Part shown: positions 1 to 64,000 of the stretch, piece after piece
Layout: each line of letters opens with the position of its first letter
Numbering within the stretch: the stretch's first letter is position 1
Assembly (NCBI GenBank): GCA_024276825.1
Contig: JAJRWI010000069.1
Coordinates: 53,459-117,458, forward strand
DNA from: an archaeon
GTDB taxonomy: Archaea > Asgardarchaeota > Thorarchaeia > Thorarchaeales > Thorarchaeaceae
Direction: 5' to 3'
Length of the DNA: 64,000 nucleotides
The notes under the pieces: generated by a model
The model's database searches: none
The model's input: the letters and a program-made list of their open reading frames with translations, nothing else
What the model was told of the DNA's origin: nothing
Translations under genes and position numbers: made by a program

Positions 1-2035
1 TGACAAATGCAAGTACACCTGATTCTGCCGCCATTGATGGTTGTTCTGAAGTTCCAATCATACTCAAGCGTCTGGACGTGATGTCTGACTCAGAGGGAGT
101 GTGCAACTTTAATGGTGGACCAAGCTTTAAAGGAACACATGTATCAGGGTTCGAATCTACGAGAAGTGCATGCTCCTTTTTCATGGTGCGCAGATAAGAG
201 CTCTCACGTGATGATATTCGTGCCTTACTATGAATCGAGTCGACCACCGACAGGCCTAACATATCAGACATGACCTTGATGTCTTGAGAACTCTTCAGCC
301 TGAAGGCAAGGCAAGAACTGAACAGATCTAATAGATGTTGAAGTTCCGATGGATTTCTTATGCTTAACATTAGAGGGCCACGCCTGAGCATGTCAGTGAT
401 CAATCTATGAGTCCATAAACCCCGACTACGGTCATGCAGTTTCAGCAGAAGATTTAGAGGTTCGTCTAGAATTATTACGACATTCTTGTCCTTTGTGAGG
501 GCTGATATCTTTATCATGAAAAGGTCCCATGCAAATGTGTCAAGTTCATTGGAGTTCAAGTCTATTAGCATGACAGTAAGTGGGAACTCGGTCAACTTAG
601 CCATCTTTGCAGTCTGGATACCATAAAAGGCACGAGCCCCGATTCCGCGATGGAGAACACGGACTGCCTCAAACCCATCAAGTGAGGCCCTGGAGGGAGA
701 GTCATCCGCTGTTATCGTGGGTTGGTCTTCATTGTGGAGAAGAGTGATGTCTGCTACAGTTCCTCCGTTCAATGCCACAGCTCTGCTTAGGGCATCCTCA
801 AAGTGTGATGCAGAACTGAGTGCTGAAGAGCATATCACTTCAAGTGCGGTTTTCAATCTGGGCACAAACTCGTGCCTTGGAATGTTCTCAGCATCAACGG
901 GATTCAAGACAAAGTCTTTTCCCAGGGTCAGACCAAGTGAATTGTTGGTCAATGATAATAGAGACATTGCTCTTCTGTTATTTGTCAAAATTATCACATG
1001 CTTTCCGGACCTCAATATCTGAGGAATCAAAAGACTGTAGGCATGAAATCTATCAGACCACTCACCACCAGTAATTAGAACTCCATTCAAGAGGTCATCA
1101 TCTGTGAAGCCTACTATAGGCCCAGTCTGCAATGTTTCGGGATTGATTATCACACCCAATTGATAGTCGCACTGCTTGGCACGAACGGGCGAGATGAATT
1201 CGCCAGGAATATTGGCCCCCACTTCCGGAGCGAGTTCTGAAACCAATTGAATGGTCCATTCTGATAACTCACGACCGAGAGCATAGAATCGTGGTGTACC
1301 ATCTAATATCCTGCATTCATTCACCCATTTGGCAAGCCGCTTGCCGCTCATTCTCTTCAGCCCGTGCTCAGGAATGGAGCCTCGAACTGCAGAGTCAAAG
1401 TATCGAGTTTCGTTCTCATTCAATGTTTGACCAAGTATTGTAAGACCTGTCTTCCACAAACCACCCTTCGAAATAATGATGTCTGATGGTGCCCTATGAA
1501 AACGCCTACTAAAAAATGGCAGTGGAAAACGCTTCAGTTTATTTCTGTTGACAATTACTGCATTGTTCTCAGGTACCAAAGAAACAGTGAATGAGAAGCC
1601 AGAACTTGTATCAAGTGCTCTAATAAGCTTGGACAGGTTTCCTGCTAGGCGGGGAGGTTGCTTAAGTTCTAGGCCAAGTAAAAGAGTCTGAGGACCTGCA
1701 CCCTCGAACTCTACCTCTCTTTTTCTAGGACCAAGGAATATCTCAGACACTTTCAAGTTGCATAGGCCAGCCTCTTGAAGCTTGGACTCGTCAGACCTCA
1801 TTCGAAGACTAAATAGAAACATAGTGATTGCAGTTGCAAATAATAGGACAACAACATGATTTAATGTTATAAAGATGAAACTATAGATGGATGCTACAAG
1901 CAATAGATCGAAGAGTGGGTTGCTTCTGATTCGTCTATCGCACAACCGAGCCTTTCCAGAGGGTCTTAGTTGCATCCTGCCCTCATAGGTTATCTCGTGA
2001 GTGTCTATCAATGACGAGTTCCATCTAGATATCAT
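1..2035 (-). CDS. Membrane-anchored HerA/VirB4 (DUF87-like) P-loop ATPase-fold protein with degenerate Walker A; 3' end runs off the window
   Basis: Not in ORF track. My translation is open from ATG 2035 (ATGA overlap with the upstream stop, AGGAGG RBS) to base 1: MISRWNSS...; hydrophobic LFDLLLVASIYSFIFITLNHVVVLLFATAITMFLFSL; LGVIINPETLQTGPIVGFTDDDLLNGVLITGGEWSDRFH at the Walker A position; FVLNP; Walker B-like VVIILDEP; later CLAFRLKSSQDIKVMSDMLG and LRTMKKEHALLV, as in HerA/VirB4 C-termini. Confidence 0.7.
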   Translation of the reverse strand, partial: MISRWNSSLIDTHEITYEGRMQLRPSGKARLCDRRIRSNPLFDLLLVASIYSFIFITLNHVVVLLFATAITMFLFSLRMRSDESKLQEAGLCNLKVSEIFLGPRKREVEFEGAGPQTLLLGLELKQPPRLAGNLSKLIRALDTSSGFSFTVSLVPENNAVIVNRNKLKRFPLPFFSRRFHRAPSDIIISKGGLWKTGLTILGQTLNENETRYFDSAVRGSIPEHGLKRMSGKRLAKWVNECRILDGTPRFYALGRELSEWTIQLVSELAPEVGANIPGEFISPVRAKQCDYQLGVIINPETLQTGPIVGFTDDDLLNGVLITGGEWSDRFHAYSLLIPQILRSGKHVIILTNNRRAMSLLSLTNNSLGLTLGKDFVLNPVDAENIPRHEFVPRLKTALEVICSSALSSASHFEDALSRAVALNGGTVADITLLHNEDQPTITADDSPSRASLDGFEAVRVLHRGIGARAFYGIQTAKMAKLTEFPLTVMLIDLNSNELDTFAWDLFMIKISALTKDKNVVIILDEPLNLLLKLHDRSRGLWTHRLITDMLRRGPLMLSIRNPSELQHLLDLFSSCLAFRLKSSQDIKVMSDMLGLSVVDSIHSKARISSRESSYLRTMKKEHALLVDSNPDTCVPLKLGPPLKLHTPSESDITSRRLSMIGTSEQPSMAAESGVLAFV

Positions 2036-2322
2036 GGGCCCCTCCTAATCATCGATTGCGAGAGGATCTCAAGAATACGGCTGAAATGCCTTACATGATT
2101 CTCATCACCATCCCAGATGAACAGCTTGCGATGGATAATTGAGATTGAAGGCATATTATTCTTTGACGATTCTCCATGAGCGACAATTTTGGGTAGTTTA
2201 ACCAGTACTCTCCAGCTATAACCATGACCTGATTGCAGTACTGACATCAGTTGATCAATGTCGAGAAATGGCGAGATATCAAGTGCTTCACTAGCATTTG
2301 ACTTCAATCTCAACACCTCCAT
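2032..2322 (-). CDS. Hypothetical protein (96 aa)
   Basis: Overlaps both neighbours within the operon; a GGAGGTG RBS suggests the true start is a TTG a few codons in. Confidence 0.6.
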   Translation of the reverse strand: MEVLRLKSNASEALDISPFLDIDQLMSVLQSGHGYSWRVLVKLPKIVAHGESSKNNMPSISIIHRKLFIWDGDENHVRHFSRILEILSQSMIRRGP

Positions 2323-2881
2323 TAACCATGAGCATCATCTGATCGAGTGTGGCCTTAGTGATGGGAGTATGAGGATAAGCAGCTCTCATCGCACCCTCCA
2401 GAACATAAGACACAATCTCAATTTTCTTCACTAACGAGTCAAGAAACCTCCCCACCCCAAATATACGGGAAGTTCTTCCAATAACCATCATTCCAACGGT
2501 AGTACTCGAAGAGCTCATTGGTCTTACCACTACAAACCTGAGCTCAAACTTCGCCCAATCTTTGGCGTGAAGACTCATTGCCTCAAGAACCTTCGCTGAA
2601 GAATGTGACAGGTCTATGCCAATTGGTATACTACTGAATATCCGTGCGCTATATACTTCGATATGCCAAGGACGAAGATTTACCAGCATTTTGCCGCCCT
2701 TGTCCCAAAATATCACAGAACGACCGCCATGCTTCCTGTAGATATAGGCCACTAGAAAGAGGCCAGTTAGTCCCAAGGAACTCTCAATAAGTCCCATTAT
2801 ACTGCTCAATATCAGAGAGCGGAGAAGTAATGCAGAAGCAATAAAACCAAGTAGATATTTCGCAGAGAAAGTCCTCGACAT
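2291..2881 (-). CDS. Hypothetical membrane protein (two N-terminal TM helices plus soluble alpha/beta domain)
   Basis: Hydrophobic N-terminus; ATG directly follows the helicase stop codon. Confidence 0.7.
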   Translation of the reverse strand: MSRTFSAKYLLGFIASALLLRSLILSSIMGLIESSLGLTGLFLVAYIYRKHGGRSVIFWDKGGKMLVNLRPWHIEVYSARIFSSIPIGIDLSHSSAKVLEAMSLHAKDWAKFELRFVVVRPMSSSSTTVGMMVIGRTSRIFGVGRFLDSLVKKIEIVSYVLEGAMRAAYPHTPITKATLDQMMLMVNGGVEIEVKC

Positions 2882-4843
2882 TCATATCGACCCCCTGTTG
2901 CCGCTAATGAATGTTTCAATAGCAGACACCATCTCATCCTTACTCTCAAAGGGCCAAATATCGGAGATAATGTCAGATCCGAAAACATTCAGATAATTGT
3001 GAAATCGTTTATCGAAGAGGATCACTATTCCTCTATCTGTGGGGCTACGCCGTAGGCGGCCAATTAGTTGAGCAACTCGGCGTATTGACGGGACTACTAT
3101 GGAATAGTAATAGCCCGAACCAGATCCATACCGTTCGTCAAACCATAACTGAAGTGCCCTATGAAAACTAGTAGGTGGAGAAAAGGGTATACCAACACCA
3201 ATGATGAGGTTAATCTGTGATGAACCATCCTTTACTAGATCGATACCCTCGCTGAACTTCCCGCCATAGACTGCGAAGATTGCATGCGGTGTTTCATCAA
3301 CTGCCCTCCGCAGATCATCCAATTGTGCCTTGGGATCCTCTACAATTCTGCTTCTGTGCCCGCAGTCAATGTTATAGCTGAGAACCTCATTCATTATTCT
3401 ATAGCTTGGGAATGCAACCAGTGCGCTCTTATTAGCTGGAGTAGTCGTTAATGCAACGCTTATTCGTTCTGCAATGGCACGCCAGAGTTCAGAACCTCGT
3501 TCGGTATACTTGGTGGTCAAGTGCTTGTCAAGCAATACTAATCGAGTTCCTTTCTCATAAGGGCTCGTGAGATGTGCTGTACGGGCACTTGGAATCCCAA
3601 GGAGTGATGCATAATGATTTAACGGATTAAGAGTGCCAGACATCAAGAGAGCTGACCGGGCACCTCTCAGTATTGGTGTTGTGAATCCCATTGCATTAAG
3701 AGGACGGGCTTTTAACACTGCATTCTCAATTGAGACCGATCTATCCCATGAACGTGATAGTTCTATTGTGATGTGCCAGTCATTACTCAGAGTCGCCCGA
3801 TGTCCAGCCTGAAGAATATCAAACAATCGTTCCAGTGGAGTGCTCGAATACGACTCGCCATCCGTTGGATCAGAATTGTCTTGATTTCTATAGAGCAATT
3901 GAGCAAGCTCATCCATATCCACAAATCGGGGCAATATCTCCCAGCGATTAAGAGCATGTTCGTTCTTGTTCCGGATCTTGTCGAGATTCAGCATGAATGT
4001 TTCCCAGAGAAAATCAATGACATCGAATAGCCACGAGGCATTCGTAGTCACATCGAGAGCATCACGGTTCTCTTTCAACCATAGAAGATCCTTGCCTGAA
4101 ATCTGGGCAGATTCTACCTCCAGAACATGATCAGCAAGGTTGTGTGCCTCATCAACAATGAGGTCTATGTCTGACAGATCGACATTTAGAGCCCTCAGAA
4201 ACGCATTTCTAACTCGCTCTTGAAACAAGTATGAATAGGGACCAATTACCACCCTGCTATTGCGTGCTGACCACCGAAGAACTTCGTAGGGACAATAGCC
4301 AGATGAGAATGAGAGGTTCTCAGCGGTTTCTTGGGTGACAACGTCGCCATTCAAAGTATTGACAAGGTCATCCCTAGCGGACTCTCTGAGCTTCAGATTG
4401 CCTGAGTTCGAGTTCCCAATAAACATGTTATAATAATAGTTGCATTCACCTGAACGTATCATTGCAGCACAGCCACGGGTGAATCCTGCCACAGAAGTCT
4501 GCTGAATCTCAGCCTTCATAGGACAGACATGGATTCTCGAGACCATGCTTGTTGCTGTCAGATGAAATGAGAGTTTCTTCGCTGCTTCTGTTTCATTCAA
4601 CACACGAAGTTCGGACTCAAACACGCAGGCCTGAGAATGAGTTCGTGTGAGTACTATTAACTTGGACTCGGGATCATTTGCACGTGCTGCAAAGTAACCC
4701 GAGAGAACCGCAATTGTCTTGCCAACACCACAATCTGCTGAGAGCAAGCCCACTGTCTTCTGCTTAAATACCTGTGTGGCAAAGCGAATTGCATGGTCTT
4801 GATGAGGACGGGGTTTGTATGGAAACCATGCCATTGCATCCAT
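2882..4843 (-). CDS. XPD/Rad3/DinG-family Fe-S cluster SF2 DNA helicase
   Basis: Q-motif FPYKPRPHQ, Walker A ADCGVGKT, RTHSQ, Fe-S cysteines (HVCP, RGC, ECNYY, YCPY), DEAH, SGTL, GKFSEGID, GIPF, QLIGRLRR, DKRF. Confidence 0.93.
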   Translation of the reverse strand: MDAMAWFPYKPRPHQDHAIRFATQVFKQKTVGLLSADCGVGKTIAVLSGYFAARANDPESKLIVLTRTHSQACVFESELRVLNETEAAKKLSFHLTATSMVSRIHVCPMKAEIQQTSVAGFTRGCAAMIRSGECNYYYNMFIGNSNSGNLKLRESARDDLVNTLNGDVVTQETAENLSFSSGYCPYEVLRWSARNSRVVIGPYSYLFQERVRNAFLRALNVDLSDIDLIVDEAHNLADHVLEVESAQISGKDLLWLKENRDALDVTTNASWLFDVIDFLWETFMLNLDKIRNKNEHALNRWEILPRFVDMDELAQLLYRNQDNSDPTDGESYSSTPLERLFDILQAGHRATLSNDWHITIELSRSWDRSVSIENAVLKARPLNAMGFTTPILRGARSALLMSGTLNPLNHYASLLGIPSARTAHLTSPYEKGTRLVLLDKHLTTKYTERGSELWRAIAERISVALTTTPANKSALVAFPSYRIMNEVLSYNIDCGHRSRIVEDPKAQLDDLRRAVDETPHAIFAVYGGKFSEGIDLVKDGSSQINLIIGVGIPFSPPTSFHRALQLWFDERYGSGSGYYYSIVVPSIRRVAQLIGRLRRSPTDRGIVILFDKRFHNYLNVFGSDIISDIWPFESKDEMVSAIETFISGNRGSI

Positions 4844-4858
4844 TGCAGCGACAATCAG

Positions 4859-5476
4859 TCAGGCTCCCCCCATTCTAATGCATGACTCGGTACGATGCAC
4901 TCTGAAACGTATTGAAAAATAGGAATATAGGAGATTATAGAACTTCATTAATAATGTTGGTGAGTCATAGAATCGCTCTTTTCGAGCCATCCTCTCAACT
5001 ATTCTCTTGCTAAATCCGTTCTTCTTTGCAGTTTCCCAGAAGTAGACCTCTATATCCTTCATTGTTGACAGATGATGGACGATTGTCTTCACTAGGAGAT
5101 TAGTCAATAGTTCAATGGCCTTTCTTGCATTATGCGGTAAATTAGATGCTCTTATGCTCATGGGCAAATAGACTGGTACACCATCAAGACTATCGTAATA
5201 AATCTCCCGTGGCACACCCTTGCTGCTTCGTAAGGTTTCCAGCAGTGAGAGTATTCTTGGAAGTTGGGGCAAGATTGGTTTTGATATGTCACGATCGCGC
5301 CACTCAATCTTCGTCAAGACGTGCAGCTCTGGGTCAGGCTCTTGTTCAGCATCAATTGCAAGTACAGTTATTCTATGATTAGTGTCTCTCAATTGAAGGT
5401 TAATCAGATTCAGAATTGAGATCCATGAGTGTGAAGTATCTCTTACAAATGCATCATGTTTCACCGCAACACTCAA
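4859..5476 (-). CDS. Hypothetical protein (205 aa)
   Basis: TTG start overlapping the upstream stop (TTGA); operon position. Confidence 0.7.
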   Translation of the reverse strand: MSVAVKHDAFVRDTSHSWISILNLINLQLRDTNHRITVLAIDAEQEPDPELHVLTKIEWRDRDISKPILPQLPRILSLLETLRSSKGVPREIYYDSLDGVPVYLPMSIRASNLPHNARKAIELLTNLLVKTIVHHLSTMKDIEVYFWETAKKNGFSKRIVERMARKERFYDSPTLLMKFYNLLYSYFSIRFRVHRTESCIRMGGA

Positions 5477-5919
5477 ACAATCTCACCCCGCACAATTCCA
5501 ATAAGATTATCATCCTTGAACAGGACTTCTTCCTCTATGAGTTTGTGAAGCATTTTACTTGACTTTGTAAGCGAGAATCCAAGAATGGTGGCCTCTCGTA
5601 GGACATCTTCAATGGGCACAGGCCAGCCACGGTTGAGTTCGAGCAGGGACTCGACAATCTCAATCAATGTTCGTCTTATCCCAAGACCATAGTGAATCTT
5701 GGGGGCTTTCCGTTCCCTCCTCTTCTGATGAACTAGGTCCCGGACCAGTTCTTCAGCTTCAATGGTTGTTGCAGCATAGAGTGTCCCAGGCTCGTCGATA
5801 ATTACAGCGGAGCAGAGAGAACAGTGTGAAGACTCGTGCTCGTTCTCAATTCTTACAAAACCAATATTGTTGCATTTGGGACATTGATATACTCTGAACA
5901 TTCCCCGCTCCTGATGCAT
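5473..5919 (-). CDS. Zn-ribbon plus C-terminal winged-helix protein (DUF1922/DUF5817-like architecture)
   Basis: CPKC...CSLC ribbon, AATTIEAEELV segment, C-terminal VPIEDVLREA...LHKLIEEEVLF wHTH-like pattern; true start may be 5901 (MFRVYQC). Confidence 0.7.
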   Translation of the reverse strand: MHQERGMFRVYQCPKCNNIGFVRIENEHESSHCSLCSAVIIDEPGTLYAATTIEAEELVRDLVHQKRRERKAPKIHYGLGIRRTLIEIVESLLELNRGWPVPIEDVLREATILGFSLTKSSKMLHKLIEEEVLFKDDNLIGIVRGEIV

Positions 5920-6962
5920 TAGGCAACTGCCTCCTGCTCGATCTCTTTAAGCACAGCCTGATGGTCGCATCCCCTAGATCTCAGATACTTCAGAATTGCG
6001 TCCTGCATGTTATCCTTCTCTTTTGCATTCTCATAAAACCCCCCCCAACCTAGCTTGAGAGTCAGCTCAAACTCAGGCACTCCGGCATTATCCTGTAAAG
6101 CGATCTTTCTCTGATCATCCTTTCCAACCTTTAGATTAAACCTATAGTCAGAAGCATGCGAAAGAATGTGACCCCCAGATGGTGCATTAAGGCTGGATGA
6201 AAACTGTGAGATTTTGGACATCACTTGATTTGTATAAACGAATATTGCTTCGGTTGCAGCGGCTGTTCTTCGCATTAGACTCAGCAGCTTATTCATCTTT
6301 TGCTGTCGTATTCTAAGGCTGTCAAGACCTGTGTACTCCGAACGGAACAGTCCAGTAAATGAGTCGATTATGACAAGCTTGTAATTCTCACGAGCTAACA
6401 GGTTTGGGATGTTTTCGAAGCGCTCTTGAATTTGTGAACTGTCTATTATCGTGGCATGTCCAATATTTCCCAGAGCTACTTCTGGGTCTAGACCACGTCG
6501 ATAGGCCATCGCCCTGATAATCCATGGTTTGAATGCCCTTTCAGTGTCTAGCCACAACACACGGCCTTCAAGCCCACCATCTTTGAGAGGAAGCTGTACC
6601 ATAATAGCAAGCATTGCGCACCATTGCGTCTTTCCAGCACGTGCTTTGCCAAATAGTTCAACAATGGATCCTAACTCAATGCCACCCCAGAGGTGTTTAT
6701 CGAGTTTGCTAACCCCTGTTGACAACCGTGGTTTTAATTCAAGTTCGCGCTCAACTTCGAGACCTGAACGAAATTCAAATTTGCCAATGACCTTTCGCGC
6801 TGCCCTTACTATTGAGACCGCTTTGCCAGGTCCAATATTAGTTCTGGCATTGAGCTCATCAGGGTTCTGCACGGCCAGCAATTCTGCTGTGGTGATGAAG
6901 GCGGCCTCTAGCTTCTTGGCAATAGCGGGACCTATGCCAGGTACTGCTTCAAGCTCGGTCAT
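5919..6962 (-). CDS. radA: RadA/Rad51-family recombinase (divergent paralog with N-terminal HhH domain)
   Basis: LEAVPGIGPAIAKKL HhH; STGVSKLDKHLWGGIE; Walker A GKARAGKTQ; LDTERAF; Walker B LVIIDS; FRSEYTG; TNQV; GGHILSH. Confidence 0.9.
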   Translation of the reverse strand: MTELEAVPGIGPAIAKKLEAAFITTAELLAVQNPDELNARTNIGPGKAVSIVRAARKVIGKFEFRSGLEVERELELKPRLSTGVSKLDKHLWGGIELGSIVELFGKARAGKTQWCAMLAIMVQLPLKDGGLEGRVLWLDTERAFKPWIIRAMAYRRGLDPEVALGNIGHATIIDSSQIQERFENIPNLLARENYKLVIIDSFTGLFRSEYTGLDSLRIRQQKMNKLLSLMRRTAAATEAIFVYTNQVMSKISQFSSSLNAPSGGHILSHASDYRFNLKVGKDDQRKIALQDNAGVPEFELTLKLGWGGFYENAKEKDNMQDAILKYLRSRGCDHQAVLKEIEQEAVA

Positions 6963-7420
6963 GGCAATGCCTCCATGATGTCGTCAAAAAGCGGGCCAAT
7001 TATTGTGACCAAGTTGAGAAATCCTTGGAGAGCATCAAAAAGAACAAGAACATCATCATTGTTAATGACAACAAGGTCAGACAGGAGCATAAGCAAGTCA
7101 GAGTGGTATTCACCTGCTATTCCCAACTTGATGCCAATGTCTGTAAGTGTGCCTGCTACGCTCACATAGCCACCAATGTAGTCAAAAAGAGAACCCTGCA
7201 AGTATCTGTTCAATAACGCGTTTTCGGGACTGATTGGATCAATATCATCCCACCAATTTACGAAACTCTCAACTTCAGAATAGAATTGCATCCATTCTTT
7301 GGAGAACTTTAGATGCTTCATTTCAGCCAGTGCAGTCTTTGCGCCAATTAACCAAGCTTCAGGCAGGCCCAACTCCATGTGGTTCCCCATTGCGTGTTTG
7401 GCATATCTAGCAAACATCAT
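6959..7420 (-). CDS. Hypothetical protein (153 aa)
   Basis: GGAGG RBS and ATGA overlap place the start at 7420 rather than 7447; its stop overlaps the radA ATG. Confidence 0.7.
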   Translation of the reverse strand: MMFARYAKHAMGNHMELGLPEAWLIGAKTALAEMKHLKFSKEWMQFYSEVESFVNWWDDIDPISPENALLNRYLQGSLFDYIGGYVSVAGTLTDIGIKLGIAGEYHSDLLMLLSDLVVINNDDVLVLFDALQGFLNLVTIIGPLFDDIMEALP

Positions 7421-8178
7421 ATCGCCTCCACGGGTGAACTTGTACATTTGGACGAATGAGTTTCAATTGAGAGTTCATCCAACCAGTATAGGAGTTCTTG
7501 AACAAGAGGGGTTTCAATCTCATCTCGCGAAAGAACAGAGTAGATTAGGCCCTTTGCCGCATTCTTCACTGTTTGAAGAGCTAGACACCGCTCACCATCA
7601 TCTAGATGGGGATATCGTGGACCCGTTTCAAAGTTCGAAACCTCCCCAAGAAAGTCACGCCAATCCAGATGCCAATAGCCAACATAAGGGTCATTATTGA
7701 GAATGCGTTCAAGAATCTTTGAGAACTCTTCCCACTTGTTCATAAAGCGAATAACAGATTGTGCAAGAGTCCTGGCCCAGTTCTCTTTTTTTGTGGTTGC
7801 TGCCTGAAAAACGAGTTTGACATAGGTTCCAGAAGAACGGGTTTCGAGAACAGCCATTTGCAGATTGCGTGGATGCTTAGAGGCAATCAATGAGATAAGT
7901 GGAACTATACCAAAAAGATTGCAGAGAACAAACGAATACTTGCTTAGATCAATAACGGTGGTATCATTCACAAGAATACAATCTCGCAGCCCAAACACCA
8001 GACTGACCATTCCGGTATTGTCATTTTCATCAATTACATAACGCGCAGACTCGAGATACCAATCGCCGCGAGAGAACGGAATTGCAAACCCCAGAGTGAT
8101 GTCATACTGGCCATCCACCAATCTTCCTTTGCGGTCCATGAATATATGTTCAAGATCGTCTATCAATAGCTCACCCAC
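7417..8178 (-). CDS. Hypothetical protein (253 aa), first gene of the operon
   Basis: Long ORF coupled to the next gene; AT-rich promoter region upstream. Confidence 0.75.
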   Translation of the reverse strand: MGELLIDDLEHIFMDRKGRLVDGQYDITLGFAIPFSRGDWYLESARYVIDENDNTGMVSLVFGLRDCILVNDTTVIDLSKYSFVLCNLFGIVPLISLIASKHPRNLQMAVLETRSSGTYVKLVFQAATTKKENWARTLAQSVIRFMNKWEEFSKILERILNNDPYVGYWHLDWRDFLGEVSNFETGPRYPHLDDGERCLALQTVKNAAKGLIYSVLSRDEIETPLVQELLYWLDELSIETHSSKCTSSPVEAI

Positions 8179-8232
8179 ATTACCATTCCATTTGTGATAA
8201 TTTTCGAATTTTCATCATTCCCAATAATTGAC

Positions 8233-8275
8233 TAATCGATTAAGAAGGCAAAATAGAGGAATTTTATACTAAAAT
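8233..8275 (-). promoter_or_regulatory. Putative TATA box and palindromic operator sites for the radA/XPD operon
   Basis: Minus-strand TATAAAAT at 8261-8268 lies inside inverted repeat ATTTTA-TAC-TAAAAT (8261-8275); perfect palindrome TAATCGATTA at 8233-8242 near the expected start site. Confidence 0.45.
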
Positions 8276-8390
8276 GATGGATAAACACCAGTCATAAAGT
8301 CCCACTATTAGGATAAACGAATATTATTACCACATCAATCATCATTTGGGAATGGGTAGAACCATAGCCAATAATACTGTGGTATGAGTG

Positions 8391-10232
8391 TTACGCTTCT
8401 TGTCGCTTGCGAGTGAGGATTATTGTTCCGATGAGGATTATTGAGGATGAAGCAATAATTGACCCAGCTAGAGTGGGGGCTATATTAGGCCCGCTAATAC
8501 CTGTAGTGGAGTAAATCGGTTTTAGCTGGCACTGCGGAACTCCAAAGAAGTAATTATTATTATTTTCCAGAATAATCAGTTCGGTGGGATTATATGAATT
8601 AAGGATGAATGGACCTGATGTCACTAATGTAGGATCATTTGGCAGTGGCTCCCAATCATTCCATTCCCCATGTTCAAAATCAACGAAGATGTGTTTAGGC
8701 AGGATGGGCATGTATGCAATAGAGTGAAGATGCCAGAAGGACTCGGTATTGAATCTAAATCTTACTCGATAGTCAGTCATTGCTACTGCCTGTGTCATAT
8801 TCCAAAGATCTGGCAAATACTTGGATACGGATTCGTCGCGATAATAATTCATTGTGAATGCCACATCTTCTGCAGTTAGTTGATTTCCATCGCTCCATGT
8901 TATATTCTGGCGTATATCGAATGTGATCTGGGTATATCCTTCGGGAACTGAGGGATTATCAGCATGAGTTTCAATAATGTACGATTCAGCCAGCCAAGGG
9001 ATGTCTTCACCATTAGGACCAATTTTAATCAGACTGTCATATAGCAGATATTGAATATCCAATTGCCCATAATTGGTCAGGATTCTCATTGTGTTAAAGG
9101 ATTCAACATCTGAAAGTGTGCATATCCGAAGCGTTCCGCCAATGGGAGTATCGCCTTGTTTGAGATGAACTCTCTGCCATGTCCACCAACCAAAACTGCC
9201 CTCGTTGATATCTGGAATGAACCCCTCGAATTTATCTGTCCGATATGCTGAAATAATAAAATTCTGACATACCACTATTTCTGGACATTGATAGACTAGA
9301 ATTTTCTGAATCTCAAAAGCTGCTTCTCTCACTGCATCTGAATCAGTGGATCTTAGGAGCTCATCAATATATGTATCCAGCGTATCATTCGAGAACCGCG
9401 CAGTGCTAAAGCCATATAAAGTACGGCTAGATGAAGAGAATTCATGAGCAAGCCAGTTCACATCTAAAGTGGGAAAAGATCGAACAAGATATGCCACATC
9501 ATAGCTATGTAATGCATAGATTCTAGTTAGATATCCATAGTATTGCTCTTCAACTCCAAAAGCATTAATTCCAATCGCCTGAAGGGCCGAAACTGCAAGG
9601 TCTACTGTGGCAGCTCCCCCGGCAAGTATATTGCAGTATGATACTTCCACATCAAAATCCATACCATTGGGCGCTTCGCGATAGCCATCAGAATCAATGT
9701 CTAGAAAGCCTGCATTATCAAGAAGCTGAATTGCATAACTAAAGTTTGCATCATAATAATGATAGTCCATTATCTCCTCAATTGAATATGGATTATTACG
9801 TGGCACACAGGAGTCCAGAGGGAAGGCAAGATCATTCCAAACATTATGAACTAATGCGGTCTTATCAAATGCAAAGGCAAATGCACGACGAAATTCAGTG
9901 ATATTGAATGGATATTCTTCAGTGTTAATTGAAAAATAGAAATAGCCATTCCTTAGTACCTTTGATGTTTCGATTGACTCAGCATCGTTAAGCTCATATA
10001 GATAACTAGGGCTGATCGAATTCGCTATGACATCAACCTCATCATTCAGCAATGCGCTGACTTGAGAGGAAATGGGAGAGATGGGTTTTGACATAATCTC
10101 GCTTATGAAAGGGCCGCTGTATTTGTGTCCAGGAAGAAGCATTTGCGAGTTGACAAGGGATATACTTGAAGTGATGATTATCGAAACAATAATAATTGCT
10201 GATACTCCCTTTAATCCTCGTAATCCTTTCAT
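8391..10232 (-). CDS. ABC transporter substrate-binding protein, family 5 (OppA/DppA-like), circularly permuted, C-terminal TM anchor
   Basis: PFNITEFRRAFAFAFDK, YDANFSYAIQLLDNAG, GGTLRI, PWLAES, WSDGNQLTAEDVAFT, TSGPF; signal peptide MKGLRGLKGVSAIII from ATG 10232 avoids overlap with top6A. Confidence 0.88.
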   Translation of the reverse strand: MKGLRGLKGVSAIIIVSIIITSSISLVNSQMLLPGHKYSGPFISEIMSKPISPISSQVSALLNDEVDVIANSISPSYLYELNDAESIETSKVLRNGYFYFSINTEEYPFNITEFRRAFAFAFDKTALVHNVWNDLAFPLDSCVPRNNPYSIEEIMDYHYYDANFSYAIQLLDNAGFLDIDSDGYREAPNGMDFDVEVSYCNILAGGAATVDLAVSALQAIGINAFGVEEQYYGYLTRIYALHSYDVAYLVRSFPTLDVNWLAHEFSSSSRTLYGFSTARFSNDTLDTYIDELLRSTDSDAVREAAFEIQKILVYQCPEIVVCQNFIISAYRTDKFEGFIPDINEGSFGWWTWQRVHLKQGDTPIGGTLRICTLSDVESFNTMRILTNYGQLDIQYLLYDSLIKIGPNGEDIPWLAESYIIETHADNPSVPEGYTQITFDIRQNITWSDGNQLTAEDVAFTMNYYRDESVSKYLPDLWNMTQAVAMTDYRVRFRFNTESFWHLHSIAYMPILPKHIFVDFEHGEWNDWEPLPNDPTLVTSGPFILNSYNPTELIILENNNNYFFGVPQCQLKPIYSTTGISGPNIAPTLAGSIIASSSIILIGTIILTRKRQEA

Positions 10233-10324
10233 TTTTGAATCGTGGAGAATTATGACGAGATTAATACTAACTCTTATTGTGTAAACTCGGACACCAGAAT
10301 GCCATTTGTGGAATAGTGCAATTT

Positions 10325-12454
10325 CTAAATCCAATCGCCAGTTTCTAGCTTTCTAGGTAGATACTCATCAGTAAGGAATTGGAATGAATGACTTGCAAAT
10401 GCCTGAATCTCTGCCTTCTCCTTCATCTTGAGCATGAGCTTGAGATCCTGCACCCATTCCTTATTAGCCTGTACGAAGGGTTCTTTCAGCATGTCCTTCA
10501 CACGTTTGATGTCAGCAGGCTCCATTGGAATCCTCACGGCCTTTGGAATATTATATTCGTCAAGGTCTCTACTAAGCACTCCAAGGAGTTTTAGTTCAGG
10601 AGTGGCAATAAACGGTGATTCGTAGCTCAACCTCTTGCTGCCTCTCAGAAATACCGAATAGATATAATGTCCATAAGGGTCACTGTCCACCAGAGCAAAA
10701 GCAGGGATTTCGAGCTCCTTCACAAGGCGTTTGAGAAATGCTCGCGTGGCAATATCACCAGAACCCTTTCCAGTTAGGATAATGCAAGGTTGACGATTCC
10801 AATACTTGGCTTCCGCCAGTCGCATGACAGCAGCATCTTTCTCTGAGAGTATGATGAACTCAGCATCGCTCTCAACAATCTCCACCTGATCCAAAAATGG
10901 TGTAATTGCCCAACCACCAGTACCCATCTTTGTCAGGTCTATCAGGTCTCCACCATCTCTAATGATTACACGACCCATCGCAGAACCGCGAGCAGAGGCA
11001 ACAACATGAATGCTGTCACGGGTGGTCTGCAGCATAGATGCTATGTCTTCTATAATCTTGTCACTGTATTTCTGATCTCTAAATAGATTGACATCACTGT
11101 AGTAGACCTCTCGTTTCGTGGCGTGCAAGCCAGACTTGAGAAGTTGGTATACTATCTCCATTATTCGTGCTGTACGTGTTGCATCTACCACTGATGCTAG
11201 CGAATGATAGGGACGTGCTATCTTACGCATGCCCAACAATAGAAGGTCTCGAACTTCATCCCAAACGATGTTGTCAGATGAACGGCTTGGAATCTCAAAG
11301 ACAGGTCGTCCAGTCATCATAGTCTCATTGAGAATCTCCATGGCCATCTCAACTAGTCGCTCACGAGTTTCGTCCGATGTTAGGGGCACGACCTCAACAG
11401 TTGCAGTTGGAATCTTAGCAGCAATCGCAGCCGACTCCCTCTTCTCTGCCTGACGCCACTTTCGTTTCATATCTCTTGCAGCTTTTTGAACTGCCTCGGG
11501 CACTGGAAGACCAGACTTCTTGCGAATGATCTTCTTGCTCTTTCGTTTTCTCTTAGTGGGTTTGGTTGTACTCACTGATTCAACCTCTGGTTCGGGTGTT
11601 GGTTCGGGTGTTGCTGATTTTGTAGCTGCGAGTTCAGGTTTGGGTTCGGTTGGAACTCTGGGAGTTGATCTTGCCTTTGACTTCGACTGCTTTGTTTTTT
11701 TGGGCTTTTTCTTTCCTTCAGGTTCCTTTTTTGCCATGGGCGCCTTCGCAACAGCACGCTGTGTTTCTTCTGACATGCTTCTCAGTTGATAAGCTTGAAC
11801 CATCTCGTATGCAGCACCTATCAGCTCTTGAGCCTTACTTACACTGAGTCCATCTATTGATTTTGCCAGCGATTGAGGGCGAGCGCGAGACAGGCGGGAA
11901 ACAGAGTCATAGCCTGCCGCCTTCAATTTCAATGCCAACTTCTTTCCTACGCCAGGAACATCAGTTAGTGCGAAAGGTCGCTCAAAAGTGTCTTCCTCTG
12001 CACTGCCGGCTGTTCGTTCTGCTTCTCTCTTCAAAAGCACCTTTGCAGCCTGCACAAGTTTCTGTGCTTTATCAAGACTTAGTCCATCAACTTTTTTGGA
12101 GATGCTTTGAGCACGACCCTTGGCCAGTTTCTCCACTGTGCCATAGCCTGCTTCCTTTAACTTCAGGGCAAGTTTTGACCCAATCCCTGGCAAGACAGTC
12201 AAGGGTGTGCCAGTACCATCACTCTTTGGAGGGGGCTTCGCTTTTGGCTTGGTTGCTTTTTTCTTTGCAGTCTTTTTCGAGCCCTTTTTTGCAGAGGTCT
12301 TGCTCGTCTTTTCAGTTTTCTTGGACGATTTAGGAGCCTTTTTAGGAACAGTCTTTGGTTTGCTCTTTCGTGTGTGTTTTGATTTGGGTTCTTCCAGCAC
12401 TTCTTCCAGAGTGGCCTGAATAATTTCTGGCTTTTTCTTTTTTCTGGGGCTCAT
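10325..12454 (-). CDS. top6A: DNA topoisomerase VI subunit A with long Lys-rich, double-HhH N-terminal extension
   Basis: Catalytic-Tyr motif TKREVYY; TOPRIM SEKDA, TGKG, DSDPYG; KAEIQA; next to top6B. Confidence 0.95.
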   Translation of the reverse strand: MSPRKKKKPEIIQATLEEVLEEPKSKHTRKSKPKTVPKKAPKSSKKTEKTSKTSAKKGSKKTAKKKATKPKAKPPPKSDGTGTPLTVLPGIGSKLALKLKEAGYGTVEKLAKGRAQSISKKVDGLSLDKAQKLVQAAKVLLKREAERTAGSAEEDTFERPFALTDVPGVGKKLALKLKAAGYDSVSRLSRARPQSLAKSIDGLSVSKAQELIGAAYEMVQAYQLRSMSEETQRAVAKAPMAKKEPEGKKKPKKTKQSKSKARSTPRVPTEPKPELAATKSATPEPTPEPEVESVSTTKPTKRKRKSKKIIRKKSGLPVPEAVQKAARDMKRKWRQAEKRESAAIAAKIPTATVEVVPLTSDETRERLVEMAMEILNETMMTGRPVFEIPSRSSDNIVWDEVRDLLLLGMRKIARPYHSLASVVDATRTARIMEIVYQLLKSGLHATKREVYYSDVNLFRDQKYSDKIIEDIASMLQTTRDSIHVVASARGSAMGRVIIRDGGDLIDLTKMGTGGWAITPFLDQVEIVESDAEFIILSEKDAAVMRLAEAKYWNRQPCIILTGKGSGDIATRAFLKRLVKELEIPAFALVDSDPYGHYIYSVFLRGSKRLSYESPFIATPELKLLGVLSRDLDEYNIPKAVRIPMEPADIKRVKDMLKEPFVQANKEWVQDLKLMLKMKEKAEIQAFASHSFQFLTDEYLPRKLETGDWI

Positions 12455-14499
12455 TCATCTTCACTCTCCAATAGAATCTCCGTTTCCTCTGGAGATAGCG
12501 GCTCATCAGCGATGAGATCGCTCCCTTCAACATCGCCCACAGTTTCCTCATGATCAGTCACGGTTTCAAAGCCAGTGATGGCATCGCGAATCCTGCTCGC
12601 CACGGTTTCAGCATCAAAAGCATTCCTATTCAACCCGTCATTAGCAATTGATACAAGACTTTGAGCAAACTGATCAGCATACATAGCCAGAACTCCAGCA
12701 CGTTTTGCCTTTCGTTTTGCAGTTTCTCGGCGTGTGATGTATCTCCTGAACTTGCGGCCAGCATCTTCTAATGCTAGCTTAATCTCCTTCAAAAGGACCT
12801 CATCTTCAGCAAGTGCCTGCTTGCTCTGTCCTTTGAACATAACATGCACATAGGCACCGCAGACATGGATGAAGATCATTATTGGACCGCGAGGTATTCC
12901 ATTGTCAAATGTTTGTACCTTGTAGTTCTTCCAGTTCACGCTCGCTGTGGCTTTCCATGTTGCACAGTCACTATTGTCCCTAAGCTTTGGAACCCGATTG
13001 ACAAAACGCCAGAGCACCATTGGAGCAGATGTCGCAGGCCTGATATTACCGCCATAGGCAATACATACTTCCACTGCGAAAGAGAGACCCTTGCCCGAAG
13101 TCGGCTTTCTGGTCACGGCGGTGGCAAAGTCTGGATTATATGCCAACTTGATTGTCTGTTCAAATACTTCCTCGCCCACCGGAACCACTGTGTCTGTTGG
13201 AGGTGCAATATAGTCTTGGTTTGAGAATGCTTTGTACAGATATTCAATTTCAGTCTTTGAGAGTGTGTCAGTAGGGGTCTTTGGCGATAGGGTATCAAGA
13301 TGTCTTCTTCTTAGTTCTTTATTTGCCTCCGCGATTATTTGACGAGCCTTGTTTGGGCTGAGCCGACAAAACGCTTTGGTCAGAAAACTCATCAGATCTG
13401 GTTCTTGTGTTTCACGCAAGAGGTCTTGAAATTCACCAATTCGTATGCTTGCCGGGTGTGGTTGAGCATATTTTGGTTCATCGGGGAACTTGTTGACTCT
13501 GCGAGGATAGATGTGGACTTTACCATAGGGATCGATGAAGATAATTGTCACATGAGAGTTAAGCAGTGATGCCATTTCGCAATAGACATCAGCATATCCA
13601 CGCCTGTACTGAATATTAAGATAATTCAGGCGAATATAGGTGCCATGTTCAATTGGCAAGTCCATGTCAATAGGACCTGAAACATACTCTTTTGTGTTAG
13701 CAGTTGTTGTGAAGAACTCTGCAACAGTGGCCACATCAGAAGTGAACCTCTTTGTGACCGTGAAAATGGGCTTGCCCGTTGTGTTTTGAGCATCACTGAA
13801 GGCAGAGGGCGCACCAAATCCTTGACTACCTCGAGTCTGCCTTAGGCGTTCAGACTTACTTGATGCAAGGTAGATCCCGAATTTCTCAAGGTCTGATGGA
13901 ACCATTCCAACACCAGTATCAAAGCATGTAAACTCATAGACCTTAAATCCCTCCTCATCATCAAGTGGAACAAGGTCAGGCATGAACACTTCCTTTAGTT
14001 GGATAACAGCCAGCGGCTCGTGTCTTTTGATCAAGCCCCTGAAGGGCACAAGGAACTTCCTAAATGCTGTGAGTTTTTCATCAAGGGACTCCTTTCTGAC
14101 TGCGGGGACCTCTACTTCTTTGCCTTCACGGGCCGCCTTCTCCAGTTTCTTGCTTAAAGCGATTGTGTCTGTGAGTATGGGCTCAAGTTTTTCCTTTATC
14201 TCCTCAATTAGTTTAGGATCGAGCTGTTCCTTTAAACGGGGTCTTTTGCTGGTCTTCCACCACCACGATTCAAGAGCATCAATTGCATTATCGAGAAATT
14301 CAATCGCATATTGAGTGTGTTTGTTTAGTCCCGTTTCAAATCCAACAAGCTGGGTCCTCTTCCTCATGAACTTAGCAATTGTCCCTTGACGAATATCACC
14401 TGTGTCTGCAGGAGGAGGTACTGGCCTTGACTTATTCTTGCTTGATTTGCTCTTTGAGCCCTTACTACGCCGCTTGCCTTTACTCAATATGCTCACCAA
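12451..14499 (-). CDS. top6B: DNA topoisomerase VI subunit B
   Basis: GHKL motifs EFLDNAIDA, DTGVGM, QTRGSQGFG, HGT; transducer RFVNRVP, SKQAL; ATGA coupling to top6A. Confidence 0.95.
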   Translation of the reverse strand: MVSILSKGKRRSKGSKSKSSKNKSRPVPPPADTGDIRQGTIAKFMRKRTQLVGFETGLNKHTQYAIEFLDNAIDALESWWWKTSKRPRLKEQLDPKLIEEIKEKLEPILTDTIALSKKLEKAAREGKEVEVPAVRKESLDEKLTAFRKFLVPFRGLIKRHEPLAVIQLKEVFMPDLVPLDDEEGFKVYEFTCFDTGVGMVPSDLEKFGIYLASSKSERLRQTRGSQGFGAPSAFSDAQNTTGKPIFTVTKRFTSDVATVAEFFTTTANTKEYVSGPIDMDLPIEHGTYIRLNYLNIQYRRGYADVYCEMASLLNSHVTIIFIDPYGKVHIYPRRVNKFPDEPKYAQPHPASIRIGEFQDLLRETQEPDLMSFLTKAFCRLSPNKARQIIAEANKELRRRHLDTLSPKTPTDTLSKTEIEYLYKAFSNQDYIAPPTDTVVPVGEEVFEQTIKLAYNPDFATAVTRKPTSGKGLSFAVEVCIAYGGNIRPATSAPMVLWRFVNRVPKLRDNSDCATWKATASVNWKNYKVQTFDNGIPRGPIMIFIHVCGAYVHVMFKGQSKQALAEDEVLLKEIKLALEDAGRKFRRYITRRETAKRKAKRAGVLAMYADQFAQSLVSIANDGLNRNAFDAETVASRIRDAITGFETVTDHEETVGDVEGSDLIADEPLSPEETEILLESEDE

Positions 14500-14754
14500 T
14501 GTTTTGTTAATCTCGCATGAGTCGATTTCGGAAATCTAGTCAATTCTTCAAACTGTTTTACGCCCTAGCTCAATAAGAACTAATTAGTTCCCTATTATTA
14601 TTTCTCATTACTTATTCAATATTCAGTGTTTTCATGCAGTATTTCAATGTATTCCATATTTCGTTTTTTCCAAAAAATCCATGTGGGATGTTCTTTGGAA
14701 CACGTGTTCTAAAAATACGATATCTATTTGGGTAAGAATGAGCAGGATTGAGGT

Positions 14755-15510
14755 GTGGCATGCATGTGCATTGAAATAATTCCCATTAAAGGCATTCCAA
14801 GAATCAGTGAGAAAGTAGATTTTGCAGATATATTGATACAGGCCATAACTAATGAGGGCCCAAAAGTGCAAGAGGAGGACATTTTCGTAATAGCCCAGAT
14901 AGTGGTTTCTAAATCAGAAGGAAGAATAGTTCACACAAGTAATGTAGAAGCATCGCCAAGAGCTGAAAAGATAGCAGAAATGAACGGGTTTGATCCTGTT
15001 CAAGTAGAGCTAGCGATAAGAGAGAGCGTTGATATCATTCAAGATCAGGATGTGCTTATTACAGAAACTCACCAGGGCATTGTGTGTAATTTTAGTGGGG
15101 TTGATAGATCAAATGCTCCTGAGGACTCGTATGTTCTTCTGCCAGAGGACCCTGACAAGAGTGCCCAACAGATTAGAGAAAAGCTTCAAACCCATTTTGG
15201 ATGCAGACTGGCAGTAATAATCAGTGATACTCAGGGGAGACCATGGAGAAGAGGTTCAATCAACGTTGCAATTGGTTGCTCAGGAATAAATGCATTCAAG
15301 AAGAACAGAGGAATGCAGGACATCTATGGATATACTCTCAAGAGATCAGATGTCTGTCATGTGGATGAGATTGCCTCAGCAGTTGAACCTTTAATGGGAC
15401 AAGCAGATGAGGCAACCCCTGTAGTAATTGTAAGAGGGTACAAGTTTGATATTGGGCCTGAAACAGCCAACTCAATTCCAAGGTCACGAAACAGGGACCT
15501 ATTCCGATAA
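14755..15510 (+). CDS. cofE: Coenzyme F420-0:L-glutamate ligase
   Basis: VSKSEGR, GVDRSN, LLPEDPDKSA, SDTQGRPWRRG, DEIASA, MGQADEATPVVIVRG. Confidence 0.92.
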   Translation: MACMCIEIIPIKGIPRISEKVDFADILIQAITNEGPKVQEEDIFVIAQIVVSKSEGRIVHTSNVEASPRAEKIAEMNGFDPVQVELAIRESVDIIQDQDVLITETHQGIVCNFSGVDRSNAPEDSYVLLPEDPDKSAQQIREKLQTHFGCRLAVIISDTQGRPWRRGSINVAIGCSGINAFKKNRGMQDIYGYTLKRSDVCHVDEIASAVEPLMGQADEATPVVIVRGYKFDIGPETANSIPRSRNRDLFR

Positions 15511-15512
15511 TG

Positions 15513-15546
15513 AAAAAAAAGGAAGCCTCTGGATTACTCCAGAGGC
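15513..15546 (-). terminator. Hairpin plus U-tract terminator after the MFS gene
   Basis: Minus strand GCCTCTGGA-GTAA-TCCAGAGGC (perfect 9-bp stem, GNRA loop) followed by TTCC and T8. Confidence 0.75.
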
Positions 15547-15548
15547 AA

Positions 15549-16985
15549 TTATGCTGAAATAGAGAGAGAGGTTATCTGCTCGTTATCTCTTTGAACAGGC
15601 AAGCCTAGGCCCTTCTTTAGTTGCATCACGCCAACTGCAGCAATAGCACTCACCATTAGTAGTGTCAGCGGGAATCCAAGGGCCGGTAATGCCCAGCCAA
15701 AGAATGCAATCTGGGGCAATGCTAGAATTGTACCGATTGTTGGAGTCAGACTGTACATTGAATTTCTGATCTTATTGGGAATGGCATCCAGAAGTATCCG
15801 CTGAGTGAGAATCTCTGCAAATCCCCCAAAGAAGCTGGTTGATGAGAAGACTATGGTCATAAGAATGACTGGAATTACAGACTCGTCAGGAATCGACATT
15901 ATCACAAAATCGGTTCCAGGAAATATCAAGTGAACCATATTGTCAACATTGGATGGTGGAGGAAATAGGAACATGATCATCGCGATTGCCAGGAAGAAGA
16001 GAACTCCACCCAGCTGAAGGGCTCTGAATCGGGGAATCCAAGTCCTTGGGTCAAAGCGTTTTGACCAAATTCCCGAGCGTTCCTGGGCCACCACTCCTGG
16101 AATGAACAGGATTGTTCGATAGCTTGAAACAGCAATATCGGTGACTAAATAGCTGAAGTACATTGGGAAGAGTATCAAGTTTCCCCAGACAGTAATAGTG
16201 CTCATGATAAAACAGCTACCAAGAACAATATGAAAGACATACTTATCGTTATAGAGAAACGACAGCCCACCCACAAGGATGTTCTTGTATTCGCTCATTG
16301 ATGGGCGTTCTGGTCTTTCATCTTCCACCTCTTTGAAGTCCCTAATGAAGAACAAGGCACTTATTGCTATAATTAGGCATAGCACGGCTTGCAATTGAAA
16401 CACGAAGGGTCGCCCCATAATTGTCGCGATCACTGCTCCGGGAACAATTGTCAGGGTTGCAACAATTTGAAAGAGCATTCCTATCCGTCCCCAAAACATT
16501 CCATACTGCTTTCTATCATGATCCTCCTCGCCTATTGCCACACGAAAGTTGTTATCAAACCAGGCCTGAAAGCTTCCAGACATCTGTGAAGAGCCAAGTC
16601 CGATTAAGACATAAATTAGGACTAATAGAAGGAAATGAGTGCTTGTGGTGACTAGAGAAAGTAAGAGGAATGCTATACCAAACGACAGGAAGGCACAGCA
16701 TATGATATATCTCTGTCCAATCCAATCACCAATGGCACCAGTAGGATAATCAAGTGCGATTTGTACTGTCATCTGCACAACTAGGAGAATGCCTACTAGG
16801 CTCATTCCGCTAATGAAGTCCCCAGCACCTAATGCTTCTGCAACAAATATCACTGTAAATGTCGAGGAGAGTGTAATAGCCACAGATACTACTGGAAGAA
16901 ATATTGACAAGGTCCTAGCAAGTCGCATTATTCTTCTATTATTCTCATCGAGTCCAAATAGGGTTGATGTCTTACTCAAGATCAT
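15549..16985 (-). CDS. MFS transporter
   Basis: About 12 hydrophobic helices; DYPTGAIGDWIGQR (motif A); SGSFQAW; GGAGG RBS before ATG 16985. Confidence 0.9.
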   Translation of the reverse strand: MILSKTSTLFGLDENNRRIMRLARTLSIFLPVVSVAITLSSTFTVIFVAEALGAGDFISGMSLVGILLVVQMTVQIALDYPTGAIGDWIGQRYIICCAFLSFGIAFLLLSLVTTSTHFLLLVLIYVLIGLGSSQMSGSFQAWFDNNFRVAIGEEDHDRKQYGMFWGRIGMLFQIVATLTIVPGAVIATIMGRPFVFQLQAVLCLIIAISALFFIRDFKEVEDERPERPSMSEYKNILVGGLSFLYNDKYVFHIVLGSCFIMSTITVWGNLILFPMYFSYLVTDIAVSSYRTILFIPGVVAQERSGIWSKRFDPRTWIPRFRALQLGGVLFFLAIAMIMFLFPPPSNVDNMVHLIFPGTDFVIMSIPDESVIPVILMTIVFSSTSFFGGFAEILTQRILLDAIPNKIRNSMYSLTPTIGTILALPQIAFFGWALPALGFPLTLLMVSAIAAVGVMQLKKGLGLPVQRDNEQITSLSISA

Positions 16986-17074
16986 TTCCTCCAATTATTG
17001 ATTGACTGATTACTCCTCTTTCCCATAGTGGGATAAAGTGGCCAATCTACTGGACACTCGATGACCAGTAGACT

Positions 17075-17110
17075 AAACAAAAAAGAGGGGTGCCGCAAGG
17101 CACTCACCTC
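17075..17110 (-). terminator. Terminator-like hairpin plus U-tract in the leader of the MFS gene
   Basis: Minus strand GAGGTGAGTGCC-TTGC-GGCACCCCTC-TTTTTTGTTT; the 5' arm contains the stop codon of a small upstream ORF. Confidence 0.65.
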
Positions 17111-17208
17111 GTAAAGACCGCTCGGTGAACATAGTTCAATTGAGCGATCATTGTTTCAGATATCACACGATTGTTCCTTCTCTTTCGACGATTTCTTATC
17201 CAACTCAT
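17104..17208 (-). CDS. Putative 34-aa Arg-rich leader peptide or small protein, MSWIRNRRKRRNNRVISETMIAQLNYVHRAVFTR
   Basis: ATG at 17208, 33 nt downstream of TTATATA (17241-17247); TGA at 17104-17106 inside the terminator stem; below the ORF-track size cutoff. Confidence 0.5.
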   Translation of the reverse strand: MSWIRNRRKRRNNRVISETMIAQLNYVHRAVFTR

Positions 17209-17400
17209 GGTAATTCACGAGAAATAGGACGAAGAGTTAGTATATAATGCAAAGCCACAATTTAGAGTCACAGAGAGAAGATACAACAAGGAGTCACAAT
17301 TTGTTACTAGTGAAGACATCAACAGTCATGACAGTCAAACATATTACTGCCCGAAAGTGTTCTAAAATTGCATTTCACACAGTATTGTGAGGCGATATTG

Positions 17401-18282
17401 ATGGAGATAAAGAAGATCGCAGTTCTTGGTGCAGGCCAGATGGGGAACGGCATTGCTCATGTCTGTGCACAAGCAGGTTATGAAGTCAAGATGAGAGATA
17501 TCGAGCAGCAGTTCCTAGACAAGGGCATGGCCACAATAAAGAAGAATCTTGAGAGAGGTCTCAAGAAGGGAAAGATCACTCAGAATGAGATTGATGCAAT
17601 CCTTGGTAGGATCACACCAGTGCTTGAGCTTGAGGAAGCAGTCAAAGATGCAGACCTTGTAATAGAGGCGATCCCAGAGATTGTTAAGTTAAAGCTCACC
17701 ACTTGGACAGAAGTTGATAGATTGACCCCAGCTCATGCCATACTTGCATCAAACACCTCCAGCATTAGCATAACACAAATGGCAGCAGTGACCCAAAGAC
17801 CTGAGAGATTCATCGGTATGCACTTTTTCAACCCTGTCCCAGTGATGGGCCTTGTAGAGATTATAAAGGGACAGGCAACTGCCGATGAAACTGTCGAAAT
17901 GATCAGGGAGGTCTCACAGAAATTGGGCAAGGAAACTGTTCTAGTGAATGAAGCACCAGGCTTTGCAGTTAATAGGTTGCTTGTTCCCGCAATCAATGAG
18001 GCAATATTTGCAATTCAGGAGGGCGTTGCCACCGTTGAAGACATGGATAAGGCAATAAAGCTTGGACTTAATTGGCCCATGGGACCACTGACACTTGCTG
18101 ACTTTGTTGGGCTTGACACTCTCCTCTACATTAGTGACTACTTCGTTGATGAGTTCAAGGACAGCAAGTATCGAGCACCCGCATTGCTTAGAAAGATGGT
18201 CAGAGCAGGATGGGTTGGCCGCAAGGCTGGCAAGGGCTTTTATGATTATAGTGGAAACACACCGAAGCCACTCAGATTCTAG
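17401..18282 (+). CDS. hbd: 3-hydroxybutyryl-CoA (3-hydroxyacyl-CoA) dehydrogenase
   Basis: GAGQMGNGIA, VIEAIPE, SNTSS, GMHFFNP, PGFAVNR, PMGPLTLADFVGLD, GRKAGKGFY. Confidence 0.95.
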   Translation: MEIKKIAVLGAGQMGNGIAHVCAQAGYEVKMRDIEQQFLDKGMATIKKNLERGLKKGKITQNEIDAILGRITPVLELEEAVKDADLVIEAIPEIVKLKLTTWTEVDRLTPAHAILASNTSSISITQMAAVTQRPERFIGMHFFNPVPVMGLVEIIKGQATADETVEMIREVSQKLGKETVLVNEAPGFAVNRLLVPAINEAIFAIQEGVATVEDMDKAIKLGLNWPMGPLTLADFVGLDTLLYISDYFVDEFKDSKYRAPALLRKMVRAGWVGRKAGKGFYDYSGNTPKPLRF

Positions 18283-18291
18283 GGTTTCAAT

Positions 18292-18329
18292 TGACCGAGC
18301 ATCTCGCTCAGGTCATCCCCTTCTTTTTT
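18292..18329 (+). terminator. Hairpin plus U-tract terminator after hbd
   Basis: TGACCGAGC-ATCTC-GCTCAGGTCA then TCCCCTTCTTTTTT. Confidence 0.6.
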
Positions 18330-18382
18330 ATATAGCAATTAAATAAATACAGGATGTTGATTCTAATCAGCTGGTGGCCTGC

Positions 18383-19225
18383 ATGAAATACATCGAGTCA
18401 AAATATGTAGGATATGACGGACTCAGGATGTTCATGGCACAATGGATTCCTGACAGTGAACGACCAAGAGCCCTAATAATTGTCATCCATGGACTTGGAA
18501 GTCATGGAGGTGATATGCGTGCAATTGGTGAATACTTTGCAGAGAGAAACTTCGCTGTGTTTGCCCCAGACATGCGAGGATTTGGCCACTATTCAGGATT
18601 GAAAGGTCACATCATGAAGTACGAGGAGTTCATAGAGGATTTACAAAATATTGTCATGCAGGTAAAAGACCAGTTTCCAAATCGAATAACATATCTTTAT
18701 GGCTCATCACTGGGTGGTCTGCATATTATATGGTATGTGGTGACATATCCAGGCGTGGTTGATGGCATTATCCTCTCATGCCCTGCTGTTGCACAGAGTC
18801 TCAAGATTAGCAAGGCGAAATACATAGCGGGGTATATCCTCTCGTTAATGAATGTCAAGAAATACTATGAAAATGATGTAACTTTGGAAGATGCCTGTCG
18901 TGATCCAGAAGTGATTGAACGACAGAAAAGGGACCCGCTACGCTTTGAGAGAGTGACTCCAAGATTTGGAATTGAATGCCTAAAAGCTGTGAGCAAGGGT
19001 TTTCAATTGGGGCCATACATAACATTACCAGTGCTTTATCAACAGGCAGGCGATGACAAACTAGTGCCTCCTGCAAGAAGCAAAGAGTTCTACGAAACAA
19101 TAGCCTCCAAGGACAAGTCATGGATATTATATCCTGGGCTTTATCACGCGCTTCACGATGAACCTGAGAGAGAACAGGTATTCAATGACATACAAAACTG
19201 GTTGGATAAGAGACTTCCAACATGA
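18383..19225 (+). CDS. Alpha/beta hydrolase, lysophospholipase/monoacylglycerol lipase family
   Basis: HGLGSH, DMRGFG, GSSLGG nucleophile elbow, DDKLV, YPGLYH. Confidence 0.9.
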   Translation: MKYIESKYVGYDGLRMFMAQWIPDSERPRALIIVIHGLGSHGGDMRAIGEYFAERNFAVFAPDMRGFGHYSGLKGHIMKYEEFIEDLQNIVMQVKDQFPNRITYLYGSSLGGLHIIWYVVTYPGVVDGIILSCPAVAQSLKISKAKYIAGYILSLMNVKKYYENDVTLEDACRDPEVIERQKRDPLRFERVTPRFGIECLKAVSKGFQLGPYITLPVLYQQAGDDKLVPPARSKEFYETIASKDKSWILYPGLYHALHDEPEREQVFNDIQNWLDKRLPT

Positions 19226-19287
19226 AAATATGTTTTTTAATCGCCGTGCACATTATTTGGCCGGTAAATTTTATGGAAGAGAGTAAT

Positions 19288-20142
19288 ATGAAGATAAAGG
19301 AGAGTCATTATCAAGGACATGATGGAACACGAATGCTTGTTAGAGCATGGGCTCCAGATGAAGAGTCAAAGGCATCAATTGTTGCTATTCATGGACTTGG
19401 AGCGCATAGTGGGCTGCTATCAAACCTAGGCGAGTTTTTCAGTAGTAAAGGATTCACATTTTATGCACCAGATATGCGAGGATTTGGCACATTTCCAGGC
19501 CGTAAGGGACATGTTGAGAGTTTTGATGAATATATCGAAGACATGAAATTCTTGATTGATGATATCAAGGACAAATCATCAGGAAAGAGGGTGTTTCTAT
19601 TTGGACACTCTCTAGGTGGACTTCATGTCATCCGATATGTTTCTAGTAACCCAGGACAGGTGGATGGCGTAATCCTCATGTGCCCGGGAATATCTGAACG
19701 GTTGAAGGTAAGCAATGCAACTAAGAAGCTTGTGGGCTTTCTCTCAAAATTAAATCTTAAAGTATATTTCAATAATGGACTTGATTTCACTCTTCTTGCT
19801 AAGAATCCCGAGATACCTCAAAGATATCAAGAAGATCCACTTCGGTTTGATAAGGTCACCCCCCGCTTTGCAAGTGAGGGGTTCAAGGCTTCCGCCGAAG
19901 GGGCGAGTTTGGCACCAAGCATAAGAGACCCAGTGCTTGTTATCCAGACGGGTGAAGACAAGATAATAATTCCCGAAAAAACTAAAGAGTTCTTTGACAA
20001 TATTAGTTCACTTGATAAGACCTACAAGTTCTATCCAGACTTGTACCACGAGCCCTTTGAGGATGATGGCGTCGATGAACTGCTAAATGATATTTATGTT
20101 TGGATTGAAGAGAGAATTCAACCTACAGAATTATCTGAATAA
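19288..20142 (+). CDS. Alpha/beta hydrolase, lysophospholipase/monoacylglycerol lipase family (tandem paralog)
   Basis: HGLGAH, DMRGFG, GHSLGG, EDKII, YPDLYHE; start placed at ATG 19288 by alignment to the upstream paralog. Confidence 0.9.
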   Translation: MKIKESHYQGHDGTRMLVRAWAPDEESKASIVAIHGLGAHSGLLSNLGEFFSSKGFTFYAPDMRGFGTFPGRKGHVESFDEYIEDMKFLIDDIKDKSSGKRVFLFGHSLGGLHVIRYVSSNPGQVDGVILMCPGISERLKVSNATKKLVGFLSKLNLKVYFNNGLDFTLLAKNPEIPQRYQEDPLRFDKVTPRFASEGFKASAEGASLAPSIRDPVLVIQTGEDKIIIPEKTKEFFDNISSLDKTYKFYPDLYHEPFEDDGVDELLNDIYVWIEERIQPTELSE

Positions 20143-20214
20143 AGAGCTGGCAATATACTATTTAGAAATCATTAAGTTTGAGTTGAACAGCCATCTTGAG
20201 CGAGGTGGTCAGAG

Positions 20215-20910
20215 TTGTCAGAAGAACAGCCAAAAGATGTAGATACTGATGAGCAGGACTTGAACCATCAGACTGATGAGAGAGCTGAAAAGACAGAGGG
20301 TAAAGAGAGGAAAAAATACAGCTTCAATTGTTTGGAAAAAGAATGCGATAATAGAGTATGTTGCACAAGGCCGATTATTAACGTGACTTTTGATGATATT
20401 TCTAGATGGACAACTCAGAAGGTCTTGCCTCACATCTTTCATGCATTAACTTTTCATGTTCCTGAGAAAGATGGAGATCAGTTGAGAATCGAGATGGCAA
20501 AGCAACCATTGAAGAAAGACTCCGAAAAGTCCGCATGCATATTGTATAATGAGGAGAATAATGCATGCAGAATAAGATACTCCAGACCCATCTCATGCAG
20601 AACATTTCCTCTGCAGTACACTGGAAGCAAATTCATTCTATCGGACAAGACCTGTCCCGGAATCGGCAAAGGAGAGGTCACAAAAGAGTCTTTGAAAGAG
20701 GCACGAAACATTGCAGAACAGGAGTTCAAAGAGAGAATCAATACTCAGACTGCATTGCCTGGGGTCTATTCGGTATTTACTACACACATGCTGACACAGT
20801 CGATGAGGGCAATGGAGGGCCTGTCAGAGGAGGACAAGAAACGGCTGCAGGAGATCCTATCTAAGGGCAAGGGACAGCATGAGAAGACTGATAAAGAGAG
20901 TTCAGAATAA
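20215..20910 (+). CDS. YkgJ/UPF0153 cysteine-cluster protein
   Basis: FNCLEKECDNRVCC, ACILY, CRIRYSRPISCRTFP, CPGIGKG. Confidence 0.85.
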   Translation: MSEEQPKDVDTDEQDLNHQTDERAEKTEGKERKKYSFNCLEKECDNRVCCTRPIINVTFDDISRWTTQKVLPHIFHALTFHVPEKDGDQLRIEMAKQPLKKDSEKSACILYNEENNACRIRYSRPISCRTFPLQYTGSKFILSDKTCPGIGKGEVTKESLKEARNIAEQEFKERINTQTALPGVYSVFTTHMLTQSMRAMEGLSEEDKKRLQEILSKGKGQHEKTDKESSE

Positions 20911-20917
20911 GAACACT

Positions 20918-22030
20918 CTAGAGCTCGATACGAACAAGGTCCTTGTCCATGAAAGTGATGAGTTCACAACCATCATCAGTAACGCATACAAGATCTTCAA
21001 TCCTCACTCCAAACAGACCTTCAAGATATATCCCTGGCTCTATACTATGCGTCATTCCAGATCCAAGTTCCATTGGATTGCCTCTGACCAAATATGGAGG
21101 CTCATGCACCTCTATCCCTATTCCATGTCCCAATCGATGAGTGAATTGTTCTGCATATCCAGCCTTCTCTATAACAAGTCGGGCAATGCCATCAGCGCGG
21201 CCACATGTTAGGCCTGGTGCGATTGCTTCTATTGCGGTTTCTTGAGCTCTTAGTACAATTTCATAGACCTCAAGTTGGTCCTCACTAGGATCACCGACAA
21301 CTCCCACTCGTGTCATATCAGTGTTATAGCCACCGAGGGAGCAACCACAGTCAAATAAGACAAGGTCACCCTGCTTCAGTGCCCTTTTTCCAGATGAAAT
21401 ATGAGGAAGTGCACTGTTCTCTCCAAATTGAACTGCAGCAAATGTTGGTGTTGCTCCCAGTTTTACTATTTCCCGCTGGATGACCTGCATCAGCTCAAGT
21501 TCGCTAATACCCACATGGGCCTCTTTGAATGCGATATCAAACACTTTGGCAATAATCTCACCAGCCCTCTTCATAAGCGATACTTCTTCAGGACTCTTAC
21601 GCAATCGCATTGATTCAATCAGGGGTGTTATTGATGACACCTTCTTGAATTGGCCAAGTGACCTCTTCAATGACCAGTATATTCCAAGAGGGAGTGTATT
21701 ATCCAGCATTATCGAGCTCTCACTCTTTTCATCAAACCCAAGATGATCCGCAAGTGCCCTGTATGGATCCTCATCCTCTTCCCATGGAATGAAGTCGTCA
21801 ACCCAAGTTCTACTGGCAAGGTGTGAAATCTCAAAGGCAGGAGAGAGGATTGAAGGGTTTCCATTCCTAGGGATCACAAGAGCCATCACACGCTCCCTCA
21901 TCTCAACACTCAGTCCAGTAAGATAGAGAAAAGTAGGTGAGGGGGTGATAATTGCAAAGTCTATGTTTTTCTCATTAATAAACTGATGGACTGTTTCCAT
22001 TCGTCGTCTGAACACATTCTCGTCGAGCAT
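20918..22030 (-). CDS. Xaa-Pro dipeptidase/aminopeptidase (M24B)
   Basis: RLRKSPEE, NSALPH, DCGC..GYNTDMTR, HRLGHGIGIEVHE, IEPGIY, GVRIED; start set at ATG 22030. Confidence 0.93.
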   Translation of the reverse strand: MLDENVFRRRMETVHQFINEKNIDFAIITPSPTFLYLTGLSVEMRERVMALVIPRNGNPSILSPAFEISHLASRTWVDDFIPWEEDEDPYRALADHLGFDEKSESSIMLDNTLPLGIYWSLKRSLGQFKKVSSITPLIESMRLRKSPEEVSLMKRAGEIIAKVFDIAFKEAHVGISELELMQVIQREIVKLGATPTFAAVQFGENSALPHISSGKRALKQGDLVLFDCGCSLGGYNTDMTRVGVVGDPSEDQLEVYEIVLRAQETAIEAIAPGLTCGRADGIARLVIEKAGYAEQFTHRLGHGIGIEVHEPPYLVRGNPMELGSGMTHSIEPGIYLEGLFGVRIEDLVCVTDDGCELITFMDKDLVRIEL

Positions 22031-22129
22031 AGCCCAGCTCTCACAACCGCACTCAATATTGTTCCACTTTTTAATAACAATAGCGGTTGAGAACTTTGTC
22101 GTGATAATCACAGTTAATAATACTATCAA

Positions 22130-23467
22130 ATGTCGCTTATTGAGGAAAGCTGGACAATGACCATGGACGCCAATGACAACTCTTTTCAGAAACTTCCCAG
22201 AAGCGTCTATATTGTTGGTGCATTGTCGAAATTCGCGGAGGGCTTGTATCGACCATTTTTGCAGACATATATGATAGACATAGGTGCCACATATACCGAG
22301 CTTGGTGCATTCAGAAGTGTTGGCAATATTGCTCCGACAATCTTACAGCCCGCTTGGGGTGCGAAATCCGATCAGATAGGAAGACGACAGCCATTTGTAG
22401 CATTTGGAACATTCTCTGGGTTTTTGATGGTGTTCATGTTTCTGTGGGCACAGACACCCATTCATATGATAGTACTCTATGCGATTCAGTCAGTCCTTCT
22501 TAGTATACAGATTCCCACTTGGCAGTCTTTGATTGGTTCTCTGATGGGGGAAGAAAATCGTAGGGATGAACTGGGAAAGCTCGGAATAGTCACTAGTATA
22601 ACCTCACTTGTTGCCACTATAATTACAGGGTTTATTGCTACGGTTGGCTATCTCATAATGCCACCAGTTGATCCAATCCGCGCAGAGTACTACACTCCAT
22701 TCTATCTCACTGCAGTTATTGGGATTATCGCATCCATCATTTCATTTGCAATCAATGAGAAGAAGCCCAAGAAGATAAAGAAAAGGGAATTTCCACCACT
22801 GAGAAGGATTCTATCGAAACCGGGCGATTTTAGAAAACTCTGTGGAATAACCATATTCTTCTCTTTTGGTATGTCCATGGCATGGCCATTCTTTGCAGTG
22901 ATTCAGAGAAGAGTTCTTGAGTTCTCATTACTAGAGATAGCAATCGTGTCTGCCTTGATGACCACTATATCTGCAATTTTCTCAATGCCATTTGGCAGAT
23001 TGAGCGATAAGGTAGGGCGAAAACCCCTTATCATGTTTGGGCGGTTCTTGTTGTTCATAGTGGCATTGCTTTATGCATTAGCAGTCCCAAGTACTTGGTA
23101 TTTTGTATATATTGCGAATATTATAGCTGGTATCTCCATCGCCTCTTCAATGAATGCCATTCAGGCCTACATTTATGATGTTGCTCCTGAAGAAGAGAGA
23201 GGATCATATCTTGCTGTGTTCAACACATTCACGGGAATTGTATTCTTGTTGGGTTCACTCATTAGTGGCATCATTGGAGATATGCTAGAGCCATTTGTCG
23301 GATGGCATCTTGCAGCTGCATTCATGCTACTTGCCAGTTCGGTCATTAGATTTGTGGGTTCATTCTTCTATTTATTCTTGGATGAGCCCCGAGAGTACAA
23401 ATCAACTGTAAAGAGAGAACTTGCATCAATCATCAACCGAAGGCGATTTGGTGCAGATTCAATGTGA
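22130..23467 (+). CDS. MFS transporter
   Basis: WGAKSDQIGRR and FGRLSDKVGRKP motif A repeats; about 12 TM; true start may be 22157 or 22163. Confidence 0.9.
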   Translation: MSLIEESWTMTMDANDNSFQKLPRSVYIVGALSKFAEGLYRPFLQTYMIDIGATYTELGAFRSVGNIAPTILQPAWGAKSDQIGRRQPFVAFGTFSGFLMVFMFLWAQTPIHMIVLYAIQSVLLSIQIPTWQSLIGSLMGEENRRDELGKLGIVTSITSLVATIITGFIATVGYLIMPPVDPIRAEYYTPFYLTAVIGIIASIISFAINEKKPKKIKKREFPPLRRILSKPGDFRKLCGITIFFSFGMSMAWPFFAVIQRRVLEFSLLEIAIVSALMTTISAIFSMPFGRLSDKVGRKPLIMFGRFLLFIVALLYALAVPSTWYFVYIANIIAGISIASSMNAIQAYIYDVAPEEERGSYLAVFNTFTGIVFLLGSLISGIIGDMLEPFVGWHLAAAFMLLASSVIRFVGSFFYLFLDEPREYKSTVKRELASIINRRRFGADSM

Positions 23468-23563
23468 ATGAGAAATTAATTGGCCAGTGATGACTTCGTG
23501 CATCCCATAATATTTAACGACCGGAACTATCAGACTTGACAGCGGATAGTTGAGGACTGCAAT

Positions 23564-23914
23564 TTGAAAAAGACCACAAGCTTCGAAGAAAGCTGGAAAA
23601 TTGAGATGCGTCGAGGCATCCTTCAATATGCGGTTCTTGCTATTGTTAAAAAGCATAAAGAGGGTGTACATGGATATAAAATCGCCAAAGATCTTGAAGA
23701 ACGAACAAGAGGATTACTGAAAATAAAGGAGGGAACACTTTACCCAATACTTCATAGACTACAAAAGGAGAGACTTCTGGATGTTTCTAGAATGGAAAAA
23801 TCTGAGGCAGGTCCCAAGAGAAAGGTCTATGTCTTGACATCCAAGGGAGACCGAGTTCTTAGAGCCCTTGCTGCAATCCTTCGCGAATACTTGACTAGAT
23901 TGGAGGAATTATAA
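23564..23914 (+). CDS. PadR-family transcriptional regulator
   Basis: RRGILQYAVL, HGYKI, EGTLYPILHRL, RKVYVLTSKG. Confidence 0.92.
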   Translation: MKKTTSFEESWKIEMRRGILQYAVLAIVKKHKEGVHGYKIAKDLEERTRGLLKIKEGTLYPILHRLQKERLLDVSRMEKSEAGPKRKVYVLTSKGDRVLRALAAILREYLTRLEEL

Positions 23915-23915
23915 A

Positions 23916-24392
23916 GTGATTGACTCAGAAATTGAAGAAGTGATTGAGAGTTATCTAAAGAGCCTCAAAAGCAAACTGCCTGACAGCTTTGAGGCAGAAG
24001 ACCTCATTGAGGATTTGAGAGCACATATAATCGAGTCATTCAATGATAAGAGGGAACAATTCCCTCAATATACCGACTCACAGATAATGCAGAGGGTCCT
24101 TGATGAACTCGGTGAGCCTGAAGACATTGCTCAGGAATATGGAATTGAACTGGGTGAAGAAGAGCCACTCGAGATGCGAAGGAGTAAGGGAATCCGAGTG
24201 CTGGCACGATTGTTCATTGCAATTATTGTCACTGTGATCTGTTCATGGATCGTGTCTGTAATGACTGAAGGTAGGGTGGATTTCTGGCTGTCATTAGTGG
24301 TTCTGATGGTATTTGCAATAGCTGAATGGTTTGTGAGGGCATGGCAGGCAGGGGAGAGTTCACCATTTGATATTCTCAGAAGCAAGGATTAA
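23916..24392 (+). CDS. HAAS-domain membrane protein (PadR partner)
   Basis: YLKSLKSKL...IEDLRAHI...LGEPEDIAQEY followed by two TM helices. Confidence 0.8.
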   Translation: MIDSEIEEVIESYLKSLKSKLPDSFEAEDLIEDLRAHIIESFNDKREQFPQYTDSQIMQRVLDELGEPEDIAQEYGIELGEEEPLEMRRSKGIRVLARLFIAIIVTVICSWIVSVMTEGRVDFWLSLVVLMVFAIAEWFVRAWQAGESSPFDILRSKD

Positions 24393-24403
24393 TCATATAT
24401 TGG

Positions 24404-24994
24404 ATGAGCATCAGAGGAATATCTATGAAAATCAGCACAGTGTATTTTGAAGAAGCATCATCTGAGCATACCGATAGAGTGATTCAATGCGTGAGTGATT
24501 TTCTAAAGAACAACCCGCAGGTCAGAAAGATAGTTGTAGCAACAACAGGAGGAGAAACGGGTCTCAAAGTGGCCAAGGCATTTTCGGACAGAGAAGTCAT
24601 TGTTGTAACTCATCAGATTGGTTTCATGGCTCCAGATTATGATGAACTTAGTCCCGAAAAGAGAGAAGAGATCATAAGCGCAGGCGGAAAAGTACTCACA
24701 GCTACTCATGCATTTGCTGGAGTCGGAAGGAGCATGAGAAAGATGTTTGATACATGGACTGTGCCTGAGATATTTTCAATTGCCTATCGTACATTCGGGC
24801 AGGGTACCAAAGTGTGTGCAGAGATTGCTCTTATGGCCGCTGATTCAGGTCTTGTTTCAGTCAATGAAGAGGTAGTTTGCATCGGTGGAACTGGAAGGGG
24901 AGCAGACACTGCTTGGCTGGTAAGACCAGCACATACTAGTAGTTTTCCAGAGTTGCGAATGAAGGGTTGCATATGCAAACCACTCGAGTTCTAA
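24404..24994 (+). CDS. Stand-alone pyruvate kinase C-terminal-like domain protein (MTH1675-like)
   Basis: VVATTGGETG, VVTH, THAFAGV, FGQGTKVCAEIALMAADSG, GGTGRGADTA. Confidence 0.85.
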   Translation: MSIRGISMKISTVYFEEASSEHTDRVIQCVSDFLKNNPQVRKIVVATTGGETGLKVAKAFSDREVIVVTHQIGFMAPDYDELSPEKREEIISAGGKVLTATHAFAGVGRSMRKMFDTWTVPEIFSIAYRTFGQGTKVCAEIALMAADSGLVSVNEEVVCIGGTGRGADTAWLVRPAHTSSFPELRMKGCICKPLEF

Positions 24995-26031
24995 TCGAAT
25001 AACTCATCAAACTTTTCCAGGTATTTCTTCTGTTCTTTATTCAGCTTCTTGGGAATCTTAATCTTCACTCTGACCAGCTGATCACCCTGCCGACCATCAT
25101 TGGTGTGAACCCCCTTTCCCCGCATTCTAAACAGTGTATTACCCTCAGTGCCCGGCTTGACATGAATCTCACTCTTGCCCCACATTGTTGGCACCTCAAC
25201 TTTTCCGCCAAGCACTGCGACTGAAAATGGAATCTCCATCTCCATATAAACATGAAGACCTCTTCTAATGAAAAGATCGTGTGGTTTGACTCTGAATGTC
25301 ACAAACATTCTTCCTGGTGGACCACCACGAGGGCCGAAGTGTCCCGATCCCCGTATGACTTGAGTGATTCCATCTTCAACGCCCGGAGGAATCTTTACTG
25401 TGGTATCTATGCGTTTCTTTACAAGTCCTGTACCACGGCATGCAGAACAGGGGGTGTCAACGATCTCACCCATTCCTCGACATGTTGGGCACGATCGGTT
25501 TCCAAATAGTCCAAAACCATATCGAGGATCAATCCCACGCCCTCTGCATGTAGGACATGTTCTTGGCGAAGATCCCGATTTGGCGCCTGTGCCATTACAT
25601 TCCTCACATGGGACCATACGATTAAATACAATGTCCTTTTCGCACCCAAAGAATGCCTCATCAAAGGTGAGGGTAATCTCAAGCTGGAGGTCATCTCCAG
25701 TGCGACTTCTGCGTCTAGAACGTCCACCAAAGAAACCACTGAGTATCTCTTCGAGGTCTTCGAAGCCAGAGCCAAATGAAAAGCTCCAGCCTTCCATCCC
25801 AGCTCCGGGACCATCAGGAGTTCCGTAGCGATCATAATTGGCTCGTTTTTGGGGATCACTCAGAATTTCATAGGCCTCATTGATCTTCTTAAGCATCTCC
25901 TCTGCATGCTTATCACCCGGATTACGATCAGGGTGGTACTTCTTGGCTAATCGTCGATAGGCCCGTTTAATCTCCTCATCAGAGGCAGTTCTACTCACAC
26001 CTAGTCGCTCATAAAGATCATCTTCGGCCAA
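24991..26031 (-). CDS. dnaJ: Chaperone DnaJ
   Basis: J-domain with HPD, four CxxCxGxG repeats, C-terminal domains. Confidence 0.96.
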   Translation of the reverse strand: MAEDDLYERLGVSRTASDEEIKRAYRRLAKKYHPDRNPGDKHAEEMLKKINEAYEILSDPQKRANYDRYGTPDGPGAGMEGWSFSFGSGFEDLEEILSGFFGGRSRRRSRTGDDLQLEITLTFDEAFFGCEKDIVFNRMVPCEECNGTGAKSGSSPRTCPTCRGRGIDPRYGFGLFGNRSCPTCRGMGEIVDTPCSACRGTGLVKKRIDTTVKIPPGVEDGITQVIRGSGHFGPRGGPPGRMFVTFRVKPHDLFIRRGLHVYMEMEIPFSVAVLGGKVEVPTMWGKSEIHVKPGTEGNTLFRMRGKGVHTNDGRQGDQLVRVKIKIPKKLNKEQKKYLEKFDELFD

Positions 26032-26052
26032 GAACCACCACCCCCAACTCGA

Positions 26053-27948
26053 CTAGTCAAGGTCATCAAAGTCTACATCGACAGCATCATCATCGGAGTC
26101 GTCTTTGTCGGACTTGCTGGAAGCAGATGTTGCACCATCAGGAGAGCCGCCAGCAAAGAACTGACTTGGGTCAATTCCCATCTGAGAGGGGTCAACTCCA
26201 GCAGCACCTGGCGCAGGTCCCTGAGTACCATAGACTTTCTCCGAAACCTTGAATATCGCTTGTTGAAGGTCGTCAGTGCCAGACTTTATCCGCTCATAGT
26301 CCTCGGAGTCGATTGCCTTCTGTAATGACTCTATCTTCTTCTCAACCTCTGTCTTGAGATCAGCAGTGACCTTATCACCGAAGTCCTTCAAGACCTTCTG
26401 TGCCTGGTATATCATATTGTCGGCATTTACTTTTGCTTCTATCTGAGCCTTCCTCTTCGCATCCTCTTCTGCATATTGCTCTGCCTCATGCACCATCCGC
26501 TCAATATCATCAGACGACAGGTTTGTCGTTGCAGTAATTGTGATTGACTGTTCATTGCCAGTCTTGAGATCCTTGGCAGTAACATTGACAATTCCATTGG
26601 CATCAATATCAAAGGTCACTTCAATCTGAGGAACACCTCGTGGTGCTGGAGGAATACCCTCAAGTCTAAACCGTCCAAGAGTCATGTTTTGAGATGCAAG
26701 AGGTCTCTCGCCCTGCACAACGTGAATGTCTACTGCAGGCTGACCATCAGCCGCTGTTGAGAATATCTTGCTCTTGCGAGTAGGTATGGTAGTATTGCGT
26801 TCGATGATGGGTGTGGCAATACCACCTTCCGTTTCAATACTAAGAGTCAATGGTGTCACATCAAGCAGTAGAATATCATGCTCTCCTGCAAGTACTCCTG
26901 CCTGTGCAGCAGCGCCCAGAGCAACAACCTCGTCTGGGTTAACGCTCTTTTCGCCTTCCTTACCAAAGATGGTCCTGATGACTTGTTGAATCATCGGCAT
27001 TCGGGTTGCGCCACCAACAAGCAGGACTTTATCAATCTGTTCAGGTTCAAGCTTTGCATCAGATAGGGCTTGTCGGATAGGTCCAATAGTTGCTTGCACA
27101 AGGTCCTCAGTCATCTGTTCGAACTTTGAACGTGTGAGTGTGAGATTGATGTGCTTTGGACCAGTCTGATCAGCTGTGATGTATGGTAAATTAATGGTAG
27201 TCTGCATCACTGTTGACAACTCAATCTTTGCCTGCTCTGCAGCGTCCCTGATTCGTTGCATTGCAGAGAGATCTTTTGTAATATCAATTCCAGTTTCCTT
27301 CTTGAACTCTTCAACAACCCAATCGATGATGCGTTGGTCCCAGTCATCGCCACCAAGATGCGTGTTTCCGCTAGTTGAGAGTACTTGGTACACTTCTTCT
27401 CCAATGTCAAGGATTGAAACATCAAATGTCCCTCCGCCAAGGTCATAAACCAAGACCTTGAGTTCCTCGCCCTTCCCCAGGCCGTATGCGAGAGCGGAAG
27501 CAGTTGGCTCGTTGACTATTCTCATCACTTCAAGTCCTGCAATGGTTCCAGCATCCTTGGTGGCCTGACGTTGACTGTCATTGAAATAAGCGGGAACAGT
27601 TATCACAGCCTTTGTGATCTTCTCACCCAGATAGGCCTCAGCATCCTGCTTTAACTTTCTCAAAATCATTGCTGAGATCTCTTGCGGAGTATACTCCTTG
27701 TCACCAATCTTGACTTTGTAATCTTGCCCCATTTTCCTCTTGATTGAACGAACTGTGCGATCGGGCATGGACACAGCTTGACGCTTGGCAAGTTCACCTA
27801 CAACAATCTCACCCTGAGGAGTTATGCCAACAACAGATGGTGTTAGTCGCTTTCCCTCAGCATTTGGGATTATGGTTGGTTTCCCACCTTCCATGTATGC
27901 AATGGCACTATTTGTCGTTCCGAGATCAATCCCCACAATTCTTGACAT
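26053..27948 (-). CDS. dnaK: Chaperone DnaK (Hsp70)
   Basis: [48 protein letters not shown]. Confidence 0.98.
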
Positions 27949-27950
27949 TT

Positions 27951-28562
27951 CTAATCACCTTCCTTTTCAGGGCTTTCTTCTTCATCTTGAGTTCTCTCTT
28001 CCTTAAGCTCGTGTCTATTTACAACCACTAGAGCAGGACGAAGCACTTTCTCTTTCAACATGTAACCACGTTGAAATTCTTTAATGACTATTCCATCAGG
28101 CTCATCAGGATTGTTGACTGTGGACACTGCGTGCTGATAATAGGGGTCGAATGGCTTTCCAAGTGAGTCGATAGGACGAACCTCTTCGCGAGAGAGCAGC
28201 TGTTCAATTTGAAGGAGAATTGCCTTAACTCCCTCTTTTGCAGATTTGGGGTCGCTCTCAAAGTCTGCCTCGACGGCTCGCTCAAGGTTGTCGGCAATCT
28301 CTAGAACCTTAAGTATTATATTCTCACTTGCATATTTAGCGACTTCTTGAAATCGGCCTTCCATTCGCTTTCTAAAATTGTCAAATTCAGCCTGTACTCG
28401 GAGAAGACGGTCTTCTAGCTCATCAGCACGTTTCTTCTCCTGTTCTAGAGCAAGTTCCTTCTCATCAATGGGAGTTATCTCAATGACATCATTCTCTACA
28501 GTCACATTCTGGTCTTCATTTCCCATTGACTCCGCCTCCTCTGTATTCTCCTCGTCCTGCAT
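27951..28562 (-). CDS. grpE: Nucleotide exchange factor GrpE
   Basis: [37 protein letters not shown]; start set at ATG 28562. Confidence 0.95.
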
Positions 28563-28761
28563 TATTCTATCACTCTGTAATTGGTTGATGAAAGTACCAA
28601 CTAGCAAATACGCACAAAATGTCTGATCTCAAATTGGCTTGGAAATGCCCAAGTGATTCTAGATACAATCAGCAGGAGTTATACAAAAAAAGCTTTCGAC
28701 CTGTTCATAAACTGACATAACCGAAAACGACTTTTGAGAATATGTTCAATCAAGACTCATT

Positions 28762-29502
28762 ATGGCAGATGATGATTCAATAGATATCGCCCGAGATATG
28801 ATAGTGAGGTCTTCTAAAATCTCAGCTCTCACTGGTGCTGGAATAAGTGTAGACTCAGGCATACCCGATTTCAGATCAGAAGGAGGCCTCTGGGAGAGAT
28901 ACGACCCGCATGAATATGCCACATATGATAGTTTCATCAGAGACCCATCCAAGTTCTGGACTATGGGAAGAGAGCTTGCAAAAGTCCTGCTAAAGGCCAA
29001 GCCTAACCCAGCTCATTTTGCACTTGCAACACTTGAAGAGCGGGGAAAGCTAATTGGAGTCATCACACAGAACATAGATAATCTTCATCAAGTGGCAGGA
29101 AACAAGAGAGTTATCGAGCTGCATGGAAACTATCAAAGAGCCTTCTGTATGAGTTGCAATAAGGAATTCTATGGTGATGAGATTCATAGACGAGTCGCTG
29201 AAGGCGAGATTCCTCCCATATGTGATAGCTGCGGCGGTGTCATTAAGTCCAGAACAATTCTCTTTGGCGAGCCGCTGCCCGAAAGCGCAATGAGTGAGGC
29301 AATTGAGATCTGTAGGTCAACTGACCTCATGCTTGTTATCGGAACAAGTCTGACCGTATATCCTGCTGCTTATCTTCCACAATTAGCAAAGAACTCGGGT
29401 GCCAAAGTGATTCTCATTAATTTGGATGGTACTAACAAGGATGGCGTGGCAGATGTTGTGCTTAAGGGTCATGCATCAAAGATACTGACAAGGTTAGTTT
29501 GA
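28762..29502 (+). CDS. cobB: NAD-dependent protein deacylase (Sir2 family)
   Basis: TGAGISVDSGIPDFR, TQNIDNLH, ELHG, CMSC...CDSC, GTSLTVYPAA. Confidence 0.95.
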   Translation: MADDDSIDIARDMIVRSSKISALTGAGISVDSGIPDFRSEGGLWERYDPHEYATYDSFIRDPSKFWTMGRELAKVLLKAKPNPAHFALATLEERGKLIGVITQNIDNLHQVAGNKRVIELHGNYQRAFCMSCNKEFYGDEIHRRVAEGEIPPICDSCGGVIKSRTILFGEPLPESAMSEAIEICRSTDLMLVIGTSLTVYPAAYLPQLAKNSGAKVILINLDGTNKDGVADVVLKGHASKILTRLV

Positions 29503-29512
29503 TCTTGATATT

Positions 29513-29833
29513 TTAAAAGGCAAGCCAAGAATATGCAGCCAATATTGCAGGTGCCACTAACACTGCAAGAAATACAATTATTGCTCCAGGAATGTAGAGA
29601 TCATGGTCCATCATCCAGAGTCCTAGATATGTATAAGCATAGGAGATCACACAAGCAGTAAATCCCATTACAATCACTGCAGGCAATGGAAGAGCAATAG
29701 CAAGAAATGCTCCGGGAGAGGTCCAGAGGAGACCATAAGTAAGAACAACAAAAGCGCCCCTGACTATTAGATAGTCCAGAATAGTTATGAAAAGACCAAC
29801 TTGGGAGAATGTAAGACGTGCTGAAAGACTCAT
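29513..29833 (-). CDS. Small membrane protein (about 3 TM)
   Basis: Highly hydrophobic 106-aa ORF filling the gap between genes. Confidence 0.65.
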   Translation of the reverse strand: MSLSARLTFSQVGLFITILDYLIVRGAFVVLTYGLLWTSPGAFLAIALPLPAVIVMGFTACVISYAYTYLGLWMMDHDLYIPGAIIVFLAVLVAPAILAAYSWLAF

Positions 29834-29915
29834 GATTGTTCATGCTTGAGATGTAGATTCTCCTAAAATATCCTTCCGCTACATCTAAAACGATTAGAGA
29901 TGTGTAAGTGTTGTA

Positions 29916-30872
29916 ATGAACGAAATAGCATGGAGAGTTTCTAGCATCGGACAGCTGTCTGTTCTACTTGAAGTCAGCTCACCCAAACCTGGAAATGTAA
30001 GTAGAAAGCGAAGATTCTCTGATACAGATTACAGGCATTTTCTGGCCAGTGCATCATTTCTAAATAGAGGGCTATACAGTGCTGCAAAGAGAGGGTATGA
30101 TCTCTCAAATGATGCAATCCCACTCGAACAACTTGAATTAGGTCAATTGATAAAGCAGTGTGCTCTTGACGTTTTGAAAGGATTAAACAAACGCAATACA
30201 TTGCTGGGAACAATTATTCTTTACATCCCGTTGGCAACAGCTGCAGGGGCTCTCCTTCATGAGAAAAGAGAGTTCACTGTAGATGGTTTTAGAAAGTGGC
30301 TGGCGTTCATATTAGAAAATACCACAAATGAAGATGCTATCGCTTTATACGAAGTGTTTCACACGATTGATGGGAGCAGAGGAGATCAAAACAAAGCAAT
30401 TAGAAACTGGACAGAAATCCATTCAAGGTATGACATCGACAATCCTAATGTCTATGAGAACTTACGTGAGGATAAGATAACACTCTTTCAGCTCTTTAAG
30501 ATTTCAGAGAATGTTGACACAATATCTCATGAATGGTCTGTTCATTACTCAACTGTTTTGGATGATGTCTTGCCGTATCTAAAAGAGAATTCTACAGGGC
30601 TTGATGACATTGAGGAGGCGGTTGTTAAGGCATTTATATGGCTGCTTGCAAATCAGATCGATGGCCTTATCGTAAAGAAGGCAGGACTAGAAATGGCCAG
30701 AAAAGTGACTGAGAAAGCGATGGAAGTAGTTGGGAGTAGATTCCAAAAGAAACAATTGGATGAACTCGATATATTGCTCTCATATAATGGGAATCAACTA
30801 AACCCAGGTTCAACAGCTGATCTGATATCTGCAGGCCTTTTTTGTAGGCTTCTTGAATTGGAGTTTCAATAA
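29916..30872 (+). CDS. citG: CitG-family triphosphoribosyl-dephospho-CoA synthase-like protein
   Basis: LEVSSPKPGNV, NTLLG, DGLIVKK, NPGSTADL. Confidence 0.88.
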   Translation: MNEIAWRVSSIGQLSVLLEVSSPKPGNVSRKRRFSDTDYRHFLASASFLNRGLYSAAKRGYDLSNDAIPLEQLELGQLIKQCALDVLKGLNKRNTLLGTIILYIPLATAAGALLHEKREFTVDGFRKWLAFILENTTNEDAIALYEVFHTIDGSRGDQNKAIRNWTEIHSRYDIDNPNVYENLREDKITLFQLFKISENVDTISHEWSVHYSTVLDDVLPYLKENSTGLDDIEEAVVKAFIWLLANQIDGLIVKKAGLEMARKVTEKAMEVVGSRFQKKQLDELDILLSYNGNQLNPGSTADLISAGLFCRLLELEFQ

Positions 30873-31058
30873 TCAGCCAATAATGCCACTGTAGACTATA
30901 GCAGCCAAGACAAATAGTATTATGGCAGAAGGGATTAGCATGATTTTTCCTTCCATCCGTTTAACAGCACGGACTTCTCGATTTGGCCCAAGATGGAAAC
31001 CAAGGATCAGAATTAGTCCCAATATGACAAGTGTCAATGCTAATCCTTCATGAGCCAT
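30873..31058 (-). CDS. Small two-TM membrane protein
   Basis: Two hydrophobic segments separated by a basic loop; GGTG RBS-like sequence upstream. Confidence 0.7.
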   Translation of the reverse strand: MAHEGLALTLVILGLILILGFHLGPNREVRAVKRMEGKIMLIPSAIILFVLAAIVYSGIIG

Positions 31059-31180
31059 TCTTTAACACACCAAAACTTGTTGAATACGAGTGACTATTAA
31101 CTCTAATGATTGATGAGAGAGTTCTTTACAATGCATTGGCAAGAAGGTCGTTAGAATATTGAAATATTAAGAACACACTC

Positions 31181-31447
31181 TTACATCAAGAACTGTCTAA
31201 ACACATGCTCATATTTCGCACGGAGTTCACGAGTCTTGTCGATGTCTGCAAGATAGAGCGGCTGTCGCATATCCCTAAGGTTAGGAATCTTTCGACACAG
31301 ATTTTGATTCATTAATTTTTGAAGAGCAAATGAAACTGTGCGCGGTGCCAAGTTTACCTTTTGACTGATGTCCTTGGGGGTCATTGGACCATCCTTTGCC
31401 AGTCTGCTCAAAACAATAATTGCACTTCTTGGAAGGTCAATAGACAA
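31181..31447 (-). CDS. Winged-helix (MarR/TrmB-like) transcriptional regulator
   Basis: LPRSA...GPMTPKDIS...LAPRTVSFALQKL...PNLRDMRQPLY. Confidence 0.85.
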   Translation of the reverse strand: MSIDLPRSAIIVLSRLAKDGPMTPKDISQKVNLAPRTVSFALQKLMNQNLCRKIPNLRDMRQPLYLADIDKTRELRAKYEHVFRQFLM

Positions 31448-31648
31448 TTAATTCACCCCATCATGATGAAAAACTCTCATTCTCTGATTATAATTCTTTC
31501 CCATTCAATATAAGCAATCGGTTAAACGCAGCAGAAACGAGAGAAAATAGTGGCTAAACCTATTCTTAGAAACAATTCAGTTCCAGCAACTAATTATCAG
31601 AAAAGGAGAAATAATCGAAACATTATTTGTTGTAATGAGGTCATAGAA

Positions 31649-32638
31649 TTGGACAGGGTGTTTGTCACTCGAATGATTCCCGAATCAGGAATAAAGATGA
31701 TGAAAGGAGCACTTGATGTGCGAATCTGGGAGAATAAGATGCCACCATCTAAGAAAGAGATAATTGAGAGATCTAAAGGGTGTGTTGGCCTAGTAAGTCT
31801 TCTCTCAGACCCAATTGATGCAGAGCTGATGGGCTGCCTTGATGATTTGAAGGTCATATCGCAATATGCAGTTGGATATGACAATATTGATGTTCAAGCA
31901 GCAACTGAAAGAGGGATAATTGTGACCAACACGCCAGGCGTCCTTACGGAAACTACTGCCGACCTTACTTGGGCATTAATCATGGCAGCCTCTCGTAGAA
32001 TTGGAGAGGCCGAGAGATTCGTAAGAAGGGGTGATTGGAAAGTTGCGTGGGGGCCCCAGATGCTTCTGGGAAATGACATCTTTGGTGCAACATTGGGAAT
32101 AATTGGACTCGGGAGGATTGGAGAGGCAGTGGCCAGAAGGTCCGAGGGATTTGAAATGAGAGTGCTCTATACAACAAGAAGTAGCAACGAGAGGACTGAG
32201 AGAGTCGAAAAGGAGCTAAACGCCACACGAGTTGACTTGGACACCCTATTACAAGAATCGGATATTATTTCTATTCATGTTCCTTTGACCAATGAAACTA
32301 GGGGCTTTATTGGTAAGAGAGAGTTTGCTATGATGAAAAAGGGATCTATCTTTATCAATACTTCTCGCGGTGCAGTGGTTGATGAGAGGGCCCTAGTGGA
32401 GAGTCTAAAGTCAGGCCATCTCGGTGCGGCAGGACTTGATGTGTTTCAAAATGAGCCTATTCACATGGATAACCCATTATTGAAACTTGAGAATGTTGTG
32501 CTTGTCCCTCATATTGGAAGTGCCAGCTTTGCGACTAGATCAAAAATGTCAACAATGGTCGCAGAGAACGTAATCACTGCATTAAAAGGCGAAAGACCCC
32601 CAAATATAGTCAATCCAGAGGTGTTGAATAATGAGTAG
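31649..32638 (+). CDS. gyaR: Glyoxylate reductase / D-2-hydroxyacid dehydrogenase
   Basis: RVFVTR, AVGYDNID, TNTPGVLTETTAD, GLGRIG, INTSRG, LDVF..EP, PHIGSA; start set at TTG 31649 after GAGGT. Confidence 0.92.
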   Translation: MDRVFVTRMIPESGIKMMKGALDVRIWENKMPPSKKEIIERSKGCVGLVSLLSDPIDAELMGCLDDLKVISQYAVGYDNIDVQAATERGIIVTNTPGVLTETTADLTWALIMAASRRIGEAERFVRRGDWKVAWGPQMLLGNDIFGATLGIIGLGRIGEAVARRSEGFEMRVLYTTRSSNERTERVEKELNATRVDLDTLLQESDIISIHVPLTNETRGFIGKREFAMMKKGSIFINTSRGAVVDERALVESLKSGHLGAAGLDVFQNEPIHMDNPLLKLENVVLVPHIGSASFATRSKMSTMVAENVITALKGERPPNIVNPEVLNNE

Positions 32639-33164
32639 AGAATGTCTTGATAGTCTGACTAGTAGGGTTTCAGTCAGAAAACTGTCTGGGACTATTGACG
32701 ATGAGGGTATCAATAGACTCCTTGAAGTGGCTGTTGCTGCACCATCAGCTGGCAATATGCAACCATGGAGAATAGTTGTGGTAAAAGACAATGAGAAGAA
32801 GAAACAACTTGCAGAAGCTGCTCTTGGACAATCATTTGTGGCATCAGCACCGGTTGTTTTTGTGATTTGTGCAGTTCCAGATGAATCAGCTGCTCGTTAT
32901 CATGACAGAGGACGATTTCTATATGTTCTCCAAGACACAGCAGCGCTAACTCTTCAATTATTGCTAGCAGCACATATGATGGGATATGGAGCCTGCTGGG
33001 TAGGTGCATTTGCTGAAGAAATGGTTGTTGATGTTCTTAATATTCCCAGCAATATGAGACCTATATCTATAATTCCAGTTGGACAGATTCAAGGAACACT
33101 GCCAGCAAAGAGACCCAGACGGGATCTTGTTGAAATTGTTGTATCAGAATCATTTGAAAAATGA
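32631..33164 (+). CDS. Nitroreductase family protein
   Basis: RVSVRK, APSAGNMQPW, GYGACWVGAF. Confidence 0.92.
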   Translation: MSRECLDSLTSRVSVRKLSGTIDDEGINRLLEVAVAAPSAGNMQPWRIVVVKDNEKKKQLAEAALGQSFVASAPVVFVICAVPDESAARYHDRGRFLYVLQDTAALTLQLLLAAHMMGYGACWVGAFAEEMVVDVLNIPSNMRPISIIPVGQIQGTLPAKRPRRDLVEIVVSESFEK

Positions 33165-33330
33165 TAAAACATAGCTAATCATGGCATTATATTATTTTGA
33201 CAAGTCCCAGAGTTTGACGATTGCTTGTCATGCTAGAACTTTCTGATCAGAATGGTTTTCGTAGAAATTATGCTTTCTAAATTTCACTTTTGCAGACAGA
33301 TATGAGCGTGAAATAGCAAAGTCAAATTAA

Positions 33331-33365
33331 AGAAAAAAAAGAGAGTGTAGGGGACTTTCGTCCCC
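33331..33365 (-). terminator. Hairpin plus U-tract terminator after the large S8 protease
   Basis: Minus strand GGGGAC-GAAA-GTCCCC followed by TACACTCTC and T8. Confidence 0.7.
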
Positions 33366-33381
33366 GCTAATTGTGCTAGGC

Positions 33382-36300
33382 CTATCGCTTCTTCACGAGG
33401 AAGAGGATCAACACGACAACGACACCAACACCAACACCAGCAATGAGTCCGAGAATCATCGGGTCTAATCCACCAGTCACGGGTGTTGTGGTGGTAGTCT
33501 CAGGTGGTGGAGTTGTGGTCGGTGTGGGCACAGGCACGGTACCAGCTGTGAAGGTATCGCTCTCGATGGAGTCAGACAGACCCATCCAGTATCCAGTTGC
33601 AACAGATGGATTAACAGTTGGATCATTGTCGTAGACTCTCACCATGAAGCGGTAAGTGTCCTTCTGGTAGAATCCGGTTGAGTCCCACGTGTAGGTTGTA
33701 TCGGTCAGATTCTTGGAAAGTAGCTGGTATGTCAGACCGCCGTCGGATGACAGCAGTACTTCGTAGTAGAGATCATCGCCTGCGTTCTTGTCGGTTGCAT
33801 TCCAAGTGAGAGTTACTGTTGCACCAGACACGCTGACATCAACGCCAGTCAGTTTGGGTGCAAAGAAGTTCTGGAATGTCAGAGCGGCCAGGTTCACTTC
33901 AAAACCAATGTTGGTCTCAGTGTCTGCGACAATCTGGACCTGGAAAGTACCGTTCTTCAAGAACTGGTATGTATCGTAGGTCACAGATGCGCCATCAGCG
34001 GACTCGTATACACCAACACGGGTGTCCACGATGAGCTCAAAGGAACCCTCTTCCAAGTCATAGTCGAAGATACCGAACATTACTGAACCAGAGCGGTCAG
34101 CAGTGAATGAACCATGTTCTGGCTTAGCACCAGTGGCCATCTGATCTCCGAGTAGGTTGTTGTTGTATGTCCATGTGGAGTTGTCAGTATCAGCCCACCA
34201 AGCCATGATGTCACAGTCGCCATTTGTGAAGTCAACAGTTACTGCGACATTGTCACCCTCCTTGATTCCATCAACTTTCATCCAGGCGAACTGGTCAAGT
34301 TGTACTGGAGCACCCGAGAATGGGTTGTAGTTGGAATCAGGTATGACTAGTGTGCCGACCTCATCGAAGAAGATTCCTGAGAGGAATCCAATCTGGATAT
34401 CGGACACCTCAAACTCTGGCATGTTTGGTAGGTTGAACTCAGGATAGGTCGCGTTGATCACGACATGGTCTCCAACAAGGGTGTCGCCATCAGCAACAGC
34501 CTGGGCCTCAGTCACATCATTGGCTGTGTAGCTTAGAATCACATCCTGTGCAGTCAGTGACTCGTACCACATTACCTCTAATGTGTAGTTGACTGGCAGC
34601 CTGTCGGTGCCGTTCAGCCCTATTGGGTGCATGAACAGGTAGTAGTCGCCAATTCCATCAATCTCTGCAAGTACTGCGGTGGTTGTTGGGGTCTTAGCTG
34701 AACCCTCACCCAATATGAAGTTCGTGTTGTCTAGAACTGCAACATACATGTCGTTGCCTGTGTTGTCCCAGATCACACGGACACCAAGGTAGCTGGCATT
34801 CTCATGAGGCACATGGATTGCGTAGGTTCTGAAGTCCCAGTCATCTGGATCTGACTCCATGCAACCCCAGACTGCATTGTCATATGGACGCAACTCAGTG
34901 TTGGTGTTAGGCACAATTGTGTTGACCTCACCTTCAGCAGCTGAGATGTTGGCTTTGACCATTACTGACCATGGGACCATTAAGGACCCAATCATGACAT
35001 AGCCAGTGTGGATACCATACTCAGTCGGAGCGGTGTAGGTAATGTTGACTGAATAACTAGCACCACCATCAGCAAATACGATGGGTGCAGGTGTTGTGTC
35101 CCAGAATGTGACTGTACAGGTGAATGGATTACCAGTGGTGTTCCACCAAGTGACACCTGTGTCAAATAGTGGGTCATGAATGACCAGAGTCAAATTACCC
35201 TCTAGTACTGCCTCAAAGTTAGCGGCAGTCACTCCGAATGGGATGATGTTGGTATTGCCATCATCAGAGGCTGATGTGATTCTTGTCAGCTCGTTGCCTT
35301 GACCACTTGTGGCGTTCCATAGGTTGGGCATTCCGTCACCATTGACATCTTCCCAATCGTAGAGGAACATCCATGGGTTGCCAGCATCGAGATCTGCAGG
35401 ATCAAATGATACTGCTACAGTCATGTAGTTGTAGTTGGCCAATGCGGTGTCGAAAGCTGAACCAATTGCTGCACTGAGGTTGTAGTATCCATACATCTGC
35501 TCGTCCTTCATGACGGTGTCATTGTAGGAGAATGTCACATCGGTAAATGTGAAGGTGTCGCCTTCAATGAAGTAGTATGCTGACTGTGCACCAAGACCAG
35601 CATAGGCCTCGGGAGTGTCAAACATATTGCCTGCAGCAGTGTACACATTGTAGTGCACAGTGGCAGTATCACTAGGATAGACCTCTCCGAAGTAGATTCC
35701 ACCATCGTAGATGTCAGACGCTAGAGGTGTAGCAGTGTTGTTAACAGTGTATCCCATGATTGAGCTGGGTAGAATACCCCAGTATGCCCAAGCATCGCCA
35801 AGTAGTTGCATGAAGTAGTTGTATGAATCAACTGTGGCTCCAACAAGACCTCCATTGACAACAAAGTCAATTGCATCATATGCATCGACTCTACCAAAGC
35901 CCTGCTCGGCGGGGTTGTAGCCAAGATCAGTTGCTGTGCTCTGAATGATTGTCTTCAGCATTGGTGCAGTCCAGGTAACGGAATTGTCATTGAGTGCCTC
36001 AACGAGTAGTGCAACAACACCAGCTGCAACTGGAGCTGCCTGGCTTGTACCAGCAAAGAGCGTGTAGTTGGCCTCATAAGCTGGATTCCACCATGGACCA
36101 GCACTCCAACCGCCTGCAAAGTATGAGTAGTACCATGGAATTGCGGCATAGCCTGCAAGGCCAGGTGCAACAACATCAGGCTTTGGATATCCATCGAAGG
36201 ATGGACCTCTGCTGCTGAATGATGCAATGCTCTCATAGTCCATCTGATCAGGACCGTAGAGATACTCGAGCCAGTGGCTGCTTGTGGAAGCACCAACAGT

Positions 36301-38127
36301 CAAGACGCCTGCAGCTGAACCAGGTGGTCCAATTGTCATGTATCCAGCGCCTTCGTTGCCAGCAGAGAAGACATGAAGTACACCCTCATAGCTGGGATCA
36401 AGGATGCCAGGTGAAGACAGGACCTCCCAAGTCAGTGAGAGATAGTCAAACTGACTGGATGGCTCAGTCACCCAACCCCAAGAGTTGGAAACAAGATCAG
36501 CCTTGTGATTACCAGTGTAGTAGAACTCACCAGATGTTTCATTTAGATCGAAACCACAGACCCATAGGTAGGCACCATAGTCTGCAAGTCCAGACAGAGC
36601 GCGGACAGACATGATCTTAGCACCAGGTGCAATACCTTCCATGTTGAAGTAAGACTTGTTGTCCTCGTTGTACCACTGCATGCCTTGAGCTGCGATGTGG
36701 CTTGCTGTGGCAGTACCGTGATTTCCATCATCTGTCAGAAGACCGAAGGCCATACCATCGTCTCTGAAGCCGTGGAACATTGGGTCGTCATCAAACCAAC
36801 CAGAACCATCATACAGCCAGGCAAGTGCACCAAGGCTGAAGTCGTCAACGCCGTCACCATTCATGTCAGCGGCAACGACAGGGTTGGTAAGATCAAAGAC
36901 CTCATCATCGGTAAAGTCCCAGTCAAACTGTGCAACGATTGCATCACGAGTGGCATTGTCTGTCAGATCATATGCCTCGTAGTAGATTGCACCGTCCCAC
37001 ATGTCAGTGAATCCAGCTGCGTCCTCCCAGTTGATTATAAGCTTGTACTGCTTATCAGCTGTGGAGTTGTACACCAGACAGGGTGCGAACACCTTAGCGT
37101 ATGGTGAGCTGTGCTGCTGGAACACCCAGTTGACTGTGTAGTTTCCATTCACATTGCTTGGGTCAGGTAGCTTCCAATCCCTGATAATGTAATCAAGGAT
37201 GTCACCCATGTCGATACCCCAGTAGTAGGCATAGAGCCAGATGAAGCCGACTCTGCTGTAGTATGGGTGGGATGGATCACCATCACCGTAGAGGTATCGT
37301 GGGCTACCACCATTGTTTAGCAATGGATCCCAACCAGTGACGTTCAGGAATGTACCACTTGCGTTGGTGTAGGTCAGTAAGTTACCTGCTGCAACCCACT
37401 CAGTGATGTTATCAACTGGAGTAGTGTTTGCAATCTGTAGAAATGTTAGACCCTCACCTGTCGGATCGTATGAGTCTATACTATAGGCATCCTGAAGAAC
37501 TGGGTTACCAAAGTCTGTACCAGTGTCGATCAGACCCACAGTGACGCCAGAACCATTCACATTGAATGTGCTGGATGCTGTGTCTGCGTCAACAACCTCT
37601 TTGATTATGTCCATATCGACAGCACGCGTACCGAGATTCAAGCTGTCGATCTCACGAGCCAAGTCGTCTTTGATTGGCACTCTTGACACATCTGCGTCAA
37701 TGATGCCGACGCCCTTGAGCTCAGCGAGCTTGTTCAGTTGGTCGGGTGATGACACTGAAACTGCAAATGATTTCATTATGACAAGGTCAACAAACCAGTC
37801 GACATTCACGATCTCTTTGACGGCATCAACGTCCACATTGGGAGATGCCACAACGAGAGCGCGGATATCGCCATTCTGCTTTGTGACGACCATGTCGCTC
37901 AGGTCCCCTGTCTCCATCCATTCGGCCAAGAGCGGGTCTATTCTAGCGGTGAAGCCTGGCTGTGCCAGTTCTTCGTACCACTGTTCAACCTGTTCTTGAG
38001 CTTTTGGAGAGAGCACAGGAGCAGGAGCTTTTTCTGCTCTGGCCACAGGACCTACAGGGGCCATAAACATGGAAAATGTAAGAACGGCCACGAAGAGCAG
38101 AACTGCAATTTTTCTTGCTTTGCTCAT
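33382..38127 (-). CDS. Large membrane-anchored S8 (subtilisin-like) serine protease, 1581 aa
   Basis: Signal peptide; triad LIDTG / HGTATAS / GTSQAAP; SAGNEG; FSSRGP..KPDV; beta-rich C-terminal domains, Pro/Thr linker, TM plus KKR. Confidence 0.93.
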   Translation of the reverse strand: MSKARKIAVLLFVAVLTFSMFMAPVGPVARAEKAPAPVLSPKAQEQVEQWYEELAQPGFTARIDPLLAEWMETGDLSDMVVTKQNGDIRALVVASPNVDVDAVKEIVNVDWFVDLVIMKSFAVSVSSPDQLNKLAELKGVGIIDADVSRVPIKDDLAREIDSLNLGTRAVDMDIIKEVVDADTASSTFNVNGSGVTVGLIDTGTDFGNPVLQDAYSIDSYDPTGEGLTFLQIANTTPVDNITEWVAAGNLLTYTNASGTFLNVTGWDPLLNNGGSPRYLYGDGDPSHPYYSRVGFIWLYAYYWGIDMGDILDYIIRDWKLPDPSNVNGNYTVNWVFQQHSSPYAKVFAPCLVYNSTADKQYKLIINWEDAAGFTDMWDGAIYYEAYDLTDNATRDAIVAQFDWDFTDDEVFDLTNPVVAADMNGDGVDDFSLGALAWLYDGSGWFDDDPMFHGFRDDGMAFGLLTDDGNHGTATASHIAAQGMQWYNEDNKSYFNMEGIAPGAKIMSVRALSGLADYGAYLWVCGFDLNETSGEFYYTGNHKADLVSNSWGWVTEPSSQFDYLSLTWEVLSSPGILDPSYEGVLHVFSAGNEGAGYMTIGPPGSAAGVLTVGASTSSHWLEYLYGPDQMDYESIASFSSRGPSFDGYPKPDVVAPGLAGYAAIPWYYSYFAGGWSAGPWWNPAYEANYTLFAGTSQAAPVAAGVVALLVEALNDNSVTWTAPMLKTIIQSTATDLGYNPAEQGFGRVDAYDAIDFVVNGGLVGATVDSYNYFMQLLGDAWAYWGILPSSIMGYTVNNTATPLASDIYDGGIYFGEVYPSDTATVHYNVYTAAGNMFDTPEAYAGLGAQSAYYFIEGDTFTFTDVTFSYNDTVMKDEQMYGYYNLSAAIGSAFDTALANYNYMTVAVSFDPADLDAGNPWMFLYDWEDVNGDGMPNLWNATSGQGNELTRITSASDDGNTNIIPFGVTAANFEAVLEGNLTLVIHDPLFDTGVTWWNTTGNPFTCTVTFWDTTPAPIVFADGGASYSVNITYTAPTEYGIHTGYVMIGSLMVPWSVMVKANISAAEGEVNTIVPNTNTELRPYDNAVWGCMESDPDDWDFRTYAIHVPHENASYLGVRVIWDNTGNDMYVAVLDNTNFILGEGSAKTPTTTAVLAEIDGIGDYYLFMHPIGLNGTDRLPVNYTLEVMWYESLTAQDVILSYTANDVTEAQAVADGDTLVGDHVVINATYPEFNLPNMPEFEVSDIQIGFLSGIFFDEVGTLVIPDSNYNPFSGAPVQLDQFAWMKVDGIKEGDNVAVTVDFTNGDCDIMAWWADTDNSTWTYNNNLLGDQMATGAKPEHGSFTADRSGSVMFGIFDYDLEEGSFELIVDTRVGVYESADGASVTYDTYQFLKNGTFQVQIVADTETNIGFEVNLAALTFQNFFAPKLTGVDVSVSGATVTLTWNATDKNAGDDLYYEVLLSSDGGLTYQLLSKNLTDTTYTWDSTGFYQKDTYRFMVRVYDNDPTVNPSVATGYWMGLSDSIESDTFTAGTVPVPTPTTTPPPETTTTTPVTGGLDPMILGLIAGVGVGVVVVLILFLVKKR

Positions 38128-38153
38128 TGTTACTCTTTCTCCTCACTTCTTTT

Positions 38154-38293
38154 GTAGAGAGTGTGCGGGCAAGCCGTATGTATATGGTCTTACCTCTCTT
38201 TTGCATACCATTCTCCAGCACCCGCCTAGAACACATATCCCCGGGGTCAAAGCGGGTACCTCTCCTCATAACACATTCTCTACTTTGAATGTG
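38154..38293 (-). promoter_or_regulatory. Structured 5' leader of the large S8 protease gene
   Basis: Closing stem GTAGAGAATGTG / CACACTCTCTAC, inner stems GGTACCCGCTT / AGGCGGGTGCT and ATGGT / ACCAT; CTTAAAT TATA-like box near 38321-38327. Confidence 0.5.
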
Positions 38294-38533
38294 ATTGTAT
38301 CTCTTTGCGCGCACGCTATCATTTAAGGGTTACGACTATATTGATAATGGAATATCAGATATGCGCATCATAAAGGAGTAAAACATGGTTATACTTACCC
38401 TGTATCAAGAAAAAATGAGTTATATAGTTGAAATGGTCTAGTTTTGCCCCCATTATCGATAAGTCATTCCAAACATGATCTGAAATATCATCATCTGATT
38501 AATTAAAAAGTAAACTGTTTTTCGCAATACGAG

Positions 38534-38556
38534 AAAAGGGGGAGAATATTCCCCCT
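38534..38556 (-). terminator. Hairpin plus short U-tract overlapping the stop codon of the coiled-coil gene
   Basis: Minus strand AGGGGGA-ATATTC-TCCCCCT-TTT. Confidence 0.55.
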
Positions 38557-39658
38557 AACTTGTCTGACGAATAATTTTCTTAATTGTGTCAACTACGTCA
38601 TGCATCAAAATGACTGCGCCGATTAGTTCCACACGAGGCTCTTCAATTGGCTTGTCTGGAGGGGGACTTGTGAGTTTGTCAATTGATTTCCCTAGAGCCT
38701 CCAGTAAGCCTGTAAGCACTTGCTGAGAGGCAGGATCAATATTGCTTGATGAGATCTGTTGTGTCAATTGGGCAAACTCGGTCACTACGCTATCAAGAAC
38801 ATCATTCGCAAACTGAGAACGCTTCTGATACTCCTCCATCTTGCTTTGAAGTTCCTCCACTTGCTTGCGCAGATTTGCAAGAACATCAGACTCGACTGTG
38901 GGAGCAGTTGAACTTGCTGCAAGTTCAGCCTCGAGTTCCTGAATCTTATCTTGCAGGTTACTGATTGTCTGGTCCTTAGCAGAAATAGTCTGGAGAAGTT
39001 CTGCTTCAATCTCAGAGGTGTCAACAGGAGCCGCCATAGTTGCTGTTATTCTGGCAATCTCAGCCTCTCGTTCCTGAATGCTCTCCTTTAGACTTGAAAC
39101 CTCTTGATCAAGACTGGACAAAGCCTCCTCTTTCTGTGATAGAAACTCGTTCAGTTTCTTATTCTCAGCTTCCAATTCCTGCAGCGCCTTTCGTACTTGT
39201 TCATATTCTGACCGGACCTCTTTGAGTTCATTATTAAGGCGTTGAAAGTCAGGATCAGGAGGGGCAATCACCCGCATGGATAAAAGTGTAAACAGCACAG
39301 CAATAATCACAACATATGCAGTTCCAATTATCACAGAGCCAAATAGTGTGTCAGTCATCCATTGAAGACCTGCAATGAAATAGCCCCAAGAACCGAATGT
39401 CAATTCTTCGGGACCCCACCAATAAGACCCATATCCACCGTATATTACAAGTAGAATCGATGTCAAAAAGCAGACAATTCCAAAGAATAGTGTAATGTTT
39501 CTCTTGATACTCTCATGGTCCATATATCTTTGATAGAGTAGTAGAATCAGACCTATGAACAGCAAAGGAATTACATAAGGCAACACCGCAATGAGGTCAC
39601 TGCCAGGGAATTGAAAGTCAATCAACAGGGTTATTTCTGGAAAGGGCTGGCCGGTCAT
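38555..39658 (-). CDS. Membrane protein with long C-terminal coiled coil
   Basis: Three to four N-terminal TM segments, then E/Q/K/L-rich heptad sequence. Confidence 0.8.
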   Translation of the reverse strand: MTGQPFPEITLLIDFQFPGSDLIAVLPYVIPLLFIGLILLLYQRYMDHESIKRNITLFFGIVCFLTSILLVIYGGYGSYWWGPEELTFGSWGYFIAGLQWMTDTLFGSVIIGTAYVVIIAVLFTLLSMRVIAPPDPDFQRLNNELKEVRSEYEQVRKALQELEAENKKLNEFLSQKEEALSSLDQEVSSLKESIQEREAEIARITATMAAPVDTSEIEAELLQTISAKDQTISNLQDKIQELEAELAASSTAPTVESDVLANLRKQVEELQSKMEEYQKRSQFANDVLDSVVTEFAQLTQQISSSNIDPASQQVLTGLLEALGKSIDKLTSPPPDKPIEEPRVELIGAVILMHDVVDTIKKIIRQTS

Positions 39659-39780
39659 CTATTTTCCTCCATGAATTTACAATGAAAATAGAATACTTTG
39701 CGAAATAAATACTCTTTTACAATAGATTCAGCAATACAAAATCAAAAGAAGGAGCCCAATATCGCTATCGGATACCGAGA

Positions 39781-40074
39781 TTATTCTGACCAAAGACGGG
39801 CCTTTTCAATTTCATGCTCCGCCACTATTAACTCCAGCACCTTCATTAATCGACATGCCTCATCAATTGATAGAAGAAAGGCACCTTTGACATTGCTGTC
39901 TTCACCAAGAGATATCCGAATCTTACCATCATTCACCCATCCCTCTGGGCTTCGTCCAGGACTTTGAAATTGTACCTCCATCCAAGTCCTGCGCTTTGCT
40001 CCTGTTTGTCTATCTTCAAAGAAGTGTTTCAATTGCAACCTGCGTCTGTACTGACCTTCACCCATTTTTATCAT
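39781..40074 (-). CDS. Small protein with possible PC4/Whirly-like nucleic-acid-binding fold
   Basis: Beta-strand pattern followed by KGAFLLSIDEACRLMKVLE helix; start may be 40065. Confidence 0.65.
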   Translation of the reverse strand: MIKMGEGQYRRRLQLKHFFEDRQTGAKRRTWMEVQFQSPGRSPEGWVNDGKIRISLGEDSNVKGAFLLSIDEACRLMKVLELIVAEHEIEKARLWSE

Positions 40075-40223
40075 CCTGTTATATTCTGGACCATTGTCCT
40101 ATGGAAATATCCCATTATTTGAATATGACTTCATTGCTCGGCAATTATGAGTGGTTAATATGAAATTCAACGCGCCCACGCAAAATCTTATCTTCATTAC
40201 ATAGGTCTTTTCAGTGCACAAAA

Positions 40224-43115
40224 ATGTCACTATCACTACTAAACAAAACACGATTAGCGGCCCTTCTGATAATGGGGCTTCTTATTGCTCCGAACCCTAT
40301 ATTACTCACAAGTGCTAGGAGTTCGTCAGCCCAAATAGCCCGGGTTTTCATTGATCCAAAGATTGAGGATTTTGTGACAGACAACCCTGACGGAAAGATT
40401 CCGATAATTATGAAGTTTCAGGATGGGATGAAATTTAATGACATCTCCAAGATAATAGAGGGAATGGATATTCCGGGTATAGAAGTGCGGCATGTTTTCC
40501 ATCTGATACCAATGGTTTCAGCATATGTGCCCAGAAATGTCCTTGGTCAGCTGGAAAGTGTTACATCGTTGGTTGGAATCGCTCTGGATGACAAGAAGAC
40601 TATTCTACCACTGACAGAACACAACGATTGGATCATATCTACACCAGAGGGATACATTCACTCAGATGAGTTGCTCGGGGCCACTGATCTATGGGATCAA
40701 GGATACAATGGGAGTGATGTAACAATTGCAATTATTGACACAGGTGCTATGGGAGATCATCCAGACCTCCAAAATAGAATAATAGGATTCAAGGATTTCA
40801 TAAATAATTTAGATGATCTAGACCCATCAGATGGGATTGATGCATATGATGATAATGGTCATGGAACAGCTTGTGCATGGCTTGCCGCAGGGACTGGAAA
40901 AAACACAGGTTTCAACCACTCAGGAATGGCTCCTGGAGCAGACCTGTTGATAATTAAGGCGCTAGATGCAGAAGGGTCAGCTGACAACAGTATTTTATCT
41001 CAGGCCATCGAGTATGCTGCAGACTATGGTGTGGATGTAATTAGTATTAGTGTTGGGGGAGACTGGACCGATGGTCTTCTTTCACTTGATTCCACCATAT
41101 TATCAGTGAAGAGCGCGATTGAATTAGGCGTCACTGTTGTTATTGCTGCTGGAAATAGCGGCCCTGCCACAAACACAATAAACTCCCCAGGCCTTGTTGA
41201 GGAGGCAATCACAGTTGGGGCATCCGTTGCAGATCAAGGTGTGGTGGACTTCAGCAGCAGGGGACCTGTTGAGTTCGTTTCTGAGCAACCCAAGGGAGTA
41301 TTTGCAAAGCCAGATATTGTAGCACCGGGCTATCAAGTTCTCTCTGGACGCTGGTATTCGTCAGATCCTTTTGAGTACCCACCAGATGATGACTTTGGAC
41401 CATATTACACCCTGTTTTCGGGCACATCAGCCTCTGCACCACAAGTAGCAGGTCTGGTCGCTCTACTGAAGGACAAATACAGTACTCTAACGCCGTTGCA
41501 GGCAAAGCTAGCCTTGATGAAAGGTGCTACTGATCTCAATGAAGACCCAATGGCCCAAGGTTGGGGTCTTGCAAATGTGTCAAGGGCAGCAGAATTGCTT
41601 GAGCTTGATCCCATTACAATCATGAGCCCAAGGCGATTTCCAGTGTTGCCTGATGGAACTAATGTCTTTGTCTATGGTGAAACACGCAAGCCGCAAAATG
41701 TGACTGTCATTTCTCAGATTGACAGAGGGCAACTGACAATCACGACTTCAGGCAATGCGAGTGCGTTCATTGAAGTTGATGATGAAGTGGGTGTTTCCAA
41801 AGGATATTCATACTTTAGCATTGGTCTAGCAATCCCAGAAGACCTCCCACTCAGTGCAATTGGAAATTATTTCGGAGTTCTTGAATTAAAGGAAGACTCA
41901 GCAGTAATTGCATCCATGGACTTGAAACTGAGAGTCACCACCTATGGTGGATCGCTCCTGGTTGATAGTTCTCACCATTCAAGCCTAGATCCAGACAGCC
42001 CCGATTCATATAGATACTTTGGTGAATATTTGAGAGAACAGGGAATAGTAATGGAAGAGCTGGGCAGTGTTGAGGCCCCTGCCACCATCACACTTGAAAC
42101 TCTTCTGAAGCATGAAGCATTCATGATCATGGACACAGAGCTTACATATTCGGAAGAGGAGATTGAAGCTATTCATAGTTTCGTCAAGCAGGGAGGAACA
42201 TTATTGATTCTTTCAGAGTTTTACAACTCGACAACTCAAGTTGCAAGCTTTGCCATTGACTCGTATAATCAGATTCTAGAGCCCTTTGGAATTCAGTGTG
42301 AGAGATATGAGATAGGCGTCGGTTCATCAGCATATGTTGGACGAGTGTATGGAGCGAACCACGGAGGAGCTGTGGAAAACCATTCTCTTACTGAGGGGGT
42401 CGAGGACCTTTACATTCTTTATGGCAGCACATTAAGTGTTGATCCTTCAGTGGCCGGTGCTCAAGGACTCTTATGGACTGATAGCGCTCGAACACATGCA
42501 TTAATCGCCTATGCAGAATTTGGAGAGGGCAAAGTAATTGCCATTTCAGATGGGTCAACGCTATATGACACTACAATCTACGACGCTATCAAAGCAGGTG
42601 CTGACAATCTAAGACTCCTGGAAAATGTCGCCAATGAGATGACTACAAAAGCACCAAGAGTCTTGAATGTCATTGTAAATATCAACCGTAGTGATAATAG
42701 AGGGAATGTGACCGCTTACATCTTTGATGAGGACTTGGTTGATGTCAGTATTACGCTGCAATTGCCAAATGGCACTAAGATTGTGGGACCAGTCGATGAA
42801 TCACTAGGATACAAATTCGCCATGAGTTTTGATATACCCAGTGCAGGGTTCTACATGTTGAATATCACATCTATTGACTCTGCAGGGCACACAAAGCAGG
42901 TTATAGAGAAATTTCTGATTCCAGTAAGACCCGTAGAGGACACTGTTTTAATGACTGTGCTCTTGGGACTTCTAGGTGTTATTGGAATAAGTCTTGGATA
43001 TGTAGGACTCAAGAGGTTCATTGGGGGTAAGAAGAAGCATCGCGAATGGGAGCCCCAATGGATAGATGATGGTAGGGGACCACCACCATCTTCTAGTCCT
43101 CCAGAGATCGTATAG
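40224..43115 (+). CDS. Membrane-anchored S8 protease with Site-1-protease (MBTPS1/SKI-1)-like domain architecture
   Basis: Triad IIDTG / HGTACA / GTSASAP; AAGNSG; post-catalytic Ig-like and alpha/beta domains; C-terminal TM and Pro-rich cytoplasmic tail. Confidence 0.9.
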   Translation: MSLSLLNKTRLAALLIMGLLIAPNPILLTSARSSSAQIARVFIDPKIEDFVTDNPDGKIPIIMKFQDGMKFNDISKIIEGMDIPGIEVRHVFHLIPMVSAYVPRNVLGQLESVTSLVGIALDDKKTILPLTEHNDWIISTPEGYIHSDELLGATDLWDQGYNGSDVTIAIIDTGAMGDHPDLQNRIIGFKDFINNLDDLDPSDGIDAYDDNGHGTACAWLAAGTGKNTGFNHSGMAPGADLLIIKALDAEGSADNSILSQAIEYAADYGVDVISISVGGDWTDGLLSLDSTILSVKSAIELGVTVVIAAGNSGPATNTINSPGLVEEAITVGASVADQGVVDFSSRGPVEFVSEQPKGVFAKPDIVAPGYQVLSGRWYSSDPFEYPPDDDFGPYYTLFSGTSASAPQVAGLVALLKDKYSTLTPLQAKLALMKGATDLNEDPMAQGWGLANVSRAAELLELDPITIMSPRRFPVLPDGTNVFVYGETRKPQNVTVISQIDRGQLTITTSGNASAFIEVDDEVGVSKGYSYFSIGLAIPEDLPLSAIGNYFGVLELKEDSAVIASMDLKLRVTTYGGSLLVDSSHHSSLDPDSPDSYRYFGEYLREQGIVMEELGSVEAPATITLETLLKHEAFMIMDTELTYSEEEIEAIHSFVKQGGTLLILSEFYNSTTQVASFAIDSYNQILEPFGIQCERYEIGVGSSAYVGRVYGANHGGAVENHSLTEGVEDLYILYGSTLSVDPSVAGAQGLLWTDSARTHALIAYAEFGEGKVIAISDGSTLYDTTIYDAIKAGADNLRLLENVANEMTTKAPRVLNVIVNINRSDNRGNVTAYIFDEDLVDVSITLQLPNGTKIVGPVDESLGYKFAMSFDIPSAGFYMLNITSIDSAGHTKQVIEKFLIPVRPVEDTVLMTVLLGLLGVIGISLGYVGLKRFIGGKKKHREWEPQWIDDGRGPPPSSSPPEIV

Positions 43116-44391
43116 GACCAAGAGTTGATTCCAGTAATTCATGAAGCTGTGTGTATCGAGGTTTCAGAAGTGGTTCCTCGGAAACCTTCACACCCCTCTT
43201 AATTCCGCTATATATCTGATATCCAATCCTTGCACCCATTCGTGCGGCAACAACTTGTCCACCAACTAGTCTGCCATCCTTATCAGCTATAAGGGCAATC
43301 TTGGCGAACTCGGCAGGGTCCTCAAAATAATGAATACTGGTTTCTATTTCAAAATCATTGGCAAGGGTTGATGAGAGACCTATAGAGATGATATCGGTGG
43401 AAAAAATGCGATCATATTGATAACGAATGGCGAGATCATCATAGACTTTGTTTAGGCCAATAGCAAGAACAGCAGCTTGGCGCCCGCCACGAGCGGCCAT
43501 GCTTGCCACCGGCATGAGAAATGTCTTGCCAGTTATTGAATCAGTTATCTCTGCACAATCACCCACTGCATATACATCTGGATTAGAGGTTTCCATTTTA
43601 TGATTGACAAGAATTCCCCCATAGGGGCCAAGTTTAAGACCCATCTTCTCTGCAATTACAATGTTTGGTCGAACACCAGTCATGCAGATAACAGCATCGA
43701 CGGGAATCTCCTTGTCTTGAATCGTCACACTCTCAACATGACCATTGCCATTGATTGATGTGATTGAAGAACCAATATGGACATTTATGGAAGATGGAAT
43801 TCTCTTTAATACTTCATTCGAGAGTTCTTCTTCCAGCAGGGTTCTTAGAATTCGTGAACGTATCACAATGTGGACCTGCTTTCCCAAGCGATGAAATTGC
43901 TCAGCCATCTCAAGTCCACTGAACCCAGCACCAATGACAACTATTGAGTTGATTGAGTCAAGTCTATTGCCAATCATTCTTGCATCAAAGATGTTTTTGA
44001 TTGTCAATACTCCTTCAAGGTCAGCACCGTCAACTGGTGGCACAATAGGTACGCCGCCAGTTGCAATGATTAGCTTGTCAAAGTTGATATTGAGAGATGT
44101 TCCATCCTTCTTTTTTGTGATCAATGTCTTTGAAGACATATCGCAGTCAATGACTCTAGTTCCTGTCATCACATTAATGCCCTTTTTCTTGAGAGAATCA
44201 AGAGACCAATCATCAATATCAAGAACTTCTGTTTCGGGGGTTCTAATCGCCAATGAAATGCCTGGTCTCCTGTGTGCGTTTGACTCTTCTTCAGTAATGA
44301 TTGTGACCTCAGTGTCGCGTGCGAATGTCTTTGCAGTCACTGCTGCTGCCACTCCGCCAGGACCATAGCCAATGATTGCAAGCTTCATCAT
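43093..44391 (-). CDS. FAD-dependent pyridine nucleotide-disulfide oxidoreductase family protein
   Basis: GYGPGG, ATGG, GAGFSGLE, TGVRPN, TSNPDVYAVGD. Confidence 0.9.
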   Translation of the reverse strand: MMKLAIIGYGPGGVAAAVTAKTFARDTEVTIITEEESNAHRRPGISLAIRTPETEVLDIDDWSLDSLKKKGINVMTGTRVIDCDMSSKTLITKKKDGTSLNINFDKLIIATGGVPIVPPVDGADLEGVLTIKNIFDARMIGNRLDSINSIVVIGAGFSGLEMAEQFHRLGKQVHIVIRSRILRTLLEEELSNEVLKRIPSSINVHIGSSITSINGNGHVESVTIQDKEIPVDAVICMTGVRPNIVIAEKMGLKLGPYGGILVNHKMETSNPDVYAVGDCAEITDSITGKTFLMPVASMAARGGRQAAVLAIGLNKVYDDLAIRYQYDRIFSTDIISIGLSSTLANDFEIETSIHYFEDPAEFAKIALIADKDGRLVGGQVVAARMGARIGYQIYSGIKRGVKVSEEPLLKPRYTQLHELLESTLGPIRSLED

Positions 44392-47300
44392 TTGGACCTC
44401 CGCTTTGCTAGAGACTGGATTATCTTTACAGATATAATTAAAGTAAACGCTCCAGCAATAATGAGAACCAGATTTGAATAATCTTCCACGATTACAAGCA
44501 CTTCAAATTGGCTCTCAATTGTTGTATCGAACTGTGTGCTGACTATTGCATATACCTCATAAGTTCCAGCACTTAGAGAGGATGGTGAAACATCGATATT
44601 GTACACGCCTTCGGAACCTGATAGCGTAAAGTTGAGCCATAGACCATAGGAAGCCTTCAGCCCCAGTTTTACAGACTCAACAAATGAATAGCCTTCAATG
44701 ATTATCTTGCCAGTGATGCTCTCGCTGATCAATGGACCAACTCGAATTTGGTTGCTGTCCAAGTAAGCACTGGTGATTTTAATCTCAAGAGCAGCGCCTA
44801 GTGAGAGCAAGAGAGGAGGCAGAGAGTACGATTCATTGAGAGACTTCACAGAGAAGATCAGACTTGACACGCCATCCAGAGGAAGACCTAAATCTTCAAT
44901 GTAATTGGGAATATTTACAGTGATCACCGACTGCCCAGAAACTGATGATGAATACACGGTGGTGAAGTCTCCAGCCACAAAATCCCAATTGATCGAGAAG
45001 TCTGACGGGGGATTATCGCGATCATACATTCGAAGTGTCGCAGTCAGGTTCCCATCATCGATTGTGAGATTGAGCCCAGTCACAAGGGGACGCCACTGAT
45101 ATTTCAAAGTGAATTTTTCTGTACTATCGATATCAGCCAATGAAGTGTTATGAGTGGCAACCGATGCGGAGCCCAGCAATGAGTTTGGCCGCTTTAGACT
45201 CAAGAATAATGCAGAGTCGCCCACCCAAGTACTGGCAACGAGTGATGATGGAATAAACTGTGATCCCGACCATTCATATACCATCGCGCCACTCTGGGTG
45301 ATGTTGACCAAATAGTCGACCCCAGCATTTCCCGTACTTTCTGAATTATCATTGTCCCAGTAAAATGACAGGACAGTCCCATCACTTAGGTCTGGAGCCC
45401 CCCTAAGCTCTACACCAATATTCACTGTATCGGTTTCCATGTATGCATAGACCGAGATGATGTCATGATTCTCTTTGATTGATGGGTCTTCAGAGTCTGT
45501 GATTAATGGCGAGATTCCGGCCCAATCATTAAGATTGATTTCGGCATCAATGCTTTGATTTAGAGCATGTTGAACAGACCAGAGGGTATTCACAAGGCCA
45601 TAGCCAAATTTGAAATTGGCCTCAGAATAGTGTTTGTTGGCACCACCAGCACCCTGAATCAGCGCAGTATAGTCGACCCATGCATCTGCTGCGCCTGATG
45701 CCTGTTTGATCAACGCTAGGGCTCCAGCAACATGTGGAGCAGCCATGCTGGTTCCAGAGCGGGTTGTCCACAGGTTGCTAAGACTGTTTAATGCAGCTCT
45801 AATTGAAACGCCAGGAGCAATGACTTGTGGCTTCTCCACGCCATCAATCCTGGGACCAAGGCTTGATGATGGGCTTGCGTCATGAGTAGACTCGTCATAC
45901 GATGTAACCGTCACCCCAAGATCTGCTGTGCCAGGTGAGCTTATCGTATATTGGGAGGTCACCTGACTTAGAAAACGAAGTCCCGAGCCAGCCCAAGCCC
46001 CATCCCAAGCGTATGCATGAACTGTGACTGCACTTCCACTCGGATTGTAAAGAGAGAGCCGCCAGTTGCCAGATGACCAGTTGTAGTCACTTGCGGATAT
46101 CTGAATAATGACCCTGTTAATGCCTCTCTGACTCTCATCAAAGAAGACGTAAGCATTGATCTCGGAGGTCGAGATTGACCATGCCTTATTCTTGTTCTGC
46201 TTGAAAGACCCAAGATCAAGCTCATCATCCGAGGGGCTCGTGAGAAGGATATGCTCATCGTCATCATTGCTATGCCAGAGTATGTTCACGAATGAGTACT
46301 GAGGAGGATTGTTAACACTCAATGTTGCTGTACCTGTAGTTCCGGAATTGACAATGAACATCGCATGCTTTGGCCTGCCACCCAGATTGCCTGCAGCCAG
46401 TGTTGACAGGACTCCCTTTATCCTGAATGCCTCTGAAATGGCAAGGTCTTCAATATCAGTGCCATCGAGAAATCCAAGATAACTTGAGAATGACATGTTG
46501 ATGACATCAGCATCATTGCTCACAGCAAAATGAATGGCATCCAAGATCGAAGCAGAATCAAGGGGGCTCTTTACAATCAACAAGTCCGCTCCTGGAGCAA
46601 CTCCCACCATCGATGTGTATCCCGGTTGACCCCCAGCAATGGTTGATGCCACATGAGTGCCATGCCCGTGAGGGTCTGAGTCAAATGCCGCATCTGTCAG
46701 ATTGACACCACGGACATATACATTACCAGTATACTGATCATATAGATAAGCAACTTTTGATTCGCCAAGAATCACTGCATCCTCATCTGGAAGAGTAATA
46801 ATCCCATCATGATTGGAGTCTACGCCCCCAAGCCATCTCTCTCCAGCGGTGAAGTCAAATCTGTCATTATTGTTTATATCAATATACAGATAATCCGTTG
46901 CAATGCTTATTGAAGAAACATCACTGCCCTCGATGCAGTTGATTGGACCCTCATCAGCATCAGCAATGGAGTCATTGTCAATGTCAAGATAGTAGTCTGA
47001 CCCACTCTGAATGACATTGAGGGGGCTCGTTGAGGGTCTCCAGAATGAGGGATGTAACCATGAGATGCCTGTATCAATAACTGCGACTAGAGTGCCGGTC
47101 CCATCGATGCTTTTACCATCAACTTGAAGGTTTTCCCACACATCAGGGGCTTTTATTGCAGGAACTGAGGTAGTGAGTGAGGGATAGAACTGCTTTGAGC
47201 CAGAGCTTGCACGAACAAGACCTAACAACTCAAGTGCCTGAATTGTTGAAGCACTTGGTATTTTGGCACTATACACCCTTCCGATATGAATGATGGATGA

Positions 47301-47603
47301 CCCCCGTCTTGCAAAACTCACACCATAAAGTTCAGCATCACGAATTTCATTGCTGGATAGTTCATGATCAAACTCTAGAAGAGCCTTTACAAGTTGGCCA
47401 TCAGCAAGTGCTTGCTTCTTAGTACTGGTCAGTTCAAGAAGGAGCGAGCTCTCAATCTGCACCCTTGAGTTGGAAAGAGTAATGTCTCCTGTATTCATAA
47501 TGATCATGCGATTAGACATGGTTGGTGTAAACAATAAAGGTATGAGTAGAATAAGGGCTAACGCAATTTGACGGGCAGTGTTCATCAATGAAACCTCCAA
47601 CAT
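44388..47603 (-). CDS. Membrane-anchored S8 serine protease with Ca-binding-like insert
   Basis: VIDTG / HGTHVAS / GTSMAAPH; AAGN; DxDxD motifs between catalytic Asp and His; C-terminal TM. Confidence 0.92.
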   Translation of the reverse strand: MLEVSLMNTARQIALALILLIPLLFTPTMSNRMIIMNTGDITLSNSRVQIESSLLLELTSTKKQALADGQLVKALLEFDHELSSNEIRDAELYGVSFARRGSSIIHIGRVYSAKIPSASTIQALELLGLVRASSGSKQFYPSLTTSVPAIKAPDVWENLQVDGKSIDGTGTLVAVIDTGISWLHPSFWRPSTSPLNVIQSGSDYYLDIDNDSIADADEGPINCIEGSDVSSISIATDYLYIDINNNDRFDFTAGERWLGGVDSNHDGIITLPDEDAVILGESKVAYLYDQYTGNVYVRGVNLTDAAFDSDPHGHGTHVASTIAGGQPGYTSMVGVAPGADLLIVKSPLDSASILDAIHFAVSNDADVINMSFSSYLGFLDGTDIEDLAISEAFRIKGVLSTLAAGNLGGRPKHAMFIVNSGTTGTATLSVNNPPQYSFVNILWHSNDDDEHILLTSPSDDELDLGSFKQNKNKAWSISTSEINAYVFFDESQRGINRVIIQISASDYNWSSGNWRLSLYNPSGSAVTVHAYAWDGAWAGSGLRFLSQVTSQYTISSPGTADLGVTVTSYDESTHDASPSSSLGPRIDGVEKPQVIAPGVSIRAALNSLSNLWTTRSGTSMAAPHVAGALALIKQASGAADAWVDYTALIQGAGGANKHYSEANFKFGYGLVNTLWSVQHALNQSIDAEINLNDWAGISPLITDSEDPSIKENHDIISVYAYMETDTVNIGVELRGAPDLSDGTVLSFYWDNDNSESTGNAGVDYLVNITQSGAMVYEWSGSQFIPSSLVASTWVGDSALFLSLKRPNSLLGSASVATHNTSLADIDSTEKFTLKYQWRPLVTGLNLTIDDGNLTATLRMYDRDNPPSDFSINWDFVAGDFTTVYSSSVSGQSVITVNIPNYIEDLGLPLDGVSSLIFSVKSLNESYSLPPLLLSLGAALEIKITSAYLDSNQIRVGPLISESITGKIIIEGYSFVESVKLGLKASYGLWLNFTLSGSEGVYNIDVSPSSLSAGTYEVYAIVSTQFDTTIESQFEVLVIVEDYSNLVLIIAGAFTLIISVKIIQSLAKRRSK

Positions 47604-47606
47604 TCT

Positions 47607-48962
47607 TTATTTCACGATAATATCGATATCATCAAAGACAATATCGGGACCAATTAATCCCATTAAAAATGACTGCTCTCTTGCAACCTCCCTGACATTC
47701 TTCAATAGGTTGAATATATTGCCCGCAACCATAAGACCAGGGATTGAGCCCATCATTTCGCCATTTTGAATCAGAATTGCAGGGTTGCCAACAACACTGA
47801 AGTCACCAGATTCTGGATTAGAACTATGGGCACCCTGAACATTTCGGACGTAGTACCCAAACTCGATCTCAGAGAGGATGTTGGAAATTGAGCGCTTCCC
47901 ATACTCGACAACAATGGTGGTTGGAGATATCTCAACAAGCCCCTGACGCTTGTTCCGCCTTGCGTTTCCAGTGCTCTTGACACCCATCTTATTTGCCCAG
48001 TATGTATCCCATAGAAAGGATCGTAGTATACCATTCTCAATTAATGGTGTCTTCTGTCGTGGCACACCCTCATCATCAGCCTTGCTTGTAAAGAGTCCCT
48101 TTGGGTGCGTCCCATCATCATAGATGTTGATCACATCAGAGGCTATCGACTCGCCAATTCTATCACCAATTCGAGACTTGCCTCTTGCAACATTATCACC
48201 ACGAAGCGATTGGATGAGAGTAAAATTCATCAACTGGCTGTAAGCATGAGGGCTCATAACAACAGTGTACTTTCCACTCTTTCCTTCCACTTGGCTTTTG
48301 CAGAATTTCAAGAGTGATGCCGCTTCATCTATTATGCCCTCCAAGTTCAGATTCAAATCACGTCGTATATCATATGACATTACCATAGGTGTCATTCCTG
48401 ATCGAGTCTGTGCAACAGCCCCAAGAAAGGCATAAGCTATGGTTTCACGTTCCGAAACGCTTACTCCATTGCTATTGCAATAAGCTGAATGATAACTAGT
48501 TGCACCGCTGCCACCAAATGCGGGTATTAGGCCTTCCAAAGCCTGAATTGAGTTTGTGATGAGTTCATTGGTTGTCTTGACAATTTCAGAAGGATCACTC
48601 GATTCTACGGATTCATTCCATAGTTCTGGGATATCACGGTAGGTGGCAGGATGGGGGATGTCAGTCCAGTCGGGGTCCTCGGTAGTGACCTTGGCAGCGG
48701 CCATGGCCATCTTTATCGCATCCTCAGCAGCTTCTTTAGTTGGACTAGTGAGAAATGCAGAACCCATCTTACTGCCAACATATAATCGAATGCTGATTTC
48801 ATCAACCATTTTTCTATTGACCCCGCTCACTTGCGCGAGCTCTATTTGTGCATCGAGTTCTGAAATAGACGTGGCTTGGGCTTCAATCGCTGTAGCGCCA
48901 AATTCCTTGCCCTTCTTGACGATATAATCGCACAGATCTAGTAGTAGATTCTCATCGGTCAT
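47607..48962 (-). CDS. pmbA: PmbA/TldE protein
   Basis: DDEGVP, STGNA, NPESGDFS; no HExxxH; downstream of tldD. Confidence 0.9.
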   Translation of the reverse strand: MTDENLLLDLCDYIVKKGKEFGATAIEAQATSISELDAQIELAQVSGVNRKMVDEISIRLYVGSKMGSAFLTSPTKEAAEDAIKMAMAAAKVTTEDPDWTDIPHPATYRDIPELWNESVESSDPSEIVKTTNELITNSIQALEGLIPAFGGSGATSYHSAYCNSNGVSVSERETIAYAFLGAVAQTRSGMTPMVMSYDIRRDLNLNLEGIIDEAASLLKFCKSQVEGKSGKYTVVMSPHAYSQLMNFTLIQSLRGDNVARGKSRIGDRIGESIASDVINIYDDGTHPKGLFTSKADDEGVPRQKTPLIENGILRSFLWDTYWANKMGVKSTGNARRNKRQGLVEISPTTIVVEYGKRSISNILSEIEFGYYVRNVQGAHSSNPESGDFSVVGNPAILIQNGEMMGSIPGLMVAGNIFNLLKNVREVAREQSFLMGLIGPDIVFDDIDIIVK

Positions 48963-48974
48963 GAATTAGTCCTC

Positions 48975-50363
48975 CTAATGCTTGCCTCCAAATGTTATTC
49001 CGCCCTTGCTGAATCTCACATGAGGGCCACCAGATGCAACAAACGCGTTCTGGCCTTTTCCACACCTTCCCAATTCCCATGGAAAGTCTTCTTTCGATAT
49101 TGCGTCTATCTTAAACAACGAGTCAGTAGCAATCCCAGATATTGATAGATCAGTGACAGGCCTTGCAATCTCACCATTAACAATCTCATAGGCCTCTTGT
49201 ATGCCCACCTGAAAGCTTGCATTCATTTGGGCTTGACCACCACGAAAGTCAGCACAGTAGTATCCGAAGTCGATTCCTTCGAAGATCTCTTCTGGAGTGT
49301 GATCACCTTTTTCAAAGAATGTGTTTCTCATTCGGATTATAGGAACATATAGATAACTTTCAGCCCTTGCATTTCCAGTGGGTCTAAGACCCATCTTTGC
49401 TGCATACTCCCGGTTTGTCATTAGTTCAGTCAGAACAGAGTCTTTGATTATCTCGACCCTGCTTGTTGGAACACCCTCATCATCATATGGTGCAGTGCCT
49501 AAGTTTCCTGCAATTGTACCATCATCAGTCATATTGACACCCTCAGCAGCAACTACTTCGCCAAGCTTTCCATTGAATGCGCTGTTTACAGTGAGATCAG
49601 CTTCAGCAAGATGACCCAGTGCTTCATGTGCTAAAACACCAATTACTCTTGGACCTAAGACACAAGGGAATGAACCAGCTTTTGCAGGAACACCCTCTAA
49701 TTGCAGACGGACACGTTCAGCTACCTGCTTTCCTATCTCTTCTGGAGTTGCGATCTTCTCAAGAAACTCCCAACCCTGATGAGTGGAGGCGTCTTCATAT
49801 CGAGCTGCACTCAACCGCGTTCCATCTTTTCCGGTCACCCAGGGATAGACCCAGACAAGCATAATGCGGGATTGAATACGCGTGCCCTCAGAAGTCATCA
49901 AATACTTGTGGCCAGAGGCGGTCATAATCTTAACAGTCACTGCAGTGATTCGAACATCATAGGACTTGATGAACTTGGTAGTTTCTGTCAAATAACCCAT
50001 TTTTTCCTCGATTGGAACATAGCGGGGATCTCTAGCAATGGGCAGGTCTACAACATCTTCAACAGGCGCAACGTCCGTCAATTGGATAGGTTCTCTTCTG
50101 CTAACTGCTGCAGCACGAGCCATACTAGTCGCATTTTTAACAGCTTCATCTAATGATGACAGATCACTTGTTGTGACAAATCCCCAAGCACCATCGGCCA
50201 AGACCCGAACAGCAACACCCTGCTCAACTCGTTGGGTAAGCGCATTTACACGAAAGTCATCCATCTGTATATATTCGTTAAATCCAGATTCGCCTCTGAG
50301 TTCAACATATTGCGCGCCTAGGCTTTGTCCGACTTCAATAGCTTTCTCCAAAATTTCCAACAT
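48975..50363 (-). CDS. tldD: TldD metalloprotease
   Basis: HEALGH, YDDEG, TGNARA, RMRNT, CGKGQ. Confidence 0.93.
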   Translation of the reverse strand: MLEILEKAIEVGQSLGAQYVELRGESGFNEYIQMDDFRVNALTQRVEQGVAVRVLADGAWGFVTTSDLSSLDEAVKNATSMARAAAVSRREPIQLTDVAPVEDVVDLPIARDPRYVPIEEKMGYLTETTKFIKSYDVRITAVTVKIMTASGHKYLMTSEGTRIQSRIMLVWVYPWVTGKDGTRLSAARYEDASTHQGWEFLEKIATPEEIGKQVAERVRLQLEGVPAKAGSFPCVLGPRVIGVLAHEALGHLAEADLTVNSAFNGKLGEVVAAEGVNMTDDGTIAGNLGTAPYDDEGVPTSRVEIIKDSVLTELMTNREYAAKMGLRPTGNARAESYLYVPIIRMRNTFFEKGDHTPEEIFEGIDFGYYCADFRGGQAQMNASFQVGIQEAYEIVNGEIARPVTDLSISGIATDSLFKIDAISKEDFPWELGRCGKGQNAFVASGGPHVRFSKGGITFGGKH

Positions 50364-50551
50364 TGTATTTGACCTCAGATTGTAGGGCTGTTATCAGACC
50401 TTGCTAGTCATGCTAATAAACTTCATCTACAAGGCGATTCCCAATTATTTTCATTCAGAACCCCAATCTTTGTAGTATTGCATCAATTGGTTAATATACG
50501 AAAAGTATCCTATTATAATCGGTTTTCAAAAAAGTGGCCAGAGTGTTATAG

Positions 50552-52576
50552 TTGAGCAATTTAAAAATACCTCCAGAGTTTGCCCATCTCGCTGATAGAA
50601 AGAGTATTCCATGGCAAAAGATAATTCAGAGAACCAAGAAGAAAGCAACTAAGGGGAAGTATTTCAAGGCATTTACTGACATTGTTATTGACATAGCATC
50701 AAAAGAATGCATGAAGAAGAACCCTGACTCTTCAATAATCACCTTGGGCATGGAGGCATGTCTCAATAGAAGCAGGTTTGCAGAAGCGTTATTCATATCA
50801 TCAGGCGTGAATTACATAGAAGTGCTCAGTATGCGTGCCATCGCGCTCTCTGTGATCTCCGATGCAAAGGGACTCGGAGAGGTCTATGGGATAATGGAAA
50901 AGAGCATTAATAGTGAGTCATCTCCTAGTGATCAGGTCAGACTGAGTACTGTGAAGGTCATGCTGGCTGCAGCTGAACGCGATACCAGTGTGATCTTCTG
51001 CTTCATGGAATTTGACAATCTTCTCGACACATATCCGGAGCAGGTGGAGAAACCACTTACTGAAACAATGTTTACTCTATATGTGGTGGGGAACCTCCTT
51101 AATATTGTCGGGCAGATGCATAGAGCTGAGAGGATTGCAGATGCCCTGATGAATATGGCCAAGGCAAAGAAGCATCGATTATTCATGGCTCTTGCAGAGA
51201 ACCTCAAGGGCACAACCTGTGGATTGCTTGGCAAGTTTGCACAAGCGGAGGAGCACTTCAGAAAACTTCAGGAACTAAGTGAGGAGCTATCGTTCAAGCT
51301 TGGACTTGCTGTTGCCATGAATAATCTTGGAAAGATGAAGTTGAATTATATTGAACTGGAAGCCGCCTTCAACTATTTCCTGAAGGCATATGACCTAATG
51401 GACATGGACGCTCATAAACTATACTGCTTGACGAACTTGGGAGAGATCTCCGCTTTATTGGGGCATCCAGAGAGCGCATTGGAATATCTCAATCAGGCAA
51501 TTCAGCTCGACTCAAAGGTCGGGATCGGACTTGTAGAAACTTATGCATTAAAGGCCATGATCCATTCAAGAGTAGGCGATCAGACCACCGCATGGGGAAT
51601 TCTGAGGGTTGCGATACAGATTGCCGAGTCTTCCGAAAAGCCCAAAGATCAGGTCGCAGTCTTTCATGCGCAGGGCATTCTCAAAGCTGAAGAGGGAGAT
51701 ATCAATTTAGCTAATGAGATGATGACAAAGGCATTGAGTATCGCAAATGAGAAGGAGCTTTTCGAATGGTTGGTCAGGGTAGAATTGGACATAGTACGAA
51801 TCAACATTGAGAAGTATATTACTACATCTAATAAGAAGCAACTTCAGATTGCAGAGTACCATCTTTCAGATTTGATACAGATTGCTCAAGAACAGGAGTT
51901 TCAAGCGCTTTATGCTGAATGCTTGGTCCTTAGAAGTGAGATTCGTCTATGTCGAGCAAGACTGCTTGAAGCTAAGGGCGACCTTGAGAGAGCGGCAGGT
52001 CTAGCGCGACTTCTTGGCAATCAAGGAATGATTAGAGAAATCACACAAAGACTGGAAACACTAGAGATGGCTGGAGAGGAGGCTATCAGCCTTGAACCAG
52101 ATATTGTTGCAAGGATTCTGGACCGAGCATCTGCATTCAAGCCAGCAATTTATCCAAGAGAAGTTCCACTGCCAAGTATTCATGCAATTATCGCAATAAA
52201 TCGAAATTCCGGATTGCCAGAATATGTTTACTATTTCGATGAAGCAATCAGCGTGGACAGTTCGATCCTTAGTGGGTTCATCTCAGCAATCACATCATTC
52301 TCAAGTGAAATGCTTGGAGAGTCAGGATTCTTGCGGTCAATCAGCCATGAAGGATTCACATTGATGCTTGAACATACAGACATCAGGATAGTTATTCTTG
52401 TTGCCAATCGCGAGACCTTTGATGTGAGATTCAAGTTGCATAGGTTCACCAAGGAGTTTGAAGCCATGTTTCCTTCAAGTGAAGAAATCATTGAACCAGC
52501 AGAGTATTCAGAGGCAGAGAATCTTGTTAAAGGAATCTTTCTCAAGGTAGAAGAACCTGCAGAACTTTCTTTCTGA
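50552..52576 (+). CDS. TPR-repeat protein with C-terminal longin-like domain
   Basis: TPR-like helices (AMNNLG, CLTNLG); C-terminal IIAINRNSGLPEY...ILSGFISAITSFSSEM...LRSI...FTKEFEAMF. Confidence 0.8.
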   Translation: MSNLKIPPEFAHLADRKSIPWQKIIQRTKKKATKGKYFKAFTDIVIDIASKECMKKNPDSSIITLGMEACLNRSRFAEALFISSGVNYIEVLSMRAIALSVISDAKGLGEVYGIMEKSINSESSPSDQVRLSTVKVMLAAAERDTSVIFCFMEFDNLLDTYPEQVEKPLTETMFTLYVVGNLLNIVGQMHRAERIADALMNMAKAKKHRLFMALAENLKGTTCGLLGKFAQAEEHFRKLQELSEELSFKLGLAVAMNNLGKMKLNYIELEAAFNYFLKAYDLMDMDAHKLYCLTNLGEISALLGHPESALEYLNQAIQLDSKVGIGLVETYALKAMIHSRVGDQTTAWGILRVAIQIAESSEKPKDQVAVFHAQGILKAEEGDINLANEMMTKALSIANEKELFEWLVRVELDIVRINIEKYITTSNKKQLQIAEYHLSDLIQIAQEQEFQALYAECLVLRSEIRLCRARLLEAKGDLERAAGLARLLGNQGMIREITQRLETLEMAGEEAISLEPDIVARILDRASAFKPAIYPREVPLPSIHAIIAINRNSGLPEYVYYFDEAISVDSSILSGFISAITSFSSEMLGESGFLRSISHEGFTLMLEHTDIRIVILVANRETFDVRFKLHRFTKEFEAMFPSSEEIIEPAEYSEAENLVKGIFLKVEEPAELSF

Positions 52577-52630
52577 ATGCCATCTACAACAATCTTAAGT
52601 TATGATATGGTCAGTGCTATGTGAGATCAA

Positions 52631-52786
52631 ATGCAAGTAGACATGACTTTCTGGTTCATCTGGATAGGAATCTCAATGATCATCATGATTGGCAGAGCAG
52701 GCATCGCTGCATATCGGACCAAGAAAAAGAGAAATGAGTTAAGAGAGGCTGAGAAGAAATATACCCCCCTCACTAGAAACATCTAA
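52631..52786 (+). CDS. Small single-TM protein (51 aa)
   Basis: My translation MQVDMTFWFIWIGISMIIMIGRAGIAAYRTKKKRNELREAEKKYTPLTRNI; TM followed by a basic patch; GTGAG upstream; below the track cutoff. Confidence 0.6.
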   Translation: MQVDMTFWFIWIGISMIIMIGRAGIAAYRTKKKRNELREAEKKYTPLTRNI

Positions 52787-53271
52787 GTTGTTTCAGAAAC
52801 AGGCTGTTCATTGGACATTAGTGAGTCATACATCGGTAGAAGAATGTCTCTGGTTGGAGCTATGTTCATGACAACATCAAGAACTTCATTATTTCTCATT
52901 AGAATGCATCCCAAAAATTCGTATTCGAACTTGTCAAGTCGGATATTCACTCCGCGTCTCGGGATCTGAGTCAATAGAAGGATTATCTTGAAGTTTCCCC
53001 TCGGCAACTGGTTCAGAATTCCGCGTTTCATATCAGGCTCTAGTTCTTCCTCGAGCTGACGTGTTACAACGCCACGTTCAATGAAGTTATAGCGAATTCT
53101 TTCAAAGTCCCCTGATGCGCTCTTTTTTGGTCGAATGAATGAAATCGAATAACCAAGACGCTTTAGAGAATTGTAGCCTATTGTTGTCCTATAAAGTGGA
53201 GGACAGACAGGCTCCAGTTCTACTTTACGTAATTCAACAATCTCCCCGTTTTGGCGTACTTTCAGGTTCAT
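52783..53271 (-). CDS. Hypothetical protein (162 aa)
   Basis: ORF with GATGTGA RBS-like sequence; no motif recognised. Confidence 0.7.
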   Translation of the reverse strand: MNLKVRQNGEIVELRKVELEPVCPPLYRTTIGYNSLKRLGYSISFIRPKKSASGDFERIRYNFIERGVVTRQLEEELEPDMKRGILNQLPRGNFKIILLLTQIPRRGVNIRLDKFEYEFLGCILMRNNEVLDVVMNIAPTRDILLPMYDSLMSNEQPVSETT

Positions 53272-53359
53272 TCGATCACATCCATCCTACTGGTCCCTGC
53301 ATATATTATGGATATATTAGGGATAAAGGATATGGGAAAAGAATCCGCGAATTTAGGGA

Positions 53360-53869
53360 TTAATTAATTGCTCCTTCTTTTCTTAGCAGTCTGGCTTTCA
53401 TTTCAAGACCAAGTCCATATCCGCCCAATCCATCCGATGCAATGACTCTGTGGCAGGGAATTAAAGGGGCAAATCTGTTTTTAGCCATAACATTACCTGC
53501 AAATCTGGCAGCCCTAGGCAAGCCAGCCGCATTTGCCAGCTCGCCATAAGTGATCGTCTTGCCTGCAGGAACATTGAGAAGTGTCTTTAGTATTTTCACT
53601 TCCTTCTCGGTCAAGTCAGAGAAGTCAAACATCAGTGATCTTTCATTTATGGTCTTGCCATCCATTGCATCGAAGATCAAATCGCATATTTTCAGATGTT
53701 CAGGGTTGTCCGAAATTGGCAGTTCAGAGGCGTTCACTGCTCTCAGGGCTTCTTTTTCACTGCCACGCGGCAATGATGAATGATAGATTCCCCCTGATGT
53801 GAACACGACTGCTACATATTGCTGACCTCTTCGTTGAACTGCCACAACTCTTTCAGACATGATCTTCAC
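53360..53869 (-). CDS. ogt: Methylated-DNA--protein-cysteine methyltransferase
   Basis: VPAGKTITYGELA, AARFAG, active-site PCHRV, GLGGY. Confidence 0.93.
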   Translation of the reverse strand: MKIMSERVVAVQRRGQQYVAVVFTSGGIYHSSLPRGSEKEALRAVNASELPISDNPEHLKICDLIFDAMDGKTINERSLMFDFSDLTEKEVKILKTLLNVPAGKTITYGELANAAGLPRAARFAGNVMAKNRFAPLIPCHRVIASDGLGGYGLGLEMKARLLRKEGAIN

Positions 53870-53886
53870 CTGAATTGACCAAAGAT

Positions 53887-54759
53887 CTATTTTATTGATT
53901 TCCAGTGCTTCTTCAGTACAAATCCAAGAATAGAGCTTAGTTCGGGATCACTCTTCTTGGTTCCTATGTGAGACCAGCCGCCATCTGCATTCTGAGACTC
54001 GATAATGATCTTGATACCATTTCTGATGACTTCAGCTTCGCGCTTGTTCTTTGGTTCGTCAATGGCTAACAAGTCAACCATATCACATGTCGAGCCAGAT
54101 TCAACTGCACTCTGCAGGTGGTGAAACAGAGCTGCACGTCCATCCCTGTACACCTTGTCATTCTCATCAACACCAACTGCCTGAAGCGCTGCAATGATGT
54201 TTCCGGTGGCAAGAGGGTCTGAAATATCTTGGCCTTCATAGTTTGGCCAATGACCATCCTCATGCTGTTTGTATACAAGGAAGTCTCGGGCCCGGCGAAG
54301 ACGCTCAATATCATTAAATCCTGCAAGACATAAAGCCTCCAACGCCTTGCCGGTCAGCCAAGTCAGACTGACACCAACAGGGAACCACTCACGGTCTTCG
54401 CCCCATTTGTCTGCAATAAACGGGTCTAGATTCAGAGCCTCTGCAAAACCGCCATCGCCCTTTTGACGTGATACAAGGAATTCAATCATCTTGTCGATTA
54501 ATTCTTTGTGAGAATCCTTGAACTTTGAAATTAGGGTGAGGACTTCAGCTGTGTCCTTTACGCAACTGGGATTACCTGGCACCATATCGAAAGGAATGCC
54601 ACCATCTGGATTCAACAAGTCTTCAATCTCTGATAGAATGCTGTTAATCTCGTCCTTTGACTTCACATAGCTAGCTGCTATGAGACGCAATTTGTCAGAG
54701 ACTTTTCCATTATTCATTATGAATTTCTTTAGATCGTAATGTAAATTTACATCTGGCAT
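53887..54759 (-). CDS. Prenyltransferase/squalene-cyclase repeat (alpha-alpha barrel) protein
   Basis: Repeated QxxDGxW/F motifs: LNPDGGI, QKGDGGF, QHEDGHW, QNADGGW. Confidence 0.8.
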   Translation of the reverse strand: MPDVNLHYDLKKFIMNNGKVSDKLRLIAASYVKSKDEINSILSEIEDLLNPDGGIPFDMVPGNPSCVKDTAEVLTLISKFKDSHKELIDKMIEFLVSRQKGDGGFAEALNLDPFIADKWGEDREWFPVGVSLTWLTGKALEALCLAGFNDIERLRRARDFLVYKQHEDGHWPNYEGQDISDPLATGNIIAALQAVGVDENDKVYRDGRAALFHHLQSAVESGSTCDMVDLLAIDEPKNKREAEVIRNGIKIIIESQNADGGWSHIGTKKSDPELSSILGFVLKKHWKSIK

Positions 54760-54896
54760 TAGTAGACAACACCTCCGGAATCACGAGTCAAAAGTCCTAT
54801 CGTGGATGGATATAAAATTCAGCAATTACTTCAACCCTTCCAAGTAATATGCAATGATATACTCACAGCTAGACTTAAAGATTGCTCGAATAACCA

Positions 54897-55157
54897 TCAA
54901 TCTTCAGATTCAAAATGCTCTAGAATGGCCTTACGCCGTTCTCGCTTCTCATCCTCGCTTAACTCTTCCCTACGGACATCGACATCCTCTATGATAACAA
55001 TCTTTTCACGAGGTGAGTGTTGAACCTTCTGTTCAACCTTGTACTTTGTAGAACCGAGCTTGCGCTCATGTCCACATTCACGACAGACAAGAACAGGTTT
55101 TTTCCCTTGCTGCTTTTTGGGCAACATCAAGGCGCCGCATTTCTCACAGAATTCCAC
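54897..55157 (-). CDS. TFS/RpoM-like protein with only the N-terminal Zn ribbon
   Basis: MEFCEKCGALMLP...LVCRECGHE; no second ribbon and no QxRSADE motif. Confidence 0.8.
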   Translation of the reverse strand: MEFCEKCGALMLPKKQQGKKPVLVCRECGHERKLGSTKYKVEQKVQHSPREKIVIIEDVDVRREELSEDEKRERRKAILEHFESED

Positions 55158-55399
55158 TGTATGAAACCCCCATGAAGGTCTTCGTGCACGTGTATCATCT
55201 TAATTTAAGGTTGACGTTTGTGAACAAATACTAGTATTTTACACTCATAAACGAAACTATGATGTCATTTTTGCTATTCACAAAAGAATAATAATATCAT
55301 CAATATCGGGCAGCACAGGCTCGCATGACAGCTTGCAAACAAGACTGGGCTGTCTTGGTGGGTAAAAAAGCAAAAGAAAGCCTTGGGAAGGTTAAAACA

Positions 55400-56731
55400 A
55401 TGGTTAGGGTAGTGCCATTCAAAGCATATAGGTATGACCCAAATAAGGTCGGGGATATTGCGAAAGTCGTTGCCCCACCTTATGATATCATAAAGGGTGA
55501 GAAGATTGACTGGTTTCAGTCATTGTCTGAGTATAATATTGCATGGATAATTAAGAACAAACCTCAGGATTGTGATACAGAAACCAACAATCAGTACACA
55601 AGGGCAAAAGAGTATCTTGACAAATGGATAGAGGATGGCGTTCTTAAACAGGATGACAGAGATGCATTCTATGTCTATGGTCAAGACTTTGAGATCGAAG
55701 GCAGGAAGTATTTCAGATTTGGATTCATTGGGCTGATCAAACTTGAAGAGTTTGCCAAGGAAGCACCCAAGGATGGCAAGTTTGCAGGAGTACTCCAGCA
55801 TGAGGAAACATTGCCCAAAGATATTGAAGATAGGCTGAACCTTTCAAGAGCCACAATGGCACAGTTTGGGCTCATTTTCGTAATTTATCCTGATCATGAG
55901 CGAACAGTTGATTCGATTCTTGAAAAGCACATGAAGAATGACCCTATAATTGACATCACAGACAATGAAGGGGTCAGACATCGTATCTGGATGATTAACA
56001 ATGGACAGGACACAAAAAGAATCTCAGATCTCATGGAGGACAAGTACGTCATCATTGCTGATGGACATCATAGATACAAGACTGCCTTGGCATTGTCCAA
56101 GGAGAACCCAGACCTTGAAACCGCAAAATACAGAATGATGACTTTCGTAAATATATCAAATCCTGGACTTGTCATCCTTCCAACTCACAGGTTGGTCCAA
56201 AATCTCGAGGACTTCTCGCGAGAGAGGTTGTTGAATGAAGTCAAGATGTATTTCAAAGTTCATGAGTTTGATAACAAGGAAGCAATGTTCAACTTGATGA
56301 GAGAGGACTTTGAGGTGGGCAAGCATAGTTTCGGTCTGTTCATGAATGATGGCAAATTCTATGCTCTGACACTCAAGGACCCCAACATCATGAACTCTGT
56401 TCTTCCTGACAAGTCCGAAGCCCATAGACGACTTGATGTGGCAATCTTACATTCATTGATCCTTGACAAGGTTCTTGGGATTGACAAGGAAAAGTTGGCT
56501 CAGGGAACTATCAAAGGAGGAGGCTATGTTAGCTACATCAAGGGAATAGGTGATGCAGTTGACGAGTCAATAAGAGCAGTCAAGAATGGGGCTCAAGCAG
56601 TCTTTTTCATGAACCCAACACGTATTTCTGAGGTAGAGGAGGTCTCGAGAAGCTTCGAGGTCATGCCTCAAAAGAGCACTTTCTTCCAACCCAAGGTCTG
56701 GACAGGTTTTACGATAAACAAACTCAAGTGA
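55400..56731 (+). CDS. DUF1015 family protein
   Basis: PFKAYR, APPYDII, HEETL, IADGHHRY, ILPTHR, MPQKSTFFQPK; start set at ATG 55400. Confidence 0.92.
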   Translation: MVRVVPFKAYRYDPNKVGDIAKVVAPPYDIIKGEKIDWFQSLSEYNIAWIIKNKPQDCDTETNNQYTRAKEYLDKWIEDGVLKQDDRDAFYVYGQDFEIEGRKYFRFGFIGLIKLEEFAKEAPKDGKFAGVLQHEETLPKDIEDRLNLSRATMAQFGLIFVIYPDHERTVDSILEKHMKNDPIIDITDNEGVRHRIWMINNGQDTKRISDLMEDKYVIIADGHHRYKTALALSKENPDLETAKYRMMTFVNISNPGLVILPTHRLVQNLEDFSRERLLNEVKMYFKVHEFDNKEAMFNLMREDFEVGKHSFGLFMNDGKFYALTLKDPNIMNSVLPDKSEAHRRLDVAILHSLILDKVLGIDKEKLAQGTIKGGGYVSYIKGIGDAVDESIRAVKNGAQAVFFMNPTRISEVEEVSRSFEVMPQKSTFFQPKVWTGFTINKLK

Positions 56732-56741
56732 GGCGAAATTA

Positions 56742-57827
56742 ATGACAAAGAGAGTGTACAACTTCTATCCCGGTCCTGCAACCCTGCCTTTGCCCGCATT
56801 AAAGAGGGCACAGGAGGAGTTTCTAGACTTTCAGGGAACAGGAATGTCTGTGATTGAGATATCACACAGGTCGAAGGAATATGACGAATTGCACAACGCA
56901 GCCACTGAGCTGGTGAGAGAACTCTTGGGAGTGCCTGATGATTATAAGGTCCTTTGGCTTCAGGGGGGCGCATCAACACAGTTCTTTATGGTACCCGCAA
57001 ACCTTCAAGTCCCTGGAAAACCAATGGAATATGTGGACACGGGGACTTGGTCGACAAAGGCAATCAAGGAGGCAAAGGTCTATGGGGAGGTCAATGTTGT
57101 AGCATCTTCTGCAGATGACAAGTTTAGGCACATCCCAAAGGACATCACATTCAGTGATAATGCCGCCTATGCTCACATCACAAGCAACAACACAATCTAT
57201 GGCACTGAATATCATGAATGGCCAGATGTGCCTGATGATGTTCCATTAGTATGTGATATGTCATCAGACTTGATGGCCCGCAAGATTGACGTCAAGAGGT
57301 TTGGGGTGATTTATGCTGGAGCTCAGAAGAATCTTGGCCCTGCAGGCGTCACACTAGTTGTCATTCGTGAGGATCTGGTTAATAGGGCACCCGAGAGCCT
57401 GCCCACTCTGCTCAAATGGAGAACAGAGGTAGCTAGGAATTCACTATTCCACACGCCTCCCGTGTTTTCCATATACATGAGTAAACTGGCACTTGATTAT
57501 TGGAATGAGTTTGGAGGCGTAGCGGCCATAGAGAGAGTGAATCGCGAGAAGGCAAAAATCCTCTATGATATCATTGACAAATCAAATGGCTTTTACAAGG
57601 GACATGCAAGGAAGGACTCCAGGTCATTGATGAATGTCACATTTAGACTTGAAACTGAAGAATTAGAGGCCAAGTGTGTTGAAGAGGGCAGAAAACGAAA
57701 CCTCATTGGACTCAAGGGACACAGGTCTGTTGGCGGCATGAGGGCCTCTATCTACAATGCTATGACCCTAGAAGGTGTAAAGGCTTTGGCTGAATTCATG
57801 ATGGAGTTCATGGAAGAGAATCAGTAA
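56742..57827 (+). CDS. serC: Phosphoserine aminotransferase (bacterial type)
   Basis: YNFYPGPA, EISHRS, LQGGAS, NNTIYG, DMSSD, AGAQKNLGPAG, GHRSVGGMRASIYNA. Confidence 0.96.
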   Translation: MTKRVYNFYPGPATLPLPALKRAQEEFLDFQGTGMSVIEISHRSKEYDELHNAATELVRELLGVPDDYKVLWLQGGASTQFFMVPANLQVPGKPMEYVDTGTWSTKAIKEAKVYGEVNVVASSADDKFRHIPKDITFSDNAAYAHITSNNTIYGTEYHEWPDVPDDVPLVCDMSSDLMARKIDVKRFGVIYAGAQKNLGPAGVTLVVIREDLVNRAPESLPTLLKWRTEVARNSLFHTPPVFSIYMSKLALDYWNEFGGVAAIERVNREKAKILYDIIDKSNGFYKGHARKDSRSLMNVTFRLETEELEAKCVEEGRKRNLIGLKGHRSVGGMRASIYNAMTLEGVKALAEFMMEFMEENQ

Positions 57828-57835
57828 GAAGCACA

Positions 57836-57871
57836 GGGAGAGGTCTTTAGACTTTTCTCCCCCTTTTTCTT
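57836..57871 (+). terminator. Hairpin plus U-tract terminator after serC
   Basis: GGGAGAGGTC-TTTA-GACTTTTCTCCC then CCTTTTTCTT. Confidence 0.6.
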
Positions 57872-58233
57872 CATGACTTGTTCTTGATGAATTTTTTAAC
57901 AGCAGATTCCATTCGTTTCCTCAGTTCAGGGATATGCTCTGGACTAAGGGGGTTGTTGTAATTTCGGCTCATTATTGTACCATTTACATTCACGCCGAGA
58001 TTGCGAATGCCATGTTCTTCGAAGAAAGTTTTGAGTGTAGATGATATCGGAATGAGTACCCCGCGGGGAAGCTTGCTGGAGAGGAGATCAGGGCAGCATT
58101 TGCAATCCAATAGGATTATGGTATGACTATCATCGATCAGCACCTCAATAATGATGTCTTTGTTCTTGCCAATGATTAGTGGAAACTTTGCCAGATGTGT
58201 CATTTTTGACATTCTTGCTAGGGACTCACACAC
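57871..58233 (-). CDS. Hypothetical protein (120 aa)
   Basis: ORF downstream of the S8 gene; contains DCKCC; start uncertain. Confidence 0.65.
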   Translation of the reverse strand: MCESLARMSKMTHLAKFPLIIGKNKDIIIEVLIDDSHTIILLDCKCCPDLLSSKLPRGVLIPISSTLKTFFEEHGIRNLGVNVNGTIMSRNYNNPLSPEHIPELRKRMESAVKKFIKNKS

Positions 58234-58266
58234 ATTAAAACAATATCATGATGAATCTAAGTCATA

Positions 58267-60972
58267 CTATTTCTGACGTTTATTTAGGGCACATGATAAT
58301 ACCACAAGCAACGAAAAGAGTGCAAGAACTATGGCTATGAATAGATAGTCAGGCTCACTGATAGTGGTTTGGGTTGCGGTAGTAGTTGTGGTCGTTGTAT
58401 CTGAGGTAGTAGTGGTCGTTGTAGTAGTTGTTGTGGTGTCAGTGGTGGTTGTAGTTGTGGCAGTAGTCGTCGTTGTAGTGGTTGTACCCGCTTCATGTAC
58501 AAAATATGCGTAATCCGAACTTTGGTTCCAGTTTCCTAAAGTGTCATTTGCAAGTATTCGATAGGTGACGGTTGTGTTGACTGGCAATTCAGGAATCATG
58601 CCGACATAAATCGAGCCATTCCATGACATAGTTAGATTGAACCACATAGTGCCATTACTATATGAAAGAATAACTGTATCCACACCGCTTGAGTCAGTCA
58701 CCAGAACTCCAATAATGACTGTGTCATTTGTGGTGACATAACTTGGTGTCTGATCAGGTTCTTCTATGTAAGGGCCTTCTGTGTCAGGTGCAGGAGGAAA
58801 CTGTGAAAAGACTGCAGCTGAAACATTGAGTTTTCCATATCCCCAGATTGCATTCGGAATCGTGCCAGTATAGGCATCTGTTCTCGCGGTGCTTGTAATT
58901 ATACTAGCAACATTAGAACCTGCGGTTGAATTCACCTGAAGGATTAATGCGGCACATCCTGCAACATGAGGACCAGAAGCACTTGTACCACTGAACAGGC
59001 GGAGCCCTCCGAATCGTGCATCAAAGGGTAGACTTCCGTAGGCATTGAACCAGTTCGACCATTGAGACTCGTTTGAATAGTCAGAGATGATATCATAACC
59101 ACCAGGTGCGGCCACACCCTGTTTTTGAATCTCATCGATCCGCGGGCCTCTTGATGAGAAGCTAGCAATGTCGCCAATTGTTCCGCCACCAACTAGATTC
59201 CTCGTTCGATAACTTGCAACGCTCAATGCCTTGTCAGCAGTCGATGGCCAAGTGATCTCATAGTTATTTGACTGATCAGTCATCCATATAGCTCCACCCG
59301 TCCAACTTGAAGAACTATCGGAAATATAGCTATGGAATGTCATATTTGAGGGAGTTGTGACGTTGAGCTTGTCATACGGCGGTGGATTTGGAGTGACAAC
59401 AGGAAGGGGAATTGGGCCAAGAGTATCTGTGGCATAGATATGGATTGCAAGCATCTGAGTAGACCTTGAAGATGTACTAATGAATGACTCGATCCACACA
59501 TTGCGACCACCCCATACAATTGGGGCCTCAACATACCAGTTATAGTAACCATTACCAGGATGAAGATATCTGATGTTTGTCTGCGGACCACCCCATGAAA
59601 CAAGATTCATGATGATGCTAAAGTTGCATGTCGAAAAGTCAGTGATGTTCCTTGAAAGAACTGTAATATAGACATCTTCAATCTCAGGGGTGTACGATGG
59701 AATGTCAAAATCGACCAGATATGGTGTATTTTGGGTTGCCCCGAAGAGAGCATGTTTGTCTTTCCCTCCAAGGTTTCCACTTGGCGCAATCACGGGGATT
59801 CCATCTGAAACAATAGTGTCAATCAGGCCTTCGGTTGTCGAGCTACCATCAAGGTAGTGATATGTCCATGAGCCAACTTCAATGAGAATGACATCAGCCC
59901 CATGATTATACGCCCATGTGAGACCTTCTTCAATTGTCAGCCAGTCATTACTGATGCCAAGGACTTTAATCATCATCAATTCAGCAGAGGGAGCTACACC
60001 AACATATTTTCTGAAGCCGAGCTGACCACCGAGAAGAATTCCTGACACGGCAGTACCATGGCCATCTGTGTCCTTATGCGATGAGATTGTAAGGTTGACA
60101 TCACGAACCCATGATTGAATGTTTCTCTGGGCGGTGCCATCAGCCTCTATAATGTATCGCGTCTTTGGAGTCTTTAGCAATACTACTTTTTCGCCAGGGT
60201 CAAGTTGATCATTATTGTTGGTGTCATTTACAACAAAGAATGGCTCACCAATCTGAGGTATTCCATCCTGAGTCTTGTTATCAATCCAAGCCCATTCGGT
60301 AGTGACATTGAATGTTCCATCACCATCTAAATCAATGAAATAGAGGACTTCACTGGCTTGAATTGACAAGTCACCATTTAGGTCGACACCATCAGAACCA
60401 TTTGATGGAACAGCATCAGGGAATACATCAATCCAGTCATATTCGCCACCATCTGCAAACCAAAAGTCAGGATGCTTCCAATCAATACCCGAATCAAGAT
60501 CCGCGATTAAAATGCCCTCTCCTGTGATGTTTCTGTCTAGGCTGTCCAAGGCGGCCCACACATCATCAGCTTGAATCTCCGGAATCGATACATCTCTTGT
60601 GGAATACAAGTAATCATTGCGGGTCTGAACATCAATTGATAGTATCCAGTCCTCTTTTGAGAGAGCTGTAAGTGCCCGTGCTGGGCCTTCAACAAGGTAA
60701 TAGTTTTTAACATGGCTCATATCTGGGGTTCCAAGGCTAAAATCTATTCCAAGTTCTTTCAATCTTGTTATGTGATAGTCCGATAGTGTGGTTCTTGTTT
60801 CTATTACAACAGGAATTGTGTCCCCATAAGATTTTGATAGGAAACTAAAATCTGGGCCAAACGAAGATTCAGTGTCAGATGAAGTGATTGGTATGCTTTC
60901 AGGAGCCAAAAAGACGAAAGAGGGAATAATCAATAAAACAAGTAACAGCGTGCTTATGGAATATTTATTCAT
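58267..60972 (-). CDS. Membrane-anchored S8 serine protease with Ca-binding-like insert and Thr-rich stalk
   Basis: DLDSG / HGTAVSG / GTSASGPH; PSGN; DxDGDG motifs; poly-Thr linker and TM; GGAGG RBS before ATG 60972. Confidence 0.92.
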   Translation of the reverse strand: MNKYSISTLLLVLLIIPSFVFLAPESIPITSSDTESSFGPDFSFLSKSYGDTIPVVIETRTTLSDYHITRLKELGIDFSLGTPDMSHVKNYYLVEGPARALTALSKEDWILSIDVQTRNDYLYSTRDVSIPEIQADDVWAALDSLDRNITGEGILIADLDSGIDWKHPDFWFADGGEYDWIDVFPDAVPSNGSDGVDLNGDLSIQASEVLYFIDLDGDGTFNVTTEWAWIDNKTQDGIPQIGEPFFVVNDTNNNDQLDPGEKVVLLKTPKTRYIIEADGTAQRNIQSWVRDVNLTISSHKDTDGHGTAVSGILLGGQLGFRKYVGVAPSAELMMIKVLGISNDWLTIEEGLTWAYNHGADVILIEVGSWTYHYLDGSSTTEGLIDTIVSDGIPVIAPSGNLGGKDKHALFGATQNTPYLVDFDIPSYTPEIEDVYITVLSRNITDFSTCNFSIIMNLVSWGGPQTNIRYLHPGNGYYNWYVEAPIVWGGRNVWIESFISTSSRSTQMLAIHIYATDTLGPIPLPVVTPNPPPYDKLNVTTPSNMTFHSYISDSSSSWTGGAIWMTDQSNNYEITWPSTADKALSVASYRTRNLVGGGTIGDIASFSSRGPRIDEIQKQGVAAPGGYDIISDYSNESQWSNWFNAYGSLPFDARFGGLRLFSGTSASGPHVAGCAALILQVNSTAGSNVASIITSTARTDAYTGTIPNAIWGYGKLNVSAAVFSQFPPAPDTEGPYIEEPDQTPSYVTTNDTVIIGVLVTDSSGVDTVILSYSNGTMWFNLTMSWNGSIYVGMIPELPVNTTVTYRILANDTLGNWNQSSDYAYFVHEAGTTTTTTTTATTTTTTDTTTTTTTTTTTSDTTTTTTTATQTTISEPDYLFIAIVLALFSLLVVLSCALNKRQK
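58361..58486 (-). repeat. Low-complexity ACN-codon tract encoding a poly-Thr linker
   Basis: Imperfect GTN trinucleotide run on the plus strand, read as TTTTTTTATTTTTTDTTT... in the protease. Confidence 0.85.
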
Positions 60973-61062
60973 TGATCTTCCTCCAAATGGTATAATGGAA
61001 GCTAGGCAGATTCTTTTAGAGTATGAGCACATTCGAATATTAATATTGTTTAACCAGTTTTT

Positions 61063-62496
61063 TTAGGAACTGTTCTCATCAGCGGTTGCGCCAAATTGGT
61101 CGAAGTCTTTGGAATCCTTGAGGAATTCAGAGGATTTTATGCCATATGACTTGAGATCATTGACTGTTGGGAAGAAATCATGAAACTCGTCATCCCGACA
61201 AATTCGTTGGCCCTCATAAAGTGAAGAGCCACCACTAACAAGATATGAAACACATACACAGATTACTAAAGGGATGACAATATCAAAGGTATGACTCATC
61301 TCAAGTAGGAGTATTGTTGTTGCAACAGGTGTGTTCGTATTTGCTGCTAAAACAGCGCCCATTCCTAGAACAACGAATGCTGCAGCTAGCTCTGGATAGA
61401 ACAGGTCCCCAAAAATTCGACCCAACATGGCACCCACAAATAATGATGATGCAAGAACGCCCCCTGAAACCTTACCGCCCACAACAAATGAAGAGGCAAA
61501 AAGCTTTCCTAGTAATAGAACAACAAGAATGTACAAAGGCAGTTGGGCGACTGCAACATAATCTATCACATCAGGTCCAACATCAAAGCCAAGACCCGCA
61601 ATCGAAAGGCCAGGATATAGTACAAGACCCGTGACGAAAATCAAGATGCATGCAATGGTGGATCCAGCAATAGGGTCCATCCAGTCCTTTAATCTGAGAA
61701 CAAAGTATCTTCTTGCAAAGGTGAATACAGCTGCAAAGAACACAGAAACAATTCCACAAAGGAAGCCGAATATTAGGAGCAGGGGAATTGCATGAAGAGT
61801 AATATCAAATGTAACGTGAAAGGTGAAATGAGGACTAACGCCCATAAATAGAATGAAGACAAGGTATGAGGTGATTGAGGATATCACGATTGGAACAAAA
61901 TAGCCAAGGCGGGCATCACGTCTATAGGGTGCCTCAGCGGCGAACAGCGCACCTCCAAGAGGGGCCTTGTAAATGCCAGCAGTTGCAGCAGCTGAACCCA
62001 TCATTAGAAACACACGAAGAAATGAGGGTGAGCGGTGCCCCATTCGTCTTGCAACAGAGTTTCCGACAGCGGCACCAATCAGTACTGCTGGGCCCTCACG
62101 CCCGACTGGATTTCCAGTTCCGATAGAAACCGCTGTTGCTATCATCTTGGTCATGGTTGTTGAATTCTTAATGTCTTCTGGTTTGTGTGTTAATTCGATA
62201 GCCTTTGAAATGCCGCTGCCCGCAATCTCTGTGCGCCCGATATATATCAAGGATGCCGAGAACAGACCACCAATCAATGGAGCAATAAAGATTGGAATAT
62301 GAGAGAACAGAAGAATTGATGCATTAATCATCAACTGAAAAATGACCATCATAAGACCGCAGATGATACCAATAATGATAGCGGCTGGAATGTACAGCCG
62401 ATAGAATTTGGAGAAATGACTGAAGTAAAATGTGTCTTTGAAAGAGGTCCAATTAAAGATGTTTTGTTTATGCTCCTTCTCAGTCATCGGGATCAC
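61063..62496 (-). CDS. CLC-family chloride channel/transporter without CBS domains
   Basis: GSGIS, GREGP, APLGGALFAAE, SGGVLA, SLYEGQ. Confidence 0.93.
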   Translation of the reverse strand: MIPMTEKEHKQNIFNWTSFKDTFYFSHFSKFYRLYIPAAIIIGIICGLMMVIFQLMINASILLFSHIPIFIAPLIGGLFSASLIYIGRTEIAGSGISKAIELTHKPEDIKNSTTMTKMIATAVSIGTGNPVGREGPAVLIGAAVGNSVARRMGHRSPSFLRVFLMMGSAAATAGIYKAPLGGALFAAEAPYRRDARLGYFVPIVISSITSYLVFILFMGVSPHFTFHVTFDITLHAIPLLLIFGFLCGIVSVFFAAVFTFARRYFVLRLKDWMDPIAGSTIACILIFVTGLVLYPGLSIAGLGFDVGPDVIDYVAVAQLPLYILVVLLLGKLFASSFVVGGKVSGGVLASSLFVGAMLGRIFGDLFYPELAAAFVVLGMGAVLAANTNTPVATTILLLEMSHTFDIVIPLVICVCVSYLVSGGSSLYEGQRICRDDEFHDFFPTVNDLKSYGIKSSEFLKDSKDFDQFGATADENSS

Positions 62497-62541
62497 TCAA
62501 AACCTACGCTCATGACTGGTATCAATTGACTTATCACTATT

Positions 62542-62832
62542 ATGAGTGTTATTTATGGCGGAACCGCGTTAATCGATGATGATGAGAGTAGTGATTCAAT
62601 AGCAAAGAGCCTTTTAATCGAGGAGATTCAAGAGAAGCTAGACGAGGTCTCCCCATGTCTGGAAAGAGTTGGAAGGTTGATTGTCAGACTGCAGCCATGC
62701 ATTGAAGAAGTGAATGAGTCAGCCAGGGTGATACGTGAGGCCTTTGATTTTTACTATGACATTGCGAAACTCATGACAAAGTTTACCACAGATTGTGAAA
62801 TCAAAGGAGTAGGAACTACATGGGGGATGTGA
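62542..62832 (+). CDS. Hypothetical protein (96 aa), helical
   Basis: Acidic amphipathic ORF divergent from the CLC gene; its 3' end overlaps a USP-like remnant on the other strand. Confidence 0.45.
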   Translation: MSVIYGGTALIDDDESSDSIAKSLLIEEIQEKLDEVSPCLERVGRLIVRLQPCIEEVNESARVIREAFDFYYDIAKLMTKFTTDCEIKGVGTTWGM

Positions 62833-62993
62833 AGTTTTGCGCTTGTCATCTCAGCAACTTCAAATGACACAGTGGCAGCTCATGCTGAGCAGTTGCTACC
62901 ACCGACAGCAACGAGAACTCGCTTTGTCCTACAGAATATGCAACTGGACCCACAATATAGTATATCTCCTAGAGAGTTTGGGATTTCATCCAT
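62754..62993 (-). pseudogene. Universal stress protein (UspA)-like remnant
   Basis: Translation KRVLVAVGGSNCSA*AATVSFEVAEMTSAKLHIPHVVP matches the USP N-terminal pattern; in-frame TGA at 62880-62882; C-terminal USP motifs not found. Confidence 0.45.
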
Positions 62994-63101
62994 ATTGAAA
63001 CATATGCGTTAACTCACAAATATATTGCCGTAGGATATTAAAGGGAGTCCATTTTTCATGGTGGCGAGTTGTTCTAGACAATCATAATAGAAGTGATTTC
63101 A

Positions 63102-64000
63102 ATGAGCCGCGCTGATATCTATTCATATCACAAGAAGGGAAAGTATCCTAGAAATAATGCAGCAGTTATGGCTGTATTGGGAGTCATTGCGCTTTTCTTT
63201 GTTTGGGGAATGTACTCTCTGTGGAGTCTCTGGAGCTCATATGGAGCTCAAATAATGGCCCTCATTCAAAGTCTCGGACTCCCAAGCCTACTGACTCAAA
63301 ATGCCACCACAATTCTTGCAGTTGTGGGGAGTATCATAATGTTAAGCTTGGTTCTTGCAATTGCTGCTGCTAGACTGGCTAAGCGATTAGGGGAAACTCT
63401 GATCTATATAGGGGCAATAGGACTCAACATCATCACTTTTAGTTTTGCCCTGCTGCCAGTGTTCTTGGGTGCCATGAGTGTTTCCGATCTTTTGCAAAAC
63501 TGGGTGATATTGTTGCCAGCCTTGTTCACACTGTTCATCACAATTCTGCTCTTTACTGTGTTCCGTGGAAGAGTAAAGACTGCTGGCAAGATAATCAAAC
63601 TCACTGGTCAAGTGTGCCTAGATGAGAAGGGTGTTTTCATCCCGCCCATGTTGAGTATGATCTTCACTCTCGTTTCAGCACTCATGATGGGAGCAATAAT
63701 CTTTCAGTTTGTATCAATTAATGTCTTGCTTGGCACTGAAACCTTAACTATTGGGAATGGCTGGCCAATCGGTGTTGGTTTCATTTTATACATCTTCTTG
63801 ACCATTTTCTTTTACAACTTCGCGTATGCCACATCATCAGCAATAACATACATTTACATGCGAGGACGCGACCCCACGCTGGGTGATGGGATAAAATGTG
63901 CCTTGAGTGTGATTGGAGGTCTTATTGTGATATCGATATTGAGTGTGATTATCTCAAGCATCAGAGCCATCATTCGAGTTGTCACACGAAAATCAGGACC
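63102..64000 (+). CDS. Multi-pass membrane protein, CTL/SLC44(PNS1)- and DUF6159-like; 3' end runs off the window
   Basis: Not in ORF track. Open from ATG 63102: MSRADIYSYHKKGKYPRNNAAVMAVLGVIALFFVWG...LLFTVFRGRVKTAGKIIKLTGQVCLDEKGVFIPP...YNFAYATSSAITYIYMRGRDPTLGDGIKCAL... Confidence 0.75.
   Translation, partial: MSRADIYSYHKKGKYPRNNAAVMAVLGVIALFFVWGMYSLWSLWSSYGAQIMALIQSLGLPSLLTQNATTILAVVGSIIMLSLVLAIAAARLAKRLGETLIYIGAIGLNIITFSFALLPVFLGAMSVSDLLQNWVILLPALFTLFITILLFTVFRGRVKTAGKIIKLTGQVCLDEKGVFIPPMLSMIFTLVSALMMGAIIFQFVSINVLLGTETLTIGNGWPIGVGFILYIFLTIFFYNFAYATSSAITYIYMRGRDPTLGDGIKCALSVIGGLIVISILSVIISSIRAIIRVVTRKSG

Follow-up and report, generated by a model that had tools for sequence, protein, structure and literature searches.

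How is the MFS transporter gene of this locus expressed, when a short open reading frame and a hairpin that looks like a terminator stand between it and the nearest conserved promoter? The locus lies in a 64,000-nt stretch of a Thorarchaeaceae contig, referred to here as the window (GenBank GCA_024276825.1, contig JAJRWI010000069.1, positions 53,459 to 117,458). The preliminary description had read the leader as an attenuator of the bacterial type, in which ribosomes stalling on a small Arg- and Lys-rich peptide would report on the supply of arginine or on a ligand and so control the transporter; a small gene with its own terminator was its alternative. The TATA box, small ORF, stem-loops, U-run and GGAGG motif that it listed are all present at the coordinates it gave (Table 1).

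Table 1. Features of the MFS leader and gene, in order of transcription (window coordinates)
Feature	Position	Strand	Basis or remark
Operator palindrome GTAACAAATTGTGAC	17293..17307	minus	sequence and consensus of 128 loci
P1 core, GTGAC-N8-GTGGC-N6-TTATATAC	17240..17271	minus	exact pattern match
TATA box, TTATATA(C)	17247-17240	minus	abutted by the P1 repeats
ORF1, 34 codons, MSWIRNRRKRRNNRVISETMIAQLNYVHRAVFTR	ATG 17208 to TGA 17106-17104	minus	predicted ORF
SL1, GAUCGCUC/GAGCGGUC with inner UGAAC/GUUCA	17149-17142 with 17123-17116	minus	-14.5 kcal/mol; inside ORF1
Terminator-like hairpin, GAGG..GUGCC/GGCAC..CCUC	17110-17085	minus	-15.0 kcal/mol
U-run, U6GU3, UUUUUUGUUU	17084-17075	minus	directly after the terminator-like hairpin
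ORF2, 41 codons	16982..17107	minus	GTG overlaps the ORF1 stop (GTGA)
SL3	17075-17043	minus	-15.9 kcal/mol
D element relic, TGGTCA/GGTCAC half-site array	17026..17070	minus	overlaps SL3 (17075-17043)
SL4, UCCCA/UGGGA	17033-17021	minus	-5.5 kcal/mol; holds the in-frame ORF2 ATG (17026)
GGAGG Shine-Dalgarno of the MFS gene	16992-16988	minus	encodes W-R within ORF2
MFS transporter (type 1), TTG start	15549..16979	minus	Pfam MFS_1, E 4.2e-16
Hairpin and T-run terminator of the MFS gene	15546-15525	minus	terminator scan

Across the leader, the promoter alone, here called P1, is conserved among relatives. Its core is made of the direct repeats TGTGAC and TGTGGC, about 12 bp apart and abutting the TATA box. 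The family motif reads GTGAC-N8-GTGGC-N6-WTATATAC with a GTCACAAATTGTGAC palindrome (GTCACA..TGTGAC) upstream, and in the consensus of 128 loci conservation starts abruptly at this palindrome. The family consensus of the palindrome is tAGTcACAa..TGTGAC, from which the operator in the window differs by one mismatch and by some 13 nt of extra spacing from the P1 core. The exact P1 pattern is present in 78 of the 85 other family genomes (Candidatus Thorarchaeota), while none of 314 genomes that belong to other families of this phylum has it and the control gave 0 matches; the TATA box noticed earlier therefore belongs to a strongly conserved promoter. With at most one mismatch allowed, P1 is present in 82 of 86 family genomes, and the reversed-pattern control gave 2 matches. 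Most genomes carry it in several copies. No recurrent transcription factor was found by clustering the neighbours upstream of the cassettes that it heads.

The gene that P1 faces in the window most likely starts at TTG 16979, which is 8 nt past GGAGG, to judge from its product: this begins MSKTSTLFGLDE and aligns with orthologue N-termini such as MSRTATFYGL, and TTG or GTG is the start codon of several of these orthologues too. An ATG at 16985 lies merely 2 nt past GGAGG. The TGGAGG context is common to three relative loci (L027, L033 and L086). P1 occurs 90-830 nt upstream of orthologous MFS genes that share 51-59% identity with the window's (11 of 30 loci examined), and all 16 loci below 51% identity are without it. 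No relative closer than 59% was found, including in a metagenome scan with the MFS protein, which returned 15 loci, so that conservation is judged here at this distance and beyond. A gene for 3-hydroxyacyl-CoA dehydrogenase is the divergent upstream neighbour in 17 loci, and the same synteny holds in the window, where TopoVI-B, CofE (F420 ligase) and alpha/beta hydrolases are also encoded nearby. Small ORFs precede the orthologous MFS genes in other genera as well. They are probably co-transcribed with the transporter there, since 25 of the 28 MFS-linked leaders have no run of five or more T residues (T5+).

What P1 usually heads in relatives is a series of tandem ORFs of 26-40 codons, assigned to types A, B and C and often located upstream of MFS exporters. 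The first ORF has 26-38 codons, and its ATG lies 25-40 nt, mostly 32 nt, past TATATAC in 115 of 137 non-identical loci; the layout of promoter and leader ORF seen in the window is thus a recurrent one. The ORFs are closely packed, with gaps of 4-9 nt from A to B (25 of 26) and of 3-7 nt from B to C (14 of 14). Types A and B show coding-type selection, in that entropy reaches 1.40 and 1.53 at third positions but stays within 0.85-1.03 at the first two, and in both types conserved residues adjoin the stop codon. The peptides have left little trace in existing collections. Pfam has no match for A, B, C or D peptides, the ESM Atlas has no usable match for the small peptides, and 7 of 10 that were looked up by exact sequence are absent from the protein collection, the others being named "hypothetical protein". 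The A profile found 41 matches at E up to 0.001 among 1.84 billion proteins, 39 of them short (32-103 aa) and none a fused form of the peptide; the two long ones carry 11 and 14 matched stretches and look like low complexity.

The canonical cassettes end in a hairpin that has clearly been maintained. In its alignment, 91.3% of cells are paired, 5 of 12 pairs show compensatory changes and 0 of 500 shuffles score as high. Its 3' arm holds the stop codon of the last ORF in 33 of 33 loci, the frame upstream of that stop is open for at least 20 codons in all 33, and 21 of them have a T5+ run no more than 40 nt further on. More generally, of 35 first T5+ runs, 26 have ahead of them a hairpin at least as stable as -9 kcal/mol; the median is -16.8, that of 273 control 42-mers -5.9. 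A stop-codon-holding terminator can be regarded as a family trait, because canonical cassettes end in such a covarying hairpin with a frequent T5+ run. Rfam returned nothing relevant for four canonical loci. The genes downstream include two MFS families, a GNAT acetyltransferase and a bactofilin-like gene.

The leader in the window shares much of this plan. It has P1 and the palindrome, a first ORF at +32 (the ATG of ORF1 is 31 nt past the TATA box), a hairpin that holds a stop codon and is followed by a T-run, a cargo gene and the common synteny; what it lacks is a peptide matching the A or B profile. DNA similarity to relatives ends at the ORF1 ATG. The ORF1 peptide is basic and resembles type B in position and composition only, and the conserved residues that A and B peptides have near the stop codon, of the kind that a ribosome-arrest leader of the ErmCL, TnaC or AAP type would show, are absent from it. 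As a member of the A or B family it was tried and rejected: it scores 4.6 bits against the A profile and 3.0 bits against the B profile, with E far above 1, and its best pairwise score is 39, where shuffling gives a maximum of 31.8 ± 3.8 and 6% of shuffles score as high. The preliminary description had stated beforehand that a small ORF and stems without conservation would refute attenuation, and at the sequence level that is how they turned out, the peptide having no homologue in the 85 family genomes (best E 0.19). ORF1 thus encodes an orphan peptide and may therefore be free of selection now. From base composition, the chance that a 34- or 41-codon frame stays open by drift is estimated at about 10-15%.

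The 276-nt leader folds with a minimum free energy of -82.2, whereas shuffled sequences average -65.5 (sd 5.1; z -3.24), and not one of 200 shuffles reaches the native value. The UGA of ORF1 sits within the 5' arm of the terminator-like hairpin, and a consensus scan flags the hairpin at 17103-17090 with its T-run as terminator-like. Among the genomes compared, that of the window alone has this terminator ahead of the MFS gene, and SL1 could not be aligned to any relative. Orthologous leaders do not share the stems, and a T5+ run separates promoter from MFS gene at just 3 of 28 MFS-linked loci and at none of 6 further syntenic leaders. That the window terminator might be homologous to the canonical end hairpin was considered and rejected, there being no nhmmer match at E up to 10; the two hairpins are taken as analogous, without sequence homology. 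As a genome-wide habit, hairpins with T-runs show a weak excess in the window's genome (20 against 13.9 ± 3.6 expected in 20 kb, and 6 against 4.4 ± 2.4 in 6 kb). Rfam gave sub-threshold hits for the region, namely AniS at 17.3 bits, where the gathering score is 50, and a CRISPR repeat at 15 bits.

Between the hairpin and the transporter runs a second frame, ORF2, which is the positional counterpart of the D-type ORFs and, like ORF1, matches none of the A, B, C and D profiles. It crosses the terminator, SL3 and SL4 and stops 2 nt ahead of the MFS TTG, after 57 open codons in frame. At least 30 open codons end at the start of the MFS type 1 gene in 14 of 28 loci, the window included, where about 5 would be expected. 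Within ORF2, a profile built from 27 D elements picks up the D relic with nhmmer at 11.5 bits (genome-wide E 0.49), the second-best match in the 2.9-Mb genome and at the expected place. The canonical D element is a 70-nt stretch of DNA that is read in two frames without third-position excess. Its inverted ends, TGGTCACA and TGTGACCA, are invariant, so that there is no covariation to be seen. As a structured RNA the D element was rejected, RNAalifold having given no consensus on the first alignment, which still contained 5 false rows. We infer that it may instead be a set of DNA sites recognised by the same factor as the P1 operator.

Taken together, the leader is best explained, at a probability of roughly 0.4, as one that derives from a degenerate copy of the multi-copy P1 small-ORF cassette, which is confined to this family of Thorarchaeota, and that contains a premature terminator. 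The alternative already raised in the preliminary description, a small gene with its own terminator, fits the family pattern at least as well as attenuation does. P1, ORF1 and the terminator would form a self-contained unit of about 135 nt comparable to the stand-alone A-B-C cassettes, ORF2 would be untranslated, and the MFS gene would be served by a weak promoter within 17075-16995. Stand-alone cassettes do end in a hairpin, with a T5+ run no more than 100 nt from the stop in 16 of the 24 that end in C, and at two loci (L009 and L014) a solo ORF is followed by a hairpin and T6, a run that is plausible as an efficient archaeal terminator. The required start site could be supplied by TTTATC at 17037-17032 on the minus strand, a weak TATA-like sequence from which a start near 17010 would be about 27 nt downstream. 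However, TTTATC makes a poor TATA box, neither P1 nor P2 can be recognised between the terminator and the MFS gene, nor a second promoter of the P2 kind anywhere in the leader, P1 is the sole conserved promoter upstream of MFS in the syntenic orthologues L024, L027, L031, L032 and L033, and the chain from ORF1 through ORF2 to the MFS gene is unbroken, all of which leaves the separate gene somewhat doubtful. Decay is a further option. ORF1, ORF2 and the hairpins might be drifting without any regulatory role since the lineage lost most of its cassettes, only P1 and the Shine-Dalgarno sequence still mattering. The window's genome (G000) does have a single full P1 copy, that of the window, against up to 7 in relatives; both ORFs fall outside the four profiles, the D element is fragmentary and the operator has shifted by its 13 nt or so. 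Yet drift would not be expected to pack three hairpins, each at -14.5 to -15.9 kcal/mol, into 110 nt or to give the z score reported above, and the ATG exactly at +32 and the overlapping stop/start junctions have been retained, which makes a mere relic improbable.

Ribosome-mediated attenuation in its classical form, with arginine or a ligand sensed through RNRRKRRNNR, is very unlikely. The layout stands, in that a leader ORF is followed by a terminator hairpin and U-run, but peptide, Arg codons and stems are all unconserved. A simulation of ribosome footprints gave outcomes that would suit this mechanism: with the P-site on codons 4-15 both SL1 and the terminator stay intact, on codons 17-20 only is 17120-17128 freed, so that UUCACC can pair with the 5' arm of the terminator, and on codons 29-35 the terminator is covered. 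That candidate antiterminator, though, amounts to 6 bp in competition with SL1 at -14.5 kcal/mol. The Arg cluster of ORF1 is spelled with four different Arg codons; and since the basic residues of B-type peptides are a freely interchanging mix of K and R lacking conserved Arg codons, sensing of arginine is without comparative support and does not seem to be what this leader does. Quite unlikely, too, is a reading in which the products of the small ORFs are bacteriocin-like or RiPP-like peptides that are exported or modified, with the MFS protein as exporter or immunity pump. Coding-type selection in types A and B would suit it, as would cargo consisting of two MFS families and an acetyltransferase, and MFS type 2 resembles DHA3 (drug:H+ antiporter), EntS and Mef-type exporters, the matches to the Mef and EntS models being partial. 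Against it, the hydrophilic, basic peptides contain neither Cys nor a signal sequence, no maturation enzyme adjoins the copy in the window, and the bactofilin-like gene stands directly behind the same promoter. A broader proposal concerns the family as a whole: the P1 cassettes could be true ribosome-coupled attenuators, in which ORF C, kept open though variable in sequence, is translated through the covarying, stop-holding terminator and is fed by the coupled ORFs A and B, whose conserved peptides act in arrest or as sensors, with read-through controlling exporters, acetyltransferases and other genes, and the window would present a simplified one-ORF version directly before MFS. This is rather unlikely as matters stand.

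If the leader is a degenerate cassette with a premature terminator, its operation can be sketched as follows. P1 would be the promoter of both the small ORF and the MFS gene, and the main on/off control would come from a DNA-binding regulator recognising the TGTGAC/GTCACA repeats. The hairpin and U-run would stop most transcripts early, acting as a premature terminator and, broadly speaking, as an attenuator, and the MFS gene would be expressed from transcripts that read through. On these, ribosomes would move from ORF1 to ORF2 by way of the GTGA overlap and finish 2 nt before the MFS start, their transit melting the hairpins and bringing them to the MFS ribosome-binding site. The peptide would sense no specific amino acid or ligand. 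Read-through coupled to translation is possible at this leader. Archaeal termination is reported to rely chiefly on oligo-T and less on hairpins, and effects of the ribosome on the hairpin may therefore be irrelevant.

The arrangement invites comparison with several known systems. In bacterial attenuators of the pyrBI type the leader ORF runs through the terminator. As in those leader-peptide systems, the window has a short ORF right after the promoter and a structural gene downstream, and because hairpin and U-run enclose the ORF stop, a ribosome must melt or cover the hairpin; the canonical cassettes, with their frame open through a covarying hairpin in 33 of 33 loci, are similar. The differences are that the host is archaeal, that there is no conserved run of regulatory codons, that orthologous leaders do not share the window's terminator (3 of 28 have a T-run) and that a strong operator at P1 suggests control by a transcription factor. 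Eukaryotic uORFs with conserved peptides, and with them the arginine attenuator peptide, resemble the cassettes in that the A and B peptide sequence itself is conserved and that termination adjoins the next start codon; unlike them, the cassettes are polycistronic, with coupling of the Shine-Dalgarno type, and the peptide in the window is unconserved. Leader peptides of efflux and resistance genes that are inducible, such as mef(E)/mel and ermCL (PMC4335068, PMC5499644), offer another parallel: the cassettes place small ORFs upstream of MFS exporters, and the A/B residues next to the stop codon and the partial Mef and EntS matches of MFS type 2 add to the likeness. In contrast to those leaders, the cassettes have two or three coupled tandem ORFs rather than one, some occur without any exporter, and nothing in them points to sensing of a drug or ligand. 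Small-protein operons found by Ribo-seq in archaea such as Methanosarcina mazei (PMC11456600) also contain unannotated ORFs of fewer than 50 codons with signs of purifying selection, whereas the cassettes exist in many copies, share one invariant promoter and operator, and are limited to a single Asgard family.

By itself the leader in the window makes a weak case, because it is a singleton without conservation. It leads, all the same, to a family-wide system that by these searches was neither annotated nor described before: a multi-copy promoter and operator, selected micro-ORFs, a covarying hairpin that encloses the stop codon and a two-frame 70-nt element, recurrently linked to two MFS exporter families, a GNAT acetyltransferase and a bactofilin-like gene. 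A literature search, with sources available in part, found no paper on small-ORF cassettes of Thorarchaeota or on leader-peptide attenuation in archaea, where translation-coupled transcription attenuation is still poorly documented. The cassettes help to annotate dozens of missed small genes in Asgard genomes, and they offer testable templates for termination and read-through by archaeal RNA polymerase and for the regulator of a Thorarchaeota regulon. Should the ribosome-coupled attenuator reading prove true, Archaea would have their first described system of leader-peptide attenuation, located in the Asgard lineage.

The leader elements named in the preliminary description are all present on the minus strand, as judged by sequence, ORF listing and folding, and their positions are collected below together with a second ORF (ORF2). 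The 276-nt leader folds to a minimum free energy of -82.2 kcal/mol against -65.5 +/- 5.1 for shuffled versions (z = -3.24; 0 of 200 shuffles equal it), and a consensus scan also picks up the terminator-like hairpin and its T-run; no Rfam family scores above threshold in the leader. The transporter gene (MFS type 1; Pfam MFS_1, E = 4.2e-16) most likely starts at TTG 16979, 8 nt past the GGAGG; the resulting N-terminus, MSKTSTLFGL, aligns with the MSRxxxFxGL of its orthologues, several of which also have TTG or GTG starts. At the gene's other end, a 9-bp hairpin (GCCTCTGGAG..CTCCAGAGGC) followed by TTCCTTTTTT (window 15525-15546, minus strand) forms a signal of the kind that also follows ORF1.

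Features of the leader ahead of the MFS type 1 gene (SL, hairpins besides the terminator-like one)
Feature	Window position	Strand	Energy (kcal/mol)
TATA box TTATATA(C)	17247-17240	minus	
ORF1, 34 codons, contains RNRRKRRNNR	ATG 17208 to TGA 17106-17104	minus	
SL1	17149-17116	minus	-14.5
Terminator-like hairpin, ORF1 stop codon in 5' arm	17110-17085	minus	-15.0
U6GU3 run directly 3' of terminator-like hairpin	17084-17075	minus	
SL3	17075-17043	minus	-15.9
SL4	17033-17021	minus	-5.5
GGAGG ribosome-binding site	16992-16988	minus	
ORF2, 41 codons	GTG 17107 (overlaps ORF1 stop) to TGA 16984-16982, 2 nt ahead of MFS TTG	minus	

When 41 related genomes were searched at the DNA level, a single part of the leader gave matches, 17316-17205 (mostly 17274-17206), which takes in the promoter and the short stretch from there to the ATG. 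Of the 24 other genomes of the family, 17 have such matches, with at most six copies per genome; none of the 16 genomes from other families does. The expectation of an upstream ORF and stems conserved among orthologous MFS leaders was not borne out: ORF1 found no relative when 85 family genomes were searched (best E = 0.19), and DNA conservation ends at the ATG. By this comparison, the conserved part of the leader is the promoter and not the hairpins. The promoter pattern, P1 (GTGAC-N8-GTGGC-N6-WTATATAC), is found with at most one mismatch in 82 of 86 genomes of this Candidatus Thorarchaeota family (0-7 sites each; 2 matches for a reversed control pattern), and without mismatch in 78 of the 85 family genomes other than the window's; the 314 genomes from the phylum's other families have no exact match (control, 0). 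Carriers are labelled Candidatus Thorarchaeota, Promethearchaeota or "uncultured archaeon", except for 3 of 80 with other lineage labels; a Hermodarchaeota-labelled MAG (L083) has its match with an A-B-C cassette of small ORFs, and matches in Methanoregulaceae (L066) and Secundilactobacillus (L125), which have no cassette, look like chance hits.

Across 128 loci the consensus sets in abruptly with a palindrome, tAGTcACAa..TGTGAC, followed in order by ctGTGACCCT, GTGGCT.CGC, TATATAC, TTGTGAA and ATGGC, from which we infer an archaeal promoter whose operator consists of TGTGAC-type repeats at a spacing of about 12 bp. The window's genome has one full copy, that of the leader itself. P1 is often found close to the end of a contig, at some 200 nt or less (e.g. 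G002:C341:4-35, G046:C40:154-185, G051:C42:22-53, G063:C51:41-72), which suggests that assemblies break at near-identical cassette copies, so that copy numbers in MAGs are lower bounds.

Downstream of P1, 115 of 137 non-identical loci have an ORF whose start lies 25-40 nt (typically 32) past TATATAC. Regular expressions set four classes of small ORF, here counted in related genomes that are not independent samples: type A (33-38 aa, MALATNxRxxSVxKNK..STxALxYAYxTVVR, 101 distinct peptides), type B (26-32 aa, MALAK...ISTxAIxxAYFRR, 49), type C (33-40 aa, variable and then LSxxEVLALEAT, 25) and type D (41-43 aa, 12). Spacing is tight, at 4-9 nt from A to B (25/26), 3-7 nt from B to C (14/14) and 4-8 nt from A to D (8/8), and the last codons of each small ORF form the ribosome-binding site of the next (AGGTGA or AGGAGA). 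Entropies at codon positions 1/2/3 are 0.97/1.03/1.40 in type A, 1.00/0.85/1.53 in B, 1.31/1.15/1.51 in C and 0.58/0.63/0.68 in D, where the third-position excess is absent; types A, B and C show coding-type selection and D does not. The peptides belong to no Pfam family and are mostly unannotated or "hypothetical" in public protein sets, and the type A profile found 41 matches, 39 of them short, among 1.84 billion proteins. No family model matches the cassettes or the window leader, and the listings of a full-text search held no published description of the cassettes.

In position, length and charge, ORF1 is canonical. As a type A or B member it was rejected, the profiles scoring just 4.6 and 3.0 bits; its best pairwise match is a B peptide from a same-genus genome (score 39; shuffle maximum 31.8 +/- 3.8, with 6% of shuffles reaching 39). 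ORF2 sits where a D-type ORF would.

Among 35 loci with a run of at least five Ts within about 520 nt of P1, 26 have a hairpin that folds at -9 kcal/mol or below and ends no more than 8 nt before the run; the median is -16.8 kcal/mol against -5.9 for 273 control 42-mers, of which 19% reach -9 and 1% reach -15. The conserved end of ORF C, EVLALEAT-stop, is encoded by a 12-bp hairpin, GUGCUCGCGUUG-GAAG-CAACGUGAGCAC, with 91.3% of cells paired against 17-49% in slid controls, compensatory changes in 5 of 12 pairs (14 cells) and a score reached by 0 of 500 shuffles. A nucleotide-level search for this hairpin, blind to ORFs, yielded 33 distinct loci. All have a stop codon, at an identical position in the 3' arm, and at least 20 open codons upstream in its frame (24 of 66 control frames do); an ATG-started ORF of at least 28 codons ends at the hairpin in 25, and 21 have a T5+ run no more than 40 nt further on. 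Cassettes thus normally end in a predicted structured terminator, with a sequence-variable ORF kept open across it, and this putative terminator is a family trait. The geometry is that of leader ORFs overlapping attenuators of the pyrBI type. The window hairpin is analogous to the canonical one (stop codon in the stem, then T6); as a homologue it was rejected, there being no sequence homology.

The D sequence (TGGTCAC..GTGGTCACAGAACTGGTCAGTTAGTCTCAGAAACAGCATATCnTGTGACCAACCTATAG), some 70 nt and nearly invariant across genera, is read in one or the other of two frames depending on the locus (L016, L029, L063, L065, L080, L094, L109, L123, L127 and others), as D (..WSPGGHRTGQLVSETAYHVTNL) or D' (..WSQNWSVSLxNSISCDQ). 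Because the operator half-site TGTGAC(C) recurs in it three to four times at about 11-12 bp spacing, we read it as a candidate DNA element for the same operator-binding factor. A nucleotide profile built from 27 D elements matches window 17070-17026 with 11.5 bits (the genome's second-best match; genome-wide E = 0.49), which suggests a D-element relic at the expected spot. On contig C16 of the same genome, 21646-21683 and 40350-40382 are the best sub-threshold matches of the D-element (E = 0.27) and end-hairpin (E = 0.29) profiles, a pair that may be another decayed cassette.

Long genes following the small ORFs encode MFS type 1, MFS type 2 (MFS_3, TIGR00900, with partial EntS and Mef matches) or a GNAT acetyltransferase. 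P1 lies 90-830 nt upstream in 11 of 30 loci with the window's MFS gene or its relatives, the closest of which has 59% identity; all 11 are among the 14 loci with at least 51% identity, and the 16 below 51% are all without P1. The window's divergent 3-hydroxyacyl-CoA dehydrogenase gene is the upstream neighbour in 17 loci, which are therefore positional orthologues. The six other non-redundant syntenic leaders vary in how many small ORFs they have and in the sequence of these; all have a D-like element and none a T5+ run. Between P1 and MFS such a run occurs in 3 of 28 MFS-linked loci, the window included. Ahead of MFS, same-genus orthologues have a longer ORF and a second promoter that is also conserved (AAACCTTTATAT, flanked by GTTTG..CAAAC), both absent from the window leader.

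That second promoter, with GTTTGG..CAAAC inverted repeats, drives more small ORFs outside the window, on contig C10 of the window's genome (about 5119-5420, plus strand), where it precedes MKRKIRLVRSWPRNPRADVFQTHAMAVGFIQAYRR and a peptide clearly of type B (E = 3.5e-5 with the B profile), after which comes a hairpin, GCCGGCCAT..ATGGCCGGC; it also occurs at L022, L023, L025, L113 and L116. Same-strand genes 100-1100 nt past stand-alone A-B-C cassettes (L085, +500; L017, +1384; L013/L071, L015, L093/L120, L008, L011/L087) look, by eye from their translations, like a YbaK-like deacylase, a flavodoxin, RimJ/RimL-like GNATs and alpha/beta hydrolases. Sequences resembling tRNA genes (..GGTGCCGAGGATGGGATTCGAACCC..) lie on the opposite strand just downstream of several cassettes (about 90 nt past the T-run at L088 and L128; also L007, L008, L011, L019, L124).

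The best reading of the window leader, at a probability of roughly 0.4, is a premature terminator after ORF1 with read-through into ORF2 and MFS. P1 would transcribe ORF1, the hairpin and U6GU3 would end most transcripts, and the remainder would carry ORF2 and the MFS gene; ribosomes, carried over the overlapping junctions from one ORF to the next, would open SL3 and SL4 on their way to the MFS start. On/off control would lie mainly with a factor bound at the TGTGAC repeats. At least 30 open codons end at 14 of 28 distinct MFS type 1 starts against about 5 expected (stop frequency about 0.056), a comparison among related loci that is indicative only. Hairpins may not matter for archaeal termination, for which oligo-T is reportedly sufficient. 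An independent small gene, with a separate weak promoter for MFS, is a somewhat less probable account of the leader.

That the leader is a drifting relic, its ORF1 without relatives and its D element decayed beneath a conserved promoter, seems improbable. It is quite unlikely that the peptides are exported with the MFS protein as their pump. A simple footprint simulation gave alternative pairing only with the P-site on codons 17-20, and covered the terminator with the P-site on codons 29-35, so that translation could influence the window hairpin. The arginine-sensing attenuator first proposed ranks lowest, by a little; the comparative data give no pointer to arginine or to any ligand.

P1 also stands directly ahead of a gene for a bactofilin-domain protein (about 411-440 aa; Pfam PF04519, E = 2.3e-12), 47 nt past the TATA and without small ORFs, at L052, L061, L062, L102, L118, L121 and L130 and in the window's own genome (contig C73, 45004-46314, plus strand), where it takes the form of a shortened variant with a GTAACAATTTGTGAC palindrome. 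The arrangement suggests a single regulon for cytoskeletal, exporter and small-ORF genes.
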